Shown here: one piece after another, positions 1-35,122 of the stretch
Layout of the letters: each line of letters begins with the position of its first letter
How positions within the stretch are numbered: the stretch's first letter is position 1
Virus record (IMG/VR): IMGVR_UViG_2713896901_000010
Source: a virus
Lineage: Duplodnaviria > Heunggongvirae > Uroviricota > Caudoviricetes
Strand: one strand, 5' to 3'
DNA: 35,122 nt
The notes under the pieces: generated by a model
Seen by the model: the letters and a program-made list of their open reading frames with translations, nothing else
Told to the model about the DNA's origin: nothing
The model's database searches: none
Position numbers and translations under genes: made by a program

Positions 1-258
1 ATGCAGCAGTATCACTATCCACTGGAAGACGGATTTACCGAAAGGATTCACACGCCGGGAGGCGTCAGGTCACTGGTGGAGGGATCGCACTTGATGAAAT
101 TACTCCGGGATCTCAATAAGGATGGATTTAATGTCGATGGCCCACTTGCCGAACTGACTGCACTGATTAACTACGTCACCAGCTCACAGATGTCTATGCA
201 GGATCTGCAAACACATCTCGACTATTGTGCCGAACAATTACGAAAACAAACCAGATAA
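1..258 (+). CDS. C-terminal fragment of an antirepressor-family protein (5' end upstream of window)
   Basis: Frame open from window edge to TAA 256-258; its ~80 aa share ~45% identity with the C-terminal module of the two complete antirepressor genes (576-1226, 2008-2952). Confidence 0.5.
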   Translation: MQQYHYPLEDGFTERIHTPGGVRSLVEGSHLMKLLRDLNKDGFNVDGPLAELTALINYVTSSQMSMQDLQTHLDYCAEQLRKQTR

Positions 259-261
259 GGT

Positions 262-290
262 TTGAAATTACCAAGTGGAGTGCTTATATT
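262..290 (+). promoter_or_regulatory. sigma70-like promoter TTGAAA-N17-TATATT
   Basis: -35 TTGAAA 262-267, 17-bp spacer, -10 TATATT 285-290; last T of -10 is first T of operator 290-304. Confidence 0.5.
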
Positions 291-304
291 TACCTTTGCG
301 GTAA
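290..304. promoter_or_regulatory. operator dyad TTACC-N5-GGTAA (site A)
   Basis: Perfect 5+5 inverted half-sites ttacc tttgc ggtaa. Confidence 0.6.
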
Positions 305-394
305 ATTTACATCGCACTCCTCTTGTGCCATAGTAATCGGGCACTGGCAAAATCCAGTGTCGGGATTGGTCTCCCGGATTACTAAGTGGCGCAT

Positions 395-417
395 ACCACG
401 CCAGACGTGGTTTTTTT
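395..417 (+). terminator. rho-independent terminator
   Basis: Stem accacg/cgtggt with 5-nt loop followed by T7 run 411-417. Confidence 0.6.
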
Positions 418-575
418 ATGCGTATAGCACAGTCATGCCAGAATTATGGTGGGCTGAATGGGGGTCCGAAAGGACGCCGGTACCACTTAGGCCGGTAAGA
501 CCAACTCCGTTCAGTTCACCACCATCTGATTGGTCTCAGCGGTGGTGATGTAATTCGCTAAGTGGAGACGCCATA

Positions 576-1226
576 ATGAACGCTCAACTCATCCCCGTAT
601 TCAACGGCACTATATCCAACGAAACCGCTCTTCTCGTTAATGCCCGTGATTTACACACTTTCCTCGATGTGGGTAAGCGATTTGCTTCGTGGATTGTCGA
701 ACGAATTGCTGAATATGGTTTCGTTGAAAATCAAGACTTTATGATTATTTCCCAAGTTCGGGAAAAAATAGGCAGAGGCCGTCCTGCAAAAGACTACCAC
801 CTCACCCTCGATACAGCCAAAGAGCTGGCGATGGTCGAGCGTAACGAAAAAGGTCGTCAGGTACGACGCTACTTCATTGAATGCGAGAAACGTTTAAGAC
901 AACAAGAAACAAAAGTGGAGAAGGTCTTGTCAGGCTTCATGCCCGCCATTATGGAGGCGATCAAGCTGGAAGACAAAAAAGAATACAGCGCCCCGCTGAA
1001 GCCCGGCTACCGCAGTCTGATTCATTCTCCGTCTGGTGTTCTCGGCCTGACGGAGAACTCACTGCTGATGAATCTGCTGAACCAGTTACAGGACGACGGG
1101 CACGACGTATCGGGCGCGGCGGCGGAGCTGACAACCATGTTCTGCTACATCGTCGGTGTGAGCAAATGCCTGCGTGATATCCAGACACACGCGGAGTACA
1201 TCAACGACAAGGCAGGATTCTTCTGA
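576..1226 (+). CDS. phage antirepressor, KilAC-type N-terminal domain plus shared C-terminal module
   Basis: ATG 576 with GGAG 9 nt upstream; N-terminal ...DYHLTLDTAKELAMVERNEKGRQVRRYFIECEKR matches the KilA-C/ANT antirepressor signature; last 80 aa identical to the C-terminus of the 2008-2952 product. Confidence 0.8.
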   Translation: MNAQLIPVFNGTISNETALLVNARDLHTFLDVGKRFASWIVERIAEYGFVENQDFMIISQVREKIGRGRPAKDYHLTLDTAKELAMVERNEKGRQVRRYFIECEKRLRQQETKVEKVLSGFMPAIMEAIKLEDKKEYSAPLKPGYRSLIHSPSGVLGLTENSLLMNLLNQLQDDGHDVSGAAAELTTMFCYIVGVSKCLRDIQTHAEYINDKAGFF

Positions 1227-1248
1227 CGGCGGCGGCACAGGGATGTGC
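994..1248. repeat. inverted repeat arm 1 (~255 bp, ~95% identical to reverse complement of 1985-2241)
   Basis: Direct comparison: only a handful of synonymous third-position differences plus one 3-5 nt indel just after the stop codon. Confidence 0.8.
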
Positions 1249-1260
1249 CTTTAAATAATT
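1234..1260 (+). terminator. weak hairpin terminator after antirepressor gene
   Basis: ggcaca-ggga-tgtgcc hairpin followed by tttaaataatt; lies inside the inverted repeat. Confidence 0.35.
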
Positions 1261-1290
1261 CTGTACAGATTGCAGGTGAATAGCGTACTA

Positions 1291-1305
1291 TTACCCCAAA
1301 GGTAA
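1291..1305. promoter_or_regulatory. operator dyad TTACC-N5-GGTAA (site B)
   Basis: ttacc ccaaa ggtaa; abuts a -10-like TACTAT (1286-1291), 14 bp upstream of ATG 1319. Confidence 0.6.
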
Positions 1306-1318
1306 ACCGAGAGTTTAC

Positions 1319-1534
1319 ATGAGGGGGGGAAGCATGGAACTGAACATCATCACATTAATGAAAGCGCTTATTGGCGGTGCAGGAAGTGGCTTTGCTCTTT
1401 CTGGCGGGCTGTCTATGATCATACCTACTTTCACAGTGACGACTGGCGTTGCCTACCTTTTTGCCATTACTGGCGGTCTGGCTATGGCAGGTACTTACAT
1501 TTTAAAAAAAATGAGTTCCGGTAGTGCAGACTGA
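1319..1534 (+). CDS. small glycine-zipper membrane peptide (66-71 aa), function unknown
   Basis: ATG 1319 or ATG 1334 preceded by GAGGGGGGG; product MELNIITLMKALIGG/AGSGFALSGGLSMIIPTFTVTTGVAYLFAITGGLAMAGTYILKK is hydrophobic with repeated small-xxx-small motifs; AT-rich. Confidence 0.55.
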   Translation: MRGGSMELNIITLMKALIGGAGSGFALSGGLSMIIPTFTVTTGVAYLFAITGGLAMAGTYILKKMSSGSAD

Positions 1535-1871
1535 GATCGTACAAGAATCACATTGGTACAATCCACAGACCGCTCAGGAGCTGGCGATCTTTTATTGTAT
1601 CCTTTGCATTGTGTATATAGTAATCCACCTGATATGGGATTTTCTCTCAAAAGAGACTGGTAGGTTTTCTGTTGTTAACCTTCAGTACAAACTGAATGAG
1701 GTATATTCATCAACCACATTCGCAACGAGTGGTTTTTTCCTCGTTATGTTATGCGACATGAATAACCCTCTTAGAACATCAGATGCGTTTATCATACCGC
1801 TTATCTTGGCAATGCTTACTGGATTCATGATATCAATATCCGCAATAGCGCCAAAAAAAGTTAACATTTAA
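1524..1871 (+). CDS. predicted 3-TM membrane protein (start uncertain, GTG 1524)
   Basis: Overlaps stop of upstream gene; three hydrophobic segments; no ATG before residue 75, so the start is unresolved; stop TAA 1869-1871 sits at the foot of a strong terminator. Confidence 0.4.
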   Translation: MQTEIVQESHWYNPQTAQELAIFYCILCIVYIVIHLIWDFLSKETGRFSVVNLQYKLNEVYSSTTFATSGFFLVMLCDMNNPLRTSDAFIIPLILAMLTGFMISISAIAPKKVNI

Positions 1872-1893
1872 GCCCGCACTGCGGGCTTTTTTG
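1871..1893 (+). terminator. rho-independent terminator
   Basis: agcccgc-act-gcgggct hairpin followed by TTTTTT. Confidence 0.75.
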
Positions 1894-1930
1894 TGTCTGC
1901 GGATTCCCGCCCGGGCGGCGGTGGCATTCG

Positions 1931-1956
1931 TTAAAAACAAGGCCGCGAAAGCGGCC
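1931..1956 (-). terminator. rho-independent terminator for the minus-strand ant gene
   Basis: On minus strand GGCCGC-tttc-GCGGCC followed by TTGTTTTT. Confidence 0.6.
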
Positions 1957-1957
1957 T

Positions 1958-1969
1958 GTGACATGTCAC
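1958..1969. repeat. 12-bp perfect palindrome GTGACATGTCAC (copy 1 of 2)
   Basis: Identical 12-mer recurs at 22609-22620; both copies sit just 5' of a minus-strand terminator. Confidence 0.5.
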
Positions 1970-1984
1970 GATAGTTCCGTTTTG

Positions 1985-2241
1985 CACATCCCTGTGCCGC
2001 CGTTCTGTCAGAAGAACCCTGCCTTGTCGTTGATGTACTCCGCGTGGGTCTGGATATCACGCAGGCACTTGCTCACACCGACGATGTAGCAGAACATGGT
2101 GGTCAGCTCCGCCGCCGCGCCCGATACATCGTGCCCGTCGTCCTGTAACTGGTTAAGCAGATTCATCAGCAGTGAGTTCTCCGTCAGGCCGAGAACACCC
2201 GACGGCGAATGAATCAGACTGCGGTAGCCGGGCTTCAGCGG
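1985..2241. repeat. inverted repeat arm 2 (partner of 994-1248)
   Basis: Reverse complement matches 994-1248 at ~95%. Confidence 0.8.
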
Positions 2242-2952
2242 ATAACCATAACATTTTGTCTGTGTTTTAATTGCCTCACGAAGCGCATCTAACATCTTGA
2301 CTGCCACTTCATCATTCTCTGATGCAGATCCAGCAGGGAGATGCTCCCCTTCAAGCGGAACCCGAGCAACAAGAGACAACGCTTCGGCGAATTGATCTTC
2401 ATCAATTTCTTTGTACGAACAGCCAAAATGAGATTTCAGTGACGACCACATGGTGATCATCGCCTTAGCCTGTTTTTCTTTTGGCAGAGACTGACCGCGA
2501 CTCATGACGAGTTGTTTAATGGCTTCCTGCTGTTCAGTGGTTATTTTACCCGGCAGCGCCTTTTTAGCTTTGCGTGGGTTAACCACATGGCCTTTAGTCC
2601 AGTACTCGTAGAGCACATCGTCACACTCTTCCTGATACTGGATTACCTTGTCGCGGATTTCAGGGCGGACTTTGTTAGGGCTGATGGTTTGCAACCAGCC
2701 AGCAAGTTTGCGAAGTGCCAAACAAATAATCTCACGGCGCTGTTCATCCCCAGGAAGCTGCATTGTGATTTTCACAATGCAGGTTTTAAACCGCTGCTTC
2801 ATTTTCGTAAACTGTGAAGCCCAATCCATACCCATGCCTTCAACGATAGGTTTCATTGGGGTGTACGGTTCTCCGTTGTGATTGACAACATAAAGTTCTG
2901 CGCCGTGGAATGGCACGTTGATAGTAGATACCGCTGTTGCTATACTCGCCAT
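2008..2952 (-). CDS. ant: antirepressor Ant (P22 Ant-like N-terminus plus shared C-terminal module)
   Basis: ATG 2952 with AGGA upstream; N-terminus ...INVPFHGAELYVVNHNGEPYTPMKPIVEGMG resembles P22 Ant ...SYVPFNGQQVRTVLIDGEPWF; sits downstream of arc as in P22 immI. Confidence 0.8.
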   Translation of the reverse strand: MASIATAVSTINVPFHGAELYVVNHNGEPYTPMKPIVEGMGMDWASQFTKMKQRFKTCIVKITMQLPGDEQRREIICLALRKLAGWLQTISPNKVRPEIRDKVIQYQEECDDVLYEYWTKGHVVNPRKAKKALPGKITTEQQEAIKQLVMSRGQSLPKEKQAKAMITMWSSLKSHFGCSYKEIDEDQFAEALSLVARVPLEGEHLPAGSASENDEVAVKMLDALREAIKTQTKCYGYPLKPGYRSLIHSPSGVLGLTENSLLMNLLNQLQDDGHDVSGAAAELTTMFCYIVGVSKCLRDIQTHAEYINDKAGFF

Positions 2953-3024
2953 GTCGTTAATTCCTATACGTAGTTTTACGATACTGAAGCCCTGACGGTC
3001 TGGCCACCGTTGGGCTTCGCTGTT

Positions 3025-3192
3025 TTATGCCACGCTATTCTTCTCACCAGTGAGTCCATACACTTTCCTCAGCTGATAGATAATCTCTGTATTGAACTTT
3101 CGGCATTCTTTTTCGCCATTTCTTTCAATAGCTAACTTCACATCGTCCGGAAAACGAACTCGTCGTTGACACATCTCTTTTGCTTTTTGCAT
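3025..3192 (-). CDS. arc: Arc-like ribbon-helix-helix repressor (55 aa)
   Basis: Internal ATG 3192 with AAGGAG at 7-nt spacing; RRVRFPDDVKLAIERNGEKECRKFNTEIIYQL parallels P22 Arc RWPREVLDLVRKVAEENGRSVNSEIYQRV. Confidence 0.75.
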   Translation of the reverse strand: MQKAKEMCQRRVRFPDDVKLAIERNGEKECRKFNTEIIYQLRKVYGLTGEKNSVA

Positions 3193-3206
3193 TTCATATC
3201 TCCTTG

Positions 3207-3266
3207 GCCCCACCGTGGGGCAAAACAATTGTCACACCGTGCGTCATTGATGTCAAGCACACGGTG
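3207..3266. promoter_or_regulatory. divergent arc/mnt control region with three spaced CACCGTG/CACGGTG heptamers
   Basis: caccgtg 3211-3217 (inside palindrome gccccaccgtggggc 3207-3221), caccgtg 3235-3241, cacggtg 3260-3266; spacing 24 and 25 bp. Confidence 0.5.
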
Positions 3267-3312
3267 AGGCATACTTCAATCATTGCAAGTAACTCAATAT
3301 TTGGTGAAGAAC

Positions 3313-3744
3313 ATGAGCAGAGAAGATCCACAACTAAGGATCAGACTTCCCGTTGAAGTAAAAGAAAAAATAGAAATTTCTGCAAAAGCCAATAAGCGAT
3401 CAATGAACGCTGAAATAGTACAACGTCTTGACACCAGCTTTCTGAAAGATATTCATGAAGATGACGTAATTTCTGCTTATGAAGCAAAAATTATTGCAAA
3501 CAATGCACGGCATGAAATATCAAATATTATTTTCAAAAGAACTTTTAATGAAATCAATAAGAAAATAACACTTGGACATACAAGTTTTTATATAAACCTT
3601 AATGACCTTGAACTGGAATCACTTGCAGATAATGATTACCAGATCATCTTTGAAAAAACATTTAATAAGCTCAATGAACTAGGTTACATCATCTGTGAAA
3701 ACTCATGGGATGCAGATGGTTTTGGAATTGAAATACCTGAATAG
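3313..3744 (+). CDS. mnt: Mnt-like RHH repressor with ~60-aa extra C-terminal extension
   Basis: ATG 3313 (table start 3283 is TTG); MSREDPQLRIRLPVEVKEKIEISAKANKRSMNAEIVQRL closely parallels P22 Mnt MARDDPHFNFRMPMEVREKLKFRAEANGRSMNSELLQIV; divergent from arc-ant as in P22. Confidence 0.8.
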   Translation: MSREDPQLRIRLPVEVKEKIEISAKANKRSMNAEIVQRLDTSFLKDIHEDDVISAYEAKIIANNARHEISNIIFKRTFNEINKKITLGHTSFYINLNDLELESLADNDYQIIFEKTFNKLNELGYIICENSWDADGFGIEIPE

Positions 3745-3786
3745 GAAGAACAAAAGGCGTGTACATATTACACGTCTTTAATACAA

Positions 3787-4398
3787 TTGAAAAACGCCAC
3801 ATTACTGATGTATGTTACAACAAGGAGCGATATTTTGAAAACCATATCTATATTAAAGGTTGCATTAGGCGTCGCTATTATTTTGACTCTCTCAATATTG
3901 TTTTATTTTTACCACAAAAAAACTGCTATTGCTCTTGATGGTCACGCGGCAAACTCATTTTTCTCAGAGTACATAGTGCCGCTATCAGGAAGCGGTATAA
4001 CAAATAAATATACTGACTATGACATCAAATATGGAATTGATGATGGGGAGACTATTGCATTACATGTAATCATTAAAAACCTAATGACAGTAAATAAAAA
4101 TACAGACTTCAACGATAAAAATACAATACATCACAACAACAGCAAAACATTAATTTCTTATAGTAGCAACATCTATACGGATAAATACCTAAAATACATC
4201 TCAGAAGATACAATAAAAGCAACCAGCGAAAAGTTAAAAAACATATATTGTGCATCCGGCAGTTTTCACAAATTATCGCCGCAAGAGCGTTTATTCTACG
4301 AAGCAAGAAAACAACGTAAGTCAATAATATTCCATTATTATGCTGATTCAGGGGAGTCACTCATATTTAATATTGGGGTTTCCCCTGAATCATGCTAA
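3787..4398 (+). CDS. membrane-anchored protein of unknown function at the sieA position
   Basis: Most likely start is TTG 3835 (AAGGAG 3822-3827, 7-nt spacer), alternative ATG 3808; one N-terminal TM helix then an Asn/Lys/Tyr-rich domain; very AT-rich. Confidence 0.55.
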   Translation: MKNATLLMYVTTRSDILKTISILKVALGVAIILTLSILFYFYHKKTAIALDGHAANSFFSEYIVPLSGSGITNKYTDYDIKYGIDDGETIALHVIIKNLMTVNKNTDFNDKNTIHHNNSKTLISYSSNIYTDKYLKYISEDTIKATSEKLKNIYCASGSFHKLSPQERLFYEARKQRKSIIFHYYADSGESLIFNIGVSPESC

Positions 4399-4409
4399 AG
4401 GCGTTTAAC

Positions 4410-7400
4410 TCACCGCATCACCGGATCCACCTGGTTTATTAGTGGCGCAATCCAGAACAGGTTATTGCCTGGTATCAGGGTTCGGACATTATGCACAATA
4501 CGATCACCGGCATCACCATTCAACACTCCTGCGGTCACATCAATGATGCTATCCGCAAGACCAAATGACGGTCCGAATAGAGATCCTACGAATCCACGAC
4601 TGGCATACCTAGACTGTGTGCCAGTGCCAAATAAAGCCCCCAGCCCAACAGCACCACCAGTAGCCTTTTCAGCCATGTTGTTATATTCCATCAATGGCCC
4701 AAGAATACCGGATCTATCTATACCCTCAAGCACCAGCTTCTCTGGTGACCAGTCAACATTTTTCCCTTTCGATGCTTCTTTTAGCGCATAGACCAGTGAG
4801 CCAAGAGCAATCTGAAATGCAGTGCCATAATAAAATTGCGCAGTTCCTTCCTGTAACCCACCAAGTAGCGCACGGTTGTATGAAGCCGTTGTGAATGATT
4901 TAAACTGAAATATCGTTCGCCCCATTGGAGTACTCGCCCATAAAGGTGTGTCACCAATACCGGGGGTGATGATAGTGTTATTAACGTCTTTCAGAACCGC
5001 TGACTGGAATACTCCGGCAACGTACTGATCGTCCCATTTATCAAAGTTACCAATGTGCCATCCATCAATTACCTCACCATGTTTCTCGAACTCACTGCGA
5101 ATACGCGCAGCCATATTGTCGTTGATACCGAGTTTTGCCATGCGACGTGCAGAAAACGCACCAGACAAAATACCGTCTGACGTGAGCATTCCGTTCATGG
5201 ATTTGTTTATGTCATTAAATCGATCCATGAGTGTCAGCTTGCCGAAGGCATCAGTAATTCGCTCCATTCCTGCTTCGACTGCTGTTGTCCTGGAAGAACT
5301 GTCAACAAGATCACCAATTGCACGAGAACGTGAATGTAGTACAGCTTCCAATCCAATCCCCATCTTCAACATCTCTTCTTTGCTGGCCTTAAATGCCGGT
5401 GATTGGGATATCTGAGAAGCATAGCCTTTCATGGTGTTACGGAAACCATTAACCATAACCCCTCTGGCCAGATCTGGAATAGCTGATACTGTCATTCCAC
5501 CGAGTTTGGTCGTGAAGTTCACATCCCGCAGAAAAGCGCCAGCACGAACAAAAAACGAAGACGGATCATCAGGCATACCATATGTACCAACAAGACGATC
5601 GCGTAATGCTGTTATGTCTCTGAGATCATTTGCTCTTGATTTTGAAAGTCTGGACTGTTCTTTCCGTAATTCCTTTTCGTACTTTCGCATTAATGAATCG
5701 AGTTTACCCTGAGGAACAACTTCACCATTGCTCTCATAACGTGCTTTCAGATTTGCCACACTTTCGTCATATTTCGCCTTTATTTTTTCAGGCACTTCCC
5801 GTAACAGACTGTCATATTCGTCCTCAATTAATTGCAGACGCTCAGTCATAGTTCGTTTGCCAAATGTTCTCGTCAACTCAATTTCTGCTGCCGCTTCACG
5901 GATATGACGTTGCAGCACGTAATTCACATCACTTTCAAGATAATCCCTGATAAGACTATCAGGAACATTTAATGTTCTTTCTTTCGTACTACCTGCGGCT
6001 TTTACAGAAAATACGCTGACAAAATCCTGTGGAACCTTAGCACCAGTAATTTTATTAATTACGATATCCGCTGCAATTTCAGCATCCTCAGGATCCAGTG
6101 TTTTATTTCCTCTCGACCACCAGCCAACCAAAATACGTCGAAATTTATCGCGTTCACTGATTATTTTTCCAACTTTATATATGCGTGGGAAATAGCTTGC
6201 CTGGCCTAATGCTTTCAGTTCTTCATCTGGCGGCAATAAACCAAGCTTTTGCATTTCAACTTTCACCCGATTTAATACAGTTCGCATCGCCTGCGCCGTT
6301 TCCTGAACAACAGGATTAGCATGCACATCACCGCTTCGCATAGCATTCCCAACCTGCTGACGAAATGAATCAAAACTCATGTCACCACCATCAGCTTTAT
6401 ACTTTGCGTATGCCTGTTTATTTCCGACAACAACAGCAGCTTCTTCACGCTGCCATCCACGTGTACGGGTTTCTACAGCTACCGGTGTTTCAATCCCCCT
6501 TTCATTTCCTTTAAGGGTGAAATTATTTTCGGCTAACTCCAGCGTTGTTTTTCGCACCGTCTTGGACGGAGACTCCATTAACCTTGTCAAAGGAGTAAGA
6601 TAGCTCCCTGCTTTCCATGCAGCCTTTCCAACCCACCCACCGGAAACAGGGGTTAAATCATCCAGAGTCGCTGTATCAATTTTCATAGCACCAACACTAC
6701 CACCATCGGAAAGCGAAGCGGCAGCCCTGTCAGTCGCTGATGTAATGCTCATATTATCAAGAGCATCAGCAACCTCACGTGTGGCTGCAGCCCGGACGGA
6801 TGGCGAAAGCGCAACACCAGCACTGGCAAACACGCCGCTCATCATCGCACCCGCTGCAACGTGAGCGGCACTTTCACCCCATGAGCGTGTTATTTGCTGA
6901 TTATTCAGTACAACCTCGCTTAATGCTGTACCGGCAGCACCAATCGCAATCTGTGAGCCAATACGCGCCAGTGCCCCTCCTTGAGCACCGGGAATAAACA
7001 TTGACGCAACAGTAACCGGATCCATTCCCGCAGCAATACTGGCAAGGGTTCCAACTACGCCAGCATCAGACAATAAACGTCTGTCTTCATTTTCATCATC
7101 TATCTGCTGCTTAATCCACGCCGTTTCCTCTGGCGATCGGGAATCTGCAAATTTCGCCCCCCAGTATTCATAACCGTGCAACTCATTTTTATCAGCATAT
7201 GGGTTATAACCCTCGACCGGTTCAAACTGTCTGGCTGGGCGGAAAAAACCAGACAGAATATTGTTCTGTCGCATTGCAGCCCCCCATACGGAAGGCTCAG
7301 GTGGCAATGGCTCAGGATTAGCCCCTTCCGGAAGGGCAACATCAAACCCAGTTTGTTCCGGCAAAACATTACCTGACGGGATCAGTCCGTTATTAAGATC

Positions 7401-7424
7401 TTCAGCTTGTGCATAAACTGGCAT
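4410..7424 (-). CDS. internal virion / ejection protein (1004 aa)
   Basis: Long ORF ending the structural operon; Ala/Gly-rich hydrophobic N-terminal third; size and position analogous to T7 gp16 / P22 gp16-class ejection proteins. Confidence 0.7.
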   Translation of the reverse strand: MPVYAQAEDLNNGLIPSGNVLPEQTGFDVALPEGANPEPLPPEPSVWGAAMRQNNILSGFFRPARQFEPVEGYNPYADKNELHGYEYWGAKFADSRSPEETAWIKQQIDDENEDRRLLSDAGVVGTLASIAAGMDPVTVASMFIPGAQGGALARIGSQIAIGAAGTALSEVVLNNQQITRSWGESAAHVAAGAMMSGVFASAGVALSPSVRAAATREVADALDNMSITSATDRAAASLSDGGSVGAMKIDTATLDDLTPVSGGWVGKAAWKAGSYLTPLTRLMESPSKTVRKTTLELAENNFTLKGNERGIETPVAVETRTRGWQREEAAVVVGNKQAYAKYKADGGDMSFDSFRQQVGNAMRSGDVHANPVVQETAQAMRTVLNRVKVEMQKLGLLPPDEELKALGQASYFPRIYKVGKIISERDKFRRILVGWWSRGNKTLDPEDAEIAADIVINKITGAKVPQDFVSVFSVKAAGSTKERTLNVPDSLIRDYLESDVNYVLQRHIREAAAEIELTRTFGKRTMTERLQLIEDEYDSLLREVPEKIKAKYDESVANLKARYESNGEVVPQGKLDSLMRKYEKELRKEQSRLSKSRANDLRDITALRDRLVGTYGMPDDPSSFFVRAGAFLRDVNFTTKLGGMTVSAIPDLARGVMVNGFRNTMKGYASQISQSPAFKASKEEMLKMGIGLEAVLHSRSRAIGDLVDSSSRTTAVEAGMERITDAFGKLTLMDRFNDINKSMNGMLTSDGILSGAFSARRMAKLGINDNMAARIRSEFEKHGEVIDGWHIGNFDKWDDQYVAGVFQSAVLKDVNNTIITPGIGDTPLWASTPMGRTIFQFKSFTTASYNRALLGGLQEGTAQFYYGTAFQIALGSLVYALKEASKGKNVDWSPEKLVLEGIDRSGILGPLMEYNNMAEKATGGAVGLGALFGTGTQSRYASRGFVGSLFGPSFGLADSIIDVTAGVLNGDAGDRIVHNVRTLIPGNNLFWIAPLINQVDPVMR

Positions 7425-10141
7425 TATTTAGATCCCCACGAAAAGTAATCTTTAAATTTGTCCATACGTTCGTTATGCAGGCGCTGATACTGCTCATCCA
7501 GAGCGCGATGCTTGTCTTTGAAGTTTCGTATAGCCTGTCCACGCATAATTTCTTCCTGCTCGTACTGCTCCCGTTCCTGCTGCATTTTCTTATAGGGTTC
7601 CCAATCTTCTAGTGATGGTTCCCAACGCATAGGACGCCCATGTTTGTTATAAAACGGCTGGACCCGATCGATGCCATTTTCATCCTTAGTTCTTACCATA
7701 ATGGCGTAATCACCATTACGGGGTGTTAACACGTCAGGGGTTATGAATAATTCTCCATTAATACGACTCTCAGGGGTTTTTGTCTCAACTACAGGAGCAT
7801 TACCTGACGTGATCCCAAGCAACGTCGGGCTGGTTGTTATAATCTCTTTGCGCTCACCGTACATCAGCCGTTCTTTTTCAGCTTTCCACTGCGCCGCCTG
7901 CCAGCCTGACGGCCCATATTGATAAAGCGCCTCCGGTGCATATTTCATAAACTGCGCTTCTCCGTTAACCTCGCTGATACTCCAGGTGCGGGCTATCTGC
8001 TGGTTGGTCATTTGCTTCGCTACGTCAGCGTTACCACCAGCAACGCGGTAGTTAATGTCATACAGCGTCTGATAGTCATTACGGAATCTAGCTGCTTCCG
8101 GCGTCTGGTCATCCGCAGACGGATCCCAACGGAACCACTGCGCCATATTGCTGACAGCAGAATTCATCGCCTTGCTGCGATCATTTTTGTACTCTTTTGA
8201 ACTCTGCGTTGATGCCAATTGAGCTTTAAGAGCATCGGTCTGGTTGTACGTAAGGTTCTGCGCCTGCTCGATAGCCGCATCAGCAGACATGCCAGAATCA
8301 GTTAGTTGCTTAACAGTCAGATAAAAACCCTGCATATCCTTCGGCATATTTCCAATAGATGCATTGTCTGTTTCATATAACCGACTAAACAGTTCCGCCG
8401 CATTTTTAACCACTTCCTGATTGCTGGATCGGGATACTGCTGAAAGCTGCGTGATGACCTGCGAAGGCATTATGCCAGTCTGAGCCACAAGCCGAACAAC
8501 CCCATCATGAGTGGAGGCATCATTAATACGAAAGTTCTGCGCCATTTCTGTGTAATCAGCAGCTTTCTGCATTGACTTGTTGCTTGGGTCTAATTTTTCA
8601 CCTATTGTCAGCGCCTCATTGAATCTGCGTGAATCCCGTTGCGCCTGAATTGCTTCATTTGATCTCTGAAGCAATGCAGACAATTTTCCGTAAGCATCGA
8701 GTTTTAACGCATAGTGAGGATCGTTAACCTCAGGCTTCACTTTCTGCATTTCTTCTTGCTGCTGAGAAGGAGGCAAATACTGAATTGCCTGGAATATTCT
8801 CGCGTTATCAATCGCTATATCCAGTTGATTGATTATTTTATCTGCGTTTTTTCCATACCCCCTGATGATGGTCTCCTGAGCCGGTATATAATCTGGAACC
8901 TCACCGTTATATAGCTGGGCCATGGTGTTATTAATAGCTGGCTCAAGCTGTTCTAATATTAACTTCCTTTGCTTTTCTATCTGACTATTAGCAAGGTTAT
9001 CTATTTGATAAATAGTCAGCGGATCCATTCCAGTTTTATTTTTTCTATATCGGGAAAGCCACCCTTGTGTTTCTGATGGAAGATTTCGGATAAATTCTTC
9101 TTCTGATATTTCACCTTTACGTGGATCACCGACTTTGGCGATCAGTTTATCCACGTTACCCATCCCCCAGTTATATGCTGCTCCGGTCAATATTTCGGAA
9201 CCGTACTTACCATACAGTTGATTTACATAGTCACTGGCGAGCATTTCATGCTGTTGTTCGTCCGTAGGGTTGTATTCAACGCCACGCTTGGCCGCCAGTT
9301 CTTTTCCTGTGCCCGGCATTAACTGGTATTTCCCCTGGGCTCTCTCTCCAGAAGATGTTATCGGTCCCTCAAGAAGACTACCATCAGGATTAAAATGTCG
9401 ATCACCTGATTCAACAAGGCGTATGGCACGCATGTCCATGCCTCCAGAATCATTTTTCTGAAACAGACCATTTAGCCATCCTTCTGGATTGGCAGCGGCA
9501 TAATTCTTCGCCCGCATTTCTGTGGCACTGCGATCATCACTTTCTATTTCTTCCAGAATGCGTTCTTGTGACCATCCCCTGGCAGCTCCATATCTGGCAA
9601 TGGCTACCATTCTGGAATTTCTGGCTAAAGTGGCAGTTTGCGGGTCATTCCAGGCATCCGCTTCATTTTGTATCCATAATTTTCTCGTTGCCTGATATTG
9701 CTCATCTTCATAGGCATTTGTCTGCCCTATCTCATGTCTGAGAACTCCAGTACTGAACTGAATTTTCTGTGTTCTGGCTTGTTGCAAAAACATATTTCTT
9801 GCAGCTTCATCAGTCAATGAAGCAGCTATTTCTTCCACATCCTGATCAAATCCAGATATGTACTCTTGCCCCTTACCAATCGCATTTTTGCCTTGTTGTG
9901 CATAAAAACCGGTTTGAGGGTTATAAAGACGTTCATTGCTGCGCTGATTAAGCTGAAGGATGGCATCCTGAGACAATGCAACATTCGCTTTCTGCCTGGC
10001 TTCACCATATGCCACCGCATACTGATCTGCGACATTCGCCAGCACCTGACCTGCTTGAGGAACATCGAAGGTCTGAAAACCACCGGTTTGCACACCACGA
10101 CTTTGCACCTGGCGTCCGGATGTAGTAGGAACAACAGGCAT
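7424..10141 (-). CDS. internal virion protein with soluble lytic transglycosylase (SLT) domain (905 aa)
   Basis: Residues ~235-330: LVESGDRHF...SSGERAQGKYQLMPGTGKE...AAYNWGMGNV match the SLT E-S...S-x-GA-x-G-LMQ...AYNAG signature. Confidence 0.8.
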   Translation of the reverse strand: MPVVPTTSGRQVQSRGVQTGGFQTFDVPQAGQVLANVADQYAVAYGEARQKANVALSQDAILQLNQRSNERLYNPQTGFYAQQGKNAIGKGQEYISGFDQDVEEIAASLTDEAARNMFLQQARTQKIQFSTGVLRHEIGQTNAYEDEQYQATRKLWIQNEADAWNDPQTATLARNSRMVAIARYGAARGWSQERILEEIESDDRSATEMRAKNYAAANPEGWLNGLFQKNDSGGMDMRAIRLVESGDRHFNPDGSLLEGPITSSGERAQGKYQLMPGTGKELAAKRGVEYNPTDEQQHEMLASDYVNQLYGKYGSEILTGAAYNWGMGNVDKLIAKVGDPRKGEISEEEFIRNLPSETQGWLSRYRKNKTGMDPLTIYQIDNLANSQIEKQRKLILEQLEPAINNTMAQLYNGEVPDYIPAQETIIRGYGKNADKIINQLDIAIDNARIFQAIQYLPPSQQQEEMQKVKPEVNDPHYALKLDAYGKLSALLQRSNEAIQAQRDSRRFNEALTIGEKLDPSNKSMQKAADYTEMAQNFRINDASTHDGVVRLVAQTGIMPSQVITQLSAVSRSSNQEVVKNAAELFSRLYETDNASIGNMPKDMQGFYLTVKQLTDSGMSADAAIEQAQNLTYNQTDALKAQLASTQSSKEYKNDRSKAMNSAVSNMAQWFRWDPSADDQTPEAARFRNDYQTLYDINYRVAGGNADVAKQMTNQQIARTWSISEVNGEAQFMKYAPEALYQYGPSGWQAAQWKAEKERLMYGERKEIITTSPTLLGITSGNAPVVETKTPESRINGELFITPDVLTPRNGDYAIMVRTKDENGIDRVQPFYNKHGRPMRWEPSLEDWEPYKKMQQEREQYEQEEIMRGQAIRNFKDKHRALDEQYQRLHNERMDKFKDYFSWGSK

Positions 10142-10716
10142 CAGTAACCTCCTATTTTGAATCGGGAGTCAGAATTCATAAAACCTGAGTTAGATAACAT
10201 TGGCGTCCCACCACTAGATGTACTTCCTTTAGAGAACGGACTCCACGTCCCACCAAACATCTGGTACGCACCGTATGCCTTCAGAGGCGCAGTGAGCAAT
10301 GTTGTTGCTGCTCCCACATTCCCCTGTTTACGGGCTGAACTGGCTTCTGCTTTATAGTTGGCAGCCTGAACCTGATAACCGTAAGCCTCGCGTTGCGCGT
10401 TATTCACCGTCGTCAGCGCATCAAGAGCGCCAAACTGGGCAGTGTCGCCAAATATATCCAGCGCGTTACCTGTAGATAAATCGGCGCCGGTCGCCCCCAT
10501 TGTCGCCGCCTGTGTACCAAGCCGCTGTCGGATCTCTCTGCGCCGTTGCTCAGCTTCAGCGTTACCTCTGTTTATTGCATCATTTGCCTGAGCTGTGGCT
10601 ATATCTGCGTTCGCTTCTGCAACCTTCGAGGCATACTTTCCCTGTTGGTACTGGATGTATGCCTGAATGCCACTCATGGCGAGCATTGCGCCACCAGCAA
10701 TAACCGGATCGCACAT
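10141..10716 (-). CDS. internal virion protein (191 aa, T7 gp14-size)
   Basis: Position and size within the gp13-gp16-like series; Ala/Gln-rich. Confidence 0.55.
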   Translation of the reverse strand: MCDPVIAGGAMLAMSGIQAYIQYQQGKYASKVAEANADIATAQANDAINRGNAEAEQRRREIRQRLGTQAATMGATGADLSTGNALDIFGDTAQFGALDALTTVNNAQREAYGYQVQAANYKAEASSARKQGNVGAATTLLTAPLKAYGAYQMFGGTWSPFSKGSTSSGGTPMLSNSGFMNSDSRFKIGGY

Positions 10717-11180
10717 TATTTTCTCTCCATGTGAAATCTGTGGAAATTAAGACCAAGAGCACCATAAGGCGCGGCTTCTTCAAGCCTGAATCCAAGCCAG
10801 TGCAGCCATGCTTTGGCAACATGGTTTCGCTCGTCGACGTAGTTTTCCAGGCGCGGATAAACTGCCAGCATCTGCTGCAATACAGGGCGGCAGTGGCGAA
10901 GAAATGTCTTCTGATATTTTTCAATACGGCTGGTTCCGACCAGCCAGGGCGTACCATTGCCACCGATCATTGACGCCGGAGATACACCAAACATGGTTAC
11001 CAGTTCTCCGTTCGCGAACCCTGACCAGGCCATAGTCGCAGTGCGAAGACCAACACGCAGCGCATCTTCGGTAGTCATCAGTGATACCGCATACAGTTCG
11101 TCAATATCAGCCTGACGAACATCCGGCAAAATCATCTGAAGATGCTCTTCGGTAGCGGGAATAATTTGAACGTCGATCAT
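10716..11180 (-). CDS. internal virion protein (154 aa, T7 gp13-size)
   Basis: Start/stop overlap with neighbours; position immediately after the nozzle gene. Confidence 0.5.
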   Translation of the reverse strand: MIDVQIIPATEEHLQMILPDVRQADIDELYAVSLMTTEDALRVGLRTATMAWSGFANGELVTMFGVSPASMIGGNGTPWLVGTSRIEKYQKTFLRHCRPVLQQMLAVYPRLENYVDERNHVAKAWLHWLGFRLEEAAPYGALGLNFHRFHMERK

Positions 11181-13651
11181 CAGAATCCCCCAACAGTAAG
11201 GCGAGGAATAACGGCAAGAACAGACAGAGGCAACGGGTCAAGCTGACGGATTCTTACGCGTCCGTTTTTACCCCAGTTACTGTCCAGTTTCACTTCTACT
11301 TTTCCGGTAGCGTCATCAACAGGATCATCGTAGAACTCGAATTCACGCTGTGGATATTCGTACCATTTACCGCCGGGCGTAGTCGCCCAGATGCCGCGAC
11401 TGGCATTCACAACCAGAGTAACGGAGGGGATCACCTGTTTTTTGTCCAGCAGCGTTTCCTGTCCGTTAATGTTGATATCCAGTGTTTCGAATTCAGCAGT
11501 TATTGGCAGGCCGATGTGCACTACAGCCCCCGGAGATTCCAGCGTGACGGCACCTCCGGAAACCACTTTCTGTGGTTCCACGTTCGCATCAGAGAGAATG
11601 TTTACGGTCTGGCCTTCAAGATGAGACAGGCCTCCAAATGTCCGGCGCGCCATCTGCCAGTTCGTGGTGGCCACATTCCTGAGGGATGGCGGGACGTTCC
11701 TGTTAGCACGAACCACTACAGCGGTATTGCTGGTTACAGAAATAATGTCGCAACGTAATTCTTTTGACACCTCATCGCCAGTATCAGGATCAGTTCCGGT
11801 ATAAGGGAACTGTAGTTGCGCGCCGACATCACTACTGGTGAAGTACGCACCACCAGAAACACTGATTGTATATTCCGCGCGGTAATCCCATTCGCCAGAA
11901 CCACCAGTGATGATCATCGTTCTGTCAGACGTATTTCTTCCATCATAGCTAAGGCCAGAATCAACAAAGAAAGCATCTTCATCGCTGGTAAATAAACGGC
12001 TGGACAGTCGCTCGATGTATCTCACTGTTTGCCCGTTAACGGTTCGGTTAACGACGAAATACACCGCATCTTCATTGCCTTCGCTGATACTGCATGTGCT
12101 TTCATATTTTCCGGTACTGGATTGTGGTGCCCATGCAAAAACCTGCTGATCACGCAAATAGGTCATCACCAGTAATTTACCGTCATCACGAATGCAGAAG
12201 GCGCTGGAGTAAGGGACAATCGAGAAGCACCAGTCAACAATGCTGTGCTTCTGAAAAAGATGATTAGCAAGGATGGTCAGGTCGTTCCCCTGATAGCCGT
12301 CAACATCGAATGAGTAGGCCAGATCACGGACAACGCTGCCTTTCTCCTGGACGAACAGAGCAATATTCGCCACAGCAATTGGTGGGACGTTGCTTGAGCC
12401 ATTTGATCCCTGAGAGCTGAATGCAAATGATGATGGGGTTAACACTTTGTTCTGGTCGCCGGTGATGACGTACTCACCTCCGGAAGTCAGCGCCACCAGC
12501 GAACCAACATCAATCAGGTGGCGGATCTCATTAACCTGACGCCCGGCATAGGTGTAGATAATTCTGTCGTCATCCTGCGTAGGATTGCTTTTGCCAAAAT
12601 CCTTATAATCCCCGGTACGGCTGGCCCAGATAGTCTGAGGGAACGCAGTCGATGCGGCGAAGTAAAGACGTTGTTGATAATAAACAACAGTGCCAGGATA
12701 ACCATTAACACTGTTCCAGGCATATTTAGCCCATTTATAGCTGGCATTATCCTCGCCAACTACCTGCGAAGGGATATAGGAAATCACCTCGGCAGTTGCA
12801 GTAGTTCCATTTGCAGCAGTGATACGGGCAATGCCAAAACCACTGTGCAGATATTCCCACTCAATGCCAGTATCATCATCACCGGATCCACCCCAGCCAT
12901 CCCATGATGTGCCTTCTGTATGCGAAGGGCGCAAAGTACCTGTTTTGCCTGCTGTAACGGCGCGATAGTAGTTACTGTCTGCACGGCGAATATCGCCAAT
13001 CGACGTACTCTTACTGGTTTCCCATACCGGCACCGAATCCACTGCAGGCTGTTCCAGATAGAACAATTTGCCTACCTGCTCCGCGCCAAAAATAGAGGCG
13101 CTTGCCGTTAACGTAATTGTCCCGGTGCTGGCGCTGGCATAAACCGTCACTGACTCGTCAATATTGATATCTTCAAATGGCCCGTTCTTCGTTACCACAT
13201 CAACCAGTTGCCAGTTGTCATGCGCATAGCGGCGCAACTCTTTCGGCGGGTATGAAGGGTGAACCAGCGTAAGCACGTCGGCGCTTTGCGTGAATTTAAT
13301 TCGGAACAGATCGGCTTCAGTATATGGCGTGGCAATTTCATAAATAACATTGCTGCTGTTCAGCACCAATGCACCATCTTTGATAACGCGCATGTACTGG
13401 TGCCCGAACTCCAGAGCATAGGTCTGAACCGTCGAGAACTGGAACGGGATCAGGCGGCATTTCCGATTTGGGTATTTGGCGGCACCGACAAAACGCGTAC
13501 CAGGTCGATTCTCAACGCCGCCATACTGCCGCACGATAAAGTTATCGCACTTGCGCAATGCCACCTGGTACTTCGCCATGTCGATACGACCGTACAACGA
13601 CGGTCCAATCTCACCACCGGCAAAGCTGGGCTGGATCCAACTGATAGCCAT
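11180..13651 (-). CDS. tail tubular protein B / nozzle-like (823 aa)
   Basis: Immediately follows the tubular-A-like gene with overlapping stop/start; size close to T7 gp12 (794 aa). Confidence 0.65.
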   Translation of the reverse strand: MAISWIQPSFAGGEIGPSLYGRIDMAKYQVALRKCDNFIVRQYGGVENRPGTRFVGAAKYPNRKCRLIPFQFSTVQTYALEFGHQYMRVIKDGALVLNSSNVIYEIATPYTEADLFRIKFTQSADVLTLVHPSYPPKELRRYAHDNWQLVDVVTKNGPFEDINIDESVTVYASASTGTITLTASASIFGAEQVGKLFYLEQPAVDSVPVWETSKSTSIGDIRRADSNYYRAVTAGKTGTLRPSHTEGTSWDGWGGSGDDDTGIEWEYLHSGFGIARITAANGTTATAEVISYIPSQVVGEDNASYKWAKYAWNSVNGYPGTVVYYQQRLYFAASTAFPQTIWASRTGDYKDFGKSNPTQDDDRIIYTYAGRQVNEIRHLIDVGSLVALTSGGEYVITGDQNKVLTPSSFAFSSQGSNGSSNVPPIAVANIALFVQEKGSVVRDLAYSFDVDGYQGNDLTILANHLFQKHSIVDWCFSIVPYSSAFCIRDDGKLLVMTYLRDQQVFAWAPQSSTGKYESTCSISEGNEDAVYFVVNRTVNGQTVRYIERLSSRLFTSDEDAFFVDSGLSYDGRNTSDRTMIITGGSGEWDYRAEYTISVSGGAYFTSSDVGAQLQFPYTGTDPDTGDEVSKELRCDIISVTSNTAVVVRANRNVPPSLRNVATTNWQMARRTFGGLSHLEGQTVNILSDANVEPQKVVSGGAVTLESPGAVVHIGLPITAEFETLDININGQETLLDKKQVIPSVTLVVNASRGIWATTPGGKWYEYPQREFEFYDDPVDDATGKVEVKLDSNWGKNGRVRIRQLDPLPLSVLAVIPRLTVGGF

Positions 13652-14259
13652 CAGGACAACCTCGCAATGGTAAACTCGTCAACCGGTGGCTGTGGTTCCT
13701 GTGATTCATTCTGGCTATGCGAGCCAGCACTAAGAATCACGCGATTGTACATATTGAGGGCAAACGTACCGAGGTCTGCATTCCCAGTCAGCGCCATGTT
13801 AATAGCTGCCGCAAGACGCCAGGCCAACGCCTCCATAAAAATGGCATCAAACATGTTCACATCTGAAACGCGAGATACATACTTGAGCCATGCCTGCGGC
13901 TGGTCTGTGTAGATCAACTTTCCTGTTCCGTTGGTGTCTGCACCAACTTCGTACTGAACGCGCATTGCTGCTGTTGGATTGCGTACACCAGGAAGCATAA
14001 TTTCAGTAATGCGCAGACAATCTGACGGGTACTGGTACGCATATTCCCAGTCAGGCGGTGGATTGTTCGTATCTGCAAGCGCCACGCGTTTGGTAGCAAA
14101 GTTCCAGTCAAAATCAGAAAGCACAGCATCACGGCAGGCCTCAAAGTGCAGCGAACATTCCCCCGCTTCCTTGCTGGCTTCCGTCAGGCTGTTAATGCTG
14201 CGGCTGTTGCCAATATTGGACAGTGCACGATTACAGATCTCTACTACAGAGGCCATCAC
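13651..14259 (-). CDS. tail tubular protein A / adaptor-like (202 aa)
   Basis: N-terminus ICNRALSNIG...SINSLTE...DWNF follows the T7 gp11 pattern (VNDILASIGEPPVSTLE...GWTFN); size matches gp11 (196 aa). Confidence 0.7.
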   Translation of the reverse strand: MMASVVEICNRALSNIGNSRSINSLTEASKEAGECSLHFEACRDAVLSDFDWNFATKRVALADTNNPPPDWEYAYQYPSDCLRITEIMLPGVRNPTAAMRVQYEVGADTNGTGKLIYTDQPQAWLKYVSRVSDVNMFDAIFMEALAWRLAAAINMALTGNADLGTFALNMYNRVILSAGSHSQNESQEPQPPVDEFTIARLS

Positions 14260-14585
14260 TCCCCCCCGTTACCGTAGAGGGTTTCAGCCGCTGATTTTTC
14301 TACATCACCGGAAACAGGAGCGATTGCCATATCAGTGATCTGCAGATCGGCGCTGCGATTAACACCATCGTCAGTTTCTCTGGCAGACAGGCCTCGAATA
14401 ACAGCCTTTGCAGTTATCATCACTTCTGTTCCGACGCCCTGAGGTTGCGCCTTCAGCTTATTCAATGTGTCGTTATTAAGAGTGATGCACAGCCCCCACG
14501 GGTATTCATCGCGAGTTCTGGTTTCTCCGCTCTCATCCTGGTAGCTGTCAGTGCCGGTTTTGAGGTTTACGAGTTCCATATACAC
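14256..14585 (-). CDS. hypothetical virion-module protein (109 aa)
   Basis: AGGAG RBS after an intercistronic hairpin; 4-bp overlap with downstream gene. Confidence 0.45.
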   Translation of the reverse strand: MYMELVNLKTGTDSYQDESGETRTRDEYPWGLCITLNNDTLNKLKAQPQGVGTEVMITAKAVIRGLSARETDDGVNRSADLQITDMAIAPVSGDVEKSAAETLYGNGGE

Positions 14586-14629
14586 TCCTGCAATAAAGGG
14601 GCCGAAGCCCCTTGTCGGATTCGCGAGGC

Positions 14630-14974
14630 TTACACGCCCAGTTCTTTACGCTTATCTGCGATCTTCTCGCGGAGCGTTTCGGCTTTAGCGTTATGGTGTG
14701 GCTTCTCGTTAAAGAGCAATTCGTACTCTTCACGGAGCTTATCCAGTTCACCATCATCTGACACATCGTTGATGATTTTGGTGCTGGTTGCTGCCATAGA
14801 CACCTTTCCTGCTACCTTTGCTTTTGCCTGTCTGGCTGCATCGTTAACAGGTTCCAGTGCGCTACCAGGCTCACCTTTGTATTCGATTTCTGCCCCCTCC
14901 GGCCACAGTGTGTTATGGATATGAGAGAGGCGCAGAACGCGGTATCTTGGTTTCTCACCTGACATCGATATCAC
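14630..14974 (-). CDS. hypothetical virion-module protein (114 aa)
   Basis: In-operon ORF between capsid and tail genes. Confidence 0.45.
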   Translation of the reverse strand: MISMSGEKPRYRVLRLSHIHNTLWPEGAEIEYKGEPGSALEPVNDAARQAKAKVAGKVSMAATSTKIINDVSDDGELDKLREEYELLFNEKPHHNAKAETLREKIADKRKELGV

Positions 14975-14975
14975 C

Positions 14976-15413
14976 TTAACCAGTTACTTTTGAGCGGATC
15001 GGGTACGGCGTATTGGCATCAACATCCAGACTGATACCCGCAGTGAATTTGCCGGCCGTTAGTGGGCCAGTTGCGACGGAGTAGTTAACACGCAGATATC
15101 GCTGAACACCGGCTGGCACCTTTGCAGAAACAACTCGCTTACCTACTGTCAGGGTGGCCTTTGCCAACGCACCACTATCATAAATAGTGGTCCAAGAGCT
15201 GTTATTCTCACTCGTCTGCAACTGGATGTTTACAGTTGCCTCACCACTTGCCGTGGCAGCTTCGTTAACCAGCGTCCAAAACTCAAGCGGGTAACCCACG
15301 CCAATATCGCGACGGTTTCCATCAATTGGACCGAGATCGATTACGTCAGTAGAAGCCGCGGTATCAGTTACCGCCTGTGCTTCGGAGAACATCAACAGTT
15401 TGTCGGTGATCAT
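14976..15413 (-). CDS. hypothetical head-associated protein (145 aa)
   Basis: GGAG RBS 8 nt upstream of ATG 15413, directly after the capsid gene and a hairpin. Confidence 0.5.
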   Translation of the reverse strand: MITDKLLMFSEAQAVTDTAASTDVIDLGPIDGNRRDIGVGYPLEFWTLVNEAATASGEATVNIQLQTSENNSSWTTIYDSGALAKATLTVGKRVVSAKVPAGVQRYLRVNYSVATGPLTAGKFTAGISLDVDANTPYPIRSKVTG

Positions 15414-15464
15414 CTTCTTTCTCCATTAGTGGGTCTGTTACGACCCACAGGTTAATAACAGGCG

Positions 15465-16451
15465 TTACACCACGCGGGCTTCTGTTTCCAGAAGCGCATC
15501 AGTTTCACGGATTGGTACACCACGGAATGACGTCCACCACTCGCCTTCAGTCTCTTTTACGCTAATCGCCAGAGATGTTTTCTCCAGAGACTGCAAATCA
15601 AGAGCCTGGCCTACAGTGCGGTTCATGTAGAACACCGGGCGACCCATGCCACGATTTGGAATGCGATGCAGTGCTTTAACCATCAACTTCGCAATATTTG
15701 CGGCAGAGGAAGGTTCTGAAAGATTGCTGACATCGATGTTTGCAATGCGAACAACATAACGCCAGTCACGCAGAGCAAGTCCGTTATCCCATTTGTAATG
15801 GGTGCGATAACCTTCGTACTTGCCGCCATTAGCATCTTCCAGTGTCACCTGGCCTTTATCTTCCATCTGGATGCCAGCCTTCTGCCCTTTAGGGAAGATG
15901 CCATGCACGGTGTTTTCTCCCCACACCACTAACCAGATTGAGGTGTTATCTGTACCCGTGCCACCAGCATCAATGATGTTCTGAGCATTACCCGCAGACA
16001 GGCTGGAATAGCGGGAGGACAGTCCCATAAACTGCTGAGGGTTAACGCTGGAATCACCATAAAACAGCGTCTGCGCCATCTGCTGATTCATCGCTTCAAT
16101 AAATGCGCGGTCTTCAGACAGGCGGAATTCGGCGGTATTACCGTTCAGATCAGCCAGTGACTTATCGACTTCAGCATAGGTTTCCAGCATGCCAACGGAG
16201 TCGGTGACCTGCACTGTGGTTGATTTGCTTGGCTGTACGCCATAGTTCAGCAAACGCCAGGTAGCTGAAGGTAAACCAGAACGAATGGTGGTTCGGTGTC
16301 CGGTAGGAAGGTTCCCTTCGACAAAAGGCATATCCTGAAGGATCGGGTTAGTTTGACCGAGAAGCTCGATAATCTTATCGACTTTCCCGTTTGGATCGAC
16401 GCGCTTACCCCAGTCAGCCAGCGTTAGCGCAGTTAAGCCTTTAACAGCCAT
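15465..16451 (-). CDS. major capsid protein (328 aa)
   Basis: Position after the scaffold gene; size typical of podovirus major capsid proteins. Confidence 0.75.
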   Translation of the reverse strand: MAVKGLTALTLADWGKRVDPNGKVDKIIELLGQTNPILQDMPFVEGNLPTGHRTTIRSGLPSATWRLLNYGVQPSKSTTVQVTDSVGMLETYAEVDKSLADLNGNTAEFRLSEDRAFIEAMNQQMAQTLFYGDSSVNPQQFMGLSSRYSSLSAGNAQNIIDAGGTGTDNTSIWLVVWGENTVHGIFPKGQKAGIQMEDKGQVTLEDANGGKYEGYRTHYKWDNGLALRDWRYVVRIANIDVSNLSEPSSAANIAKLMVKALHRIPNRGMGRPVFYMNRTVGQALDLQSLEKTSLAISVKETEGEWWTSFRGVPIRETDALLETEARVV

Positions 16452-16465
16452 TGTTATTTCCTCTC

Positions 16466-17167
16466 TTATTTGCCATAGAGCACTTCGGCCGCACTACGCT
16501 GGCCTTCATTACCACCGGTGACCATGCCATCTTCAGACATCGCCTTTCCGATTTTCACGAACGTTTTGACCAGATCAGGGTGATTACCCAGTCCGGTTGT
16601 GTTCAGATATTCTTTGAGTTCAGGTGTCCCGAACTGGTCAAGCGCACGCTGTGCGGCGCTAAGGTTAGAAATCAACTTGTCGCCACCGATTTCTTTGTCA
16701 GCTTTTACATCAGCAGCCCACTGCTCGGTCGTTTTCTGCCAGGCTTCTGCCTGACGCTGCTGCACACCTGCCAGAATCTTCGGATAAGCATCAACCAGCT
16801 TTTGCGCTTGCTCGTTGGTCAGGTTAAGTTCTCGCGCTACCGGCTCGAATTCCTTCAACGCTTCTGTATCCAGCTCTACGCCTTCGGCAGCATGAAATTC
16901 GTACTTCTCCGGCGCACCATCTGGTTTATCGCCGTCCTTTTTTTCATCCTGCTTATCGTTTTCAGGCTTTTTGTCATCAGCAGGTTTATCGCCATCAGCA
17001 ACAGGTTGTGGCTTATCACCTTCCTGTTGTGATGGATCACCAACTGGGGCAGGGTTATCACCTGCAGGCGCTGACGGTTCTGACGCAGCCGGAGCTGCTC
17101 CACCATCGACTTGTTGCTCATTGCAAAGACGGCGATACAGCAAACGCTCAAATAAACTCATGATCAC
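16466..17167 (-). CDS. scaffolding protein (233 aa)
   Basis: Acidic low-complexity stretch DKPADDKKPENDKQDEKKDGDKPD; located between portal and capsid genes. Confidence 0.6.
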   Translation of the reverse strand: MIMSLFERLLYRRLCNEQQVDGGAAPAASEPSAPAGDNPAPVGDPSQQEGDKPQPVADGDKPADDKKPENDKQDEKKDGDKPDGAPEKYEFHAAEGVELDTEALKEFEPVARELNLTNEQAQKLVDAYPKILAGVQQRQAEAWQKTTEQWAADVKADKEIGGDKLISNLSAAQRALDQFGTPELKEYLNTTGLGNHPDLVKTFVKIGKAMSEDGMVTGGNEGQRSAAEVLYGK

Positions 17168-17460
17168 TCCTGTTCACTGGCCTCTTTGGCCATCTTCAAA
17201 TACTGTTCAGGGCAATGCGCCATAACGCGCTGAAACAGTTCCAGCGCCAGATTGCGTTGCCCCTCATTAAATGCCATTGCCATAGCGTCCATCGGTGAGA
17301 TAGCGGAAAACACACGGCCTTTCTCCAGCACCGACCAGACAACGCGACGCCCCTGTTCACTGCTCATGACAAAGCGAATGTCATCAATTTCACGCTGTGC
17401 CATGTCACGTTGCTTACGGGCGTTTTCTTCTTTCAGTTGATCGTCTTCGTAATCTGTCAT
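17164..17460 (-). CDS. hypothetical protein (98 aa)
   Basis: ATGA-type overlaps with portal stop and scaffold start. Confidence 0.45.
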   Translation of the reverse strand: MTDYEDDQLKEENARKQRDMAQREIDDIRFVMSSEQGRRVVWSVLEKGRVFSAISPMDAMAMAFNEGQRNLALELFQRVMAHCPEQYLKMAKEASEQE

Positions 17461-19136
17461 TGTGATTGCCCACCCTGACCACTAACTGCATTCGCCATAG
17501 CTGACAAAACACTCGGATCCGAAGTTTTAGCTTCGCTTAGCGTCTTGGCACCCTGTGCCGCCGCCATCCCCATCGCCATCATTTGTTGCTGCTGTTGTTG
17601 CTGTGCCCGTTGCTGGCGAGCCTGCTCAACCTGTTCCTGCGGAACAATGACGGTTGGAGACACTCCGGACATATCAGCGAATGCATCGATCGCCTGATCA
17701 ACGTTGAGTTTGTCGAGAGCTTCTGGTTTCGCTTGCGCAAGTTGACCAATGAAGTTGACCGTGGATGCCAGACTAGACAGGCCGATAGACTTCTGCGCCT
17801 GAGCCATGACGGAAATGTATTCGACCTTCAGGGGCATACCTTCCATCGCGTCAGGCGGTGGCGGCAGCATGTTTTTACGCACCATCATCGAGAAAGCGCG
17901 GTCAATGAGAGGATTAAGACATTCGTCGTTCAGACGCTCCAGAACCGGCCCCAACATCAGAAGTTTTTCTTCTTTCATTTCGATCACCGCTTCAACAGGC
18001 ATCGAGCGGGTATTGATGTTCTGCAACATCATGAACAGATCGACAAAGTAGGCGCTGTTAATGATTTGACGAGTGTCCTGAATGTCTGCCACCAAATCTG
18101 CTGTACTGGGGTTAACCAGATAAGCAGGCCTGAAACCATCCTGACCAGTAATCTGATCGATATACGTGATGTCGCCAGGAAGAAGGGAGGCACGCTGATT
18201 CTTGAGGGAAGTCGGAGCAACCATCGGCGGATTGGTGGCTTTATCAATCAACTGCGACTTGCGCTTCTGGAGAAGCTGCAATGCCTTAACAGGTCCAAGC
18301 GCCAGCATACCCGGGCATGATGATCCATAAACATCTTCGCCGTTAACTTCCCAGCGCGGAGCCATAATTGGAAACTCATCGAATCCGGACTCACGCAACA
18401 ACTTGTCGTTATCGCCACCAACCTCGTAATAAACCGATTTGAATGGCTTGTTCTTGCTATCCAGCTTCGATGTATCGCGGTCAATGTTCGGGTAAACCGA
18501 ATGCATCACTTCAATCCACTTCTCGTAGGTGCCGCTTTCCCACATGCTTTTTACGGATTCGCTGACGTTATTTAGTCCGAATTCCTGAACAAGCTGACGA
18601 ACAGTCATAGAGAACTTACGAAAACAGGTGTCCACACTGCCACGAGGTGAGTTAGCCAGGTAGTAACTTCCTATCGGGAATGGCATTGTACGAATGATGT
18701 CCTCGTCATCCTCCAGCACCGCCATTGCGCCAGTGCTGTATGTGCCGAGGCTTCCGTATAACTGCGGCAGCGACTGATAGAGATTCGACTTATTGAACAT
18801 ATCGTTCATGCGGTTCTGCACCGCCTCAAGCCACAACTTAACAGGGCCATAATCCATCATTTCAGGATCTGGCGTAGCCAGGCGAAACCACGGACGCGCG
18901 GGGCTTGTGATGCCAGACATCATGCCGCTGGCGAGAGTACGCGCCGCCATAGTCCCGGTCGAATCAATAATGCGTGTATTGCGTCGATCGTTACGGTTGA
19001 CCTCAGAAGTCAGAAAGCGGGAACCACGCGGGTTGATGTAATCACTCAACTCGCGCCAGTGCGGCTCGAACGACTGACGCTCGCTTTCAAGTTGTGCGAA
19101 CTGTTTGTTCAATCGCTCTTTAGTTGTTTCCGCCAT
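17457..19136 (-). CDS. portal protein (559 aa)
   Basis: ATG 19136 with GGAG 8 nt upstream; size and position after terminase typical for portal; Gln-rich C-terminus. Confidence 0.85.
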   Translation of the reverse strand: MAETTKERLNKQFAQLESERQSFEPHWRELSDYINPRGSRFLTSEVNRNDRRNTRIIDSTGTMAARTLASGMMSGITSPARPWFRLATPDPEMMDYGPVKLWLEAVQNRMNDMFNKSNLYQSLPQLYGSLGTYSTGAMAVLEDDEDIIRTMPFPIGSYYLANSPRGSVDTCFRKFSMTVRQLVQEFGLNNVSESVKSMWESGTYEKWIEVMHSVYPNIDRDTSKLDSKNKPFKSVYYEVGGDNDKLLRESGFDEFPIMAPRWEVNGEDVYGSSCPGMLALGPVKALQLLQKRKSQLIDKATNPPMVAPTSLKNQRASLLPGDITYIDQITGQDGFRPAYLVNPSTADLVADIQDTRQIINSAYFVDLFMMLQNINTRSMPVEAVIEMKEEKLLMLGPVLERLNDECLNPLIDRAFSMMVRKNMLPPPPDAMEGMPLKVEYISVMAQAQKSIGLSSLASTVNFIGQLAQAKPEALDKLNVDQAIDAFADMSGVSPTVIVPQEQVEQARQQRAQQQQQQQMMAMGMAAAQGAKTLSEAKTSDPSVLSAMANAVSGQGGQSQ

Positions 19137-19150
19137 TTCAATGACTCCGG

Positions 19151-19357
19151 TTACTGACCAAGCAGCGTTTTACCGCTGGTATTAGCGGTTGATGTGTCGC
19201 CATGAGAACCGGTAAGCAGCGTAGAACTACGACCAGCAGCAGCGCGACGGCGACGTGTTTCTTCGTCGCGGGCATCAACAACGGCGGCATCCTGCTCCTG
19301 TGGTGCTGCCTGAACTTCTGGTGTTGCTGGCACTGATGGTGAGCTACCCATGCACAT
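19151..19357 (-). CDS. small hypothetical protein (68 aa) upstream of portal
   Basis: ATG 19357 preceded by GGAGTCATTGAT, almost identical to the portal initiation region. Confidence 0.4.
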   Translation of the reverse strand: MCMGSSPSVPATPEVQAAPQEQDAAVVDARDEETRRRRAAAGRSSTLLTGSHGDTSTANTSGKTLLGQ

Positions 19358-19447
19358 ATCAATGACTCCGTACGCAATTAAATTATTACCAATTTAACCA
19401 CATATGATTTATTTATCGTAGAAGGTTGACATTTGACGCGTGAATTA

Positions 19448-19462
19448 TTACCTTTCAGGTAA
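19448..19462. promoter_or_regulatory. operator dyad TTACC-N5-GGTAA (site C)
   Basis: ttacc tttca ggtaa, with TTGACA at 19426-19431. Confidence 0.5.
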
Positions 19463-19784
19463 CCAAAGAGCTCATTCCGGTTACTAACCTGACTGGCTTG
19501 TCGTTAAATTGAACAGGTGGAGTGAGCTTTTATTTTGAGCAGTACGGCGTATGGCACATGCGACGATAGCGGTCTGGATACGTTTAAGGGGCACCCTCCC
19601 TTGCTCGGGCAAACGAACCAGGTAGCCGGAATGTGCAAGTCGAGCGGTTTTATTCCGCGCACGGGGATTAACCATCCCGGCGATTCGGTGTGACGCCTCG
19701 GAAGAGACGAGGGTACAACGATGAGAGCATTTATGGAGCCGCGACAAAGTGTGGCGCCTTAACAGGCTAAGTGCTCTCAGCGTT

Positions 19785-19861
19785 GTGGCATTAGCTCAGT
19801 TGGACAGAGCAACCGCCTTCTAAGCGGTTGGTCGCAGGTTCGAATCCTGCATGCCACGCCA
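19785..19861 (+). tRNA. tRNA-Arg (anticodon UCU), phage-encoded
   Basis: Manual cloverleaf: acceptor GTGGCAT/ATGCCAC, U8, D-stem GCTC/GAGC with GG in loop, anticodon stem ACCGC/GCGGT, loop CUUCUAA, T-stem GCAGG/CCTGC with TTCGAAT loop, discriminator G, encoded CCA; differs from E. coli argU as I recall it. Confidence 0.9.
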
Positions 19862-19904
19862 GAATCACGCCTAAGGACCGTGATGCCAGAAGTTCCAGGT
19901 GCTT

Positions 19905-19946
19905 GGCGGTGATGGTTTCCCTTGAAGGACTATCACCGCCCTTTTT
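19905..19946 (+). terminator. hairpin terminator downstream of tRNA
   Basis: ggcggtgat...atcaccgcc 9-bp stem, long loop, then CTTTTT. Confidence 0.5.
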
Positions 19947-20118
19947 ACAGCAGGACGCCATTGCGATGACTTCATGCTGTAAACCCGTACAGCCACGGAA
20001 GGCATAACTCATTGCTTCCAGTTCGCCCTGTTCGCCGGGTATTTTTTTACTTGAATTTTACCCTCAACAAACCAACATAGAACTTGGCATTTGCCATAAC
20101 TTTCACAAGGAGTCAGCC

Positions 20119-20418
20119 ATGAATGGTTGGAATAGAAAAAAGACTCAATATTTAGCTGAGTGCATCCACGAACACGAAAAAGCCGACGGAGTAACCTACG
20201 ATCCTAACGGTATGGTTAGCTACTGGAACACAAAATATAACCTCGTTCCGGCTGAACAGTTGCCAGCATTACAAAATCAGGTATCTCTCGAATTAGAAGC
20301 TCTACGCGGTGCTGAGACTAACCATGTAACAATTAGCAACATTGGTGCCGCTAAGTTTGGATTCGACTCTGTAATAGGGAATCATCTACCTAACTTCGAT
20401 CCGGAGCCAGTTAAGTAA
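20119..20418 (+). CDS. hypothetical protein (99 aa), moron between terL and portal
   Basis: ATG 20119 with AAGGAG at 6-nt spacing; opposite strand to all flanking late genes. Confidence 0.6.
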   Translation: MNGWNRKKTQYLAECIHEHEKADGVTYDPNGMVSYWNTKYNLVPAEQLPALQNQVSLELEALRGAETNHVTISNIGAAKFGFDSVIGNHLPNFDPEPVK

Positions 20419-20429
20419 TTTGCTGACCA

Positions 20430-21905
20430 TTATGCATAAGGGTCATAATCCGTTATGGCCCTTCCCTGCTGGCTTTGCTGTCCTGGTATATTTATGCGTT
20501 TCGACACCGGGAAAGCAAACGTCAGCAGTAGCGCATCGCCTTTACCCAGCGAACGCCCAAGACGCTCTTTGATATCTTCCTTCGGTTCGATAACGATTTT
20601 ACCGTCCACACGAACTTTGTACTCTGCCGCCGACAGGTCGTCTGCAGTTTCCTGGTCATCCAGCATGCCGCCCAGCCTCAGCCATGTCTTGCATGAATTG
20701 AACATCTCCCCACGCTTGTTGAGCATCTGCGGGTCAGTAGACGCGCCACCGAACGGAACAAGTTGCCATGTACGACCCCATCCGTCACCGATTGACTTCA
20801 GACCGGTTCCGTAACCGAAGTCGATGAACACCGCGTCAGCCTGGTACTGGTCTTCAAAGTCAGCGATACGCTTCGCCATAATCAGATCGTCAGTGGTCTT
20901 GTTGCCAGTCCACAGCACCTTACTGTGCAGCCCCTGCCTCAGGTATATCACCGCGTCATCAACGCCTGAGTATGCCGGGTCAACGCCGATTATCACCGGA
21001 GCATGTGCAACCTGCACAGCGGTTACCACCCGTTTCATTGCCTCGTCAGTAAGGCCGGTAGGGATAAACTGCAATTCAGATGCATCCGGGAATATGCCGC
21101 GCACACGGATTTTAACGAAGTCGCTGTCTTCCCCGTAGTCATCAACCCATTTCTGCAACTGCTGTTTGTTAGTGCCTTCCACCGTCCGGCTGTCAATCTG
21201 CGCAGTTTTCCAGCGGTGTTTATATTTGCGGAAACATTCGCGGAAACGTCCGGTGTTACGTGTAGGGTTTCCAAACGCCACCCAGATAATCTCAGTGTCT
21301 TCGTCCGTAAGCGCACCCTCAGCAACTTCCCACACCAGATCCGCAATGTTCGACGCTTCATCGAATACCACGATGATGCGTTTGCGCTCGTTGTGTAGTC
21401 CGGCGAATGCCTCAGTGTTGTGCTCAGACCAGGGGATTGCGTCAGCTCGCCACCGCTTGTCGTGCCCAGGGTCATTGCTGTACATCGCGGTAGCGGTACA
21501 GGTAAACCAGTCTTTCGTGATAGCAAGGTTCGACCACTTGATAATTTCCGGCCAGGTCTTCGTTCGTAGCTGGTTGTCGGTGTTGGCGGTCACCACGACC
21601 TTACAATCCTCGCAAGTGGACATGCCCCAGTTGATCAGCATTGAGATGAATGCGGATTTACCAATACCGTGACCAGAAGCGCGTGCCAGCATAAGCGGCT
21701 GATAGCGCGTCTCTGGATTCTGCAGGTGATCACGTATCTCTCGGAACGCATCAGCCTGCCACTGACGTGGGCCGGTAGCATGTGCCAGTTCAGTCCCCTC
21801 TTCCCCCCAAGGGAACGCATAGAGGGCATAGCCAAGCGGATCGTGAGTGAACCCTGCAATATCCTCGATTAACTGCTCTTCAGGAGATAACGCTGTATCT
21901 GTCAC
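20430..21905 (-). CDS. terL: terminase large subunit (491 aa)
   Basis: GTG start overlapping terS stop (GTGA); Walker-A-like ARASGHGIGKS near N-terminus; size and position. Confidence 0.9.
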   Translation of the reverse strand: MTDTALSPEEQLIEDIAGFTHDPLGYALYAFPWGEEGTELAHATGPRQWQADAFREIRDHLQNPETRYQPLMLARASGHGIGKSAFISMLINWGMSTCEDCKVVVTANTDNQLRTKTWPEIIKWSNLAITKDWFTCTATAMYSNDPGHDKRWRADAIPWSEHNTEAFAGLHNERKRIIVVFDEASNIADLVWEVAEGALTDEDTEIIWVAFGNPTRNTGRFRECFRKYKHRWKTAQIDSRTVEGTNKQQLQKWVDDYGEDSDFVKIRVRGIFPDASELQFIPTGLTDEAMKRVVTAVQVAHAPVIIGVDPAYSGVDDAVIYLRQGLHSKVLWTGNKTTDDLIMAKRIADFEDQYQADAVFIDFGYGTGLKSIGDGWGRTWQLVPFGGASTDPQMLNKRGEMFNSCKTWLRLGGMLDDQETADDLSAAEYKVRVDGKIVIEPKEDIKERLGRSLGKGDALLLTFAFPVSKRINIPGQQSQQGRAITDYDPYA

Positions 21906-22498
21906 TGATTGCCATCCTGACGTTCTTTGAGTCGCTTCCTGGCTGCTGCTATGCGATCAGCAATTGTCACACTCACATTAACATCCAGGCGTTCTTTGAA
22001 TGCGTTGACGTCGACGTGCTTACCAATCAGTTCGAGGTTCTTCACCTTGTCAGGCCACTTAATTTTTTTGAGGATTGTCTCTATCGAATCCTCGTTCATG
22101 TTCATGATGGTCGATGACAGATCAAAGCCGCTAAGCGTAGTGCGCCAGATTTTCGGCCACTCGCGGATTGGTTTAAGGCTCCCATCGTCGTTGAGGATGT
22201 CGATCACGTCCATCTGGTCGATCTCCACCAGGCGCATGAGAACGTAATCAGCACTGACGCGCATTCGTTTGTTGCGCTCCTCCATCAACTCGGCAATCCG
22301 TTTCTGAATGCGTTCATCGCGCATCATGACACTGGCTTTAACTGCCGCTGTATTTGGGGAGAATCCTGCGTTAATCGCTGCCTGAGTCTGGTTTTCAGGC
22401 GTTTTGATGTATGACTGGCAATAAGCCTCCTGCATTGCTGTTAGTGGCTTAAATTGCGTTGATTTGCGTTTATAGGTTTTAGGTTCAGCAGGCATCAT
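21902..22498 (-). CDS. terS: terminase small subunit (~197 aa)
   Basis: Immediately upstream of and overlapping terL; basic helical N-terminal region; likely start is the ATG pair 22498/22495 rather than table TTG 22576. Confidence 0.75.
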   Translation of the reverse strand: MMPAEPKTYKRKSTQFKPLTAMQEAYCQSYIKTPENQTQAAINAGFSPNTAAVKASVMMRDERIQKRIAELMEERNKRMRVSADYVLMRLVEIDQMDVIDILNDDGSLKPIREWPKIWRTTLSGFDLSSTIMNMNEDSIETILKKIKWPDKVKNLELIGKHVDVNAFKERLDVNVSVTIADRIAAARKRLKERQDGNQ

Positions 22499-22530
22499 AA
22501 CCACCGTGGTAATAGTTACCGTTGTGGTAA
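22498..22530. promoter_or_regulatory. tandem operator dyads upstream of terS (sites D2 and D1)
   Basis: 22516-22530 ttacc gttgt ggtaa (10/10); 22498-22512 taacc accgt ggtaa (9/10) overlapping the terS start codon and GGTGG RBS. Confidence 0.55.
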
Positions 22531-22540
22531 TAGTACCATG

Positions 22541-22567
22541 CAAAATAAAGCCGCCATAGTTGGCGGC
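22541..22567 (-). terminator. rho-independent terminator upstream of the late operon
   Basis: On minus strand GCCGCCA-acta-TGGCGGC followed by TTTATTTTG. Confidence 0.65.
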
Positions 22568-22608
22568 AGTATTCAAAACACATCAAATTCATCATGCATA
22601 ACCTACTC

Positions 22609-22620
22609 GTGACATGTCAC
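22609..22620. repeat. 12-bp perfect palindrome GTGACATGTCAC (copy 2 of 2)
   Basis: Identical to 1958-1969; overlaps stop codon of 22617-22958. Confidence 0.5.
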
Positions 22621-22958
22621 ACTATTAATTTCGTTTCATGCCAGCCTTTAGTCACCCAGCATTGCGAGTCACCATTGCACGGGCATGAATTAACTGGAAC
22701 TCTCTCGCCGCACTTACCGCAACGTTTTCTGCTGATCGATTTTATACGCCCGTGCACGCGAGCATCATCCTGGCGGATAAGTAACGCAATATACTCACCA
22801 AATTCGTAAGGCACACGCCCGGGGCGACGCGTGGCACAGTTACGCTCCAGCATTTCAATTTCCTGAGCATCAAGCACAATCTCCAGCTTACGTACACCGG
22901 ATGCAGCTTGTCTGGCTCTCTGAGCGGCTTTGCGCTCTGCTGCTGATTTAGCCATCAA
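22617..22958 (-). CDS. hypothetical protein with C-terminal Cys4 cluster (113 aa)
   Basis: AGGTG RBS before ATG pair at 22958; C-terminal CGKCGERVPVNSCPCNG suggests a zinc ribbon. Confidence 0.5.
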   Translation of the reverse strand: MMAKSAAERKAAQRARQAASGVRKLEIVLDAQEIEMLERNCATRRPGRVPYEFGEYIALLIRQDDARVHGRIKSISRKRCGKCGERVPVNSCPCNGDSQCWVTKGWHETKLIV

Positions 22959-23229
22959 TATTCACCTTTATCGCGTATACCTTAACCGGATTCTCTCCAA
23001 AGTGCGGATGTGTAATTGTCTTGATTTCATATCCGTCATACGGAACGTCAATTCTGCGACTGGAATCCTCGCGCTTCGGATATCCCTTTGTGATAATCAG
23101 GCGGTCATATTCCCGGAACATAATTCGCTTATTCCAGTAGTCATTACACAGGCGATACTCTTCCGTTTTCTCCCCGCGAATCATGGCGTCGAAGTATTCA
23201 CCTTTGACGGCAAGTTGCAGGTTAGCCAC
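22948..23229 (-). CDS. ASCH-domain protein (93 aa from GTG 23229)
   Basis: GTG with AAGGAG at 6-nt spacing, overlapping upstream stop; IRGEKTEEYR fits the ASCH GxKxxExR motif. Confidence 0.6.
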   Translation of the reverse strand: MANLQLAVKGEYFDAMIRGEKTEEYRLCNDYWNKRIMFREYDRLIITKGYPKREDSSRRIDVPYDGYEIKTITHPHFGENPVKVYAIKVNIDG

Positions 23230-23857
23230 GGTTAACTCCTTGCTGTGTGGCGTCGAGTAATAAATCCCACAACCGCTGAGAGCAATTTCCGCATGTACAG
23301 CGTTTACCCACAACGTTTATCGCGTTGCTGATTTCCGGCGTTACCTGTTTAGGAACCATAACCCAACCATCCGGAGTTACCGGAGAGTTGCCCGACAGCT
23401 CGTTCAACTTGTAAGTCTGGCTTACAGGTTCTTCACCCTGAAGCATGGCGGCGCGGCAGGCATTCCAGCCTCTCACCTCTGCAATAGCTGCAACCGCATC
23501 AACCGCATATCTGCTAAGAGGGTTCGGCATTGGTTTTTCTTCCGGTACTACTGGAACGGGTGGAGCGGCGTAGACCTCAATAATTCCATTATCAATAGGC
23601 CATTCTCCATCCTTGAGGTAGCCACTTGTACCGTCAACTTGCTGTTCTGCAATGTGGAATGCACCTATTGGTTTTGCCTCAAGCGAGGACAGTGCAATTC
23701 GTGCCAGTTTTAGATCTTGTTCAACCATCTCAAGAACAACTTTGCAGTCCGCACCTTCTTTGCTAACACGTCCTTTCAAGTCTTCCAGATAACTAACGCT
23801 TTCGCGTGCATGGGAGATTAACTGTTCTTTGGTAAAGGTGGTCATTGATAGCCTCAA
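23222..23857 (-). CDS. hypothetical protein (211 aa)
   Basis: Contiguous with neighbours, overlapping stops/starts. Confidence 0.5.
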   Translation of the reverse strand: MRLSMTTFTKEQLISHARESVSYLEDLKGRVSKEGADCKVVLEMVEQDLKLARIALSSLEAKPIGAFHIAEQQVDGTSGYLKDGEWPIDNGIIEVYAAPPVPVVPEEKPMPNPLSRYAVDAVAAIAEVRGWNACRAAMLQGEEPVSQTYKLNELSGNSPVTPDGWVMVPKQVTPEISNAINVVGKRCTCGNCSQRLWDLLLDATQQGVNRG

Positions 23858-24087
23858 TACACGAAATCTGTTTTAAATTCATGGTTGCATTCTGGACAGC
23901 ATGTTTCGTAACCTTCTATTTCTTCACACGCCTGTTTTGCTCCCGAAAACTCCCAAAAATCAGCATCACAAAGCAGATCGAAATTGTGACCACATTTTGG
24001 ACATTCGGTATCAAGTGACAGACTCCAGTAAGCAGGGGTATTTTTTTTACCCATATCACTCTCCTTTGATGCGAATGCCTGTTGCAA
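23854..24087 (-). CDS. small zinc-ribbon-like protein (77 aa)
   Basis: CPKCGHNF...CCPECNHEF paired CxxC motifs. Confidence 0.45.
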   Translation of the reverse strand: MQQAFASKESDMGKKNTPAYWSLSLDTECPKCGHNFDLLCDADFWEFSGAKQACEEIEGYETCCPECNHEFKTDFVY

Positions 24088-24541
24088 TGCTGTTTATGAT
24101 GCTGTCAGTGCATGGGGTAGAAAGCTGGGCATCTCCAGCAATTTTCATGACCTCAACATCTGCATATCGAATACCGAGGTGTATCAGACCGGCTATGCCT
24201 GACTTAAGCCGAGCATTTTCCATAAATAGAACCTTTGCCCGCTGTTTTTCTGCTTCAAGCTCAACACGCAGCTTCCCTACCGTAAGCGCAATATCCTCGT
24301 TCTCCTGGTCACGGCGTTTTATGTATTGCTGGTTTCTTTCCCGTTCATCCAGTAGTGCCAGCACGGTTTCTGGTCCGGCCAGAAATTTGAAGGCGTTGAG
24401 CGCATCAATATCCACACCGTAATCTTTAAGTTCCTGTTCGCTTATCAGATCATCATCAACTGGCAACATTAACAGGCGTTCCATTGCCGGAATTGCACGT
24501 TCTGCCGCCTCACGCAGTGCCTGATAGTTAATTTTGGTCAT
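24056..24541 (-). CDS. hypothetical protein (161 aa)
   Basis: ORF in nin-like block. Confidence 0.5.
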   Translation of the reverse strand: MTKINYQALREAAERAIPAMERLLMLPVDDDLISEQELKDYGVDIDALNAFKFLAGPETVLALLDERERNQQYIKRRDQENEDIALTVGKLRVELEAEKQRAKVLFMENARLKSGIAGLIHLGIRYADVEVMKIAGDAQLSTPCTDSIINSIATGIRIKGE

Positions 24542-24542
24542 A

Positions 24543-24842
24543 TCACATCACCCTGAAGCCGTTGCATTTACGTAAAAAATCGCAGATATAGCCCTTCATT
24601 TTTTCGTGCCAATCTCGATCATTCCCATTGCACCAACCATCAGGTGGAGTCCAGTTTTCTATCAGAGCAGCCATTTTCTTTGCTTTCGCCGGAGTAGCTG
24701 TTGCGGTATCGCAGTAATGACGAGTGTCAACCAACGTATCCATACCATCGATATCAAGTACGCAAAACCATGTGTGATTCGGCATTTCAACAGATGGTAT
24801 TTGTTGCCCACGTCGACGTTTATCAATAAGACATACAGTCAT
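24543..24842 (-). CDS. hypothetical protein (99 aa)
   Basis: ORF in nin-like block. Confidence 0.45.
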   Translation of the reverse strand: MTVCLIDKRRRGQQIPSVEMPNHTWFCVLDIDGMDTLVDTRHYCDTATATPAKAKKMAALIENWTPPDGWCNGNDRDWHEKMKGYICDFLRKCNGFRVM

Positions 24843-25042
24843 GGTTCCACCTTCTCTATTTGCTTAAGGCCGTCTCTCACTGCATTAAGTACGCGTTCCA
24901 GATACTGGTATTTCGGGTTTGGTATCGTTGGCCAGTTGGCACACCACGGATCATCACCAAAGAGATTCAGTAGTTTGTTACCGACGCCGAAACAGCAGCA
25001 GCTTTCTTTTACGTCATCGGCGTTTTCCGCCTCGTCCCACAT
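24839..25042 (-). CDS. hypothetical protein (67 aa), possibly the 3' part of a frameshifted gene
   Basis: Frame is open upstream to 25085 and overlaps the end of 25014-25382 by 72 bp. Confidence 0.35.
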   Translation of the reverse strand: MWDEAENADDVKESCCCFGVGNKLLNLFGDDPWCANWPTIPNPKYQYLERVLNAVRDGLKQIEKVEP

Positions 25043-25382
25043 TTCGCGAGCCAGTACGGCGTCGATTTCTCTCTCTTCGTAACTTTATGATTTCTGACTT
25101 CACGAAAAGCAGATTTGCATCGTTGTCATCGTCGACCGTGCTTAGCAGTTGAGGGTCGAAATTGTCGATTAGATAATCGTTGCTAACTCGCTTAATGAAC
25201 GTCTGCACATCATCACCGCCCATAGCAAACCAAGCCGCAGTCCACGCTTTTCCGTAGCAGGTGATGGTGATTCTTCCCTTACCAGGTTCGTAGTTTTCAA
25301 TCATCACTCGAACCGGATCTAGTCGCTCTGCACCGGTTATAACGAATGACAACACATCAATCTTTTCAACCGTCACACTCAC
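25014..25382 (-). CDS. hypothetical protein (122 aa), possibly the 5' part of a frameshifted gene
   Basis: Ends in an Arg-rich tail (RRERNRRRTGSRNVGRGGKRR) that looks like out-of-frame read-through. Confidence 0.45.
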   Translation of the reverse strand: MSVTVEKIDVLSFVITGAERLDPVRVMIENYEPGKGRITITCYGKAWTAAWFAMGGDDVQTFIKRVSNDYLIDNFDPQLLSTVDDDNDANLLFVKSEIIKLRRERNRRRTGSRNVGRGGKRR

Positions 25383-25951
25383 TGGTTGCCTCCTTTGCGA
25401 AGCTCTGCGGCAAAGTCAGTGGCATGTTCACCGAGTAGTTTCCAGTTATCGCGTATATCAGATGCAAATGACTGTTCGGATTTTGAGTTACATTTCTGTG
25501 CAAACATCTCCAATCCCTGCGCCCGCACTTCAGCCAGGCATTTGCGAAACTCGGAAACGTACTGTTCGACGCTCATTCCCCAGCTAAGTGGACATTCATT
25601 GAATGTTTCGCCTTCGTGCTCTTCATCAGGTAACTCTTTGGTAAAGAACTCACGTTCAATGGCGTGGAGTGTGTCAGCAAAACGACGTAAGTTACTCAAA
25701 CCTGTCGTAATGGAGAATTCAGGAGCATCACATCCGACGCCCATCTGCTGATAAACGGCGGTTTTGAAGGCCTTAAGCCCCGCATTCTCCGCCGCCAGCG
25801 CATTAGCACGCACCAGTTGCACTTCCAGTTGCGTTGCCAAATCGCTGATCAGCTTTGCCACACTGCGCATATCAACGGCACAACATTCTGCTTTCAGTTC
25901 CGAAGCCATCTCATGCCCGGCGGCAACTAACCCTTTGATATTACTTTCCAT
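25379..25951 (-). CDS. hypothetical protein (190 aa)
   Basis: ORF beginning a new transcription unit after the HNH terminator. Confidence 0.5.
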   Translation of the reverse strand: MESNIKGLVAAGHEMASELKAECCAVDMRSVAKLISDLATQLEVQLVRANALAAENAGLKAFKTAVYQQMGVGCDAPEFSITTGLSNLRRFADTLHAIEREFFTKELPDEEHEGETFNECPLSWGMSVEQYVSEFRKCLAEVRAQGLEMFAQKCNSKSEQSFASDIRDNWKLLGEHATDFAAELRKGGNQ

Positions 25952-25991
25952 CTTTACCCTCGCTTATCCACATAACTTATTGATAACATTG

Positions 25992-26024
25992 ATAACTAAA
26001 AAGATCGTCGATTCAGGCCGATCT
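25992..26024 (-). terminator. hairpin terminator at the end of the HNH gene
   Basis: AGATCG-11 nt-CGATCT hairpin enclosing the stop codon, then TTTT on the minus strand. Confidence 0.5.
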
Positions 26025-26621
26025 ATTTTTCATCAGTGATTCATAAAACTTTTGCCACTTATGCCGACCGAAATTAGCCTTCGAGTTACAGCTCGAACAA
26101 AGGCAAATAAGGTTCTCCTGACGACAGTCTTGCTTGTCGTAATTGATGTGATGAGTTGTTAGCCTTTTGTCTGTTCCATCACAACCTGGGTTCTGACAAG
26201 TAAAACCATCTCGCTCAATAACCCTCTTGCTCGTTTCTCGGAAATCCCACGGATACGGAAATCTCGATAATCCACCAGACCAGTTTGGATTTCCTTCCCC
26301 CTTCATCAGAGAAGAACGCATTATGTTGGAACACTGTTTCGAGCAGCATTTGTGACGCTTCTCATGACTCAAGAAAACGGAGAACGAAGATCCGCATACG
26401 CAGCATATTTTTAATACTCGCTTTAGTTCCCGATTTACCGTCTTGCCTCGCTGTGAAATTCCTACACACTGAAGTGAGCAGAACCTTGAAGAGGAGTTGG
26501 CTCGCTTAACCTGATATTGCCTGCCACATACGGAGCAAACCTTTTCGATTTTCCCACCCTTCCAATTCGGGTTTTTATCACCGGATACAATCAATCCCGC
26601 AGCATTGGGCTTCTCATTCAT
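26013..26621 (-). CDS. HNH endonuclease with two N-terminal CxxC zinc-finger repeats (202 aa)
   Basis: ...DGFTCQNPGCDGTDKRLTTHHINYDKQDCRQENLICLCSSCNSKAN fits the H-N-H fold; CSVCG...CSLQC and CCVCG...CCSKQC repeats. Confidence 0.7.
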   Translation of the reverse strand: MNEKPNAAGLIVSGDKNPNWKGGKIEKVCSVCGRQYQVKRANSSSRFCSLQCVGISQRGKTVNRELKRVLKICCVCGSSFSVFLSHEKRHKCCSKQCSNIMRSSLMKGEGNPNWSGGLSRFPYPWDFRETSKRVIERDGFTCQNPGCDGTDKRLTTHHINYDKQDCRQENLICLCSSCNSKANFGRHKWQKFYESLMKNRSA

Positions 26622-26971
26622 AGTTCCTCAATCTCCCATCCACCACCGAGCTTTTTAGGTTTTGGATAAGCAACCTGAAAGACAAACGGATAGCTGTCTG
26701 CCGCAACCTTCATCTTGACTCTCGCATCGTCAGTAAAGACTGACTTACTTCCCTTAACGTCCACCATCACCAACTGCCCGTCAGCCAACATCACGGCAAA
26801 ATCTACAGTCAGGAAGCAGTTATCAGCTAACCGCAGCTTGATACCCTCGAATCGATACCAGGCGATTTCCCCTGCACGTTTACGCTGCTCAAGGTGCTGG
26901 CAATACGCAGATTCTGTTTTGTTCATCTGGCCTGTTTTGAGTCGACCAAGAGCCTGTATCTGTTTTCTCAT
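26618..26971 (-). CDS. DUF1064-family protein (117 aa)
   Basis: ...HLEQRKRAGEIAWYRFEGIKLRL...FLTVDFAVMLADGQLVMVDVKG resembles the DUF1064 pattern. Confidence 0.6.
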   Translation of the reverse strand: MRKQIQALGRLKTGQMNKTESAYCQHLEQRKRAGEIAWYRFEGIKLRLADNCFLTVDFAVMLADGQLVMVDVKGSKSVFTDDARVKMKVAADSYPFVFQVAYPKPKKLGGGWEIEEL

Positions 26972-26974
26972 GAT

Positions 26975-26989
26975 TTACCTCTTAGGTAA
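26975..26989. promoter_or_regulatory. operator dyad TTACC-N5-GGTAA (site E1)
   Basis: ttacc tctta ggtaa, 3 nt upstream of ATG 26971; contains the GAGGT RBS on the minus strand. Confidence 0.55.
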
Positions 26990-27017
26990 TTAAAAACCAC
27001 ATAAGACACGAAATCAA
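26989..27017 (-). promoter_or_regulatory. sigma70-like promoter TTGATT-N17-TTTAAT (minus strand)
   Basis: -35 at 27012-27017, -10 at 26989-26994, flanked by operators E1 and E2. Confidence 0.45.
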
Positions 27018-27036
27018 TAGAGTTTAGAATATTTTA

Positions 27037-27051
27037 TTACCCAACAGGTAA
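27037..27051. promoter_or_regulatory. operator dyad TTACC-N5-GGTAA (site E2)
   Basis: ttacc caaca ggtaa. Confidence 0.55.
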
Positions 27052-27060
27052 TTATCAAGA

Positions 27061-27084
27061 CGTAAAAAAAATGCGCTATCGCGC
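27061..27084 (-). terminator. rho-independent terminator after the P-like gene
   Basis: On minus strand GCGC-gata-GCGC followed by A then T8. Confidence 0.55.
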
Positions 27085-27089
27085 TGGTA

Positions 27090-27890
27090 TTACTTGATAA
27101 ATCCTGCCGCCTTTCCCCGCCTGTATTCCTCCATCAGCCACTGAGCCGGTGTTATTCCCCCAAGGGTGGCGGCGTTAGGCATGCACCCGAAACTTCGCCC
27201 TGGTGGGTGGTAAACGTCTCTCCCTGTGTCCGGAGGTGTACTCATGGGTTCTGGCTTTGCCTGTATGCTGATCACCGGATCGGGTATCTGCTGTCCGGAA
27301 GCCACCTTTTTCGCCCAATCATCGAGCAGCCTGCGCGCGTGTTTCTCAACCTCAATCTCGCTAAGCTGGCGCTGATACATTGCACGGCGGGTATCACATA
27401 CGACCCAGTACATAACCGGATGTCGCCACGGGAATCTTTCGGGACCACCAGGATATAAACTTTTTTCCTTGCTGTACCGGTGAAACTCCGCCATCACATC
27501 GTCAATGGTGACGCCAAGAACCATCTTGCTGTCTTTGCACCACTTGATAAATTGCCCTGGCGACGGCCAGAACGGAGATTCACTGGCGCGGGCGTGGCGC
27601 ATACCAGCAGAAACCTGTTCACGGGTTCGGATCCCCCCTTCGGCAAACGCAGCAATCCACTGCTGTTTTGCAGCAACTTCCTGCTCTGGCGTCTTCAGGT
27701 TGGTTACCACTGCCGCCGGAAACAGTTGTTTCAGCTGTTTGAAAAGGGCATCAACAAGCCTCTCTGCTGACATGTTCACCACGTTGTCATTGTTGGTGTA
27801 CTGATGCTCATAACCTGACATGCGAGAAAGGGCTTCTCCGTCACGGTTTTGTATCGCGGTAAAAACGTTGTTCACAAGAAATCCTCCCAT
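27090..27890 (-). CDS. replication protein P-like helicase loader (266 aa)
   Basis: ...VAAKQQWIAAFAEGGIRTREQVSAGMRHARASESPFWPSPGQFIKWCKD parallels lambda P ...RRQWVLAFRENGITTMEQVNAGMRVARRQNRPFLPSPGQFVAWCRE. Confidence 0.8.
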   Translation of the reverse strand: MGGFLVNNVFTAIQNRDGEALSRMSGYEHQYTNNDNVVNMSAERLVDALFKQLKQLFPAAVVTNLKTPEQEVAAKQQWIAAFAEGGIRTREQVSAGMRHARASESPFWPSPGQFIKWCKDSKMVLGVTIDDVMAEFHRYSKEKSLYPGGPERFPWRHPVMYWVVCDTRRAMYQRQLSEIEVEKHARRLLDDWAKKVASGQQIPDPVISIQAKPEPMSTPPDTGRDVYHPPGRSFGCMPNAATLGGITPAQWLMEEYRRGKAAGFIK

Positions 27891-28687
27891 GCTTCAGGGC
27901 TGTTCCAGTGCGGAACGTTGTTATCAGGTAATGTTGATTGCTTCTGTCTGCTAATCTGCAGCCGCCTTGCCAGCTTCTGCTCCCACTGTGCCTGATGGTA
28001 TGCCTTACCCTCAGCCATCCAGTAAATTCTGAACTCTGCAAGTTCCTGTGCCGTTGGCAGAGTGTCCAGGTAGATCCCCTGCAATGAGCTTTTCCGAAGA
28101 AAGTCATCTGATGGCTGCCATTGTTCATGCATGACAAATTTGCCTAATTGCCCTGGCCCACCAGGAGGAACAAAGTTATTCATCACGGCGTTGTTTGCGC
28201 CGGGGTCATGAGGCACAGAATTCCCGGTTTTTGTCCCGCTCTCCCTCTCTTGGTTAAATGACTGGTTATATGACTGGTTCTGGATCCCGTTTTTGGGATC
28301 ATTCAACATCCCGTTTTTGGGATCATTCAACATCCCGTTTTTGGGTATATTCCCGTTTTCGGGAACATTACCGTTTTCGGGTTCATTCCACCCTTCCCGG
28401 TTGCCTTTAATATTCCCGTTTTTGGTTATATTAAGAGAGAAAACCCGCACTCTTTTCGTCGCTCCCTTTCTCTCTCCGGTATCTGAAATAAGCCCCATTT
28501 TCATGAGCGATATGAGCCCGGCCTGCACGGTTTTTTTATTCAGGCAAGTGTCTTTAACGAGGCGTTCTATGCTGGGGTAGCAGAGGTTATCTTCATCGGC
28601 TCTGTCAGCCATCGAGAGCAGTATGAGCTTTAATGACGAGCTACCTGGATCTGTCTCCCAGGCCCAATCTGTTGCATGTCTGCTCAT
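27872..28687 (-). CDS. replication initiator, lambda O-like, with iterons inside the coding sequence (271 aa)
   Basis: N-terminal winged-helix-like region; central PENGNVPENGNIPKNGMLNDPKNGMLNDPKNG encoded by DNA iterons; immediately upstream of P-like gene. Confidence 0.65.
   Translation of the reverse strand: MSRHATDWAWETDPGSSSLKLILLSMADRADEDNLCYPSIERLVKDTCLNKKTVQAGLISLMKMGLISDTGERKGATKRVRVFSLNITKNGNIKGNREGWNEPENGNVPENGNIPKNGMLNDPKNGMLNDPKNGIQNQSYNQSFNQERESGTKTGNSVPHDPGANNAVMNNFVPPGGPGQLGKFVMHEQWQPSDDFLRKSSLQGIYLDTLPTAQELAEFRIYWMAEGKAYHQAQWEQKLARRLQISRQKQSTLPDNNVPHWNSPEAWEDFL
28286..28433. repeat. origin iterons (5-6 tandem units, core CCCGTTTT(T/C)GGG)
   Basis: Two perfect 24-bp units cccgtttttgggatcattcaacat at 28286-28309 and 28310-28333, degenerate units to 28433; direct repeat atgactggtt x2 at 28259-28279. 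Confidence 0.7.
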
Positions 28688-28702
28688 GATTAATCTCCGC
28701 TA

Positions 28703-28903
28703 TCAGCTTGAATGTTGTGGGGAGGAATTAATCATGATCTGCTTAATCTCTGCCCTGATGCGACGGTTTGATTCCATGGTGCACTCAACACAGTGTCCGT
28801 TGTAAACCCAGCGTTCACTGTCATGTCCGTGCTTACATGGTTTTCCGGTGTAGTAGCGTTTAAGCCCGCGCTTTGCGGCATCAATACGTGTAATGATTTC
28901 CAT
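28703..28903 (-). CDS. small Cys/His-rich protein in the cII position (66 aa)
   Basis: Internal ATG 28903 with AGGG upstream; YTGKPCKHGH...GHCVEC; lies between the cro-like terminator and the O-like gene. Confidence 0.45.
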   Translation of the reverse strand: MEIITRIDAAKRGLKRYYTGKPCKHGHDSERWVYNGHCVECTMESNRRIRAEIKQIMINSSPQHSS

Positions 28904-28983
28904 GGTAAGCCCTGTTATTAGTATTGGGATTACGGTTATTTTGTGCTGACACAAAAAAAAGATCAACCAGATTTGGTTTTTTG

Positions 28984-28998
28984 TTACCTTTGAGGTAC
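28984..28998. promoter_or_regulatory. near-perfect operator dyad (site F, 9/10)
   Basis: ttacc tttga ggtac. Confidence 0.35.
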
Positions 28999-29003
28999 GA
29001 ATA

Positions 29004-29031
29004 GATATGAAAAGACCGCCGGATGGCGGTC
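29004..29031 (-). terminator. tR1-like hairpin terminator after the cro-like gene
   Basis: On minus strand GACCGCC-atcc-GGCGGTC followed by TTTTCATAT. Confidence 0.5.
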
Positions 29032-29053
29032 TACAGAGGTTTGTGGCTGGATA

Positions 29054-29284
29054 TCATGAGTAGAAGAAGTATGCCAGTTCTGCTTTTGAGCGCAGCCATT
29101 GTCTTGTTTTACAGGCTTTAAAAAGCCCATTCATCAATACCTTACCTGGCATTTTGCGCTTACCTGTTAAGTGAGTCTGGATATAGTGACTCGTCGTTCC
29201 GGCTTCCTGTGCGAAGGCTTCACGCTCATCCGGAGTAAGTGCAAGCCAGTGCTTTTTGAAATCGAAATGTCCGTTATCGCTCAT
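29054..29284 (-). CDS. Cro-like HTH regulator (76 aa)
   Basis: Divergent from the repressor gene across an operator-rich region; TPDEREAFAQEAGTTSHYIQTHLTGKR has helix-turn-helix character. Confidence 0.55.
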   Translation of the reverse strand: MSDNGHFDFKKHWLALTPDEREAFAQEAGTTSHYIQTHLTGKRKMPGKVLMNGLFKACKTRQWLRSKAELAYFFYS

Positions 29285-29320
29285 AGCTATTGCCTGATAT
29301 TTATTTCAGATAATAAATAT

Positions 29321-29383
29321 TCACCCATAAGGTAACAAAAATCAAGGATAGTTACCTATGAGGTGCATTTACCTGTTGGGTAA
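29321..29383. promoter_or_regulatory. OR-like operator cluster (three dyads)
   Basis: 29321-29335 tcacc cataa ggtaa (9/10); 29352-29366 ttacc tatga ggtgc (8/10); 29369-29383 ttacc tgttg ggtaa (10/10). Confidence 0.6.
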
Positions 29384-29438
29384 TATTGCTTTAAATTGAA
29401 TCATCTACTGATTCATATATGAGGCGATTTTCCAGAAA

Positions 29439-30023
29439 ATGAAAAGTATCCAGGACGTCCGCAGGCAAAATCTCAACGACTTGATCGACCGTGAATTCAA
29501 TGGTGTTCAGACGCGGATGGCAGAAAAACTTGGAACTCAGGCAAATCTGGTAAACCGCTGGGCTCTTGGAAAGAAGGTTATCGGCGACCAGGTTGCGCGA
29601 AAAATTGAAGCTGCCGCCAATAAACCCCGTAACTGGCTTGATATCGATCGCTCGCTTTCTCAGGAAGGTTTTCAGCCTGTCGGCCCAAGCGACATTGGTC
29701 AGCTGGCGGCTCACAACCTGGAACGCTGGATGAGCGAAAGCCGCGACCTTTCAACACAGGGAAAACTTCACCGCGCATCCGGCGTCGCCCAGGTGACAAT
29801 CAGCCGCCTGTTAAACAATGAGGTCAGCGTTTCCATTTCCACCTTGGAGAATGTTGCATCCGCATTCGGGCGTCACGGCTATGAATTACTGATTCACCCG
29901 CACGACCCTGCGACCATCAACTATGACCGCTCGCGCTACGCATTGTTACCCGAAACCGAGAAAGCAAAGATCGAAAGTTACATTGAATTTGTCATCAATC
30001 AGAACGAAAAAAACAAACAATAA
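29439..30023 (+). CDS. CI-like repressor with two HTH motifs and no S24 peptidase domain (194 aa)
   Basis: N-terminal XRE-type HTH (MAEKLGTQANLVNRW) plus second HTH (SGVAQVTISRLLNNEVSVSISTLENVA); no Ser/Lys autoproteolysis domain visible. Confidence 0.7.
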   Translation: MKSIQDVRRQNLNDLIDREFNGVQTRMAEKLGTQANLVNRWALGKKVIGDQVARKIEAAANKPRNWLDIDRSLSQEGFQPVGPSDIGQLAAHNLERWMSESRDLSTQGKLHRASGVAQVTISRLLNNEVSVSISTLENVASAFGRHGYELLIHPHDPATINYDRSRYALLPETEKAKIESYIEFVINQNEKNKQ

Positions 30024-30044
30024 GATCATAGTTTTCAGTAAGTA

Positions 30045-30068
30045 AGCCGCCTTCTGGCGGCTTTTTTA
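30045..30068 (+). terminator. rho-independent terminator after the repressor gene
   Basis: agccgcc-ttct-ggcggct followed by TTTTTT. Confidence 0.8.
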
Positions 30069-30080
30069 TTGCCTGTTCGA

Positions 30081-30095
30081 TTACCTGGTGGGTAA
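30081..30095. promoter_or_regulatory. operator dyad TTACC-N5-GGTAA (site H1)
   Basis: ttacc tggtg ggtaa. Confidence 0.6.
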
Positions 30096-30114
30096 TTTTT
30101 TTAACTCATATCTA

Positions 30115-30143
30115 TTGACATCAAACCAGATACGCATAATTAT
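30115..30143 (+). promoter_or_regulatory. pL-like promoter TTGACA-N17-AATTAT
   Basis: Consensus -35 at 30115-30120; -10 at 30138-30143 whose last T is the first base of operator H2. Confidence 0.55.
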
Positions 30144-30157
30144 TACCTCAACGGTAA
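30143..30157. promoter_or_regulatory. operator dyad TTACC-N5-GGTAA (site H2)
   Basis: ttacc tcaac ggtaa. Confidence 0.6.
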
Positions 30158-30176
30158 CAGACCGAGGTAACAAGTT

Positions 30177-30329
30177 ATGCAGTGGAAAATCATCAACGGT
30201 TGGTACTGCGTTACTGCATGCGGATTCATGAGCTGGAAGTTCCGCACCTTACAGGAAGGCATTAAGTGGGCTTTCGTCAGCAAAGAAGCTCGCGATGTGG
30301 CCAACGATAACGAGATATGGGAGGGCTGA
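30177..30329 (+). CDS. small ORF (50 aa) at the head of the pL-like operon
   Basis: ATG 30177 with GAGGT at 8-nt spacing; stop overlaps the next start; below the ORF-track size cutoff. Confidence 0.3.
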   Translation: MQWKIINGWYCVTACGFMSWKFRTLQEGIKWAFVSKEARDVANDNEIWEG

Positions 30330-30331
30330 TA

Positions 30332-30631
30332 ATGAACGTTAATCAGCAGAAAAATCTTCAAAAAATCATGCAGGCATTCGACAAGGACTACCGCCTGTCA
30401 GAACAGCTATATGACCGACAAGTCGAACTGATTGAGAGTATCCGGATTCATCAACTGTCCTCAACTTTCGACGTTGTAACAGGCAAAGGCGTTCGTCAGG
30501 AAGTACTGGAGGCTGCTAAAGACAGCCCTGAGTTCGAAGAACTGATGGATGCCTATCGGCGAGAGGCAATGGCAATTATCGCCCGCTGGGATCTGGCTGA
30601 TCGGCTTGATGGACAGAGGGACGCGGCATGA
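30332..30631 (+). CDS. hypothetical protein (99 aa)
   Basis: ATG 30332 with GGGAGG at 7-nt spacing; ATGA overlap with exonuclease gene. Confidence 0.45.
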   Translation: MNVNQQKNLQKIMQAFDKDYRLSEQLYDRQVELIESIRIHQLSSTFDVVTGKGVRQEVLEAAKDSPEFEELMDAYRREAMAIIARWDLADRLDGQRDAA

Positions 30632-31449
30632 AACCGGGAATTTATTTCGACATCAGCAACGAAGACTACCACGCCGGTGACGGCGTGAGTAAGTCGCAAC
30701 TGGACATGGTTGCCAAGAATCCGGCGCTTCTTAAATGGGTTCAGGCAGCACCAGAAGACGAAGAGAAAAAGTCTGCACTGGATATGGGAACCGCATTGCA
30801 CTGTCTGCTTCTGGAACCTGGAGAATTCGACAAACGCTTCATCGTTTCACCGAAATTCGATCGTCGGACAAAACAAGGTAAAGCTGACGAAGAAGCATTT
30901 CTTCGTGATGTGGCGGATATGGGTATTACGGTACTTGATGTCGAGCAGTGGCGAAAACTGGAGCTGATGCGTGATAGCGCAATGGCTCATCCGGCAGCAC
31001 GCTGGATGTTGGAAGCACCTGGTTACTGCGAAGCATCAATGTACTGGAACGATGAAGAGACGGGTGAGTTGTGCCGAATTCGTCCAGACAAATGGCTGAA
31101 CGAGCACAACGTGATCGTCGACGTGAAAAAGGTTGCAGATATGGACCGTTTTGCACGCCACATCGAGGAATTCCGCTACCACGTGCAGGACGCAATGTAC
31201 CGCGAAGGCGCAATGAGGGTTACTGGTCAGACGCATGGTTTTTTCTTTCTTGCCGTGAGCGAAAGCATTGATTGTGGTCGGTATCCGGTACGCGTGTTCG
31301 AGCTGGACGCGCCGGATGTCGATGCCGGGCACGCTCTGTTCCGCCGGGATCTGAATACCTATCACGAATGCCGCATCAACGATGAATGGGGCGGAGTGGA
31401 AATTATTAAACGCCCTGACTGGGCACGTAAACAGGATATGTACGTATGA
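30628..31449 (+). CDS. PD-(D/E)XK-family exonuclease (RecE/YqaJ-like), partner of the annealing protein (273 aa)
   Basis: N-terminal GIYFDISNEDYHAGDGVSKSQL, HCLLLEPGEFDKRF, and D-x-K in IVDVKKV; translationally coupled to the downstream annealing-protein gene. Confidence 0.65.
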   Translation: MKPGIYFDISNEDYHAGDGVSKSQLDMVAKNPALLKWVQAAPEDEEKKSALDMGTALHCLLLEPGEFDKRFIVSPKFDRRTKQGKADEEAFLRDVADMGITVLDVEQWRKLELMRDSAMAHPAARWMLEAPGYCEASMYWNDEETGELCRIRPDKWLNEHNVIVDVKKVADMDRFARHIEEFRYHVQDAMYREGAMRVTGQTHGFFFLAVSESIDCGRYPVRVFELDAPDVDAGHALFRRDLNTYHECRINDEWGGVEIIKRPDWARKQDMYV

Positions 31450-32327
31450 GCAATGATATCGCAATCACATCACAACCAGGCGCAACTGTAGGCACTGCTG
31501 CGGCAATCTTCAACCCCGAGGGCATGAATCAACTGGTGCGTTTCGCGGAGTTGATGTCACAAAGCAAAGCGACTGTACCGAAACATCTTGAAGGCAAACC
31601 TGCCGATTGCCTGGCGGTGACCATGCAGGCGGCACAGTGGGGAATGAACCCTTTCGCCGTGGCGCAGAAAACGCATGTGGTAAACGGAACGTTAGGCTAC
31701 GAAGCACAGTTGGTAAACGCGGTCGTATCCTCTTCCAGCCTGCTGGCGACACGCCTGAATTATCGCTGGAGCGGTGACTGGTCGAATGTTAACGGCAAAA
31801 CAGATAAATCACCGAATCTGACGGTAACTGTGTCAGCAGTTCTTAAAGGAGAAGCAGAACCACGTGAGCTTACCATCAGTATGGCGCAAGCCGGAGTGCG
31901 TAACTCTCCATTGTGGGAACAGGATCCGCGCCAGCAGCTTGCCTATCTTTGCACGAAACGATGGGCTCGCCTGCACGCTCCTGATGTACTTCTCGGTGTT
32001 TACACCCCTGACGAATTACAGGAAACGGCACCACGCGTTGAACGAGACATTACTCCGCAAACAACTACGGCTGCGGGAATGAATAGTCTGATCAACGCTA
32101 AAACAGTGAAAAAGCCTGATGAGCAAACACGTAAAGCGGATAGCCGTGATCCAGAAGAAATGCTGATGGCCTTTACCAGCGCAGCGATGAATTACAGCAC
32201 TGTCTCCGAACTGGATAAGGCTTACAAATACATTGCACAAAAACTTTCAGATGATGACGAACTGCTGGCAAAAGCCACCGACGTTTACAGCGTTCGTCGG
32301 GAAGAATTAAACGAAACATCTATGTAA
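31446..32327 (+). CDS. Bet/RecT-like single-strand annealing protein (293 aa)
   Basis: ADCLAVTMQAAQWGMNPF parallels lambda Bet AQFIALLIVANQYGLNPW; ERDITP motif shared with Bet. Confidence 0.7.
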   Translation: MSNDIAITSQPGATVGTAAAIFNPEGMNQLVRFAELMSQSKATVPKHLEGKPADCLAVTMQAAQWGMNPFAVAQKTHVVNGTLGYEAQLVNAVVSSSSLLATRLNYRWSGDWSNVNGKTDKSPNLTVTVSAVLKGEAEPRELTISMAQAGVRNSPLWEQDPRQQLAYLCTKRWARLHAPDVLLGVYTPDELQETAPRVERDITPQTTTAAGMNSLINAKTVKKPDEQTRKADSRDPEEMLMAFTSAAMNYSTVSELDKAYKYIAQKLSDDDELLAKATDVYSVRREELNETSM

Positions 32328-32376
32328 CCACCACCGCGGCGCCACGCACGCCGCACTGCAACCAAGGGAGGTATTT

Positions 32377-32625
32377 ATGAAAGGTGCATTAGGTAAGAAG
32401 GAACTCCTGGCGGTGGTGCCACTGTCATGGAGCACTATCGACCGTATGGAGCGCGCAGGGGAATTTCCTAAACGCTGGTATATCACCGATAAACGCTGCG
32501 CATGGAACCGTGACGAAGTTGAGCGTTGGCTTGATGAACGTCAAGCAGCAAGCCCGGCAGAGTTCCAGGGTAAAAAACCTCCTGTTCAGCAACGTGTATA
32601 TCGTCCCGTGAGCAACGCTGCATGA
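32377..32625 (+). CDS. AlpA-family HTH regulator / excisionase-like (82 aa)
   Basis: GGAGG RBS; LLAVVPLSWSTIDRMERAGEFPKRWYITDKRCAWNRDEVERW fits the AlpA pattern. Confidence 0.7.
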   Translation: MKGALGKKELLAVVPLSWSTIDRMERAGEFPKRWYITDKRCAWNRDEVERWLDERQAASPAEFQGKKPPVQQRVYRPVSNAA

Positions 32626-32734
32626 GTGCGCTGCTAAGGCACTGGAGCAAATGGTCAGGATGGTACTTATTCCTGGCCTCTGTTTCAGCATGGCTTTATC
32701 TGCTGGCATTAATTTTCAGAGAGGGTTGGATTAA

Positions 32735-33034
32735 GTGAGAAAGTTAAGCCGACTTGAAAAATATCACATGAACAAGGTTTCAATGCGCAGCCCTTCAAAG
32801 GTTGTTGCCGTTACTCCTGCGGCGATAGAGATCGAAAAACGCGCGATCGAAAGAGAGAAAAAAGGGCAGTTCCGCATTGCCGCCCACCTTTGGCTTCAGT
32901 GTATGGATGTTGCTTCTGGTGATGTTGAGCGTGCAAGGATCGCGGTTCGCAGGGACCAATGTATCACAAAAGGTAACGGCCTTCGCCGTGGCGACTATAG
33001 CGGCATAGGATGTTGTGGGGTGGTTTATGACTAA
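32735..33034 (+). CDS. PerC-family-like small regulator (start uncertain)
   Basis: FRIAAHLWLQCM...ERARIAVRRDQCI resembles the PerC W-R-R-A-A...R-R-x-x-C pattern from memory; GTG 32735 or ATG 32768. Confidence 0.35.
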   Translation: MRKLSRLEKYHMNKVSMRSPSKVVAVTPAAIEIEKRAIEREKKGQFRIAAHLWLQCMDVASGDVERARIAVRRDQCITKGNGLRRGDYSGIGCCGVVYD

Positions 33035-33677
33035 GAAATACACACTAATCTATGCAGATCCACCCTGGGTATACCGGGACAAAGCCGCAGATGGTAATCG
33101 CGGTGCCAGTTTTAAATATCCGGTTATGAGTGTGCTGGATATCTGCCGCCTTCCTGTGTGGGATTTGGCCGATGAAAACTGTCTGTTGGCCATGTGGTGG
33201 GTGCCAACACAACCACTCGAAGCACTAAAAGTTGTTGAAGCCTGGGGATTCCGTCTGATGACCATGAAGGGCTTCACGTGGATAAAATGTGGTAGTCGAC
33301 AACCAGATAAACTGGTTATGGGTATGGGTCACATGACTCGCGCCAATAGTGAAGATTGCCTGTTTGCAGTAAAGGGAAAACTACCTCCGCGCATTAATGC
33401 AGGGATCGTTCAGTCATTTACCGCACCGCGGCTTGAGCATTCAAGAAAACCAGATGTCGTTCGTGAAAAACTTGTGCAATTGTTAGGCGATGTTTCTCGC
33501 ATTGAACTGTTCGCCCGCCAGACGTCTCATGGCTTCGATGTTTGGGGTAATCAGTGCGAAGACCCGGCAGTGCAACTACACCCTGGATACGCGTTGGATA
33601 TTGGCGGATTAACAAATGCATTCGGCAATGCTCCGCTGTCACCAACAGACAACCATGGGCGGGAGCATGCAGCATGA
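33027..33677 (+). CDS. N6-adenine DNA methyltransferase, MT-A70-like (DPPW motif), orphan
   Basis: MTKKYTLIYADPPWVY carries the catalytic DPPW motif; no restriction partner adjacent. Confidence 0.8.
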   Translation: MTKKYTLIYADPPWVYRDKAADGNRGASFKYPVMSVLDICRLPVWDLADENCLLAMWWVPTQPLEALKVVEAWGFRLMTMKGFTWIKCGSRQPDKLVMGMGHMTRANSEDCLFAVKGKLPPRINAGIVQSFTAPRLEHSRKPDVVREKLVQLLGDVSRIELFARQTSHGFDVWGNQCEDPAVQLHPGYALDIGGLTNAFGNAPLSPTDNHGREHAA

Positions 33678-33868
33678 ACAGGGCATCACCAGCAGATTTA
33701 AGGAAATGCCTTGAAACTGCAAACATGCTTGCACACAGCGGGATCAGGTTTGTTCCAATTCCCGCTGTCACTGATGCTGAATTTGCAACGCTGTCAGCAA
33801 TATTCGCAGACAAAATTGAATCACTGGCATCAGAAGCCGAGATGGAAGAAAATCAGCAGAATAATTAA
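33674..33868 (+). CDS. small hypothetical protein (64 aa)
   Basis: ATG 33674 overlaps methyltransferase stop (ATGA); table start 33554 is inside the methyltransferase gene. Confidence 0.35.
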   Translation: MNRASPADLRKCLETANMLAHSGIRFVPIPAVTDAEFATLSAIFADKIESLASEAEMEENQQNN

Positions 33869-33871
33869 ACG

Positions 33872-35122
33872 TTATTCCCCCGCCATCCACTTCTCAAACT
33901 TCGACGGGGAGAACGGAATCAGATCCGTATGCTCCCCGTTAATCCAAGAATCAATCATATCGGCCCACTGCTGCAACATGTAGGCGCGCTGTCTTGCGTA
34001 TTCCGCTTTGTTATATACGGCGCGCACACCTTTCTGTTCATGTGCCAGAGCCTTTTCAATCCAGTCTGAAGGATAACCAGCCTCATGCAACAACGTACTG
34101 GCTGTACGGCGCATATCATGTACAGTGAAGTCCTGAATATGCTCACCATCTTCATTTATTATTTTCACCGTTCTGTCGATCAGAGAGTTCAGCGCGGCAT
34201 TAGATAATGGCTTCCGGAAGTTGTAACGACCAGGAACCAGATATTCACTTCCACCAGCGCACATCTGCAACCCGACCAATATATCCTGTGCCTGTTTAGG
34301 CAGGTAAATAACGTGCGCCCGGCTTCCCTTCATGCGGTCTGAAGGAATTGTCCATGTCCATTTTTTAAAATCTATTTCGTCCCACGTTGCATTGGTGAAT
34401 TCTCCCTTACGAACCATGGTGATAAGCACCAGCTTTAAAGCCATTTTCATAGTGCCCATAGCACCAATGGCATCCAGCGTGCGGAAGAACAGGCCAATTT
34501 CTTCTGGTGTCAGTGTTCGCTCTCGTGGTTTAAATATGGCGATAGACGAAGGTTTAATGTCAGCCGCAGGATTAAACAAACCATGACCACGGTCATTGGC
34601 GTGACGGTATACGCTGCTGATGATCTCCCTGGCCTGTACTGCTGTTGCCCGACCACCGCGTTCGACAATCCGGTCACACAAATCACGAACCATCGATGTG
34701 GTAATTTCAGCCATCATTTTGTTGCCAAGAACCGGAAGTATGTCACGGTCGATCACCGCCTGCTTCATTGCGCGGGTACTGTCAGCCAGGATGACGTGTT
34801 TCATATAACTGTCGGTATGTACCGCAAACGTCTCGGCACCACGAATCTTTTTAATACCGTCACGTTTAGCCGCAGCCGGTGACTGGCCTGCTTTAAGCAG
34901 CTTCTTTGCAGCAATCAGTTCTTCTCGCGCTTCTGCCAGGCTGATACCGTCACGCCCATACTGCCCGATTACCAGTGTTTCGCGGCGACCGTTGATACGG
35001 TAGTCATAGCGAAACGAGACCGTGCCTGACGTAAGCACAGCTACATACAGCCCGTCACGATCGGAGACCTTGTACAGTTTGTCCTGCGGCTTGAGGTTTT
35101 TTAATTTTGTATCGGTAAGCAC
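33872..35122 (-). CDS. int: tyrosine integrase with N-terminal Arm-type domain; start at or just beyond window edge
   Basis: N-terminus (V/M)LTDTKLKNLKPQDKLYKVSDRDGLYVAV is the P4/CP4-57 Arm domain; C-terminal HDMRRTASTLLHEAG...RAVYNKAEY supplies the HxxR and catalytic Tyr; first codon at the edge is GTG. Confidence 0.9.
   Translation of the reverse strand: MLTDTKLKNLKPQDKLYKVSDRDGLYVAVLTSGTVSFRYDYRINGRRETLVIGQYGRDGISLAEAREELIAAKKLLKAGQSPAAAKRDGIKKIRGAETFAVHTDSYMKHVILADSTRAMKQAVIDRDILPVLGNKMMAEITTSMVRDLCDRIVERGGRATAVQAREIISSVYRHANDRGHGLFNPAADIKPSSIAIFKPRERTLTPEEIGLFFRTLDAIGAMGTMKMALKLVLITMVRKGEFTNATWDEIDFKKWTWTIPSDRMKGSRAHVIYLPKQAQDILVGLQMCAGGSEYLVPGRYNFRKPLSNAALNSLIDRTVKIINEDGEHIQDFTVHDMRRTASTLLHEAGYPSDWIEKALAHEQKGVRAVYNKAEYARQRAYMLQQWADMIDSWINGEHTDLIPFSPSKFEKWMAGE

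Follow-up and report, generated by a model that had tools for sequence, protein, structure and literature searches.

The late operon of a phiV10-like prophage carries two conserved intercistronic hairpins, both of which are probably functional in the polycistronic message; the one beyond the capsid gene would block exonucleases and the one two genes further on would act as a leaky Rho-independent terminator. We give this reading a probability of roughly 0.55. It draws on observed features, namely the structures, their compensatory changes, a sense-strand bias, the presence of a U-tract at one site and its absence at the other, and the placement of both hairpins. Termination, the exonuclease block and the resulting protein ratios are what these features would imply.

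The window is a DNA stretch of 35,122 nucleotides in which the prophage, from E. coli, belongs to the genus Uetakevirus in the epsilon15 family. Between positions 14200 and 16500 its identity to Escherichia phage phiV10 is 97.4%, the more distant matches being phages of Enterobacter, Klebsiella and Salmonella. The virion genes occupy the minus strand as 13 consecutive genes, from 19136 to 4410, joined mostly by overlaps of 1-4 nt. Portal (17457-19136), a Bbp19-like protein (17164-17460) and protease (16466-17167) precede the major capsid protein (15465-16451), which is of the epsilon15 gp7 family (Pfam PF20911 GP7, E 2e-149) and shares 99.7% identity with the major head protein of phiV10. Next are gp8 (14976-15413), a Bbp16-family capsid cement/decoration protein (Pfam PF21190, E 2e-47) with PDB matches to the cementing protein 3j4u_H and the decoration protein 8cjz_B; gp9 (14630-14965), a homologue of epsilon15 gp9 with 111 amino acids, assigned to phrog_590 (unknown function); and a gp10-like capsid decoration protein (14256-14579; Pfam PF21628 Gp10-like, E 1e-51) matching epsilon15 gp10 (3j40_N, E 2e-21). 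The first tail gene, gp11 (13651-14259), encodes a tail tubular protein A or adaptor-like product, 84.7% identical to its epsilon15 homologue, whose record calls it a tail protein and cites an HHpred match to T7 tail tubular protein A. From there to 4410 the operon consists of the large genes for tail and internal proteins. The phage thus carries two distinct proteins of the capsid-decoration type, gp8 (Bbp16-family cement) and gp10 (epsilon15 gp10-type).

Only two gaps among the 13 genes exceed 14 nt, of 51 and 50 nt, and each contains one hairpin. The first-pass annotation had reported two stable inverted repeats on the minus strand, between cistrons of the structural operon and each followed by a ribosome-binding site, and reading of the sequence confirms both at exactly the coordinates it gave.

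Hairpin 1 (15429-15448, minus strand) lies in the 51-nt gap between the capsid stop and the gp8 start (15414-15464). It reads GUGGGUC-GUAACA-GACCCAC, with a 7-bp stem formed by GTGGGTC (15448-15442) and GACCCAC (15435-15429) around the loop GTAACA (15441-15436), and five of the seven pairs are G-C. The stem begins 16 nt past the capsid stop codon (TAA, 15467-15465), so that the earlier description of it as directly following the stop is slightly loose. On the 3' side are UAAU, the ribosome-binding site GGAG (15424-15421), 7 nt and the ATG at 15413; the hairpin thus ends 4 nt ahead of the Shine-Dalgarno sequence of gp8, the first gene beyond it. The predicted folding energy is -13.6 kcal/mol (z -4.4, equalled in 0 of 200 shuffles) and the pairing probability is about 0.99 whatever upstream context was tested. 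A covariance-model search of the window returned a single match.

Hairpin 2 (14596-14613, minus strand) is a weak intrinsic-terminator-like stem-loop in the 50-nt gap that separates the stop of gp9, the last gene ahead of it, from the start of gp10, the first gene past it (14580-14629). Its sequence is AAGGGGC-UUCG-GCCCCUU, the arms AAGGGGC (14613-14607) and GCCCCTT (14602-14596) enclosing the loop TTCG (14606-14603), and it starts 16 nt past the gp9 stop codon (TAA, 14632-14630). UAUUGC follows, then the ribosome-binding site AGGAG (14589-14585), 5 nt and the ATG at 14579, placing the end of the hairpin 6 nt before the gp10 Shine-Dalgarno sequence. The mechanical ORF call for gp10 starts at GTG-14585 and gives 109 amino acids. 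The true start is likely to be ATG 14579, with 107 amino acids as annotated in phiV10; the 109-aa gene of the first-pass annotation is the GTG-initiated frame. The predicted fold has an energy of -12.7 kcal/mol (z -2.9, 2 of 200 shuffles), with five G-C pairs out of seven and a UUCG loop. Counted from the last G-C pair on the minus strand, the tail UUUAUUGC (14590-14597) holds 5 U in 8 and is interrupted by an A; the first two U double as the basal pairs of the stem.

Alternative pairings around hairpin 2 were considered and rejected. A helix between a conserved CCUC past the gp9 stop and the gp10 Shine-Dalgarno sequence, which would enclose the hairpin, scores z of about 0 against shuffled flanks. 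An antiterminator-like fold of the gp9 3' end (GGGCGUGUAAGCCUC) with both arms prevails only at 30-35 nt of upstream context, and hairpin 2 has a probability of about 0.9 once that context reaches at least 60 nt; the L009, L014 and epsilon15 clades do not retain the competing fold.

Could such hairpins be chance inverted repeats without function? About 12 perfect 7-bp stems would be expected by chance in 35 kb, and perfection of the stem is indeed not distinctive: the window holds 29 perfect hairpins of at least 7 bp, compared with 12.4 ± 2.7 in shuffled versions. It is placement, not stem perfection, that sets these two apart. At the two sites, a gap of some 50 nt would contain a 7-bp stem by chance with probability 0.011 and 0.013, and the product of the per-gap values gives a joint chance of about 1.4e-4. 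Together with compensatory conservation across distant hosts, described below, these comparisons leave a chance origin effectively refuted.

Relatives were gathered by their capsid protein, in species-representative genomes as well as in IMG/VR, with annotated phages added. At the position of hairpin 1 there is a hairpin in all 33 unique Enterobacterales-type sequences, in which the flanks are conserved and the stems differ. A gap-free alignment of 17 close relatives (A2) has 97.5% of cells paired and two covarying pairs. In an alignment of 29 relatives fitted to a covariance model (A3), and so biased towards the structure, 98.5% of cells are paired and six of the seven pairs show double-sided changes; none of 500 shuffles matched this pairing, and controls in which the alignment was slid were at most 53% paired. 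RNAalifold on its own predicts the same helix. A MAFFT alignment of the capsid-gp8 gap (A1) was dropped for pair counts because the 3' arm is one column off in several clades.

Across the whole family, 100 unique sequences past the capsid stop were compared; 64 contain a contiguous stem of at least 7 bp, and the 5' arms of these stems come in 40 versions. The corresponding rates are 10% in shuffles and 17% in capsid coding windows. The hosts range from Enterobacterales to Betaproteobacteria (Dechloromonas, Thiobacillus and Vogesella among them) and include a Verrucomicrobia MAG. This contiguous-stem test replaced one based on energy alone with bulges allowed, which discriminates weakly in GC-rich relatives (66% against 24% of coding windows at -12 kcal/mol or below). 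Variation is also visible on a short timescale, in 80 IMG/VR loci (L032-L111) with a 100% identical capsid protein. The window type of hairpin 1 is present in 68 of them, five carry an extra, eighth A-U pair and one a double change from U-A to C-G; the others have U·G (two), C·A (one) or an otherwise broken stem (three). At one pair, then, a near-clonal prophage population runs through U-A, U·G and C-G. The changes T to C at 15443 and A to G at 15434 occur together in natural variants.

A perfect inverted repeat looks alike on either strand, and the two sites might be palindromes acting in the DNA as protein-binding sites or as recombination seams between modules, the latter in keeping with the position of hairpin 2 at a module border in distant relatives. 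We regard this as very improbable. Of 536 pairs in the hairpin 1 family 69 are G·U, each of which would read as an A·C mismatch in the complement, and in 50 cases as opposed to 11 it is the sense strand that folds more stably; the frequent G·U pairs and this bias point to RNA rather than a DNA palindrome. Stem sequences are wholly different between clades with pairing retained, and the loops vary, contrary to what a sequence-specific binding site would display. In the window the U-runs by the hairpins are on the sense side only. From these comparisons hairpin 1 is a genuine RNA-level element under selection on the sense strand.

Is it a terminator? Both hairpins are GC-rich stem-loops on the transcribed strand, as expected of intrinsic terminators. 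Efficient intrinsic termination by E. coli RNA polymerase also depends on a U-tract, for which about five or more U in 8 was taken as the threshold, and the hairpin 1 tail, UAAUGGAG, has 2 U in 8. In none of the 64 family members does a U-tract follow hairpin 1, the count ranging from 0 to 4 U in 8, and we conclude from this that it is not a canonical intrinsic terminator. A terminator score of the d'Aubenton-Carafa type gives d of -35 for hairpin 1 and about +1 for hairpin 2, so that the window copy of the latter is borderline by score even with its 5 U in 8. A simple terminator scan missed both hairpins; the stem of hairpin 2 had been extended into the U-run.

These figures bear on the simpler proposal that both hairpins are leaky transcription terminators and nothing more, with no part in RNA decay. 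Both are GC-rich, sense-oriented and in untranslated gaps, hairpin 2 fits terminator anatomy, and weak terminators are common in phage operons, where their use in balancing expression is documented (PMC9163698, citing the inefficient terminators of T7). The proposal nevertheless has to accommodate hairpin 1, whose tail and score are poor and whose U-tract is missing throughout the family, and we consider it somewhat unlikely. The first-pass annotation had offered partial terminators or RNA-stability elements for the pair. Our results divide these roles: termination suits hairpin 2, on its anatomy and a positional homologue in epsilon15, and stability suits hairpin 1, for which partial termination conflicts with the family-wide lack of a U-tract.

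A block to 3' exonucleases that stabilizes capsid mRNA is the likeliest function of hairpin 1, to judge from its properties: it is stable, lies in an untranslated gap downstream of the more-required cistron, and is conserved in structure rather than in sequence. Intercistronic stem-loops that shield upstream mRNA from 3' exonucleases are exemplified by the malE-malF REP and by the puf operon of Rhodobacter. Hairpin 1 resembles these in being stable, in having no U-tract and in occupying an untranslated gap past the cistron needed most. REP elements are repeated genome-wide, in contrast to the single copy of hairpin 1 in the window. Membership of a REP/BIME-type repeat class was rejected, as the hairpin 1 model matches the window once and neither stem has a second copy among the hairpins listed for the window. 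epsilon15, with a gap of 12 nt, does without hairpin 1, as do about one-third of the distant relatives, with gaps of 9-31 nt, and we take it to be modulatory and dispensable rather than essential.

Two further classes were assessed. RNase III processing calls for an RNA duplex of about 20 bp or longer; both stems are of 7 bp and extended folds add only weak, non-conserved pairs, and an RNase III site was rejected. Rfam covariance models run over 13000-17000 assign neither hairpin to a family. The sole match in that interval is a chance microRNA (E 5.1; 16.5 bits, the gathering score being 60) located elsewhere.

The stem of hairpin 2 is invariant in all 80 of the IMG/VR loci already mentioned. 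Among 37 unique relatives the GGGG/CCCC core is likewise invariant and the two basal pairs covary, A-U in some and G-C in others; in one relative the topmost stem pair is U·G. Loop sequences are UUCG, GAAA, UUAG, UUCA and GGAU. All the tails are U-rich, from UUUAUUG and UUUCUUG to UUUUUUUUC, and extend to UUUUUUUU. On this evidence hairpin 2, too, is a genuine sense-strand RNA element under selection.

The closest known counterpart is in the Salmonella phage epsilon15 (NC_004775.2), where a rho-independent terminator is annotated between gp9 and gp10 at 7664-7686 (+), together with 7647-7681 (-); the annotation is itself a prediction rather than an experimental result. It corresponds to hairpin 2 in intergenic position and orientation, with a GC stem, a 4-nt loop, a U-rich tail and the gp10 ribosome-binding site next. 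The rebuilt stem reads CGGGGCC-AUUC-GGCCCCG with the tail CUUUUCU. On either side of the epsilon15 stem there are A- and U-runs, which account for its annotation as bidirectional, whereas the U-run of hairpin 2 in the window is shorter, interrupted and confined to the sense side. Neither hairpin is annotated in the record of phiV10 itself.

In a distant clade of relatives gp9 and gp10 were undetected by BLAST at this location, and a small gene lies between gp8 and a canonical terminator-like hairpin. Such a hairpin is present in 42 of 64 unique sequences, with a GC stem of 7-10 bp and 5-7 U in 8, and is positioned 17-21 nt upstream of the gp11 start. Since these equivalents adjoin gp11 and gp10 is missing there, the ancestral position of hairpin 2 is the border between head and tail modules; in the Uetakevirus clade the decoration gene gp10 lies between the terminator-like hairpin and gp11. 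Some betaproteobacterial relatives (L024 1707-1970; L117, L126, L178, L184) have a gp10-like gene upstream of the capsid gene and not past the terminator-like hairpin, so that gene order differs around a conserved hairpin. Family-wide, a hairpin lacking a U-tract follows the capsid gene and a hairpin with one precedes the tail module; the two-hairpin layout is therefore old.

The distances to neighbouring genes raise another interpretation, that the hairpins act mainly on the cistron downstream. After an upstream endonuclease cut they would be 5'-terminal stem-loops shielding gp8 and gp10 mRNA from RNase E, or they might shape the gp8 and gp10 ribosome-binding regions by insulation or as a standby site. 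Each ends 4-6 nt ahead of a Shine-Dalgarno sequence, the equivalents of hairpin 2 keep a fixed 17-21 nt from the next start codon, and abundant production of gp10 would be accounted for. In the distant clade, however, hairpin 1 is about 5 nt past the stop codon and 20-25 nt ahead of the Shine-Dalgarno sequence, a spacing that anchors it to the upstream gene and not to the ribosome-binding site. The helix that would sequester the gp10 Shine-Dalgarno sequence around hairpin 2 is no better than shuffled flanks, as noted above, and the U-tract of hairpin 2 is conserved, something a 5' stabilizer would not need. On balance we think a mainly downstream role unlikely.

The favoured reading, a leaky terminator at hairpin 2 with an exonuclease block at hairpin 1, can be set out in steps. 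Some polymerases would stop at the interrupted U-run of hairpin 2 (14597-14590) and those passing it would go on to transcribe gp10 and the genes for tail and internal proteins. Hairpin 1, most likely non-terminating, would block the 3'-to-5' exonucleases, PNPase and RNase II, as they degrade messages whose 3' ends arose further downstream by termination or endonucleolytic cleavage, and the segment ending with the capsid gene would outlive the distal message. The dose of mRNA would then fall stepwise, from the portal-to-capsid segment to gp8-gp9 and then to gp10 and the tail genes. Any termination at a hairpin must be partial, because essential genes lie downstream and a promoter scan found no promoter-like site near either hairpin, the nearest, inside gp8, scoring 9/12. 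If late transcription is antiterminated, the terminator function would be overridden. A literature search on phages of the phiV10/epsilon15 type found no transcript 3'-end, half-life or protein-ratio data.

How would this affect the proportions of head and tail proteins? The first-pass annotation held that the hairpins set head-to-tail protein stoichiometry, and this is only partly supported since the genes after both hairpins are head genes. Both precede head-decoration genes, and where head genes actually give way to tail genes, at gp10/gp11 (14259-14256), the two genes overlap by 4 nt and no hairpin is present. In its favour, the equivalent of hairpin 2 in distant relatives is at the head/tail border; the protein ratios would follow from the proposed mechanism. 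There is also a difficulty with gp10. In the epsilon15 structure 3J40, gp7 and gp10 each contribute 7 chains per asymmetric unit, and with gp10 chains equal in number to those of gp7 placing a terminator immediately ahead of gp10 looks self-defeating. Efficient translation may make up the difference, or gp10 may not be needed in strict proportion; it is among the proteins of epsilon15 given as dispensable in PMC7602432.

Comparison with T7 is instructive. The podophage gene order of portal, scaffold/protease, capsid and tail-tubular A/B is alike. T7 has the leaky terminator T-phi past capsid gene 10 and ahead of the tail genes, thought to keep capsid mRNA in excess; it has a U-tract and acts on the phage's own single-subunit RNA polymerase. 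Here the hairpin right past the capsid gene is without a U-tract, and the hairpin that has one is two genes further on. The phiV10 annotation includes no phage RNA polymerase gene and the host polymerase is presumably used.

A stronger proposition is that the two hairpins constitute a fixed two-part RNA module across a cross-phylum podophage lineage of the epsilon15/BPP-1 type, with a never-terminating stem-loop, free of a U-tract, beyond the capsid gene and a genuine terminator where head and tail modules meet. In that case hairpin 1 would have a dedicated function beyond generic exonuclease blocking, for example as the programmed 3'-end of a separate capsid mRNA or in recognition by a phage or host factor. 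We put this forward tentatively, as possible if doubtful.

The hairpins look like an ordinary, already known way for phages to tune the amounts of virion proteins; the comparative result is tidy, poses no challenge to current understanding and will not surprise the specialist. If confirmed, the mechanism explains how some 15 kb of virion genes, packed as one message, can yield hundreds of capsid subunits for a handful of tail proteins. The results should be of use in annotating Uetakevirus genomes, given that both features are lacking from the phiV10 record, and in engineering reporter phages based on phiV10, where expression of an insert would depend on its side of each hairpin. The absence of a U-tract past the capsid gene and its presence before the tail genes, in many hosts, provides a natural case that separates termination from RNA stability.

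Other hairpins and palindromes in the window deserve mention. A perfect 7-bp hairpin, GCUUCUG-GAAA-CAGAAGC (15478-15495), lies in the last 12 codons of the capsid gene. It was rejected as a conserved element, and since synonymous changes (ACA/ACT/ACC) break it in relatives we consider it a by-product of the LLETE codons. On the plus strand at 19905-19940, a hairpin with a 14-bp stem (GGCGGTGATGGTTT...GGACTATCACCGCC) is followed by CTTTTT and falls inside a minus-strand p04-like ORF (19791-20012, phrog_4647); the corresponding stretch between terminase and portal in the epsilon15 record carries annotations of an RNase III site and a terminator. Further GC-rich, perfect, terminator-like hairpins are at 1870-1888, 1940-1957, 29013-29032, 30044-30063 and 30670-30687, and a palindrome with 11-bp arms, CTGCATTGTGA-TTT-TCACAATGCAG, is at 2758-2782.

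Lastly, the perfect palindrome GCCGCCATAGTTGGCGGC (22550-22567) is at the extreme 5' end of the gene for the small terminase (21902-22576), immediately past a gene (22617-22958) whose product, encoded upstream of terS, has no Pfam match and only the generic phrog_536 assignment of 'transcriptional regulator'. A repressor-binding site is annotated at the corresponding place in the epsilon15 record, and this region may be a control region of the late operon.

Follow-up and report, generated by a model that had tools for sequence, protein, structure and literature searches.

Near-identical translation initiation regions at the gp3-like and portal genes of a phiV10-type prophage and their probable origin by local copying

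Several described systems resemble parts of the locus reported here. Canonical Shine-Dalgarno (SD) initiation regions, such as those of gp04 and gp05 in Enterobacter phage Tyrion and of p06 and p07 in Escherichia phage phiV10, place a GGAG core 8 nt before the ATG of a conserved open reading frame (ORF), and the layout is the same here. In phage T4, RegA-type translational operators overlap several initiation regions, and the present locus is like them in that two genes have a common sequence overlapping their SD-to-AUG intervals. Coupled genes in phage morphogenesis operons bring a stop codon close to the next start codon, as is also the case here. Short-patch gene conversion and replication template switching are general mechanisms that the locus resembles in having a patch of ~8 to 13 nt with a nearby older donor and boundaries at CGGAG and ATG. 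Lastly, T7 gp6.7 (Pfam PF17570), a small, injected virion protein beginning with Met-Cys and encoded upstream of the portal gene in a podophage, is a suspected analogue of the small protein considered below. Compared with canonical SD regions, the two sites described here appear to be functionally no different and are unusual only in being neighbors with a common non-SD spacer.

The gp3-like and portal start sites

The window, by which we mean the whole stretch of 35,122 nt of viral DNA that was analyzed, is an E. coli prophage of the phiV10/epsilon15 type (Uetakevirus). Its DNA identity is 98% with Escherichia phages phiV10 and TL-2011b and ~78% with the Salmonella phages epsilon15 and SPN1S (Uetakevirus). 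On the minus strand of the window, a small gene (19151 to 19357) encoding 68 amino acids (MCMGSSPSVP...GKTLLGQ), the orthologue of epsilon15 gp3 and PhiV10p06, is followed by the portal (head-to-tail connector) gene (17457 to 19136, minus strand; 559 amino acids). The portal protein matched Pfam PF12236 (Head-tail_con) at 1.6e-187 and phrog_332 at 1.3e-253, and the DNA of its gene was 98% identical to that of phiV10 and TL-2011b. The two genes are the first of a head-morphogenesis gene block. Upstream of gp3, toward higher window coordinates, lie ~430 nt of noncoding DNA and then a tRNA-Arg(TCT) on the other strand, beyond which are a small reverse-strand gene and the large terminase gene. At the next junction, the stop codon of the portal gene and the start codon of gp5 overlap (ATGA).

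The small gene is annotated as hypothetical in phiV10, epsilon15, SPN1S, and Tyrion, and a literature look-up on it found nothing. Its product matched phrog_831 at 7.5e-36 but no Pfam family, and a comparison to solved structures returned no convincing relative, the best match (E = 0.019) being to a ribosomal protein through a low-complexity RRRR stretch. Third codon positions accounted for 32 of 41 substitutions relative to epsilon15, 35 of 44 relative to a Klebsiella phage, and 31 of 33 relative to Tyrion. Moreover, the N terminus (Met-Cys) and the C terminus (GKTLLGQ) were invariant in ten lineages, and the Met-Cys start was kept in all lineages compared. Because substitutions pile up at third codon positions and the termini do not vary, we conclude from codon-level comparison that the 68-amino-acid ORF is a genuine gene encoding a conserved protein.

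On the minus strand, the sequence CGGAGTCATTGA(T/A)ATG ends at the ATG of both the gp3-like gene (19370 to 19355) and the portal gene (19149 to 19134), where the window reads ...gcgtaCGGAGTCATTGATATGtgc and ...gtaacCGGAGTCATTGAAATGgcg, respectively. The two sites are equal at 15 of 16 positions, with an exact run of 12 nt, one mismatch at −1, and then the ATG. Rereading of the minus strand confirmed both the coordinates and the letters given in a sequence-only reading of this DNA, which had reported near-identical initiation regions at the two starts, and the match was found to extend 5′ by one more base, since both sites have C ahead of GGAG. The gp3-like initiation region (19355 to 19370, minus strand) is made up of C-GGAG, the 8-nt spacer TCATTGAT, and ATG, and the portal initiation region (19134 to 19149, minus strand) of C-GGAG, the 8-nt spacer TCATTGAA, and ATG. 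The sites are direct repeats lying 221 nt apart, with the gp3 site upstream, and the portal region starts 1 to 2 nt past the gp3 stop codon TAA (19153 to 19151). A pattern search of both strands of the window, allowing up to 3 mismatches, found exactly these two sites, with neither a third copy nor an antisense or complementary partner.

By itself, a 15/16 match anywhere in 35 kb is unexceptional, with tens of such pairs expected from an arithmetic estimate. The 55 annotated gene starts of phiV10 (1485 pairs) were compared in register with the start codon, and the gp3/portal pair had the longest identical run, at 12 nt; the runner-up had a run of 10 nt that was merely an extended SD consensus, GGAGGTGAGT. 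When spacer probabilities were taken from the position-specific base frequencies of the other 53 phiV10 genes, given GGAG in the same register, the chance of a match to TCATTGAT at 7 or more of the 8 spacer positions was ~1.3e-4 per pair. GGAG occurred in that register in 9 of the 55 genes, giving 36 pairs and an expectation of ~0.005 per genome. We conclude that, because an in-register match this long is so rarely expected, the likeness of the two sites exceeds chance and calls for an explanation beyond a common SD sequence and ATG.

Distribution of the match and relative age of the copies

To the extent of ~370 loci, relatives were gathered from annotated phages, from IMG/VR viral contigs (three portal queries and one DNA pattern), and from GTDB with one genome per species. 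In all of the loci, gp3 preceded the portal gene with a stop-to-start gap of 13 to 15 nt. The sequence-only reading had looked to homologous phages without the upstream gene as the case that could reduce the match to chance, a comparison that is inapplicable, since the upstream gene was present in every relative found. Across the loci there were ~30 distinct pairs of initiation regions. About 300 loci came from E. coli and were nearly all exactly as in the window, forming a near-clonal set. Tyrion carried CGGAGTCATTGTT at gp3 and CGGAGTCATTGTC at the portal gene. The two sites had unrelated spacers in epsilon15, SPN1S, and Citrobacter (CGGAGCTATTGCT at gp3 versus GGAGTAGGCAGAG at the portal gene) and in Klebsiella (TGGAGTATCGAT versus TGGAGCGCGGAAG), and the same was true of Kluyvera, Superficieibacter, Pseudocitrobacter, Pseudescherichia, Erwinia, Providencia, and Enterobacter BUCT554; GGAGTAGGCAGAGATG is one example of an unrelated portal spacer outside the phiV10/Tyrion clade. 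Within lineages, the 13 nt before the two ATGs were identical at 12 positions in phiV10 and Tyrion versus 1 to 6 elsewhere. As background, 441 cross-lineage combinations of gp3 and portal sites from noncarriers gave a mean of 3.8 and a maximum of 9 of 13. In a neighbor-joining tree of portal proteins, all carriers of the match (the phiV10 group, Tyrion, and lineages L094 and L095) fell in one clade, and thus a single origin suffices. A pattern scan of viral contigs for the portal site of that clade (GGAGTCATTGA) revealed no new carrier lineage.

The relative age of the two copies was apparent from where each version recurs. Several lineages have GGAGT(C/T)ATTGA(A/T) ahead of gp3: an identical or nearly identical gp3 site was present in Tyrion, L226, L235, L234, and L095, and the related CGGAGCTATTGCT was present in epsilon15, the gp3 spacer of which (CTATTGCT) equals TCATTGAT of phiV10 at 5 of 8 positions. 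Lineages L226, L235, and L234 belong to a different clade and read (C/T)GGAGT(C/T)ATTGAAATG before gp3, and at two of these loci all 16 nt of the gp3 site agreed with the portal site of phiV10. L226 and L235 had CGGAGTCATTGAAATG before gp3 but GGGATCGTCATG before the portal gene, and the portal sites of this clade were either GGGATCGTCATG or GGGCAAAGGATATG. This clade, separate from that of the carriers, bore GGAGTCATTGAAATG upstream of gp3 and not upstream of the portal gene. Moreover, the portal spacers of noncarriers were alike among themselves (GGAGCGCGCAGAG, GGAGCACGCAGAG, GGAGTAGGCAGAG, and GGAGCAGGCAGAT) and unlike TCATTGA. Because the gp3-type site recurs before gp3 in another clade in which the portal spacers are unrelated, we conclude from these alignments that the gp3 version is the older, donor-type copy and that the phiV10/Tyrion clade has a derived copy at the portal gene.

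The boundaries of the replaced portal spacer were sharp. Around it, phiV10 and epsilon15 were identical at 27 of 27 nt upstream and 11 of 11 nt downstream, and the spacer itself was TAGGCAGAG in epsilon15. The elements (GTA)CGGAG and ATG were present at both sites in epsilon15 too, and the patch would thus have had microhomology on either side. With an older donor, different orthologues at the recipient position, and sharp boundaries at microhomology, the patch has the features of a short-patch duplication or ectopic conversion.

We think it probable that the ordinary ribosome-binding site of the gp3-like gene was copied onto the portal start in an ancestor of the phiV10 and Tyrion phages and that both sites are normal initiation regions. 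The change would date to the ancestor common to E. coli phiV10-like and Enterobacter Tyrion-like phages, in which gp3-site sequence would have replaced the portal spacer over a patch of ~8 to 13 bases, possibly including the base before GGAG. The simplest and most likely route would be short-patch ectopic conversion or a template switch during replication, anchored on (GTA)CGGAG at the 5′ side and ATG at the 3′ side, after which both copies would have been mostly retained but free to drift. We infer this mechanism from comparative data, and direct repeats 221 nt apart fit it without being diagnostic of it. Of the two explanations offered by the sequence-only reading, a local duplication is the one that the relatives bear out, the portal copy being clade specific and of the gp3 type and every lineage outside one monophyletic clade having an unrelated portal spacer. 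The copy event rests on one origin on the tree, and the likeness may, less probably, be an 8-nt convergence.

Function of the sites and alternatives to copying

Under a chance or convergent origin, both spacers drifted separately to A/U-rich sequence behind GGAG and their identity at 7 of 8 positions is coincidental. Only ~8 to 9 bases are informative, GGAG and ATG being required anyway, and spacers change fast across lineages. Consistent with such a reading, the other start pair in phiV10 with a common 10-nt run owes it purely to the SD consensus, and the P. vulneris portal spacer, CGATTGCAG, holds ATTG by itself. Against it stand the low expectation per in-register pair and per genome calculated above, the adjacency of the two genes, and the fact that the portal spacer of the clade is unlike its orthologous spacers yet equals a gp3 spacer found in another clade. 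We consider coincidence unlikely.

Both sites look like ordinary SD initiation regions, with GGAG followed by an 8-nt A/U-rich spacer. GGAG occupies −12 to −9 before both ATGs, which puts a purine-rich core within 5 to 10 nt of the start codon, and each start codon opens a conserved protein-coding gene. In the Tyrion record, ribosome_binding_site features are annotated at exactly these two positions. GGAG would pair with the 3′ end of 16S rRNA, and the 8-nt A/U-rich spacer would position the ATG at the ribosomal P site. From the gp3 stop codon to the portal ATG (19136 to 19134) the distance is 14 nt, with the portal SD sequence straight after the stop; the gp3/portal junction is a stop-start arrangement without overlap, unlike that of portal and gp5. 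Because the portal SD sequence adjoins the gp3 stop and all lineages preserve this spacing, portal translation is likely to be coupled to that of gp3, in which case ribosomes ending on gp3 could keep the portal site unfolded or reinitiate there.

Another explanation is that the 12 to 13 nt constitute a shared translational operator or enhancer, bound by a phage or host factor such as a repressor protein, a small RNA, or an S1-type enhancer interaction, and that gp3 and portal are thereby coregulated or produced in a fixed ratio, with selection preserving the likeness of the copies. Both copies are better kept between phiV10 and Tyrion than are the synonymous sites of gp3, both show the same A>T change at −2, and the pair is invariant in most of the ~300 E. 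coli loci, which are, however, near clonal. The distribution argues otherwise: most relatives have these two genes, identically arranged, but lack the match, and within the clade copies have drifted in L095, L094, L150, and L009. Here the second explanation of the sequence-only reading, a shared translational-control element, lost its footing, since most relatives keep both genes at 0 to 6 of 13 identities versus 12 of 13 here. The window held no third or complementary site that would indicate a regulon, and an Rfam scan of 18800 to 20500 (E ≤ 1) found only the tRNA-Arg and a spurious antisense match on the same bases. Predicted probabilities of being unpaired were 0.32 and 0.41 for the two sites versus 0.39 overall, indicating average accessibility, and no RNA structure was common to the two sites, the predicted minimum free energy folds of which differ. 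Promoter and terminator scans gave no sigma-70-like promoter and no terminator at the sites, two terminator-like hairpins being elsewhere and on the other strand. Unlike T4 RegA-type operators, the present case involves only two sites in a single clade, has no sequence likeness to a described operator, and offered no candidate for a cognate trans-acting factor. We regard a shared operator as quite improbable.

Separately, an AU/GU hairpin was predicted upstream of the gp3 site, and relatives showed one-sided changes only, which left the hairpin unsupported as an RNA structure.

A related possibility is that, within the phiV10/Tyrion clade, selection or recurrent conversion keeps the sites alike as one functional unit, which would set the ratio of the small Met-Cys protein to portal or their timing. 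Between phiV10 and Tyrion, the sites differ at only 1/13 and 2/13 positions, versus ~45% of gp3 third codon positions, and both Tyrion copies have T in place of A at −2. Were the sites one unit, it could serve as a ribosome-loading sequence or operator common to both genes as procapsid assembly begins, and its traces would be the paired A>T change in Tyrion and a divergence lower than that of synonymous sites. Together, the low divergence and the paired change may stem from the usual constraint on initiation regions, from a second conversion, or from selection for likeness. Other members have diverged. Identity of the two sites is down to 7/13 in L095 (TGGAGTTATTGAT at gp3 and CGGGGTCAATGTC at portal) and to 11/13 both in L094, where the portal SD sequence carries an A>G substitution, and in L150, where C>A has altered the gp3 spacer; in L009, T>G in the portal spacer gives rise to an in-frame upstream ATG. 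We hold active maintenance of the pair as one unit to be highly improbable.

Finally, a larger tandem duplication, in which the initiation region and gp3 were doubled and a deletion with its ends precisely at the ATG of the second gp3 and the portal ATG then removed that copy, would likewise put a gp3-type site before portal by a single origin but is very improbable indeed, as epsilon15 has the same last 27 nt of gp3 and the same sequence from the gp3 stop to the SD sequence, a second gp3, whole or as a remnant, is seen at none of the ~370 loci, and two precise events would be needed instead of one short-patch event.

The upstream leader, the T7 comparison, and meaning for the family

An alignment of 20 lineages delimited a highly conserved untranslated leader or regulatory region immediately upstream of the gp3 site (19371 to 19470, minus strand). 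The leader holds a palindrome, TTACCTGAAAGGTAA (19462 to 19448), and two GGTAATAATT repeats (19452 to 19443 and 19390 to 19381). It is the context of the donor copy and lies outside the duplicated patch. The ~110 nt upstream of the gp3 site were far better conserved across lineages than either spacer. Palindromes of the type TTACCTNNNAGGTAA (up to 2 mismatches) occurred 13 times in the window versus 0.8 expected, with clusters at 26975 to 27051, 28984 to 29383, and 30081 to 30157, and the epsilon15 record annotates the orthologous palindrome upstream of gp3 as a repressor-binding site.

The suspected analogy of gp3 to T7 gp6.7 was examined by three comparisons. The Providencia homologue of gp3 aligned to T7 gp6.7 with 37% identity over 49 amino acids (E = 0.001) in a single pairwise BLASTP comparison. 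An hhalign profile comparison of gp3 and T7 gp6.7 gave a probability of 1.5%, and PF17570 matched T7 gp6.7 at 3.4e-28 but no gp3 homologue even at E ≤ 10. Moreover, the C-terminal motif of gp3, RRRRAAAGR...GKTLLGQ, is without a counterpart in T7 gp6.7. The relation of gp3 to T7 gp6.7 is unproven.

The genes and their ribosome-binding sites are already annotated in near-identical phages, and the likeness of the spacers alone appears to be unannotated in the phage records compared. On the reading we favor, copying of the gp3 ribosome-binding site onto the portal start, the overall significance of the repeat is small. Because it would be a lineage-specific microduplication of an ordinary ribosome-binding site, the repeat should not be annotated as a regulatory element. 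It would instead be a natural example of a ribosome-binding site copied between neighboring genes, and the spacer variants of the phiV10, Tyrion, epsilon15, and Klebsiella types form a natural set for gauging the effect of the spacer on portal expression and coupling.

The gp3-like protein and the neighboring tRNA gene

The 68-amino-acid gp3-like protein, encoded on the minus strand at 19151-19357, begins with an invariant Met-Cys, carries the motif RRRRAAAGR, and has GKTLLGQ at its C-terminus; its sole match was phrog_831. Residue 52 is His in the window but Gln in all other E. coli loci. Resemblance to the T7 injected protein gp6.7 was weak (hhalign, 1.5%; BLASTP E value for the Providencia homologue, 0.001). 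A tRNA-Arg gene (anticodon TCT; 19785-19861) is located between gp3 and the large terminase gene on the plus strand, opposite the late genes, with a terminator-like hairpin after it at 19905-19940. Several related phages have this tRNA in their annotations.

A natural variant at the portal start

Three of the loci collected for comparison of the initiation regions (L009, L133, and L208) are a single IMG/VR contig, UViG_2563366988_000007. A T-to-G change in its portal spacer (GGAGTCATGGAAATG) produces an additional ATG in the portal reading frame, two codons before the usual start and just 4 nt past the Shine-Dalgarno sequence. This natural variant could shift the portal start.

The conserved leader and palindromes upstream of gp3

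The untranslated leader of gp3 (19371-19470, minus strand) was almost unchanged among the lineages compared, in which third codon positions of gp3 are approximately 45% diverged. Conserved blocks within the leader read TTACCTnAAAGGTAATAATT ... TGTCAAT ... CTACG.TAAATAA ... ATGTGGTTAAATTGGTAATAATTTAAT, and GGTAATAATT occurs twice, at 19381-19390 and 19443-19452. A 15-bp AU/GU hairpin was predicted in the leader, with only one-sided changes in relatives, and the promoter scan found no sigma-70-like promoter. The leader probably serves either for protein binding or as a late promoter.

A pattern count allowing up to two mismatches located the 15-bp palindrome TTACCTNNNAGGTAA at 13 sites in the window, compared to 0.79 expected, a number reached in 0 of 100 shuffles. 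One copy lies approximately 105 nt upstream of gp3 (19448-19462), and further copies are at 290, 1291, 22516, 26975, 27037, 28984, 29160, 29321, 29352, 29369, 30081, and 30143. One is inside the 5′ end of a 224-amino-acid open reading frame (21902..22576), presumably the small-terminase gene, directly upstream of the large terminase gene; apart from that copy and the gp3-upstream copy, clusters occur at approximately 27.0, 29.0 to 29.4, and 30.1 kb. Because the epsilon15 GenBank record labels the orthologous palindrome before gp3 a repressor-binding site, the copies look like an operator set of the phage repressor that would extend into the late region.

Follow-up and report, generated by a model that had tools for sequence, protein, structure and literature searches.

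The question raised by this locus is what a tRNA gene on the + strand is doing between late phage genes of the minus strand, preceded by approximately 320 bp of sequence without ORFs. It was studied in a window, i.e., the whole 35,122-nt stretch of phage DNA that was analyzed. The tRNA was called as Arg(tct) by ARAGORN and belongs to the Rfam tRNA family (RF00005), with a score of 73.3 bits against a gathering score of 29. On these two results the gene is genuine, and the reading as a pseudogene fails. The neighbors are those originally predicted, i.e., the portal gene (17457-19136, Pfam PF12236) and terL (20430-21905, assigned by synteny with annotated epsilon15 and SPN1S), both on the minus strand.

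The tRNA-Arg itself is ordinary. A tRNA at this site had been considered unusual, but relatives have a tRNA annotated at the same position, i.e., typing phages 9 and 10, phiv142-3, SPC32H/N, and one Klebsiella phage, and the annotation already exists in phiV10-type phages. AGA accounted for 12.5% of Arg codons (7.4 per 1000) in the ORFs of the window, an approximately three-fold enrichment over E. coli usage, and was concentrated in two large tail genes and some early genes. The expected enrichment of AGA was found, whereas its expected concentration in AT-rich morons was not. The tRNA may supplement AGA decoding. It does not differ in this from other phage-borne rare-codon tRNAs (argU-type tRNA-Arg UCU; P1 trnI), being likewise an AGA-decoding tRNA, and taken alone it would mean routine codon supplementation without further significance. 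No att-like direct repeats were found around the tRNA, and phage synteny is unbroken with portal and terminase genes on both sides, which agrees with the earlier view that the site is not a prophage boundary. The features of the locus are listed in Table 1.

Table 1. Features recognized at the tRNA-Arg locus; positions are those of the window.
Feature	Position	Strand	Basis
Promoter-like TTGACA-N17-TACCTT	19426-19454	+	Read from sequence; kept in five diverged Uetakevirus-type groups
Repressor operator dyad TTACCTTTCAGGTAA, overlapping the -10	19448-19462		Repeat count; epsilon15 repressor site at equivalent place
Long hairpin of the leader, AAAGAGCTCATTCC ... GGAGTGAGCTTTT, possible stem for RNase III-type processing	19465-19531	+	Minimum-free-energy fold
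Core RNA, approximately 170 nt	19543-19718	+	Covariance model R1, covariation, strand test
Core helix P1	19545-19552/19558-19565	+	
Core helix P2, enclosing a variable domain	19573-19576/19619-19622	+	
Core invariant 19-mer, followed by a variable hairpin	19621-19639	+	
Core helix P5	19664-19667/19675-19678	+	
Core pseudoknot	19670-19673 with 19687-19690	+	
Core helix P6, loop GAAGAGA	19696-19700/19708-19712	+	
P7 stem (arms 19716-19729 and 19772-19785; cargo 19730-19771)	19716-19785	+	Arm covariation
tRNA-Arg(UCU) with CCA end encoded in the DNA, filling the tRNA/tRNA-like slot	19785-19861	+	ARAGORN, Rfam
Trailer hairpin ATCACGCC..GGACCGTGAT	19864-19884	+	Comparison of sequences 3' of the slot
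Intrinsic terminator, 14-bp stem (19905-19940) then T-run	19905-19946	+	Terminator scan
Second, weaker terminator-like hairpin with T7 run	20010-20039	+	Local scan
Sole co-oriented downstream ORF, 99 aa	20119-20418	+	ORF list

A TTGACA with an operator had been predicted at the 5' end of the ORF-free interval, and both are present. The TTGACA (19426-19431) is followed at a spacing of 17 nt by the -10 sequence TACCTT (TAnnnT). A simple sigma-70 scan detected no canonical promoter at 19426-19454, the score being below threshold, and across the family the scan performed no better than in shuffles (31/176 versus 40/214). The site is accepted as a promoter only because its architecture is conserved in five diverged Uetakevirus-type groups, in which both hexamers and the 17-nt spacing beneath the operator are constant and the spacers differ. 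This conservation is visible only by group-wise inspection. The window contains 12 copies of the dyad TTACC-N5-GGTAA where 0.67 would be expected, and none of 100 shuffles reached 12, so the predicted operator common to sites across the phage is real. The epsilon15 record marks a repressor site at the equivalent position. Over the stretch homologous to the leader hairpin, the same record gives an 'RNaseIII mRNA processing' site, and the hairpin may be cleaved by RNase III-type processing. Folding of the putative transcript 19455-19950 gave z = -4.8, with an equally good fold in none of 100 shuffles, which supports the local hairpins noted in the interval.

On comparative evidence, the stretch 19543-19718 of the window belongs to a discrete RNA family present in unrelated phages. 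By BLAST, the same 165-245 nt were recovered, always with an identical 5' edge, from lambdoid phages including Stx phages, P1-type phages (P1, P7, and D6), and Uetakeviruses, and also from Klebsiella, Enterobacter, and Stenotrophomonas phages. The covariance model R1 gave a single match in the window, with 135.2 bits and E = 1e-39. The family was found in 1,839 of 5,426 complete E. coli genomes, i.e., about a third, where RefSeq has no annotation under the element. Searches of Rfam 15, at gathering thresholds over the whole window and at E <= 10 over this region, detected only the tRNA, and a scan of nine diverse family loci at E <= 10 detected nothing on the element. All other Rfam 15 families, among them Y RNA/YrlA, tmRNA, RNase P, 6S, group I intron, and riboswitches, were rejected as candidates since they had no match over 19463-19784. 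A literature search by sequence and by context found no published description; the Pas sRNAs are unrelated, being short and Hfq-dependent.

The core comprises five covarying helices, one of them a pseudoknot. In 52 non-redundant copies, 96.8% of cells at its 25 pairs can pair, and 12 of the 25 pairs change on both sides. Compensatory cells numbered 99, compared with 25.6 +/- 5.1 in shuffles (0/500 reach 99) and 5-18 in slid controls. The same pairs, including the pseudoknot pair, were returned by an unbiased mutual-information scan. An RNAalifold fold pairing the 5' block with the 19-mer was rejected in favor of the P1 hairpin, because it has no double changes, whereas helix P1 has some. Pairing was 96.8% on the + strand versus 83.9% on the minus strand, and the structure relies on G.U pairs (175 cells), which the minus strand lacks.

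The absence of a credible ORF from 19463-19784 was also borne out, as only short ORFs were found and no reading frame was conserved across homologues. It could still be argued that the locus encodes a small minus-strand protein, since a stop-free minus-strand frame is present in many copies and hypothetical proteins are annotated over the element in mEp460 (122 aa), Ayreon, and others. However, the inter-block lengths are not multiples of three but spread evenly over the three mod 3 classes, and the stop-free frames read the conserved blocks in 21 phase combinations. A minus-strand protein or an att site at a prophage end has practically no probability left: the former is refuted by the mod 3 and phase-combination tests, and the latter by the direct-repeat test and the continuous late-gene synteny. 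The comparisons demonstrate that the core is a structured element that is conserved, strand-specific, and non-coding, and that it is common to unrelated phages.

In every context examined, the element sits in what is predicted to be a repressor-controlled early transcript, i.e., at the P_L nut/put slot, behind an operator-covered promoter, or in the ban operon of phage P1. Lambdoid phages have cI first, then a terminator, the promoter, the element, another terminator, and the early-left genes. The dyad at this promoter is that of the cro-cI region, and the promoter is therefore P_L. One lambdoid locus (L093) has three such sites against 0.15 expected, with 0/200 shuffles reaching three, and a second (L152) shows a like pattern; in the 2H10 group, the operator match is statistically weak. 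Expression in lysogens, as part of a cI transcript with the element in the rexAB slot, was rejected, since cI is followed by a terminator and the element has an operator-bearing promoter in front of it. In phage P1, the element lies within the C1-controlled ban operon, with the core 2.6 kb from the promoter and no terminator predicted between core and ban. Terminators lie ahead of the first ORF in lambdoid as well as Uetakevirus contexts, and no N-like protein was recognized downstream of the element. Each phage carries a single copy, with no second one after P_R; in 2H10, this is because only 44 nt lie between cro and the next gene. The orientation always agrees with the local direction of transcription.

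Three contexts without P7 (L115, L226, and L072) carry a hairpin and an rrn-type boxA approximately 50 nt past P6, the boxA matching the consensus UGCUCUUUAACAA at 13/13, 11/13, and 11/13 positions. At the equivalent position, the 3' arm of P7 reads TGCTCTCA in 72/99 copies and TGCTCTTT in 11/99. The arm in the window matches 6 of 13 rrn consensus positions and is base-paired inside P7.

The arms of P7 covary among variants, while UGCUCU in the 3' arm stays fixed. The arms enclose an exchangeable cargo of approximately 45 nt, of which 22 unrelated types were found. The cargo is swapped independently of the core: 51 copy pairs have cores at least 95% identical and unrelated cargo, and 242 pairs have cores less than 80% identical and cargo at least 90% identical. 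Antisense targeting of the phage's own sequence was rejected, as complementarity of the cargo and other variable segments to the rest of the phage was at chance level.

Such cassette-like behavior could suggest that the conserved feature acts as DNA, i.e., as a protein-binding array, single-strand origin, or recombination site. P7 is an imperfect inverted repeat with a retained internal mismatch, and its arms (CAAC...GTTG) superficially resemble the R''/R' boxes of integron attC and could mediate cargo exchange. Against this stand the + strand-only G.U pairs described above, the orientation that tracks local transcription, the promoter upstream and the terminator downstream. Integrase is not a regular neighbor, and homologous recombination between the conserved arms suffices for cargo exchange. 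We consider an action as DNA very improbable.

A tRNA or tRNA-like module abuts P7. The slot 3' of P7 holds tRNA-Arg or a module closed by GTGG...CCAC, some of these modules carrying D- and T-arms, and at some loci the unit of P7, cargo, and module is arrayed in repeats. In the window, the last G of the P7 3' arm is G1 of the tRNA, leaving no spacer. The original prediction left two choices for 19463-19784, a long tRNA leader or a separate structured RNA, and the second was retained. For a mere leader aiding expression, folding, or maturation of the adjacent tRNA, one can cite this zero spacing, the tRNA-like slot of other copies, and the 49 copies with an adjacent tRNA, all 49 on the strand of the element. 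However, no tRNA was detected near 107 of 156 copies, and degeneracy keeps the two most frequent lambdoid modules from being called as tRNAs, although the core beside them is fully conserved. In phage P1, the element lies 3' of a tRNA, with the core alone kept, and runs into the ribosome-binding site of ban. Ordinary tRNA leaders are short and are not known to be conserved across different tRNAs. A simple leader role is thus improbable.

Past the slot, the trailer hairpin is common to most family members regardless of slot content. A terminator-like site is placed within 450 nt 3' of the core in 133 of 176 unique contexts, and epsilon15 has an annotated rho-independent terminator at the position homologous to the second hairpin of the window. 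For the 99-aa ORF downstream, neither a family match nor a separate promoter was detected; the corresponding ORFs vary among relatives.

Taken together, the stretch 19426-19946 is best explained as a single early, repressor-controlled, non-coding transcription unit, which would run antisense within the late gene block. It would be transcribed as one precursor in the order of operator-covered promoter, leader hairpin, pseudoknotted core, P7 with cargo, tRNA-Arg(UCU), trailer hairpin, and one or two terminators. RNase P would cut at the 5' end of the tRNA or tRNA-like module, and the 5' end of the RNA would be set by the leader stem or the transcription start. For the function, our best guess, offered tentatively and from sequence comparison, is a cis-acting anti-termination element. 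Working in cis, the core would affect the RNA polymerase that transcribes it, either by itself or with Nus factors, which may load on the boxA-like 3' arm of P7. The long untranslated early transcript and the genes past its terminators would become resistant to Rho and intrinsic termination, and the core would fulfil, as RNA, the function of nutL-N in lambda or putL in HK022. The concept of RNA-only antitermination comes from the put study (PMC9378689), and that of boxA and of Rho attacking long untranslated transcripts from PMC7665894.

The promoter-proximal P_L position, the terminators before the first ORF, and the lack of a recognized N-like protein argue for anti-termination, and the boxA past P6 in three contexts and the UGCUCU in the P7 3' arm suggest Nus coupling. 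Several observations count against it. The core has no put similarity and occurs as a single copy per phage, unlike putL/putR, and the boxA-like arm here matches at only 6/13 positions and is paired within P7. In the Uetakevirus context, one small variable ORF past the terminators leaves little to antiterminate. The distance of the P1 core from its promoter, the lack of a predicted terminator before ban, and the weak operator match of the 2H10 group may be added. The hypervariable cargo and the conserved tRNA-like slot are left unexplained by a cis role and would fit a released RNA better.

Such a released RNA is the main rival, a possible though somewhat doubtful one. RNase P and 5' processing would free the core, P7, and cargo as a stable, trans-acting RNA, made immediately at infection or induction. 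It would bind a conserved host or phage macromolecule or a small molecule, with the cargo as specificity module, and serve as a decoy, sponge, scaffold, or anti-defence RNA, i.e., a small enterobacterial analogue of GOLLD/ROOL. The slot past P7, always a tRNA or an acceptor-stem-like module meeting P7 at G1 without spacer, would be a natural RNase P signal. The arrays at some loci, the 22 cargo types exchanged independently of the core, the terminator of its own in most contexts, and the retention of the core alone in phage P1 fit as well, and the long blocks that stay unpaired and invariant point to a binding partner that is itself conserved. GOLLD and ROOL are also phage RNAs near tRNAs, the variable part of GOLLD sometimes containing them (PMC12286853). 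On the other side, cargo complementarity to the rest of the phage is not above chance, GOLLD, ROOL, and all other Rfam models gave no match, and a trans role does not explain the consistent P_L-proximal position before terminators and the adjacent boxA. It is conceivable, though rather unlikely, that core, cargo stem, and tRNA-like slot together make up a new type of modular phage RNA device, produced at once on infection or induction in P1, Stx, and many other enterobacterial phages. Its scaffold, conserved and pseudoknotted, would contact RNA polymerase or some other host machinery with no need for a phage protein; the exchangeable hairpin attached to it would confer specificity, and tRNA-like punctuation would set the RNA free.

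If confirmed, the element would be an overlooked, highly conserved structured RNA of such well-studied phages as P1, Stx-converting, and other lambdoid phages, carried by roughly one in three complete E. coli genomes, and some phage records would carry spurious small proteins over it. It occupies the site of the lambdoid anti-termination signal in phages showing no N protein and could therefore explain early-left gene expression there. Were antitermination its role, the antiterminators that are RNA-only or Nus-assisted could gain a third class, larger than the others; if it is instead released with its exchangeable cargo, GOLLD and ROOL would have a counterpart that is tractable in E. coli.

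Among known systems, HK022 put is likewise a cis-encoded phage RNA just past repressor-controlled P_L and ahead of terminators, in lambdoid phages without a recognizable N protein. The put RNA, approximately 70 nt with two stems and no pseudoknot described (PMC9378689), is smaller than the core of approximately 170 nt and five helices including a pseudoknot. It is present in two copies per phage, after P_L and after P_R, whereas the core has one copy and is also found outside lambdoid phages. The defining activity of put is to suppress termination in cis through the zinc-binding domain of the RNA polymerase beta' subunit. The model R1 detected nothing in the HK022 immunity region.

The loop GAAGAGA of P6 resembles the boxB loop of lambda nutL, GAAGA. 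The family also shares features with Nus signals, i.e., lambda nut and the boxA of rrn and CRISPR arrays. These are the rrn-type boxA past the core in three contexts, the UGCUCU fixed in the P7 3' arm, and a predicted long untranslated transcript of the kind attacked by Rho (PMC7665894). A lambda-type nut is not indicated, as no N-like protein was recognized and the boxB-like P6 here precedes the boxA-like arm. The nut and rrn leaders have no counterpart of the large conserved core.

The likeness to GOLLD and ROOL is one of context only, these being structured phage or prophage RNAs often found beside tRNAs. Both are much larger than the core, and their main known sources are Lactobacillales and rumen, lake, and marine samples rather than Enterobacteriaceae. 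GOLLD combines a conserved with a variable part, the latter able to hold tRNAs; its expression goes up during lysis, and many of its RNAs exceed 800 nt (PMC12286853). Their Rfam models gave no match at E <= 10 in the window region and the nine diverse loci. Maturation punctuated by tRNAs is exemplified by the stable RNAs in the T4 tRNA cluster and by MALAT1-mascRNA. The RNA beside the slot is unrelated to these examples, and its punctuation is a predicted one. As in those systems, a tRNA or tRNA-like module directly abuts the structured RNA, and RNase P would therefore define its 3' end.

The ORF-free stretch 5' of the phage tRNA-Arg(UCU) gene is a structured, non-coding RNA of the plus strand. 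In the alignment, invariant blocks alternate with variable-length hairpins. A hand-built structure of 25 pairs, i.e., helices P1, P2, P5, and P6 and a pseudoknot of the P5 loop with a downstream GGUG, was assessed on 52 copies of at most 96% identity. It was paired at 96.8%, versus 88.2% in shuffles and 29-53% with slid partners. Both sides had changed at 12 pairs, and compensatory cells numbered 99, versus 25.6 ± 5.1 in shuffles (0/500 reached 99) and 5-18 in slid controls; identities are 70% or higher and the carriers are mostly enterobacterial phages, so this covariation represents a modest number of independent events. The same Watson-Crick pairs topped an all-against-all mutual-information scan, e.g., a pair of helix P1 (G-C 28, A-T 21) and a pseudoknot pair (C-G 45, A-T 5). 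Because 175 cells are G.U, minus-strand pairing of the same structure was only 83.9%. Adjacent tRNAs were on the strand of the element in 49 of 49 cases. The covariance model built from the alignment had a single match in the window, 19543-19718 (135 bits). The suggestion of a separate structured RNA is borne out. The Rfam scan proposed for this region, run with release 15, matched no family to the element, either here or in nine diverse members, with a cut-off as lax as E <= 10.

The original prediction of no credible ORF in 19463-19784 was upheld. Inter-block lengths were evenly distributed across the three mod-3 classes, and in stop-free minus-strand frames the blocks were read in 21 phase combinations; annotated proteins over the element are therefore unsupported. 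This indicates that the hypothetical proteins placed over it in public phage records are mis-annotations. Such annotations, on either strand, are found in mEp460 (L005 2443-2811), Ayreon, phiSTEC1575-Stx2k, Tyrion (L006 2711-2872), and mEp390 (L011 1511-1753).

Besides close relatives, unrelated phages matched 19440-19790 at 70-83% identity in sensitive BLAST. These included lambdoid phages (mEp460, cdtI, 2H10, Ayreon, and Stx2c, Stx2a, and Stx2k phages), the P1 group (P1, P7, D6, SJ46, and RCS47), and Klebsiella, Enterobacter, and Stenotrophomonas phages. The 5' edge of the matches was constant at about window position 19544. Copies of the invariant 19-mer GGTAGCCGGAATGTGCAAG were found in 24 genome contigs, nearly all of Enterobacterales species, and, among the matches listed, in over 120 contigs of viruses, and two other conserved blocks gave additional copies. 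A profile search of the collected loci yielded 228 copies (182 unique), a sample biased toward conserved members because conserved-block patterns were used for gathering. The sampled family is confined to enterobacterial phages except for one Stenotrophomonas phage record. Of complete E. coli genomes, 1,839/5,426 carry the element, on chromosomes and P1-like plasmids, and no RefSeq annotation lies under it in those 1,839.

In epsilon15, the type phage of the genus, only a remnant is left (L004 2549-2652), made up of hairpin P1 and the first part of P2. The remaining core and the tRNA were lost, and the epsilon15 record places an RNase III processing site here, on the other strand. One IMG/VR contig (L053, 2791355294_000005) has two full cores, 3994-4154 and 4801-4959, on the same strand about 650 nt apart and downstream of one cI-type gene. 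The second may be decaying, since its P6 contains a mismatch and some positions that are invariant elsewhere have changed. A genuine full copy on a 1.7-kb contig of a 'Bacillota bacterium' MAG (L033) probably reflects a mis-binned enterobacterial phage contig. An Oscillospiraceae MAG locus (L021) shared the 19-mer only, the rest being unalignable, and was rejected as a chance match.

About two-thirds of unique downstream sequences have a 14-bp stem, P7, after the core. Its outer positions covary across variants (GAUGAGAGCA/UGCUCUCAGC, GGUAAGAGCA/UGCUCUUUCC, and GGAGAGAGCA/UGCUCUCCCC), and AGAGCA/UGCUCU and one internal mismatch are fixed. P7 encloses a variable segment (cargo) of 22 unrelated sequence types, usually 43-49 nt and up to about 106 nt long. 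Unrelated cargo was found in 51 copy pairs despite cores at least 95% identical, and cargo at least 90% identical in 242 copy pairs despite cores less than 80% identical; cargo is thus exchanged independently of the scaffold. The sequence directly after P7 (slot) always begins GTGG, and in the window the final G of P7 doubles as tRNA position G1. The slot is filled by tRNA-Arg(UCU) in 50 loci, and by modules of 90-130 nt, closing with ...CCAC then AAC or ACCA, in the remaining loci. D- and T-arms are recognisable in some modules. Intron-tolerant ARAGORN gave tRNA-like calls for such modules (Arg, Cys, and Glu types, 14-44 nt inserts); the two commonest lambdoid ones, being too degenerate, gave no call. 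The unit of P7, cargo, and module is repeated as an array in a few loci, and in phage P1 the core stands alone and leads into the ban ribosome-binding site. In 133/176 unique contexts, the core is followed within 450 nt by a terminator-like site.

Right after the element of Stenotrophomonas phage BUCT708 (L010 1631-1750), a sub-threshold RprA-like sRNA was detected (50.2 bits, gathering threshold 70, E = 0.0013). One other locus (L103) has an RprA-like 3' end downstream of the element, UUGCUGUGU..GUCUUUGCCC...terminator, and GCTGTGTGTAGTCTTGGCGG is present in several other trailers. All of these could be phage-borne mimics of a host sRNA.

The tRNA itself was confirmed between terL and the portal gene, with an Rfam score of 73.3 bits (threshold 29) and a DNA-encoded CCA end. 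The phage is a phiV10/epsilon15-type podophage, genus Uetakevirus, and shows 97-99% identity to phiV10, O157 typing phages 9 and 10, ZX5, and PAS61. Because a tRNA at the same position is already annotated in several relatives, the site is not unusual as had been claimed, and this part of the observation is correct but ordinary. The tRNA is not flanked by att-like direct repeats, consistent with the predicted absence of a prophage boundary; the 16-mers at 19134 and 19355 were rejected as att repeats, being the ribosome-binding/start regions of two minus-strand genes. AGA is frequent, as predicted, with 12.5% of Arg codons in the window ORFs (7.4 per 1000), roughly three times E. coli usage. 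The proposed link to AT-rich morons was not borne out: AGA is concentrated in two large tail genes and some early genes, and is absent from those for capsid, portal, and terminase. A reasonable role for the tRNA is codon supplementation. The neighbouring tRNA in phage P1, Ile2, reads AUA and is likewise a rare-codon tRNA.

Features located in the window
Feature	Position	Strand	Basis or remark
isrK	341-417		Rfam, 65.5 bits, above threshold
C4 antisense RNA	442-526		Rfam, 61.2 bits, above threshold
sar RNA	2954-3021		Rfam, 45.2 bits, above threshold
Portal gene	17457-19136	minus	PF12236
P7 arms	19716-29 and 19772-85
tRNA-Arg, anticodon TCT	19785-19861	+	ARAGORN; sole tRNA called in the window
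Trailer hairpin	19864-84		Common to most family members
Intrinsic terminator	19905-19946
terL	20430-21905	minus	By synteny
terS	Adjoins terL		PF03592
TTACC-N5-GGTAA copies	290, 1291, 19448, 22498, 22516, 26975, 27037, 28984, 29321, 29369, 30081, 30143

In 72 loci, the element is closely preceded, on its own strand, by an S24/HTH repressor gene. The lambdoid copies were considered as a lysogen RNA expressed with cI, and this was rejected since the repressor gene ends in a terminator and a separate promoter follows, in the 2H10 group TTGACA-16-CATAAT (11/12 positions match). In one immunity type (L093/L152), a single TTGCN-N5-NGCAA dyad lies in the cro-cI region and two more lie at the element promoter (3 sites versus 0.15 expected; 0/200 shuffles reached 3). 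The 2H10 type shows a weaker form of this shared-operator pattern. The promoter carries the phage's own operator and is therefore P_L, and the lambdoid order is P_L, the element as first transcribed, a terminator, and early-left genes. The window and four other diverged groups share a Uetakevirus-type unit start, TTGACA-N17-TACCTT, with the operator dyad covering the -10. In phage P1, the element is directly 3' of trnI in the C1-controlled ban operon. Thus, in all three contexts the element belongs to a repressor-controlled early transcript.

The operator dyad of the window, TTACC-N5-GGTAA, is shared across the phage as predicted, with 12 copies versus 0.67 expected. Copies cluster in pairs about 18-62 bp apart (22498/22516, 26975/27037, 29321/29369, and 30081/30143), the arrangement expected of repressor operators that act cooperatively at several promoters. 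The sole co-oriented ORF, 20119-20418, comes after two terminator-like sites, and no separate promoter was detected for it. A 22-bp near-perfect palindrome, TGACCATTATGCATAAGGGTCA (20424-20445), lies between the stop of this ORF (20418) and that of terL (20430); between these convergent units, it may serve either bidirectional termination or protein binding.

Expression, processing, and function of the element are predicted from sequence. A cis-acting role on elongating polymerase, i.e., anti-termination or anti-Rho, is tentatively favoured, at somewhat less than even confidence, because of the nutL/putL-like position, the lack of a recognisable N-like protein, the intervening terminators, the boxA coupling, and Rho attack on untranslated RNA. 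No N-like protein was found in the carriers; their first downstream genes lack an arginine-rich N-terminus and fall in function-unknown PHROG families, and terminators separate the promoter from the first ORF. In three P7-less contexts, a hairpin precedes an rrn-type boxA located some 50 nt past P6 (13/13, 11/13, and 11/13 matches); the expected number of perfect boxA 13-mers in the searched sequence is about 6e-4. Where P7 is present, its 3' arm occupies this position and keeps UGCUCU. The core appears to be repeatedly coupled to a Nus-factor loading signal. Long untranslated transcripts are rapidly terminated by Rho unless such a complex protects them (PMC7665894). The evidence against this role is substantial, i.e., a core not homologous to put, a single copy per phage, a poor boxA match in the window, and a Uetakevirus context that offers little to antiterminate. 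The main rival, only slightly less likely, is a released, trans-acting RNA, which would better account for a cargo that is exchanged and a tRNA-like processing slot that is conserved. This and the favoured cis-acting role are compatible, because put RNA stays on polymerase once untethered from the nascent transcript (PMC9378689).

Other RNAs occur in element-carrying phages. With its isrK, C4, and sar matches, three known small RNAs, the phage of the window carries an immI-type antirepressor control region in the style of P1/P22. In mEp460, C4 and isrK are likewise near an antirepressor gene (L005 206-394). Enterobacter phage Tyrion has an int-alpA RNA (RF02996, 44 bits, gathering threshold 35.8; L006 3708-3772) some 1 kb 3' of the element and in its orientation, amid small moron-like ORFs. 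The P1 ban operon (L003 769-870 and 2058-2177) has an annotated dicF-like region and a sub-threshold STnc100-like match (33 bits); non-coding RNAs abound in this element-carrying early operon.

The element takes the position of lambda nutL or HK022 putL, and put is the closest known system by position (PMC9378689), but the core is not a homologue of HK022 put. By signals, nut and rrn boxA are closest. By natural history, the closest are GOLLD and ROOL, phage RNAs near tRNAs with function unknown, and GOLLD sometimes has tRNAs in its variable part (PMC12286853). None of these is a family match, and the core was therefore filed, against the open-access literature compared, as a new family among RNA-based antitermination elements or tRNA-associated phage RNAs. 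Its design of scaffold, cargo, and punctuation is possibly a kind of its own.

Follow-up and report, generated by a model that had tools for sequence, protein, structure and literature searches.

The 99-codon gene at 20119-20418 of the window (the whole 35,122-nucleotide stretch of DNA that was analysed) is best explained as rare cargo of a variable gene slot, likely anti-defence in function and probably belonging to a repressor-controlled unit, with the LexA-box-like palindrome upstream of it matching by chance. We consider this combined reading probable, with appreciable room for doubt. The original prediction of an SOS-controlled inducer of the prophage failed, and the gene is instead an uncharacterised cargo of a phage accessory/anti-defence hotspot.

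The tRNA-Arg/terL gene slot

The window belongs to a prophage of Uetakevirus type, epsilon15/phiV10-like, and its closest relative among complete genomes is the guaA-adjacent prophage of E. coli HB37. In the gap between the portal and terL genes, a plus-strand accessory unit is laid out in the order candidate promoter, structured RNA, tRNA-Arg(UCU), terminator T1, 80-nt spacer, terminator T2 and variable slot. The features that delimit the slot are as follows.

17457-19136, minus strand: portal gene
19785-19861, plus strand: tRNA-Arg, anticodon UCU (ARAGORN; Rfam tRNA, 73 bits)
19905-19946, plus strand: intrinsic terminator T1, a 14-bp stem followed by a T run (-22.8 kcal/mol)
19977-19992: palindrome CTGTAAACCCGTACAG, an exact match to the CTGT-N8-ACAG core
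20025-20048, plus strand: intrinsic terminator T2, between the palindrome and the 99-codon gene
20050-20429, plus strand: mobile cargo cassette (GC 42%), lying between the T2 T run and the stop codon of terL
20119-20418, plus strand: 99-codon ORF of an orphan family (pI of the product 5.4)
20430-21905, minus strand: terL, convergent with the cargo gene and the right-hand boundary of the slot

The tRNA gene and both terminators had gone unmentioned in the original prediction. A plus-strand ORF was invariably present between tRNA-Arg and terL in phiV10, TL-2011b, SPN9TCW, EC.W1-9 and Klebsiella relatives, and its identity varied from phage to phage. Homology of the window to phiV10 and TL-2011b ended with the last T of the T2 run, at position 20049, and restarted at ~20426 at the terL stop codon, which places the cassette at 20050-20429. 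The ORFs that come first after T2 in 104 backbone relatives formed 13 clusters, one of which was an artefact, leaving 12 genuine families. Pfam searches of this slot identified a PF13876 cargo at 45 loci, Tad2-like domains at 7 (6 + 1) loci and an Acb2/Tad1 hairpin domain at 1 locus. Since PF13876 corresponds to Acb4, a family of anti-CBASS sponges (bioRxiv 10.1101/2024.12.30.630793), at least 53 of the 104 slot occupants are homologous to known immune-signal sponges (Acb4, Tad2, Acb2/Tad1). PADLOC yielded no credible defence-system match among the remaining cargos. The one cargo that had PADLOC matches is a 292-aa protein with a coiled-coil-rich look, and these weak SMC-like matches are probably spurious.

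With conserved flanking genes, alternation of unrelated small genes and known anti-defence genes among the cargos, the site between tRNA-Arg and terL in epsilon15/phiV10-like phages acts like a slot for anti-defence genes. Such a hotspot pattern is established for N4-like phages (bioRxiv 10.64898/2026.06.04.730250), in which Tad2, Tad3, Acb4 and Sequestin are found. Both hotspots are compact, have conserved borders and alternate unrelated small genes, and known sponge families (Acb4, Tad2, Acb2/Tad1) are among the cargos of the Uetakevirus slot. The latter differs, however, in belonging to a temperate genus, in holding usually one gene instead of several, and in lying downstream of a tRNA and two terminators, convergent with terL. 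We found no earlier description of a Uetakevirus tRNA-Arg/terL hotspot in the literature. Some ten of the slot cargo families, that of the 99-codon gene included, belong to no recognised family and thereby offer a cheap set of candidate counter-immunity proteins.

The 99-codon gene, its cassette and its product

The gene is preceded by the ribosome-binding site AAGGAG (20107-20112), located 6 nt ahead of its ATG, and is antisense to the late operon, terL and portal both being on the minus strand; on both points the original description was accurate. Its closer homologues shared 56-78% protein identity and ~70% nucleotide identity with it. When the gene was compared with the copies at loci L003 and L008, dN was 0.13 and dS was saturated, and the comparison of these two copies with each other gave a dN/dS of 0.23. 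By these sequence measures, the ORF is a real coding gene under purifying selection.

The gene is rare. Of 5426 complete E. coli genomes one had it, as did 1 of 103 IMG/VR backbone relatives, plus loci L012 and L013, and its family made up ~10 clusters (at 50% identity) among 1.84 billion representative proteins. Named copies, from E. coli, E. albertii, Citrobacter and Klebsiella, were all labelled 'hypothetical'. One copy (L007) occupies the same slot in a diverged epsilon15-like phage. Others are found in a lambdoid nin region (L003-L006), with PAPS reductase and serine recombinase genes on either side and in antisense orientation to both, and one is located on a short contig (L008). Remoter homologues (32-43% identity) occur in other phage contexts; in the two whose longer context was readable (P0007 and P0009), the homologue lies between antiterminator Q and holin of lambdoid prophages. 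Terminator-type hairpins bracket the gene in most contexts, and the cassette has a GC content of 42%, compared with 54% in terL and 51% in portal. The gene is thus a rare, horizontally mobile and self-contained AT-rich cassette that is also present in lambdoid phages.

Its description as a moron was borne out insofar as the gene is missing from close relatives, is AT-rich and recurs in unrelated phage contexts. Morons, in the definition for HK97/lambda-type phages quoted in PMC3573123, are promoter-gene-terminator insertions. The 99-codon gene shares with them the character of an extra gene missing from close relatives, the low GC content, the opposite orientation, the bracketing by hairpins and the recurrence in unrelated phages. 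It differs in lacking a clear sigma-70 promoter in the window, and in using a dedicated slot, the 3' terminus of a conserved tRNA unit, rather than a random insertion site. As to the promoter and terminator of the definition, the gene is preceded by T2 and followed by a conserved hairpin; no consensus promoter was seen in the window, and plausible promoters could be read by eye upstream of the L007, L018 and L021 homologues.

Two short elements bear on the extent and the movement of the cassette.

20085-20096: palindrome TGGCATTTGCCA, 12 bp, 22 nt before the ATG
20433-20472 of the window, 1730-1765 of L008 and 6310-6345 of L003 (locus coordinates approximate): 3' end of terL in the window, and the terL-like scrap in the two loci

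In the L008 copy, the ~35-40 nt past the stop codon resemble the 3' end of Uetakevirus terL and form a neat hairpin; the lambdoid L003 copy also has a terL-like stretch of ~35-40 nt downstream, with a weaker resemblance. This suggests that the cassette may have moved from the Uetakevirus slot to the L008 and L003 contexts with a scrap of terL attached. At the other end, TGGCATTTGCCA forms the 5' edge of homology with the lambdoid cassette copies. A sigma-54 promoter at TGGCATTTGCCA was rejected, the GG-GC spacing being 7 instead of 12. The 70-nt cassette stretch ahead of the ATG, a possible source of a weak promoter, also contains a TTGAAT at 20051-20056.

The AlphaFold2 model of the 99-aa protein has three confident helices (residues 3-23, 29-40 and 45-67). 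The C-terminal tail beyond them is modelled with low confidence, and its sequence is conserved in the closest homologues. The model has no transmembrane-like helices, and the GRAVY score is -0.56. Pfam, PHROGs, NCBIfam and PADLOC gave no match for the protein and 11 of its homologues. The best hit of a profile of the family against PDB sequences had an E value of 0.098, the fold search of the model against BFVD and PDB returned nothing significant, tblastn against 50,697 phage records found no match, and a profile search of genome contigs with a four-sequence alignment of the family found nothing. The compact helical bundle, together with the presence of TGGCATTTGCCA at the same position in three contexts (the window, L003-L006 and L008) and at the 5' limit of cassette homology, is compatible with a small DNA-binding regulator that acts on TGGCATTTGCCA upstream of its own ribosome-binding site, which would make the cassette a regulatory module. 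We regard this as improbable.

The sponges that occupy the same slot in relatives, Acb4 (PF13876), Tad2 (PF11195) and Acb2/Tad1 (PF24729), are likewise small soluble phage proteins, of ~90-175 aa. The 99-aa protein showed no sequence, profile or fold similarity to these families, and hhalign against the Acb2/Tad1-like cargo of the slot returned a probability of 0.4%, that is, no relation. Because the slot holds Acb4, Tad2 or Acb2/Tad1 homologues in 53 of 104 relatives, we believe that the helical protein most likely has a counter-immunity (anti-defence) role, an assignment by slot association that we make only tentatively. About half of the slot cargos are uncharacterised, so that guilt by association carries moderate weight at most. 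That the protein founds a new anti-defence family, as a sponge or a tail-acting inhibitor, in a hotspot that ends a repressor-controlled early tRNA/RNA unit is a possibility that we would sooner doubt than assume.

The antisense, moron-like layout would equally fit a gene that is expressed in the lysogen and benefits the host. According to such an explanation, the cassette would be a lysogenic-conversion or defence moron with a weak promoter of its own, active in the prophage, and its product would protect the lysogen, for example by superinfection exclusion or abortive infection. The terminator-like hairpins on both sides in most contexts, the sigma-70-like promoters read by eye upstream of homologues, the antisense orientation to the neighbours in both the Uetakevirus slot and the lambdoid nin region, and the low GC content are in line with it, and defence genes have also been reported from phage hotspots (Rousset 2022). 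The protein, however, had no PADLOC match, and neither its hydrophilic composition nor its model without transmembrane-like helices points this way. Slot cargos with an identifiable family were all anti-defence and none defence. Moreover, the remoter homologues between Q and holin are co-oriented with these genes at the head of lambdoid late operons, which fits lytic expression. We therefore consider a lysogen-protecting role unlikely and keep to the anti-defence reading of the slot cargo.

The LexA-like palindrome and the likely SOS entry

The palindrome had been proposed to place the gene under SOS control as a LexA operator, with the 99-aa protein serving as an SOS-induced, Tum-like prophage inducer. 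The E. coli LexA (SOS) box has the consensus TACTG(TA)5CAGTA, and the palindrome at 19977-19992 does match the CTGT-N8-ACAG core exactly. The expectation of about 0.5 such matches by chance was also close to the 0.44 per window that we computed; the window has 2 matches, and 2 or more occurred in 8 of 100 shuffles. The second match, CTGTTACGACCCACAG at 15435-15450, scored 20-23 and can be disregarded as a LexA site. Scoring was carried out with a Berg-von Hippel/heterology-index matrix rebuilt from 29 E. coli LexA sites. On this scale, whose absolute values are not the published HI, the known sites (n = 29) scored 0.9-9.8, and up to 12.1 when left out one at a time, whereas the palindrome, at 13.2-13.9, fell beyond that range. 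Of random 35-kb sequences matched to the window in composition, 93% had a site that scored as well or better; such positions averaged 2.7 per sequence, and the window has 3. Heterology-index scoring, which had been suggested as a check, thus put the palindrome at chance level. Unlike the E. coli LexA box, moreover, it has a GC-rich spacer (AAACCCGT), no associated promoter, and no conservation with the gene.

The location of the palindrome also argues against SOS control of the gene through it. The palindrome belongs to the conserved backbone between T1 and T2 and not to the cassette; 126 nt, which include T2, separate it from the ATG. A promoter scan of 19300-20600 detected no promoter-like site. 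We retrieved 119 relatives with a 17-mer in the backbone next to the palindrome. In 82 of them the palindrome was present irrespective of cargo; the Klebsiella-type alleles (35 of 119) have CTGTAAACCCTGTGACACCCAG in its place, and in two E. coli-type variants its right arm is altered by point mutations. The palindrome was also absent upstream of the homologues of the gene elsewhere (L003, L007, L008, L018 and L022). As a LexA site, the CTGT-N8-ACAG palindrome is a chance match in a conserved spacer, not part of the cassette.

The spacer between T1 and T2 (19947-20024) is 80 nt long and non-coding, and occurs as two alleles, one E. coli-type and one Klebsiella-type. It showed no promoter, no Rfam match and no covariation. 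One stretch of it, TTCATGCTGTAAACC, is near-invariant across E. coli and Klebsiella relatives and adjoins the 17-mer used for retrieval. The left half of the palindrome forms part of an inverted repeat, TTTACAGCA (19944-19952) and TGCTGTAAA (19975-19983), which is kept in both E. coli-type and Klebsiella-type alleles without compensatory changes. A conserved RNA hairpin formed by this repeat or by the palindrome was considered and rejected; the variants L104, L085, L073 and L083 break pairs with no compensation, and such uncompensated disruption in natural variants lends a hairpin no support.

Two genes elsewhere in the window bear on how SOS signals would reach the prophage.

1-258, plus strand: ant homologue, a small antirepressor gene and the first ORF of the window
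29439-30023, plus strand: Rep repressor, 194 aa, with two HTH regions, 42% identical to Rep of Salmonella phage SPC32H

The premise that the repressor lacks an autocleavage domain was correct, as Rep contained HTH domains only and no Peptidase_S24 domain. The need for a separate SOS route that had been deduced from it also stands. This route, however, maps to ant at 1-258, a gene absent from the original prediction, and not to the 99-codon gene. ORF 1-258 has 87% amino acid identity to SPC32H Ant and 98% nucleotide identity to its counterpart in the HB37 prophage (L002:313-570). As a positive control for the LexA scan we used SPC32H, which is of the same genus and has ant and rep annotated. 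It returned one outstanding LexA site, CACTGTATAAACATACAGTA, with a score of 2.6, and the HB37 prophage has TACTGTATAAATATACAGTT, with a score of 1.2, ahead of its ant gene. Both are near-consensus boxes located 20 bp before the ATG of ant. The window starts exactly at the ATG of ant, and the equivalent LexA box would therefore fall just to the left of base 1. In SPC32H, SOS induction is reported to run through antirepression under LexA control (Kim and Ryu 2013, reviewed in PMC7380047). From this sequence evidence, a LexA-controlled ant is the likely SOS entry point of the prophage, and the Ant/LexA module is likely of the type already described for this genus.

Both the Rep/Ant/LexA system of SPC32H, a phage of the same genus as the window prophage, and Tum of coliphage 186 combine a non-cleavable repressor with SOS input via a small LexA-repressed antirepressor. 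Here, in contrast, the antirepressor role would fall to ORF 1-258, and the 99-codon gene has neither Ant homology nor a credible LexA box. In a tblastn search of the window, SPC32H Ant matched 1-258, 975-1199 and 2035-2250, with no match at 20119-20418. The 99-aa protein belongs to no Pfam family, hence no DinI-type domain was detected, and the analogy with Tum does not hold. The proposal of a LexA operator and an SOS-induced inducer had in its favour the CTGT-N8-ACAG core, a repressor without an S24 domain, and a small gene antisense to the late operon, like ant of SPC32H. Set against these are the chance-level score, the distance to the ATG with T2 intervening and no promoter at the box, a box that sits in the backbone of relatives with other cargos and is missing upstream of homologues, the absence of similarity to Ant, and the candidate LexA-Ant route at 1-258. 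We regard it as very improbable indeed, and return to the reading of the gene as slot cargo.

The region of ant also contains larger antirepressor-type genes at 576-1226 (plus strand) and 2008-2952 (minus strand), with AntA/AntB and P22_AR_N domains. The C-terminal ~75 residues of the two larger antirepressors are 40-42% identical to the small Ant, and this shared similarity makes three Ant-related modules in the region. Beside the larger genes, at 3025-3228 (minus strand), is a small ORF that looks Arc-like and has no Pfam match.

The accessory unit upstream of the slot

Upstream of the tRNA, the unit begins with the following features.

19426-19454, plus strand: candidate promoter, TTGACA (19426-19431), 17-nt spacing, TACCTT (19449-19454)
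19448-19462: palindrome TTACCTTTCAGGTAA, a TTACC-N5-GGTAA copy that overlaps the candidate -10
19563-19745, plus strand: candidate structured RNA, directly upstream of tRNA-Arg, in a conserved block of ~19545-19785

The candidate promoter was read from the sequence and lies below the scan threshold; it fails the scan tool because of its weak -10. It is kept as TTGACC-17-TACCTT in a Klebsiella relative. The 10-bp direct repeat AATTATTACC flanks it with exact copies at 19381-19390 and 19443-19452, 62 bp apart, the second of which overlaps the operator palindrome.

Allowing up to one mismatch, the window has 12 copies of TTACC-N5-GGTAA compared to 0.67 expected, a number that 0 of 100 shuffles reached. 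These 15-bp copies are at 290, 1291, 19448, 22498, 22516, 26975, 27037, 28984, 29321, 29369, 30081 and 30143. The rep-cro intergenic region, the ant region, the sequence immediately downstream of rep and that immediately upstream of terS have two copies each. The palindrome probably serves as operator for the phage repressor, or else for Cro, in a dispersed regulon, its assignment to Rep being by position alone, and the 12 copies would map the probable repressor regulon of these phages. Since the candidate promoter is overlapped by TTACC-N5-GGTAA, a palindrome that also marks rep-cro and other operon starts, the accessory unit is probably repressor-controlled. The phage repressor would probably keep it off in the lysogen, and expression would start upon infection or prophage induction. 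Cleavage of LexA would lead to production of Ant from 1-258, and Ant would then inactivate Rep and derepress the Rep-controlled promoters. SOS signals would thus reach the 99-codon gene only indirectly, through LexA, Ant and Rep.

T1 and T2 both lie between the upstream candidate promoter and the 99-codon gene. In relatives T2 consists of GCCCGGTTCGCCGGGC followed by T7, with a folding energy of -12.7 kcal/mol; in the window, substitutions at 20029 and 20040 weaken the stem to -5.3 kcal/mol. A coupling of the weakened T2 to the cassette was rejected, as carriers of the same cassette (L012, L013 and L140) have an intact T2. In most relatives (L025-L144) the start codon of the cargo is located 3-12 nt past the T2 T run, at the equivalent of 20049-20060 of the window. 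This gap leaves no space for a promoter of their own, and those cargos therefore need transcription from upstream. RNA polymerase must then read through both terminators to reach them, or else T2 works as an attenuator.

The intergenic region was also searched with Rfam, and the tRNA alone was above its gathering score, all other models being far below theirs. The candidate structured RNA directly upstream of the tRNA had no match in Rfam 15. Its fold is made up of 7 helices with 37 pairs in total, and 98.2% of cells are paired. Compensatory changes occurred at 9 of the pairs, compared to 0 of 500 shuffles and 0-4 in slid controls, and many G-U pairs point to the plus strand. The RNA was present in 83 phage records, mostly unannotated there, and is common to Klebsiella, Salmonella and Enterobacter phages. 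It was also found in lambdoid/Stx2-converting phages (mEp460, cdtI), just downstream of cI where this is annotated, and in P1/P7-like phages, being located between trnI and ban in P1. A covarying RNA of ~180-240 nt outside Rfam is thus common to Uetakeviruses, lambdoid/Stx phages and P1-like phages.

Follow-up and report, generated by a model that had tools for sequence, protein, structure and literature searches.

The DNA just ahead of terS, the gene for the small terminase subunit, raises the question of how the late genes of a temperate phage are switched on when a terminator stands directly before the first of them and no -35 hexamer can be recognised. The locus lies in a stretch of 35,122 nucleotides (the window), a Uetakevirus prophage (epsilon15/phiV10-like) whose late genes lie on the minus strand. 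The region is 97-98% identical to phiV10, TL-2011b, PAS61 and other Uetakeviruses, and the gene order in the window matches that of phiV10 and epsilon15. The initial annotation left two ways into the late operon, read-through of the terminator or an activator-dependent promoter. There is a third, an extended -10 promoter, and the pattern TGnTAnnAT is found in every lineage examined. With moderate confidence we propose that the prophage repressor Rep directly represses a -35-independent extended -10 promoter of terS, both the binding and the promoter activity being deduced from sequence.

Read along the minus strand, the junction begins with the last gene of the early-right operon (22958-22617), which encodes a protein of about 112 aa of the phiV10 gp55 / epsilon15 gp49 / N15 gp46 family. 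A perfect 12-bp palindrome, GTGACATGTCAC (22620-22609), overlaps its stop codon, and an 8-codon open reading frame (MHDEFDVF-stop, 22599-22573, minus strand) ends 5 nt before the stem of an intrinsic terminator (22567-22541). Behind the terminator follow a putative extended -10 element, TGgTACTAT (22538-22530, hexamer TACTAT at 22535-22530), and two dyads. D1 (22530-22516, TTACCACAACGGTAA), an exact TTACC-N5-GGTAA dyad, abuts the hexamer, and D2 (22512-22498, TTACCACGGTGGTTA), which reads TTACC-ACGGT-GGTTA with one mismatch, lies 18 bp from D1. The palindrome, the terminator, the hexamer abutting D1 with D2 behind it, and the short gap between terminator and terS (from the end of the T-run at 22542 it is about 46 nt to the start at 22495) had all been described in the initial annotation and are present.

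The hairpin GCCGCCAACTATGGCGGC followed by TTTATTTTG at 22567-22541 is the best terminator-like match of the region. Its stem (22567-22550) has seven pairs, six of them G-C, closes on a 4-nt loop and is followed by TTTATTTT, with the T-run at 22549-22542, which is the build of an intrinsic terminator; the hairpin appears in both the MFE and the centroid fold. Across lineages the stem is invariant, the seventh (closing) pair changing from A-U to G.U, and the epsilon15 record lists the homologous hairpin as a rho-independent terminator (39646..39672). This terminator closes the early-right operon.

The terS gene (21902-22495, minus strand) encodes a small terminase subunit of the Terminase_2 family (PF03592 at 1.5e-29, phrog_51 at 7e-58). 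ATG codons are found at 22498 and 22495; the second is conserved, aligns with the terS start of epsilon15 and gives a product of 197 aa. With the TTG start of the phiV10 RefSeq record (224 aa; window 21902-22576, locus L001 41-715), the reading frame would cross the terminator and both operators. D2 covers the Shine-Dalgarno sequence GGTGG (22505-22501) and stops 2 nt short of the conserved ATG. The proposal that D2 overlaps both the ribosome-binding site and the start codon accordingly stands for the former, while of the start codons it touches only the non-conserved upstream ATG.

The nested dyads could also act as RNA, through a hairpin in which the terS ribosome-binding site is hidden in transcripts that read through the terminator and left free in those initiated at the promoter. 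RNA from 22549 to 22470 folds at -20.7 kcal/mol (z -3.2) with Shine-Dalgarno and AUG paired, and RNA starting at 22523 keeps only a 5-bp hairpin. However, the homologous epsilon15 RNA neither adopts the same fold nor is unusually stable (z -1.3), and pairing of this kind follows automatically from tandem palindromic operators. We regard such a switch as very unlikely. A repressor bound to the DNA over the sequence of the ribosome-binding site acts on transcription, by occlusion or roadblock, and not on translation.

The prophage repressor and its candidate operators

The window carries its own repressor gene (29439-30023, plus strand). The product, Rep, matches the repressor of phage SPC32H (PDB 5D50) over its full length (residues 1-190, E 4e-42), so that a cognate repressor of the SPC32H family is encoded within the same element, as are antirepressor genes. 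SPC32H Rep is reported to occupy palindromic sites as a tetramer that is dismantled by the antirepressor (PMC9638917). In phage ZX5, a close relative, overexpression of the repressor cut holin and endolysin transcripts by 99.97-99.99% (PMC9782041), which fits global repression and is not specific to the terS promoter.

Positions 1-3744 of the window form an immI-like region with Arc/Mnt-like genes at 3025-3228 and 3283-3744 and three antirepressor-type open reading frames (1-258, 576-1226 and 2008-2952), all of which share a C-terminal domain. Repressor operators at 290 and 1291 precede plus-strand genes of this region.

The dyad TTACC-N5-GGTAA occurs in nine exact and three one-mismatch copies in the 35 kb window. 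Searching for TTACCNNNNNGGTAA with at most one mismatch gave these 12 matches against 0.67 expected, a number reached in none of 100 shuffles. Copies at 29321, 29369, 30081 and 30143 flank the repressor gene; the dyads also adjoin the cro gene and are found at several other promoters. Syntenic sets are present in epsilon15 (11 sites), SPN1S (10) and phiV10 (8), and one member of each set lies directly ahead of terS. In the GenBank record of epsilon15 the dyads are labelled 'protein_bind repressor', including 12..27 before terS, the homologue of D1; the experimental standing of the dyads as repressor operators goes back to this annotation and to secondary citations.

The Uetakevirus operator consensus is ATTACC-N5-GGTAAT; D1 agrees with it exactly in the 10 core positions and D2 with one mismatch. 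D1 is universal across lineages, its half-sites invariant and all five spacer positions variable. In most lineages D2 shows exactly one mismatch, among them one with a different terS N-terminus (L135/L159); it is degenerate in the SPN1S-like, L145 and L153 types. Epsilon15 and SPN1S likewise have tandem operators 17 bp apart in their OR region, so the D1-D2 pair at 18 bp is a native arrangement. D1 and D2 are therefore predicted to be operators of the prophage repressor, and Rep would be the dyad-binding protein that the initial annotation had placed on the terS initiation region.

Repeats at the 5' end of a terS gene may also recall a pac site bound by TerS, as in SPP1, whose TerS belongs to the same Pfam family and binds repeats where its own gene begins; the TerS of the window is likewise a Terminase_2 protein. 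Yet the dyad is dispersed over 12 places, including both flanks of the repressor gene, which fits a repressor and not a unique pac site, and a pac function is exceedingly improbable.

Two promoters of the window (30081-30157 and 26975-27051) each lie within a pair of exact operators spaced at 62 bp, of which one precedes the -35 and the other abuts the -10. Such 62-bp pairs recur in epsilon15, SPN1S and phiV10, and their geometry suggests looping by the tetrameric repressor.

A candidate extended -10 promoter of terS

The TG one base upstream of TACTAT completes an extended -10 pattern. The initial annotation had noted the lack of a recognisable -35; no such hexamer is found 16-18 nt upstream of TACTAT, a position filled by the terminator stem (TATGGC). 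The missing -35 would be explained by the extended -10, in which TG substitutes for it. In the loci retrieved by way of the upstream protein the TG is invariant and the hexamer reads TA[C/G/T][T/C/A]AT with positions 1, 2, 5 and 6 invariant, while the base between the two is G, A or T. The invariance of TG is counted only in these loci (L002, L007-L112 and epsilon15), which were fetched independently of the motif; in L114-L192 TG formed part of the search pattern, and these loci were excluded as evidence of conservation. The conservation footprint spans more than eight lineages; on the upstream side of the terminator the DNA is hypervariable.

The last two bases of the hexamer double as operator flank, which leaves TG-n-TA as the only independent evidence of a promoter. 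Across D1 no mirror copy of this conserved TG-n-TA is seen, and it is therefore not explained by operator symmetry. TACTAT fits the -10 consensus at four of six positions, and judging from this match the promoter may be weak or in need of help. The predicted start site lies near 22523, in the spacer of D1.

The same register of promoter and operator, with the -10 touching or overlapping the dyad, is seen elsewhere in the window, though there together with a good -35. TTGACA-17-AATTAT ends at the operator at 30143 and TTGAAA-17-TATATT at that at 290, both matching in 10 of 12 positions, and by eye TTGATT-17-TTTAAT ends at the operator at 26975. The promoter scan used cannot score promoters that have no -35. 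For relatives we found no published 5' ends, footprints or reporter data on the terS promoter.

We suggest that a sigma-70 extended -10 promoter directly behind the early-right terminator could work without a -35. In the lysogen, a Rep tetramer of the SPC32H type would bind D1, over the edge of the -10 and the predicted start near 22523, and in this lineage would also bind D2, over the DNA for the ribosome-binding site of terS. Occupancy by Rep would keep RNA polymerase off the promoter and block polymerase that leaks past the terminator. Once the antirepressor inactivates Rep, the promoter would fire and terS-terL be transcribed. Transcription in the window probably runs on through the late block to a strong terminator at 1957-1940 (minus strand), which, at the distal end of the late unit, lies flush with a second exact palindrome (1958-1969); as no other strong minus-strand terminator was found between terS and 1957 in the window, the unit may span about 20 kb.

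Other points count against a terS promoter controlled by Rep. With Rep as the sole regulator the late genes would not obviously be delayed relative to the early ones, a terminator behind terL in relatives means that the structural genes there need something more, and D2 is absent in some lineages.

The delay could be supplied by an activator. TACTAT would then be the -10 of an activator-dependent late promoter, at which a phage activator replaces the -35 and the Rep operators are superimposed. This would account for the imperfect -10 and the missing -35, and candidate regulators are at hand in the PerC-like activator annotated in phiV10 and in the RHH-like gene upstream. Nevertheless, the interval from -35 to -60 holds no conserved sequence besides the terminator, and upstream of this interval the DNA is hypervariable both in length and in sequence; the invariant TG, moreover, is the standard solution for promoters independent of a -35. 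An activator-dependent promoter therefore seems unlikely to us. As to other promoters, a candidate upstream of the terminator (GTGACA-18-CATGAT, 9/12) was rejected: its -10 varies across lineages (CGCGAT, ACTGAT), and other DNA can take the place of the interval.

The palindrome and its upstream gene

The palindrome was previously thought to belong to the entry of the late operon. It travels, however, with the upstream gene, even where a gene is inserted or the downstream DNA is different. Where a gene is inserted before terS (L009, L059, L087 and L095), the palindrome remains beside the upstream gene and the block of terminator, promoter and operator beside terS. Whatever follows, be it terS, LexA-box promoters, other terminators or simply the next gene, the palindrome adjoins its gene. 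Its distance to the terminator is 23, 24, 40, 41 or 42 nt, or 240-340 nt with an inserted gene, and the five short spacings rule out helical phasing of the palindrome to promoter or terminator. As far as sequence can tell, the palindrome is a separate module and not integral to the terS entry.

GTGAC-N2-GTCAC lies at the stop codon, or closely behind it, of genes of the gp55 family in Uetakeviruses, ZF40, N15, phiKO2, Yersinia P2-like prophages and many enterobacterial prophages. Identity of the upstream protein is 65% in Pectobacterium phage ZF40, about 35% in N15 and phiKO2 and about 40% in the Yersinia P2-like prophages. The palindrome reads GTGACTGGTCAC in N15 and phiKO2 and GTGACGCGTCAC in the Yersinia P2-like prophages, its central dinucleotide being lineage-specific (AT, TG/CA, GC or AC). 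In the window, GTGACNNGTCAC matches twice, against 0.00 expected.

The cassette of gene and palindrome spans temperate phages of podo-, sipho- and myovirus type, often with three copies of the palindrome per genome. Epsilon15, SPN1S and phiV10 have three each, all of which adjoin a strong terminator (0-41 nt). The window has two, the copy behind terL having been replaced by a different accessory region. Palindromes at phiV10 19493, epsilon15 19517 and SPN1S 19662 are syntenic with window 1958-1969 and likewise flush with a terminator. By locus, copies lie at 2142, 19517 and 39612 in L006, 2174, 19662 and 38653 in L195, 5125, 7622 and 14944 in L193, 28550, 33237 and 39269 in L194, 8468 in L196, 867 in L199 and 1105 in L197. 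In N15 and ZF40, which carry three palindromes each, the sites are not beside terminators, and two of the ZF40 sites and one of the N15 sites lie inside genes.

The interval between terL and the portal genes is a hypervariable slot. In most relatives it holds a terminator and the third palindrome, with at least five different accessory genes behind them. In the window it is taken up by a tRNA-Arg (anticodon tct, 19785-19861, plus strand) together with an accessory gene in reverse orientation (20119-20418), both antisense to the late operon. A further repeat of the window is the 20-nt hairpin-forming TGGGATCATTCAACATCCCG, which occurs twice, 24 nt apart (28294-28337, plus strand), within a replication gene (27872-28687); the pair may be an iteron-like origin element.

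The 8-codon open reading frame between palindrome and terminator is kept in four lineages and frameshifted in one; it occurs in the lineages with the long spacer, is frameshifted in five loci and is absent from epsilon15-type spacers. In L009 and L059 a longer reading frame (about 79 aa) ends with ...DEFDGL-stop at the same spot. A leader-peptide attenuator was therefore rejected, the short frame being a dispensable 3' relic of a gene that is longer in relatives. In several relatives (L087 at about 4350-4420, L088, L095, L003 at 1790-1850, and L106-L110) a LexA-box promoter (TACTGT-N8-ACAGTA) comes directly after the palindrome and transcribes umuD-like or other genes, so that this junction has also received an SOS-controlled cassette. 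That the phiV10 record starts inside the palindrome had suggested a cos or pac site; its first base is merely the one after the gp55 stop codon and gives no sign of a physical end.

The upstream protein combines an Arg-rich N-terminus with a beta-alpha-alpha pattern, invariant cysteines and a Cys-rich C-terminus, and its family is labelled 'transcriptional regulator' in PHROGs. Sequence searches of Pfam, NCBIfam and PDB gave no match. Its fold matches are RHH-like and come with a poor AF2 model (pLDDT 59.5), which lends weak support to a possible ribbon-helix-helix core. The palindrome at 22609-22620 is probably the binding site of the product of the gene that it adjoins.

What such binding could bring about bears on the read-through of the terminator. 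Late transcription would in that case pass the terminator, and the upstream product on the palindrome would suppress it or, early on, reinforce it; D1 and D2 would act mainly as roadblocks in the lysogen, and the whole would combine a Q-like position with a mechanism specific to a DNA site. The gene is indeed the last of the delayed-early operon with its site right behind, as are lambda Q and qut, all three Uetakevirus palindromes lie 0-41 nt from a strong terminator, no Q-family gene is found among the 10 genes nearest terS, and in relatives the terminator behind terL must be passed to reach the portal genes. Against this speak the variable distance from palindrome to terminator (23-42 nt, or 240-340 nt with an inserted gene), the sites of N15, ZF40 and Yersinia phages, which are not beside terminators, and the separate Q-like antiterminators that N15 and ZF40 own. 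The palindrome behind terL, moreover, sits downstream of its terminator in the late direction, and the conserved TG-n-TA would be left unexplained. Read-through as the way into terS is, in our judgement, improbable.

Searches of Pfam and NCBIfam gave no Q-family match for the upstream protein, the fold matches being RHH-like as noted, and no constitutive promoter of the kind found in Q modules is conserved between gene and terminator, relatives having either a short spacer or a whole gene there. A role of the protein as general late activator was discarded, N15 and ZF40 carrying Q-like genes besides it. A broader role, in which the protein binds the palindrome and switches the terminators that bound the packaging and late units off or on, and so times the late genes, is quite unlikely; if true, it would be a switch specific to a DNA site, unlike lambda Q or N.

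A Rep-controlled extended -10 promoter remains our preferred reading of the terS entry. The gene-plus-palindrome cassette is nevertheless the more novel lead of the two. It points to an uncharacterised DNA-binding system, which could serve terminator control, insulation or DNA bridging.

Comparison with known systems

The half-sites of the palindrome are those of E. coli matS, GTGAC[AG]N[TC]GTCAC (PMC3603311). The phage site differs in having 12 bp with a 2-bp spacer, whereas matS, GTGACRNYGTCAC, has 13 bp with a spacer of 3 bp, and no N3 (matS-type) version of the palindrome was found in the five phage genomes checked. The upstream protein was rejected as a MatP homologue, showing no similarity to it (hhalign probability 0.15%, with a low-confidence model).

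The repressor of the window is a full-length homologue of that of the SPC32H Rep/Ant switch (PDB 5D50/5D4Z), and SPN1S, which is close to SPC32H, has the same dyads, including one before terS. The SPC32H work deals with the tetramer and how Ant takes it apart (PMC9638917); in the accessible literature on this Rep/Ant pair we found nothing on the control of packaging genes.

Temperate phages with one immunity repressor and many sites throughout the genome are known. Phage P1 C1 and mycobacteriophage L5 gp71, the latter with its 'stoperators', act at such sites, some of which serve to stop transcription into lytic genes. The window resembles both in having about a dozen repressor sites that are not confined to the immunity region. 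Proteins and sites are unrelated, however; those of the window are symmetric dyads, often paired at 17-18 or 62 bp, and its terS site, unlike theirs, overlaps a promoter, here a candidate one.

The order of last delayed-early gene, cis site, terminator and late genes is shared with the Q/PR'/tR' module of lambda. In contrast to lambda, the upstream protein is not of the Q family and no promoter is conserved between gene and terminator; the window has instead a separate candidate promoter behind the terminator, predicted to be controlled by the repressor.

The closest precedent is epsilon15 itself (AY150271.2; Kropinski et al. 2007), which has, like the window, a terminator, an operator (12..27) and terS directly behind. 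Its palindrome-terminator spacer is 23 nt, as compared to 41 nt in the window, and the mismatch of D2 lies in the opposite half-site. Of the two operators the epsilon15 record annotates only D1, and it annotates neither promoter nor palindrome; its repressor sites are, as far as we found, predicted ones. The arrangement of terminator, repressor site and terS was thus already predicted for epsilon15, and new here are the extended -10 and the second operator. If the present reading holds, epsilon15-type phages, which include serotype-converting phages of Salmonella and E. coli O157, silence their packaging and structural genes directly by the immunity repressor, without the antitermination cascade of the Q type. 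This would provide the genus with a simple regulatory map, as well as a compact promoter-operator module that can be repressed.

Follow-up and report, generated by a model that had tools for sequence, protein, structure and literature searches.

In a Uetakevirus prophage, the replication gene P is separated from the nin-like block by a 118-bp gap that is best understood as a self-contained promoter cassette controlled by the phage repressor, a reading of the mechanism as a whole to which we assign a probability of roughly 0.62. In the direction of transcription, the gap holds a short terminator-like hairpin, a promoter-distal operator (E2), a candidate promoter with a conserved -35 and register, and a promoter-proximal operator (E1) that overlies the ribosome-binding site of the next gene. 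The centres of the two operators lie 62 bp apart, the same distance as between the two operators at PL.

BLAST comparison with phage records identified the window (the whole 35,122-nucleotide stretch of DNA that was analysed) as a phiV10/epsilon15-like podovirus prophage of the genus Uetakevirus. Relative to the phiV10 map, the window lies in reverse orientation, bounded by the beginning of the antirepressor homologue and by that of the integrase gene, so that the early-right genes lie on the minus strand. All elements of the cassette read on this strand, and the region from P to the DUF1064-like gene is ~96% identical in the window and in phiV10. The label DUF1064 for the first nin-like gene is also given in the annotation of relatives. 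The sequence-only reading had placed a terminator, E2, a TTGATT-N17-TTTAAT promoter and E1 after P; all four are present on the minus strand and their coordinates were verified, the start of E1 being one base off. The elements of the gap and its flanking genes are:

27090-27890, minus strand: gene for replication protein P, the last before the cassette (Pfam PF06992, Phage_lambda_P, E=1.5e-56)
27092-27090, minus strand: TAA stop codon of P
27064-27084, minus strand: weak intrinsic-terminator-like element (GCGC-GATA-GCGC at 27084-27073, an A, then T8 at 27071-27064)
27053-27063, minus strand: hypervariable spacer of 11 nt from the T run to E2 (30 alleles, mean 0.57 bits, in 91 sequences)
27036-27052, symmetric: E2, very probable promoter-distal operator, perfect dyad ATTACCTGTTGGGTAAT (12/12 specified bases of ATTACC-N5-GGTAAT)
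27029-27035, minus strand: AAAATAT tract directly after E2 (near-invariant in 77 cassettes, and in 7 phages of 4 host genera)
27012-27017, minus strand: TTGATT, -35 of the conserved candidate promoter (P-b; 4/6 consensus match; CTATTGA invariant)
26989-26994, minus strand: TTTAAT, -10 of the same candidate (5/6 match, T at position 2; 17-nt spacer from the -35)
26974-26990, symmetric: E1, very probable promoter-proximal operator, ATTACCTAAGAGGTAAA (11/12 specified bases of ATTACC-N5-GGTAAT)
26971, minus strand: ATG start codon of the DUF1064-like gene
26618-26971, minus strand: DUF1064-like gene, first of the nin-like block (PF06356, 23.0 bits, slightly below the 24.7-bit cutoff)

The operators and their presumed repressor

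The dyad shared by E1 and E2 is approximately tenfold over-represented in the window. When up to two mismatches to ATTACC-N5-GGTAAT are allowed, ten matches are found against 0.92 expected, a number reached in none of 100 shuffles, and copies at 29368, 30080 and 30142 lie around the repressor gene. Dyads elsewhere in the window are located at 289, 1290, 19447 and 28983, besides the pair at the terS entry. E1 overlies the Shine-Dalgarno sequence AAGAGG (26983-26978) as well as the point where transcription is expected to begin, confirming the overlap with the DUF1064 ribosome-binding site that had been proposed earlier; the ATG follows 2 nt after E1 in 64 of 79 cassettes. The presumed regulators, and the operators close to the repressor gene, are located as follows:

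29439-30023, plus strand: repressor gene, presumed reader of E1 and E2 (matches residues 1-190 of the 194 of SPC32H Rep, PDB 5d50, E=4e-42)
1-258, plus strand: antirepressor (Ant) homologue (tblastn, 87% identity to SPC32H Ant and 96.5% to phiV10p24)
29320-29384, symmetric: operators separating the repressor gene from the divergent cro-like gene (29368-29384, the degenerate 29351-29367, and 29320-29336)
29338-29310, minus strand: PR-like promoter TTGTTA-N17-TATTAT reported by the promoter scan, with an operator in its spacer

To follow the variation of the operators, 91 distinct phiV10-type sequences were gathered using the terminator sequence alone as the anchor and leaving the operators unconstrained. 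The TTACC/GGTAA half-sites of both E1 and E2 showed zero variation in this set, while the 5-bp centre of E2 occurred as 30 alleles (1.14 bits per column; the P coding sequence has 0.05 bits). Judged by these patterns, invariant half-sites set within hypervariable DNA are the signature of a dyad contacted by protein. A search for a hidden inverted repeat formed by the hypervariable flank with the E2 centre gave no systematic complementarity.

The half-sites extend well beyond this set. TTACC/GGTAA is present in all relatives examined, namely phiV10, epsilon15, SPC32H, Tyrion, BUCT711, Kp4865-1 and ~100 viral contigs, the repressors of these contigs ranging down to ~40% identity. Between Rep clades the operator centre alone differs and the half-sites do not. 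Where the linked Rep belongs to the epsilon15, SPC32H or Klebsiella-phage clade, the E2 centre has the form AAAA(A/G/T) in 21/21 cassettes; where it belongs to the Rep clade of the window, in 0/35, a covariation unaffected by whether the downstream gene is DUF1064 or RuvC-like, for which physical linkage (~2.4 kb) and shared ancestry could be partial confounders. Since the same half-sites recur across the Rep clades examined, sequence does not separate Rep from a Cro-like second binder. E2 aligns with epsilon15 35906-35922, which is annotated as protein_bind 'repressor' (AY150271.2); that record marks 'repressor' sites at seven places, this one being located in the gap that follows the replication gene. 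E1 and E2 are very probably operators of the phage repressor.

The likely binder belongs to a family that has been studied structurally. SPC32H Rep is reported to act as a tetramer on palindromic sites, its DNA-binding domains being paired across dimers (PMC9638917), and to carry a tetramerisation domain of the looping type; the structural mechanism of Rep repression "has not been extensively characterized", according to the same source as the looping-type domain (PMC9986798). The vB_EcoP_ZX5 paper showed the effects of a repressor and an antirepressor and did not map operators.

In many loci the repressor is identical to that of phiV10. The window encodes homologues of both Rep and Ant of the SPC32H system, which reportedly constitutes a lysis-lysogeny switch and is said to have been described by Kim & Ryu in 2013 and Kim et al. 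in 2016, with PDB entries 5d50 and 5d4z. The Ant homologue is presumed to be the inducer that removes Rep from all operators. As a minor observation, a LexA box near the operator at 1290 was considered and rejected by eye, the CTG/CAG spacing being one off.

Promoter candidates and the hairpin after P

Two promoter-like sequences are found in the gap. The first, TTGATT-N17-TTTAAT, is a candidate promoter with a preserved -35 and register: in 78 of the 79 distinct related cassettes TTGAnn keeps a constant distance of 17 nt to the -10, and the final two bases of TTTAAT are the first two of E1. It has a -35 at the 16-18 nt spacing of sigma-70 promoters and lacks a -10 that combines A2 with T6. 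The promoter scan did not report this sequence because TTTAAT lacks the A at position 2, and for the same reason the conserved promoter is expected to be weak. Relatives carry TTTAAT, TTAAAT or ATAAAT at the -10, and a divergent lineage carries CAGTAT, with the canonical A and T. The AAAATAT tract, at approximately -53 to -47 relative to the conserved promoter, falls where an UP element would be expected and may act as one.

The second, TTGATA-N16-TAAAAT (27058-27031), scored 10/12, was the sole promoter reported here by the scan and contains E2 within its spacer. If this upstream promoter were the active one in this phage, E1 would be a downstream auxiliary operator; alternatively, the two promoters could fire in tandem. 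Its -10 contains A2 and T6 and draws on the nearly invariant TAAAAT/AAAATAT tract, the T run is placed where an UP element could act, and the PR-like promoter of the window likewise has an operator in its spacer. Against this, its -35 (27058-27053) sits within the hypervariable spacer, with its 30 alleles in 91 sequences, and happens to occur there in this window; a match to TTGACA of at least 4/6 occurs in only 19 of 79 cassettes, which argues that this promoter is not a conserved feature of the cassette. We therefore regard a dominant or shared role for the upstream promoter as possible but rather unlikely.

The hairpin that precedes both promoters has some features of an intrinsic terminator. 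It begins 5 nt past the TAA of P, has a GAUA loop (within the 3-8 nt range of terminator loops) and is followed, after one A, by U8; the GC-rich stable stem of at least 5 bp that is typical of terminators is lacking. The stem is only 4 bp long, with a folding energy of -5.9 kcal/mol and a z-score of -1.26, no better than shuffles, and a terminator scan requiring at least 5 pairs made no call at this site. From the sequence of the window alone the hairpin is not beyond chance, though it is conserved across relatives: a set of 77 distinct related cassettes shows no change in the GCGC/GCGC stem, 10 variants of the loop and a T run of 7-8. Compensatory stem changes are absent because the stem never varies. 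The same hairpin and T run at phiV10 35038-35057 (NC_007804.2) are annotated as a "putative rho-independent transcriptional terminator".

With a stem of only 4 bp, read-through from PR past this hairpin is likely. The sequence-only reading had held that the nin-like block is separately repressed "rather than driven by read-through" from the replication operon. The exclusion of read-through is unsupported: at -5.9 kcal/mol, compared with -13.8 for the terminator before terS and -14.9 for the one after the repressor gene, the hairpin should leak, and the local -10 lacks A2. An unrecognised antitermination mechanism may also favour read-through. A strong terminator is present after the cro-like gene as well.

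These considerations raise the alternative that transcription of the nin-like genes comes chiefly from PR, past a stop that leaks or is antiterminated, TTGATT-N17-TTTAAT being inactive and E1 and E2 serving as a back-up roadblock or as extra anchors that aid the main operators. The weakness of the hairpin and the missing A at position 2 of the -10 are both in keeping with such a role for PR, as is the position after P. In lambda, the terminator tR2 lies directly after P and ahead of the nin block, which consists of small accessory genes and nuclease genes; the terminator is passed by N-mediated antitermination, and no repressor-controlled promoter is found there. Only the position of a terminator immediately after P is shared with lambda, however; in the window the terminator is followed by what appears to be a repressor-guarded promoter. 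An inactive promoter would be hard to reconcile with the retention of TTGA in exact 17-nt register in all but one of the 79 cassettes, with an architecture identical to that of PL, a near-consensus promoter, or with the canonical -10 that the divergent lineage has at the same register. Moreover, PR is already repressed in the lysogen, which leaves a roadblock little to block. Expression mainly from PR is, on balance, unlikely. Given the weak hairpin and the non-canonical -10, both local initiation and read-through are expected to contribute, and the nin-like genes are more likely to be expressed through both of them.

A fixed geometry shared with PL

The closest counterpart of the nin cassette in the window is found at PL, on the other side of the repressor gene. 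The sequence-only reading had compared the gap instead with the entry to terS, and the locations of both are:

30044-30158, plus strand: PL cassette (terminator 30044-30063 and T run; distal operator 30080-30096)
30115-30143, plus strand: PL promoter (TTGACA 30115-30120, 17-nt spacer, AATTAT 30138-30143), followed by the proximal operator at 30142-30158
22497-22567, minus strand: terS entry (strong terminator 22567-22550; abutting operators 22531-22515 and 22513-22497; ATG at 22495)

PL and the nin cassette share the order of terminator, distal operator, AT tract, CTATTGA at the -35, 17-nt spacer and a -10 that runs into the proximal operator, as well as the 62-bp operator spacing. At PL a T tract lies between the distal operator and CTATTGACA, the last two bases of AATTAT are the start of the proximal operator, and the CTATTGAC motif is shared with the nin cassette in the same register. 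The two differ in strength: PL has a strong terminator (the one after the repressor gene) and the near-consensus pair TTGACA/AATTAT, whereas the nin cassette has the 4-bp hairpin, TTGATT/TTTAAT and a proximal operator that also covers the Shine-Dalgarno sequence. The resemblance to terS is looser. A terminator and two operators are indeed found there, but the operators abut, 18 bp apart, with the ATG one base past them, and the stretch from the terminator to the ATG yielded no promoter. The exact twin of the layout in the gap, matching it base by base, is PL.

The spacing of the paired operators is conserved beyond the window. Viral contigs were scanned with any centre-to-centre distance from 47 to 77 bp accepted; 62 bp was found in 73 of 106 pairs and 63 bp in a further 12. 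Scanning with the exact pattern gave more than 120 loci at which two dyads are spaced by 62 bp; often two such pairs occur ~3 kb from each other. The operators are thus separated by a strictly kept distance of whole helical turns (62 bp, approximately six turns), which would place E1 and E2 on the same face of the helix.

The cassette with its 62-bp spacing is present in phiV10, epsilon15, SPC32H (at 35971/36033), Tyrion, BUCT711 and Kp4865-1, and was found in 529 of 5426 complete E. coli genomes. Across 7 phages of 4 host genera (Escherichia, Salmonella, Enterobacter and Klebsiella), with relatives collected by BLAST and not by motif, the mean column identity of the cassette is 79%. The GCGC...GCGC stem, T7, both pairs of half-sites, AAAAT, TATTGA and the TCATG at the start codon are invariant in these phages. 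The genes that follow the cassette are DUF1064-like, RuvC-like or other, and the upstream gene varies too (P or DnaT-like). In a divergent lineage the order of terminator, operator, promoter and operator is retained together with the 62-bp distance, and the hairpin, CCCUCC/GGGGG, is unrelated and overlaps the stop codon of the DnaT-like gene. The persistence of order and spacing with an unrelated hairpin indicates that the design is maintained, and not merely the sequence.

The occurrence of the cassette before and behind different genes fits a self-contained, separately repressed point of entry. The other half of the earlier statement, that the nin-like block is under repression of its own, hence gains support from very probable operators that bracket a promoter-like site, from the conserved -35 and register, from the PL-like layout and from the variety of the flanking genes.

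The same conservation could be viewed differently, with the 125-bp block serving chiefly as a recombination linker (a "boundary sequence") for the exchange of gene modules and its regulatory appearance being secondary. The identity of ~79% across four host genera, while both flanking genes differ, is what such a linker would produce. The distribution of the variation, however, resembles that of a functional element, the half-sites, stem, T run and -35 being invariant while the loops, operator centres and spacer are free, and the divergent lineage retains the design with unrelated sequence. A role in recombination is compatible with a regulatory one, and a block that is chiefly a linker seems improbable. 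That the dyads work as RNA hairpins, hiding the Shine-Dalgarno sequence or lending stability to the message, instead of as protein-bound DNA, is very improbable: E1 does overlap the Shine-Dalgarno sequence and both dyads can form hairpins of 5-7 bp, but these are weak (-5.1 and -5.5 kcal/mol, z = -0.51 and -1.71, no better than shuffles), no Rfam family was matched at threshold (the only match being a sub-threshold microRNA), the invariant half-sites of the 91 sequences exhibit no pairing-preserving changes in their arms, and copies of the dyad lie to either side of the repressor gene as well as ahead of promoters, in positions that would not be transcribed.

A model for the cassette and its relation to known systems

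The arrangement of the cassette suggests a model in which the short GC hairpin and U run would terminate a fraction of the transcripts that come in from the replication operon (PR). In the lysogen, Rep would occupy both E1 and E2. Rep at E1 would block the -10, the transcription start and the ribosome-binding site, and Rep at E2 would sit at the position of the upstream promoter element. With both sites on one face of the helix, a single Rep assembly could bridge E1 and E2 and close off the promoter enclosed between them. Inactivation of Rep by Ant would then open the nin promoter at the same time as PL, PR and the remaining guarded entries, and the nin-like genes would be expressed from the local promoter and by read-through past the weak terminator.

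Pairs of operators bracketing a promoter are familiar from lac O1/O3, gal OE/OI and lambda OL-OR, where, as in the cassette, the spacing amounts to integral turns and the repressor is oligomeric. The cassette differs from these looping operators in its very short and strictly fixed distance of 62 bp, across which bridging by Rep is proposed. Repressor sites scattered outside the immunity region are known from mycobacteriophage L5, in which one repressor, gp71, binds many stoperators. These are asymmetric, act in an orientation-dependent manner and block elongation inside transcription units, unlike the sites of the window, which are symmetric dyads located at intergenic operon entries with promoter-like sequences and terminators, and so do not have the character of stoperators.

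The kind of element is already known: it is a module of repressor, operator and promoter, with a characterised repressor family and with parts annotated in relatives. The homologues annotated in epsilon15 and phiV10 occupy the same position, after the replication genes and before the nin-like genes, and belong to the same sequence family, the elements of the window aligning with those of epsilon15 in every column. Those annotations are predictions, and neither record marks a second operator over the ribosome-binding site, a promoter or the 62-bp pairing. The second operator, the register of the promoter and the fixed 62-bp pairing are annotated in none of the records of relatives examined. A full-text literature search, with the primary epsilon15 and SPC32H papers outside its scope, returned no account of these operators.

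The finding is a fairly ordinary one that overturns no current ideas, and the cassette is of interest chiefly for how a very common prophage is annotated and understood. The fixed operator pair offers a concrete DNA geometry for the unusual tetrameric Rep. If Rep guards each operon entry directly, induction would be a single-step release by the antirepressor and not a cascade of the lambda type, and the nuclease-rich nin-like genes would be doubly silent in lysogens.

A broader proposal, which we put forward tentatively, is that the cassette is a portable insulated unit used at least twice per Uetakevirus genome (at PL and nin), one Rep tetramer clamping operators that lie six turns apart, with the promoter enclosed. 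In combination with the single or abutting operators at other entries, one repressor would silence every unit directly, dispensing with an antitermination cascade. Of the leads, the two most interesting are such guarding of entries across the genome and the hypervariability of operator centres. The centres of the promoter-distal operators and their 5' flanks are local islands of hypervariability, with 30 alleles of a 5-mer in sequences that are otherwise ~97% identical, and they might tune or diversify the strength of repression rather than being merely neutral. Other guarded entries lie after the cro-like gene and at terS, portal and Ant/Bro; those at the lysis genes and at int are found in relatives only.

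Putative operators at the operon entries

A dyad of the form ATTACC-N5-GGTAAT, the putative operator of the phage repressor, was found at nearly all operon entries, where it lies 3' of the antirepressor gene ant and 5' of the Bro-like, small membrane-protein and portal-side genes; in the related phages it additionally stands 5' of the lysis cassette and of the integrase. The occurrence of the dyad at nearly every operon entry suggests a model where one repressor directly guards all transcription units.

289-305, 1290-1306 and 19447-19463: further dyads in the window
phiV10 24691 and 26869, epsilon15 24703 and 26881, SPC32H 24781 and 26959: sites of this dyad in the relatives
29032-29013, minus strand: strong terminator with an 8-bp stem, directly 3' of the cro-like gene
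28983-28999: additional near-dyad, CGTACCTCAAAGGTAAC, coming after this terminator
19785-19861, plus strand: tRNA-Arg (anticodon TCT), preceded by the 19447 dyad and a plus-strand TTGACA

The near-dyad is kept in phiV10 (33111) and in Tyrion, and, given the terminator and near-dyad 3' of the cro-like gene, the replication genes too lie behind a terminator-plus-operator entry. SPC32H carries a tRNA-Arg at the corresponding place.

Hypervariable islands at the distal operators

Among sequences otherwise ~97% identical, the promoter-distal operators were found to hold three to four alleles per column in their 5-bp centre and in the 7-11 nt just upstream.

27041-27047 and 27053-27063: centre and 5' flank of E2, the distal operator between replication gene P and the DUF1064-like gene
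30073-30079 and 30086-30090: flank and centre of the distal operator of the PL cassette

The E2 centre alone is represented by 30 alleles in 91 sequences. The half-sites (TTACC and GGTAA) adjoining the islands do not vary at all, and proximal operators have far less variable centres than the distal ones.

Start codons, possible iterons and a mosaic gene

If terS (region 22493-22576) is read in its longest frame, or from position 41 as in the RefSeq record of phiV10 (NC_007804.2, 41-715), a strong terminator and two operators would fall within coding sequence. The ATG at 22495, one base past the second operator and the start annotated in epsilon15, is the more plausible.

28284-28389: 24-bp unit repeated perfectly in tandem (2.6 copies), then 18-bp repeats (3.2 copies), inside the DnaT/HTH replication-initiator gene

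Every unit of these repeats holds a small inverted repeat (TCCCGTTTTTGGGA), and the promoter/terminator scan calls them plus-strand terminators. Their appearance is closer to that of origin iterons lying inside the initiator gene, an arrangement likened to that of lambda O.

In the DUF1064 gene (26618-26971), whose product scores 23.0 bits, slightly under the 24.7-bit Pfam cutoff, similarity to phiV10-type phages ends ~150 nt in, placing a mosaic junction within the gene at ~26819. The next ORF (26013-26621; 202 aa, cysteine-rich) gave no Pfam match.

Three Ant-like domains are present in the window.

1-258, plus strand: full Ant homologue sharing 87% identity with SPC32H Ant
975-1211, plus strand: C-terminal part of a 216-aa protein, ~40% identical to Ant
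2035-2250, minus strand: third copy, ~42-46% identical, within a 314-aa ORF (2008-2952)

The phiV10 counterpart of the 216-aa protein is annotated as Bro-N.

Follow-up and report, generated by a model that had tools for sequence, protein, structure and literature searches.

The segment at 28984-30157 of the DNA analysed here (the window, 35,122 nucleotides in total) very probably constitutes the switch between lysis and lysogeny (immunity switch) in an epsilon15/phiV10-type phage, with a Rep/Ant system of the SPC32H type in which a non-cleavable repressor is released by an antirepressor. The window is a Uetakevirus prophage, an epsilon15/phiV10-type podovirus of Escherichia coli, and TL-2011b is the closest relative of its left arm (1-4400). 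The Rep/Ant mechanism is already known, having been elucidated, crystal structures included, for a relative, Salmonella phage SPC32H. The initial annotation, which predicted induction through antirepressors and not through RecA-stimulated self-cleavage, is supported, but its prediction is not new. For the exact Rep-Ant pair of the window, the reading given here is based on homology to SPC32H.

Operators of the switch region

The operator motif is a 15-bp dyad, TTACC-N5-GGTAA, of which six copies were identified in 28984-30157.

28984-28998, operator after the cro terminator: TTACCTTTGAGGTAC, 1 mismatch
29321-29335, operator nearest cro: TCACCCATAAGGTAA, 1 mismatch; within the likely pR, at its spacer and -10 region
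29352-29366, middle operator of the cro-rep gap: TTACCTATGAGGTGC, 2 mismatches; position conserved
29369-29383, operator nearest rep: TTACCTGTTGGGTAA, 0 mismatches; overlaps the invariant GGTAATAT
30081-30095, upstream pL operator: TTACCTGGTGGGTAA, 0 mismatches; its centre is 62 bp from that of the next operator
30143-30157, pL operator: TTACCTCAACGGTAA, 0 mismatches; overlaps the -10 element and the transcription start

The initial annotation had proposed three operators between the cro-like and repressor genes (29321, 29352 and 29369, all in a gap of 154 bp), two flanking a pL-like promoter beyond the repressor terminator (30081 and 30143, around 30115-30143) and a near-perfect one after a tR1-like terminator (28984-28998, beyond 29032-29013). 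All six were recovered at these positions, with 0-2 mismatches to the motif. A dyad at 29160 with two mismatches, considered as a seventh site, was dropped, since it lies in the cro coding sequence and is probably fortuitous.

Throughout the window, 12 dyads with no more than one mismatch were counted against 0.67 expected (~18-fold), and none of 100 shuffles reached this number. All 13 sites fall in intergenic DNA; about 10% of the window is non-coding. When the window is aligned with Tyrion, BUCT711 and SPC32H, the half-sites and their spacing are invariant, whereas the spacers and flanks vary. Orthologous positions in TL-2011b, SPC32H, Tyrion, BUCT711 and epsilon15 carry the dyad, and six genomes have conserved palindromic operators at their early promoters. 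For example, the 28984 site has orthologues with one mismatch in Tyrion (35365) and BUCT711 (6032), SPC32H and BUCT711 have an exact dyad at the position of 29352-29366, and the spacing of the pL pair (62-63 bp) is kept in TL-2011b, Tyrion, BUCT711, SPC32H and epsilon15. The pL region of SPC32H has a third operator, of which the window contains only a half-site.

In the GenBank record of epsilon15, ATTACC-N5-GGTAAT sequences are marked as repressor-binding sites across the genome, namely upstream of terS, the head operon, ant and pL and after the replication genes, while the three cro-rep sites are left unmarked. The genome-wide spread of the dyad was therefore rejected as a new finding.

It is very improbable that the dyads mainly serve a regulator other than Rep, such as the Cro-like protein or the phrog_536 regulator encoded upstream of the terminase genes. 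Cro and CI do share operators in lambdoid phages, and a CI-type repressor would not usually have sites in front of late and tRNA units. However, the DNA-binding helix of Rep (NLVNRW) and the half-site are both invariant across the same genomes despite Rep identities of only 42-45%, and the epsilon15 curators assign the dyads to the repressor. In addition, Rep has been reported as a tetramer on palindromic sites (PMC9638917). Sharing of the dyads by Cro would be compatible with Rep as their principal ligand.

The cro-like gene, promoters and terminators

29054-29284, - strand, cro-like gene: phrog_35 'transcriptional repressor', E 5.6e-13; first gene of the rightward early operon
29032-29013, - strand, terminator after cro: also annotated in phiV10
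30044-30063, + strand, rho-independent terminator after rep: also annotated in phiV10
30115-30143, + strand, putative pL-like promoter: TTGACA-17-AATTAT, 10 of 12 consensus positions

The cro-like gene is divergent from rep and has orthologues in phiV10 (p41) and epsilon15 (gp39). The likely pR consists of TTGATT (29347-29342), N17 and GAATAT, and its -35 block, AAAAATCAA, does not vary among four genomes; the pair TTGTTA-17-TATTAT returned by a promoter scan was rejected as less well supported. At the putative pL, CTATTGACA is likewise invariant in four genomes. A consensus search for the rep promoter yielded no convincing hexamer pair. The invariant GGTAATAT is possibly the -10 element of this promoter, situated in the operator 29369-29383 and combined with a poor -35 element.

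The repressor

29439-30023, + strand, rep: 194-aa repressor

Rep is homologous to SPC32H Rep (PDB 5D50_A; phmmer E 4e-42, residues 1-190, 41-42% identity). Its residues 89-190 match PDB 5D4Z, and 5D50 and 5D4Z are also the top Foldseek matches. It is 100% identical to phiV10 p40, which has already been annotated with 'two helix-turn-helix motifs', and to ORF21 of ZX5. Two HTH motifs had also been noted in the initial annotation, and two HTH-type Pfam matches were indeed obtained (YdaS-like, 21-61; HTH_3, 106-147); by homology to SPC32H Rep, however, the second is a dimerisation domain and not a second DNA reader. On the same basis, Rep would comprise an N-terminal DNA-binding HTH domain (~1-70), a middle HTH-fold dimerisation domain (~89-150) and a C-terminal tetramerisation and Ant-binding domain (~151-190). 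The domain names and architecture, including a C-terminal domain that both tetramerises and binds Ant, are those described for SPC32H Rep (PMC9986798).

No S24 peptidase was found in Rep by Pfam search even at E<=1, which returned HTH families only, and HTH domains but no peptidase domain were found in its homologues (0 of 86 clusters). The absence of a peptidase-like domain, as initially described, was thereby borne out, and no cryptic peptidase came to light in Rep or in these clusters. The AlphaFold model is entirely helical, the C-terminal half consisting of an HTH-fold domain and a short C-terminal helix, so that all 194 residues are accounted for. The C-terminal S24 domain of lambda CI and LexA, with its Ser/Lys dyad and Ala-Gly cleavage site, is not present in Rep. 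Inactivation by RecA-stimulated self-cleavage through a cryptic module, for which we found no support beyond its being the default lambda paradigm, is extremely improbable in view of this composition. The SPC32H homologue is also reported as uncleaved: Kim & Ryu 2013 (J Virol 87:11775) and Kim et al. 2016 (PNAS 113:E2480) reportedly found that SPC32H Rep is not cleaved by RecA on induction and is inactivated by a LexA-controlled small Ant.

SPC32H Rep is a tetramer that binds palindromic sites and is dismantled by Ant (PMC9638917), as also summarised in PMC9986798. When the identical repressor of ZX5, ORF21, was overexpressed, free phage was abolished and lysis-gene transcripts fell by >99.9% (PMC9782041). 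The ZX5 experiments on antirepression used a Bro-N protein, not small Ant (PMC9782041).

The small antirepressor and its predicted LexA control

1-258, + strand, small ant: 85 aa, first ORF of the window

The product of this gene is 87% identical to SPC32H Ant (PDB 5D50_E, E 2e-46), the partner of Rep in the solved Rep-Ant complex. As Rep is a full-length homologue of SPC32H Rep and a cognate Ant is encoded in the same window, induction via antirepressors, as initially predicted, is supported by homology, and small Ant is likely the primary inducer.

In relatives, ant is associated with LexA boxes. In TL-2011b, E. coli OkiPb01684 (partial locus), SPC32H and BUCT711, a box of 19-26 bits precedes ant by 20-40 nt, as scored with a matrix derived from 21 E. 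coli boxes. The Tyrion box (22 bits) is located upstream of gp21, which is at the corresponding locus but was not compared with Ant. Among the four relatives scanned whole, the strongest box of the genome is at the ant locus in TL-2011b and SPC32H (directly upstream of ant) and in Tyrion (upstream of gp21); BUCT711 has a box upstream of ant, yet a stronger one elsewhere. Within the window, CTGT-N8-ACAG occurs 12 times against 12 expected, and the best matrix score is 12.8 bits, below that of the weakest training site (14.9 bits). The window starts at the ATG of ant, and the ant promoter region lies before position 1; that no LexA box is visible is thus probably due to where the window begins and not to an absence of SOS control. 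Under SOS control, a 20-mer close to TACTGTATAAATATACAGTT would be expected 20-40 nt before the ant ATG, upstream of window position 1.

Accessory antirepressor modules and outlying operators

Three antirepressor genes had been reported elsewhere in the window, and three are present (1-258, 576-1226 and 2008-2952). The second and third belong to two further modules in the left arm.

290-304, Rep-type operator: on the -10 element of a putative TTGAAA-17-TATATT promoter driving isrK, C4 and the AntA gene
341-417, + strand, isrK-like RNA: Rfam 65.5 bits, above the gathering threshold
442-526, + strand, C4 antisense-type RNA: Rfam 61.2 bits, above the gathering threshold
435-548, + strand, 37-codon upstream ORF: overlaps the isrK/C4 RNA region (341-526)
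576-1226, + strand, second antirepressor gene: N-terminal Pfam AntA, E 8e-28
2008-2952, - strand, P22-type ant: Pfam P22_AR_N, E 1e-44
2954-3021, + strand, sar RNA: Rfam 45.2 bits against a gathering threshold of 43
3025-3228, - strand, arc: only a PHROG Arc-like family match, E 2e-5
3283-3744, + strand, divergent Mnt-like gene with an Arc domain: Pfam Arc, E 1e-14

The C-terminal part of the AntA protein (133-214) belongs to the small-Ant family phrog_450 (E 4.6e-36), and its residues 135-212 are 40% identical to small Ant. Judged from sequence, 253-1226 appears to have the P1 immI-type arrangement, a C4-type RNA lying between a repressor-operated promoter and an ant gene. All components of a P22 immI-like set (ant, sar, arc and a divergent mnt-like gene) are present in 2008-3744.

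Induction mainly through the AntA-type protein (576-1226) or the P22-type Ant (2008-2952), with small Ant being secondary or aimed at other prophages, is improbable. It would accord with the presence of three antirepressor genes and with the Ant-like C-terminal domain of the AntA protein; moreover, overexpression of the Bro-N antirepressor lowered lysogeny in ZX5 (PMC9782041), and antirepressors of Salmonella prophages acting on non-cognate repressors have been documented (PMC3121763). However, no LexA box was found at either gene, and only small Ant is tied to a strong box in relatives. The AntA gene lies behind a Rep operator and the C4 and isrK RNAs and would therefore fire only once Rep has been weakened, and the P22-type ant is under its own Arc, sar and Mnt-like control.

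The six sites of the switch region are only part of the operator set; seven more dyads lie outside 28984-30157, at 290-304 and at the following places.

1291-1305, operator: coincides with a TACTAT -10-like element preceding small genes (1319-1871)
19448-19462, operator: flanked by the head-gene operon on one side and the tRNA-Arg unit on the other; the epsilon15 orthologue (2931-2947) is annotated 'repressor'
22498-22530, two adjacent operators: directly upstream of the small terminase gene
26975-26989 and 27037-27051, operator pair: 62 bp apart, around a putative TTGATA-16-TAAAAT promoter, after the replication-gene terminator

The terminase sites have orthologues in SPC32H, Tyrion and epsilon15, the epsilon15 site being annotated. 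Pairs orthologous to 26975-27051 were found in all relatives, and the epsilon15 site is again annotated 'repressor'.

Proposed mechanism of induction

In the lysogen, the N-terminal HTH of Rep would bind the 15-bp TTACC-N5-GGTAA dyads. By homology to SPC32H, Rep would be a tetramer presenting two pairs of DNA-binding domains, an arrangement that would fit the paired operators spaced 17, 31 and 62 bp apart. Bound Rep would cover the core of pR (cro and the replication genes) and of pL (the recombination and excision genes), as well as promoters elsewhere in the genome, at some eight locations. Having no peptidase domain, Rep is not expected to be cut by RecA. Instead, DNA damage would remove LexA from the box at the small ant promoter, 20-40 nt before the start of the window, and Ant would then bind the C-terminal domain of Rep and split the tetramer into dimers, upon which Rep would come off the DNA. 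The present analysis established the homologies and the missing peptidase as well as the dyad sites with their enrichment and conservation, whereas disassembly of the tetramer by Ant, the resistance of Rep to cleavage and LexA control of ant are taken from the SPC32H literature.

Loss of Rep would also open the promoter at 290, leading to production of the second antirepressor with its Ant-like C-terminal domain, a putative feed-forward loop that would reinforce the decision. We tentatively suggest a two-stage induction latch, in which LexA-controlled Ant weakens Rep, the isrK/C4-gated promoter (253-304) is released and the AntA-Ant fusion exerts positive feedback on Rep inactivation, together with cross-talk of immunity and antirepressors across the genus; this proposal is possible but doubtful. 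The cross-talk is predicted from the invariance of both the recognition helix of Rep and the half-site in Uetakeviruses of E. coli, Salmonella, Klebsiella and Enterobacter, whose Reps are only 42% identical. Neither the latch nor the cross-talk was found described in the literature other than the primary SPC32H papers.

Comparison with known systems

The window and SPC32H belong to the same genus and share gene order, half-sites (TTACC/GGTAA), operator positions, a full-length homologous Rep and a highly similar Ant (87% identity), and the nearest relatives of the window have a LexA box upstream of ant, as does SPC32H. They differ in host (E. coli for the window), in the low identity of their Reps (41-42%) and in the two further antirepressor modules of the window (P1/Gifsy-like and P22-like), which are not listed in the SPC32H annotation. 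The left arm (1-4400) also carries an accessory antirepressor set different from those of epsilon15, phiV10 and ZX5.

Like lambda CI and P22 C2, Rep is encoded divergently from a cro gene, with three operators between the two genes and pL operators beyond the repressor gene. Unlike lambda CI, P22 C2 and LexA, Rep lacks an S24 domain and would not undergo RecA-dependent cleavage, and its tetramer would pair DNA-binding domains across dimers, in contrast to cooperating dimers.

A non-cleavable repressor combined with a small LexA-controlled antirepressor gene outside the immunity region, as predicted for the window, is found in Gifsy-1, -2 and -3 (Lemire et al. 2011, PMC3121763), and FsoA of Fels-1 is a precedent for a second antirepressor under phage-repressor control (PMC3121763). 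The Gifsy proteins have been reported to interact as dimers, whereas Rep and Ant form tetramers; the likeness to GfoR/GfoA is one of logic. The 253-1226 module resembles P1 immI (C1 operator Op51, c4 antisense RNA, icd and ant) and the Gifsy-1 isrK locus (PMC4825925). In the shared layout, a promoter under a repressor operator precedes isrK and C4-type RNAs, followed by a short upstream ORF and, last, the antirepressor gene. Unlike the P1 locus, the module in the window would be accessory to a LexA/Ant trigger. The operators of Rep are scattered over the genome like those of P1 C1. C1 is not known to be related to Rep and has asymmetric operators.

Implications for phiV10-type prophages

The value of these results lies mostly in correct annotation, and no new question is opened. 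They imply that phiV10/TL-2011b-type prophages of E. coli, including those of O157 and other EHEC strains, carry an SPC32H-type non-cleavable repressor together with a LexA-controlled antirepressor, and that the unnamed 85-aa 'hypothetical protein' encoded at their left end is the likely trigger of induction. This may be of use in engineering phiV10-based reporter phages and in predicting the SOS inducibility of such prophages.

Repressor and identity of the prophage

A Pfam search of the 194-aa repressor (Rep; 29439-30023, plus strand) for an S24 peptidase or other folds detected no peptidase domain and returned only helix-turn-helix (HTH) families (YdaS-like, residues 21-61; HTH_3, residues 106-147). 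In a sequence search of the PDB, the full-length match was the repressor of Salmonella phage SPC32H (5D50_A; E = 4e-42; residues 1-190), and 5D4Z, the structure of the C-terminal fragment of the same protein, was also matched. The AlphaFold model of Rep is entirely helical (mean pLDDT 78.5) and has 5D50 and 5D4Z as its best Foldseek matches, and all 86 homologue clusters from Enterobacteriaceae comprise proteins of ~194 aa with HTH domains only. The claim of the initial annotation that the repressor lacks an autocleavage domain therefore holds, and RecA-dependent cleavage of Rep is very unlikely. Two papers (PMC9986798, PMC9638917) describe the first HTH domain of SPC32H Rep as DNA-binding, the second HTH-fold domain as a dimerisation module, and the last ~45 residues as a domain for both tetramerisation and antirepressor binding, and state that the antirepressor (Ant) takes apart the Rep tetramer. 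In phage ZX5, overexpression of ORF21, an identical repressor protein, blocked lytic growth, and an antirepressor encoded by ZX5 lowered lysogeny (PMC9782041).

The immunity region shares 97-99% DNA identity with phiV10, O157 typing phages 9 and 10, vB_EcoP_PAS61, ZX5, TL-2011b, and others, and matches that of Enterobacter phage Tyrion at 78%; for the structural half of the window, the nearest relative is TL-2011b. Judged by these matches to phiV10-type phages and TL-2011b, the window is an epsilon15/phiV10-like podovirus prophage of the genus Uetakevirus. The phiV10 record labels the Rep orthologue 'putative transcriptional repressor; two helix-turn-helix motifs' and marks both terminators of the switch named in the initial annotation. 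The genes for an exonuclease (273 aa) and RecT (293 aa) at 30628-32327 are separate and overlapping; phiV10 is annotated there with one fused 'recET' CDS.

Operators of the immunity region

All six of the operators previously proposed, 15-bp dyads of the form TTACC-N5-GGTAA that are predicted to bind Rep, were recovered by sequence and pattern searches where the initial annotation had placed them.

28984, dyad after the cro terminator
29032-29013, minus strand, terminator after cro
29054-29284, minus strand, cro-like gene
29321, 29352, and 29369, three dyads in the cro-rep gap
29439-30023, plus strand, repressor gene rep
30044-30063, repressor terminator
30081 and 30143, two dyads flanking the pL-like promoter
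30115-30143, pL-like promoter (TTGACA-17-AATTAT), downstream of the repressor terminator

With at most one mismatch allowed, the motif occurs 12 times in the window (0.67 expected), a count reached in none of 100 shuffles. All 13 dyads, a total that includes the two-mismatch site at 29352, fall in the non-coding 10% of the window. In alignments of the cro-rep and pL regions with Tyrion, BUCT711, and SPC32H, the half-sites and their spacing are invariant, whereas the spacers and flanks vary. On this sequence evidence, the dyads are real and under selection. Their use by a regulator other than Rep is improbable, as neither the recognition helix of Rep (NLVNRW) nor the half-site varies among genomes in which Rep identity is just 42-45%. 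A possible -10 element of the rep promoter is GGTAATAT, which lies within the operator at 29369-29383 and is invariant. For pR, TTGATT (29347-29342)-17-GAATAT was preferred to the promoter-scan call because its -35 element is invariant in four genomes.

Small Ant and the SOS response

Induction had been predicted to run through antirepressors, and the three antirepressor genes reported elsewhere in the window were confirmed.

1-258, small ant
576-1226, AntA-type antirepressor gene
2008-2952, P22-type ant

The product of the first (85 aa) shares 87% identity with SPC32H Ant and, in the solved Rep-Ant complex, matches the Ant chain (E = 2e-46). SPC32H Rep reportedly stays uncleaved in the SOS response, and LexA is said to repress Ant via a box on its promoter; the Ant tetramer is said to bind the C-terminal domains of Rep, so that the Rep tetramer becomes dimers and comes off the DNA. 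Homology to this Rep/Ant switch supports the antirepressor reading, and the SPC32H model, carried over by homology, is very probably the best explanation of the region.

No LexA box was found in the window: on a matrix of E. coli boxes the best score was 12.8 bits, whereas every training site scores 14.9 bits or more. The probable reason is that the window opens with the ATG of ant. Boxes of 19-26 bits lie 20-40 nt upstream of ant in TL-2011b, the E. coli OkiPb01684 prophage, SPC32H, and BUCT711, and Tyrion has a 22-bit box at the corresponding locus. Of the four relatives scanned whole, three have no strong box other than that at the ant locus; the fourth, BUCT711, has a further and stronger one elsewhere. 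The window edge probably cuts off both the LexA box of ant and an upstream Rep-type dyad, each of which is present in the nearest relatives, TL-2011b (6462-6481) and the OkiPb01684 prophage (1462-1481). The main alternative, in which one of the other two antirepressors rather than small Ant is the primary trigger, is unlikely, as their genes are without LexA boxes and stand behind Rep/C4 or Arc/sar control.

Accessory antirepressor modules

253-1226, module of promoter with Rep operator, isrK/C4 RNAs, upstream ORF, and AntA gene
341-417, isrK-like RNA
435-548, 37-codon upstream ORF overlapping the C4-type RNA
442-526, C4 antisense-type RNA
576-1226, AntA-family antirepressor gene
2008-3744, P22 immI-like set: ant (P22_AR_N), sar antisense RNA, arc, and a divergent 153-aa Arc-domain (Mnt-like) gene

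Sequence comparison shows homology between the C-terminal part of AntA and small SPC32H-type Ant: residues 135-212 are 40% identical to small Ant, with a hit to phrog_450, the family of small Ant, over residues 133-214 (E = 4.6e-36). The layout of 253-1226 is shared with P1 immI and with the Gifsy-1 isrK locus (PMC4825925), suggesting a second antirepressor controlled by Rep. Within the SPC32H-type model, such control would reinforce induction, and the module may form a feed-forward loop on Rep inactivation; Fels-1 FsoA is a precedent for a repressor-controlled antirepressor (PMC3121763). In the P22-like set, the sar match is only just above the Rfam threshold, and no Rep dyad was found near 2008-3744. 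The repressor targeted by this set may belong to another prophage.

Operators elsewhere in the genome

Seven more dyads lie beyond the region initially annotated, all of them intergenic and most on or beside promoter-like elements that follow terminators.

290-304, dyad on the -10 of a TTGAAA-17-TATATT promoter
1291-1305, dyad
19448-19462, dyad between the head operon and a tRNA-Arg gene
22498-22530, two dyads (22498 and 22516) directly upstream of the small terminase gene
26975-27051, two dyads (26975 and 27037) around a TTGATA-16-TAAAAT promoter, past the terminator ending the replication genes

Judging from these positions, almost all transcription units, the terminase/late unit and the tRNA unit among them, appear to be under Rep control. 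The tRNA-Arg gene (anticodon tct; 19785-19861, plus strand) is located in a morphogenesis region that otherwise lies on the minus strand, and a TTGACA promoter-like element upstream of it overlaps the dyad at 19448.

The motif is about tenfold enriched, at orthologous places, in TL-2011b, SPC32H, Tyrion, BUCT711, and epsilon15, and in all six genomes compared the two dyads of each pair, at pL and past the replication genes, keep a centre-to-centre distance of 62-63 bp (about six helical turns). These pairs, together with the 17- and 31-bp spacings in the cro-rep gap, would suit a tetramer presenting two pairs of DNA-binding domains, and a single Rep tetramer could bridge two dyads at the 62-63-bp spacing. 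The genome-wide spread was already on record: in GenBank, the epsilon15 entry, which cites 5d50_A for its own repressor, has ATTACC-N5-GGTAAT annotated as 'repressor' binding sites upstream of terS, the head operon, and the ant homologue, at three places for pL, and beyond the replication genes.

The observation in the initial annotation is confirmed and its interpretation supported; the non-cleavable repressor with two HTH folds, the dyad operators with their genome-wide spread, and antirepressor-driven SOS induction had all been either described or annotated in the genus. The fusion of an Ant-like domain to AntA behind a Rep operator may be undescribed, as may the lack of variation in operator and recognition helix throughout the genus. 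Phages of E. coli, Salmonella, Klebsiella, and Enterobacter share an unchanged helix NLVNRW (in the region of Rep residues 1-70, 29439-29650) and half-site, and Ant (87%) is much more conserved than Rep (42-45%). At the sequence level, this pattern hints at cross-talk of immunity or of antirepressors across the genus.
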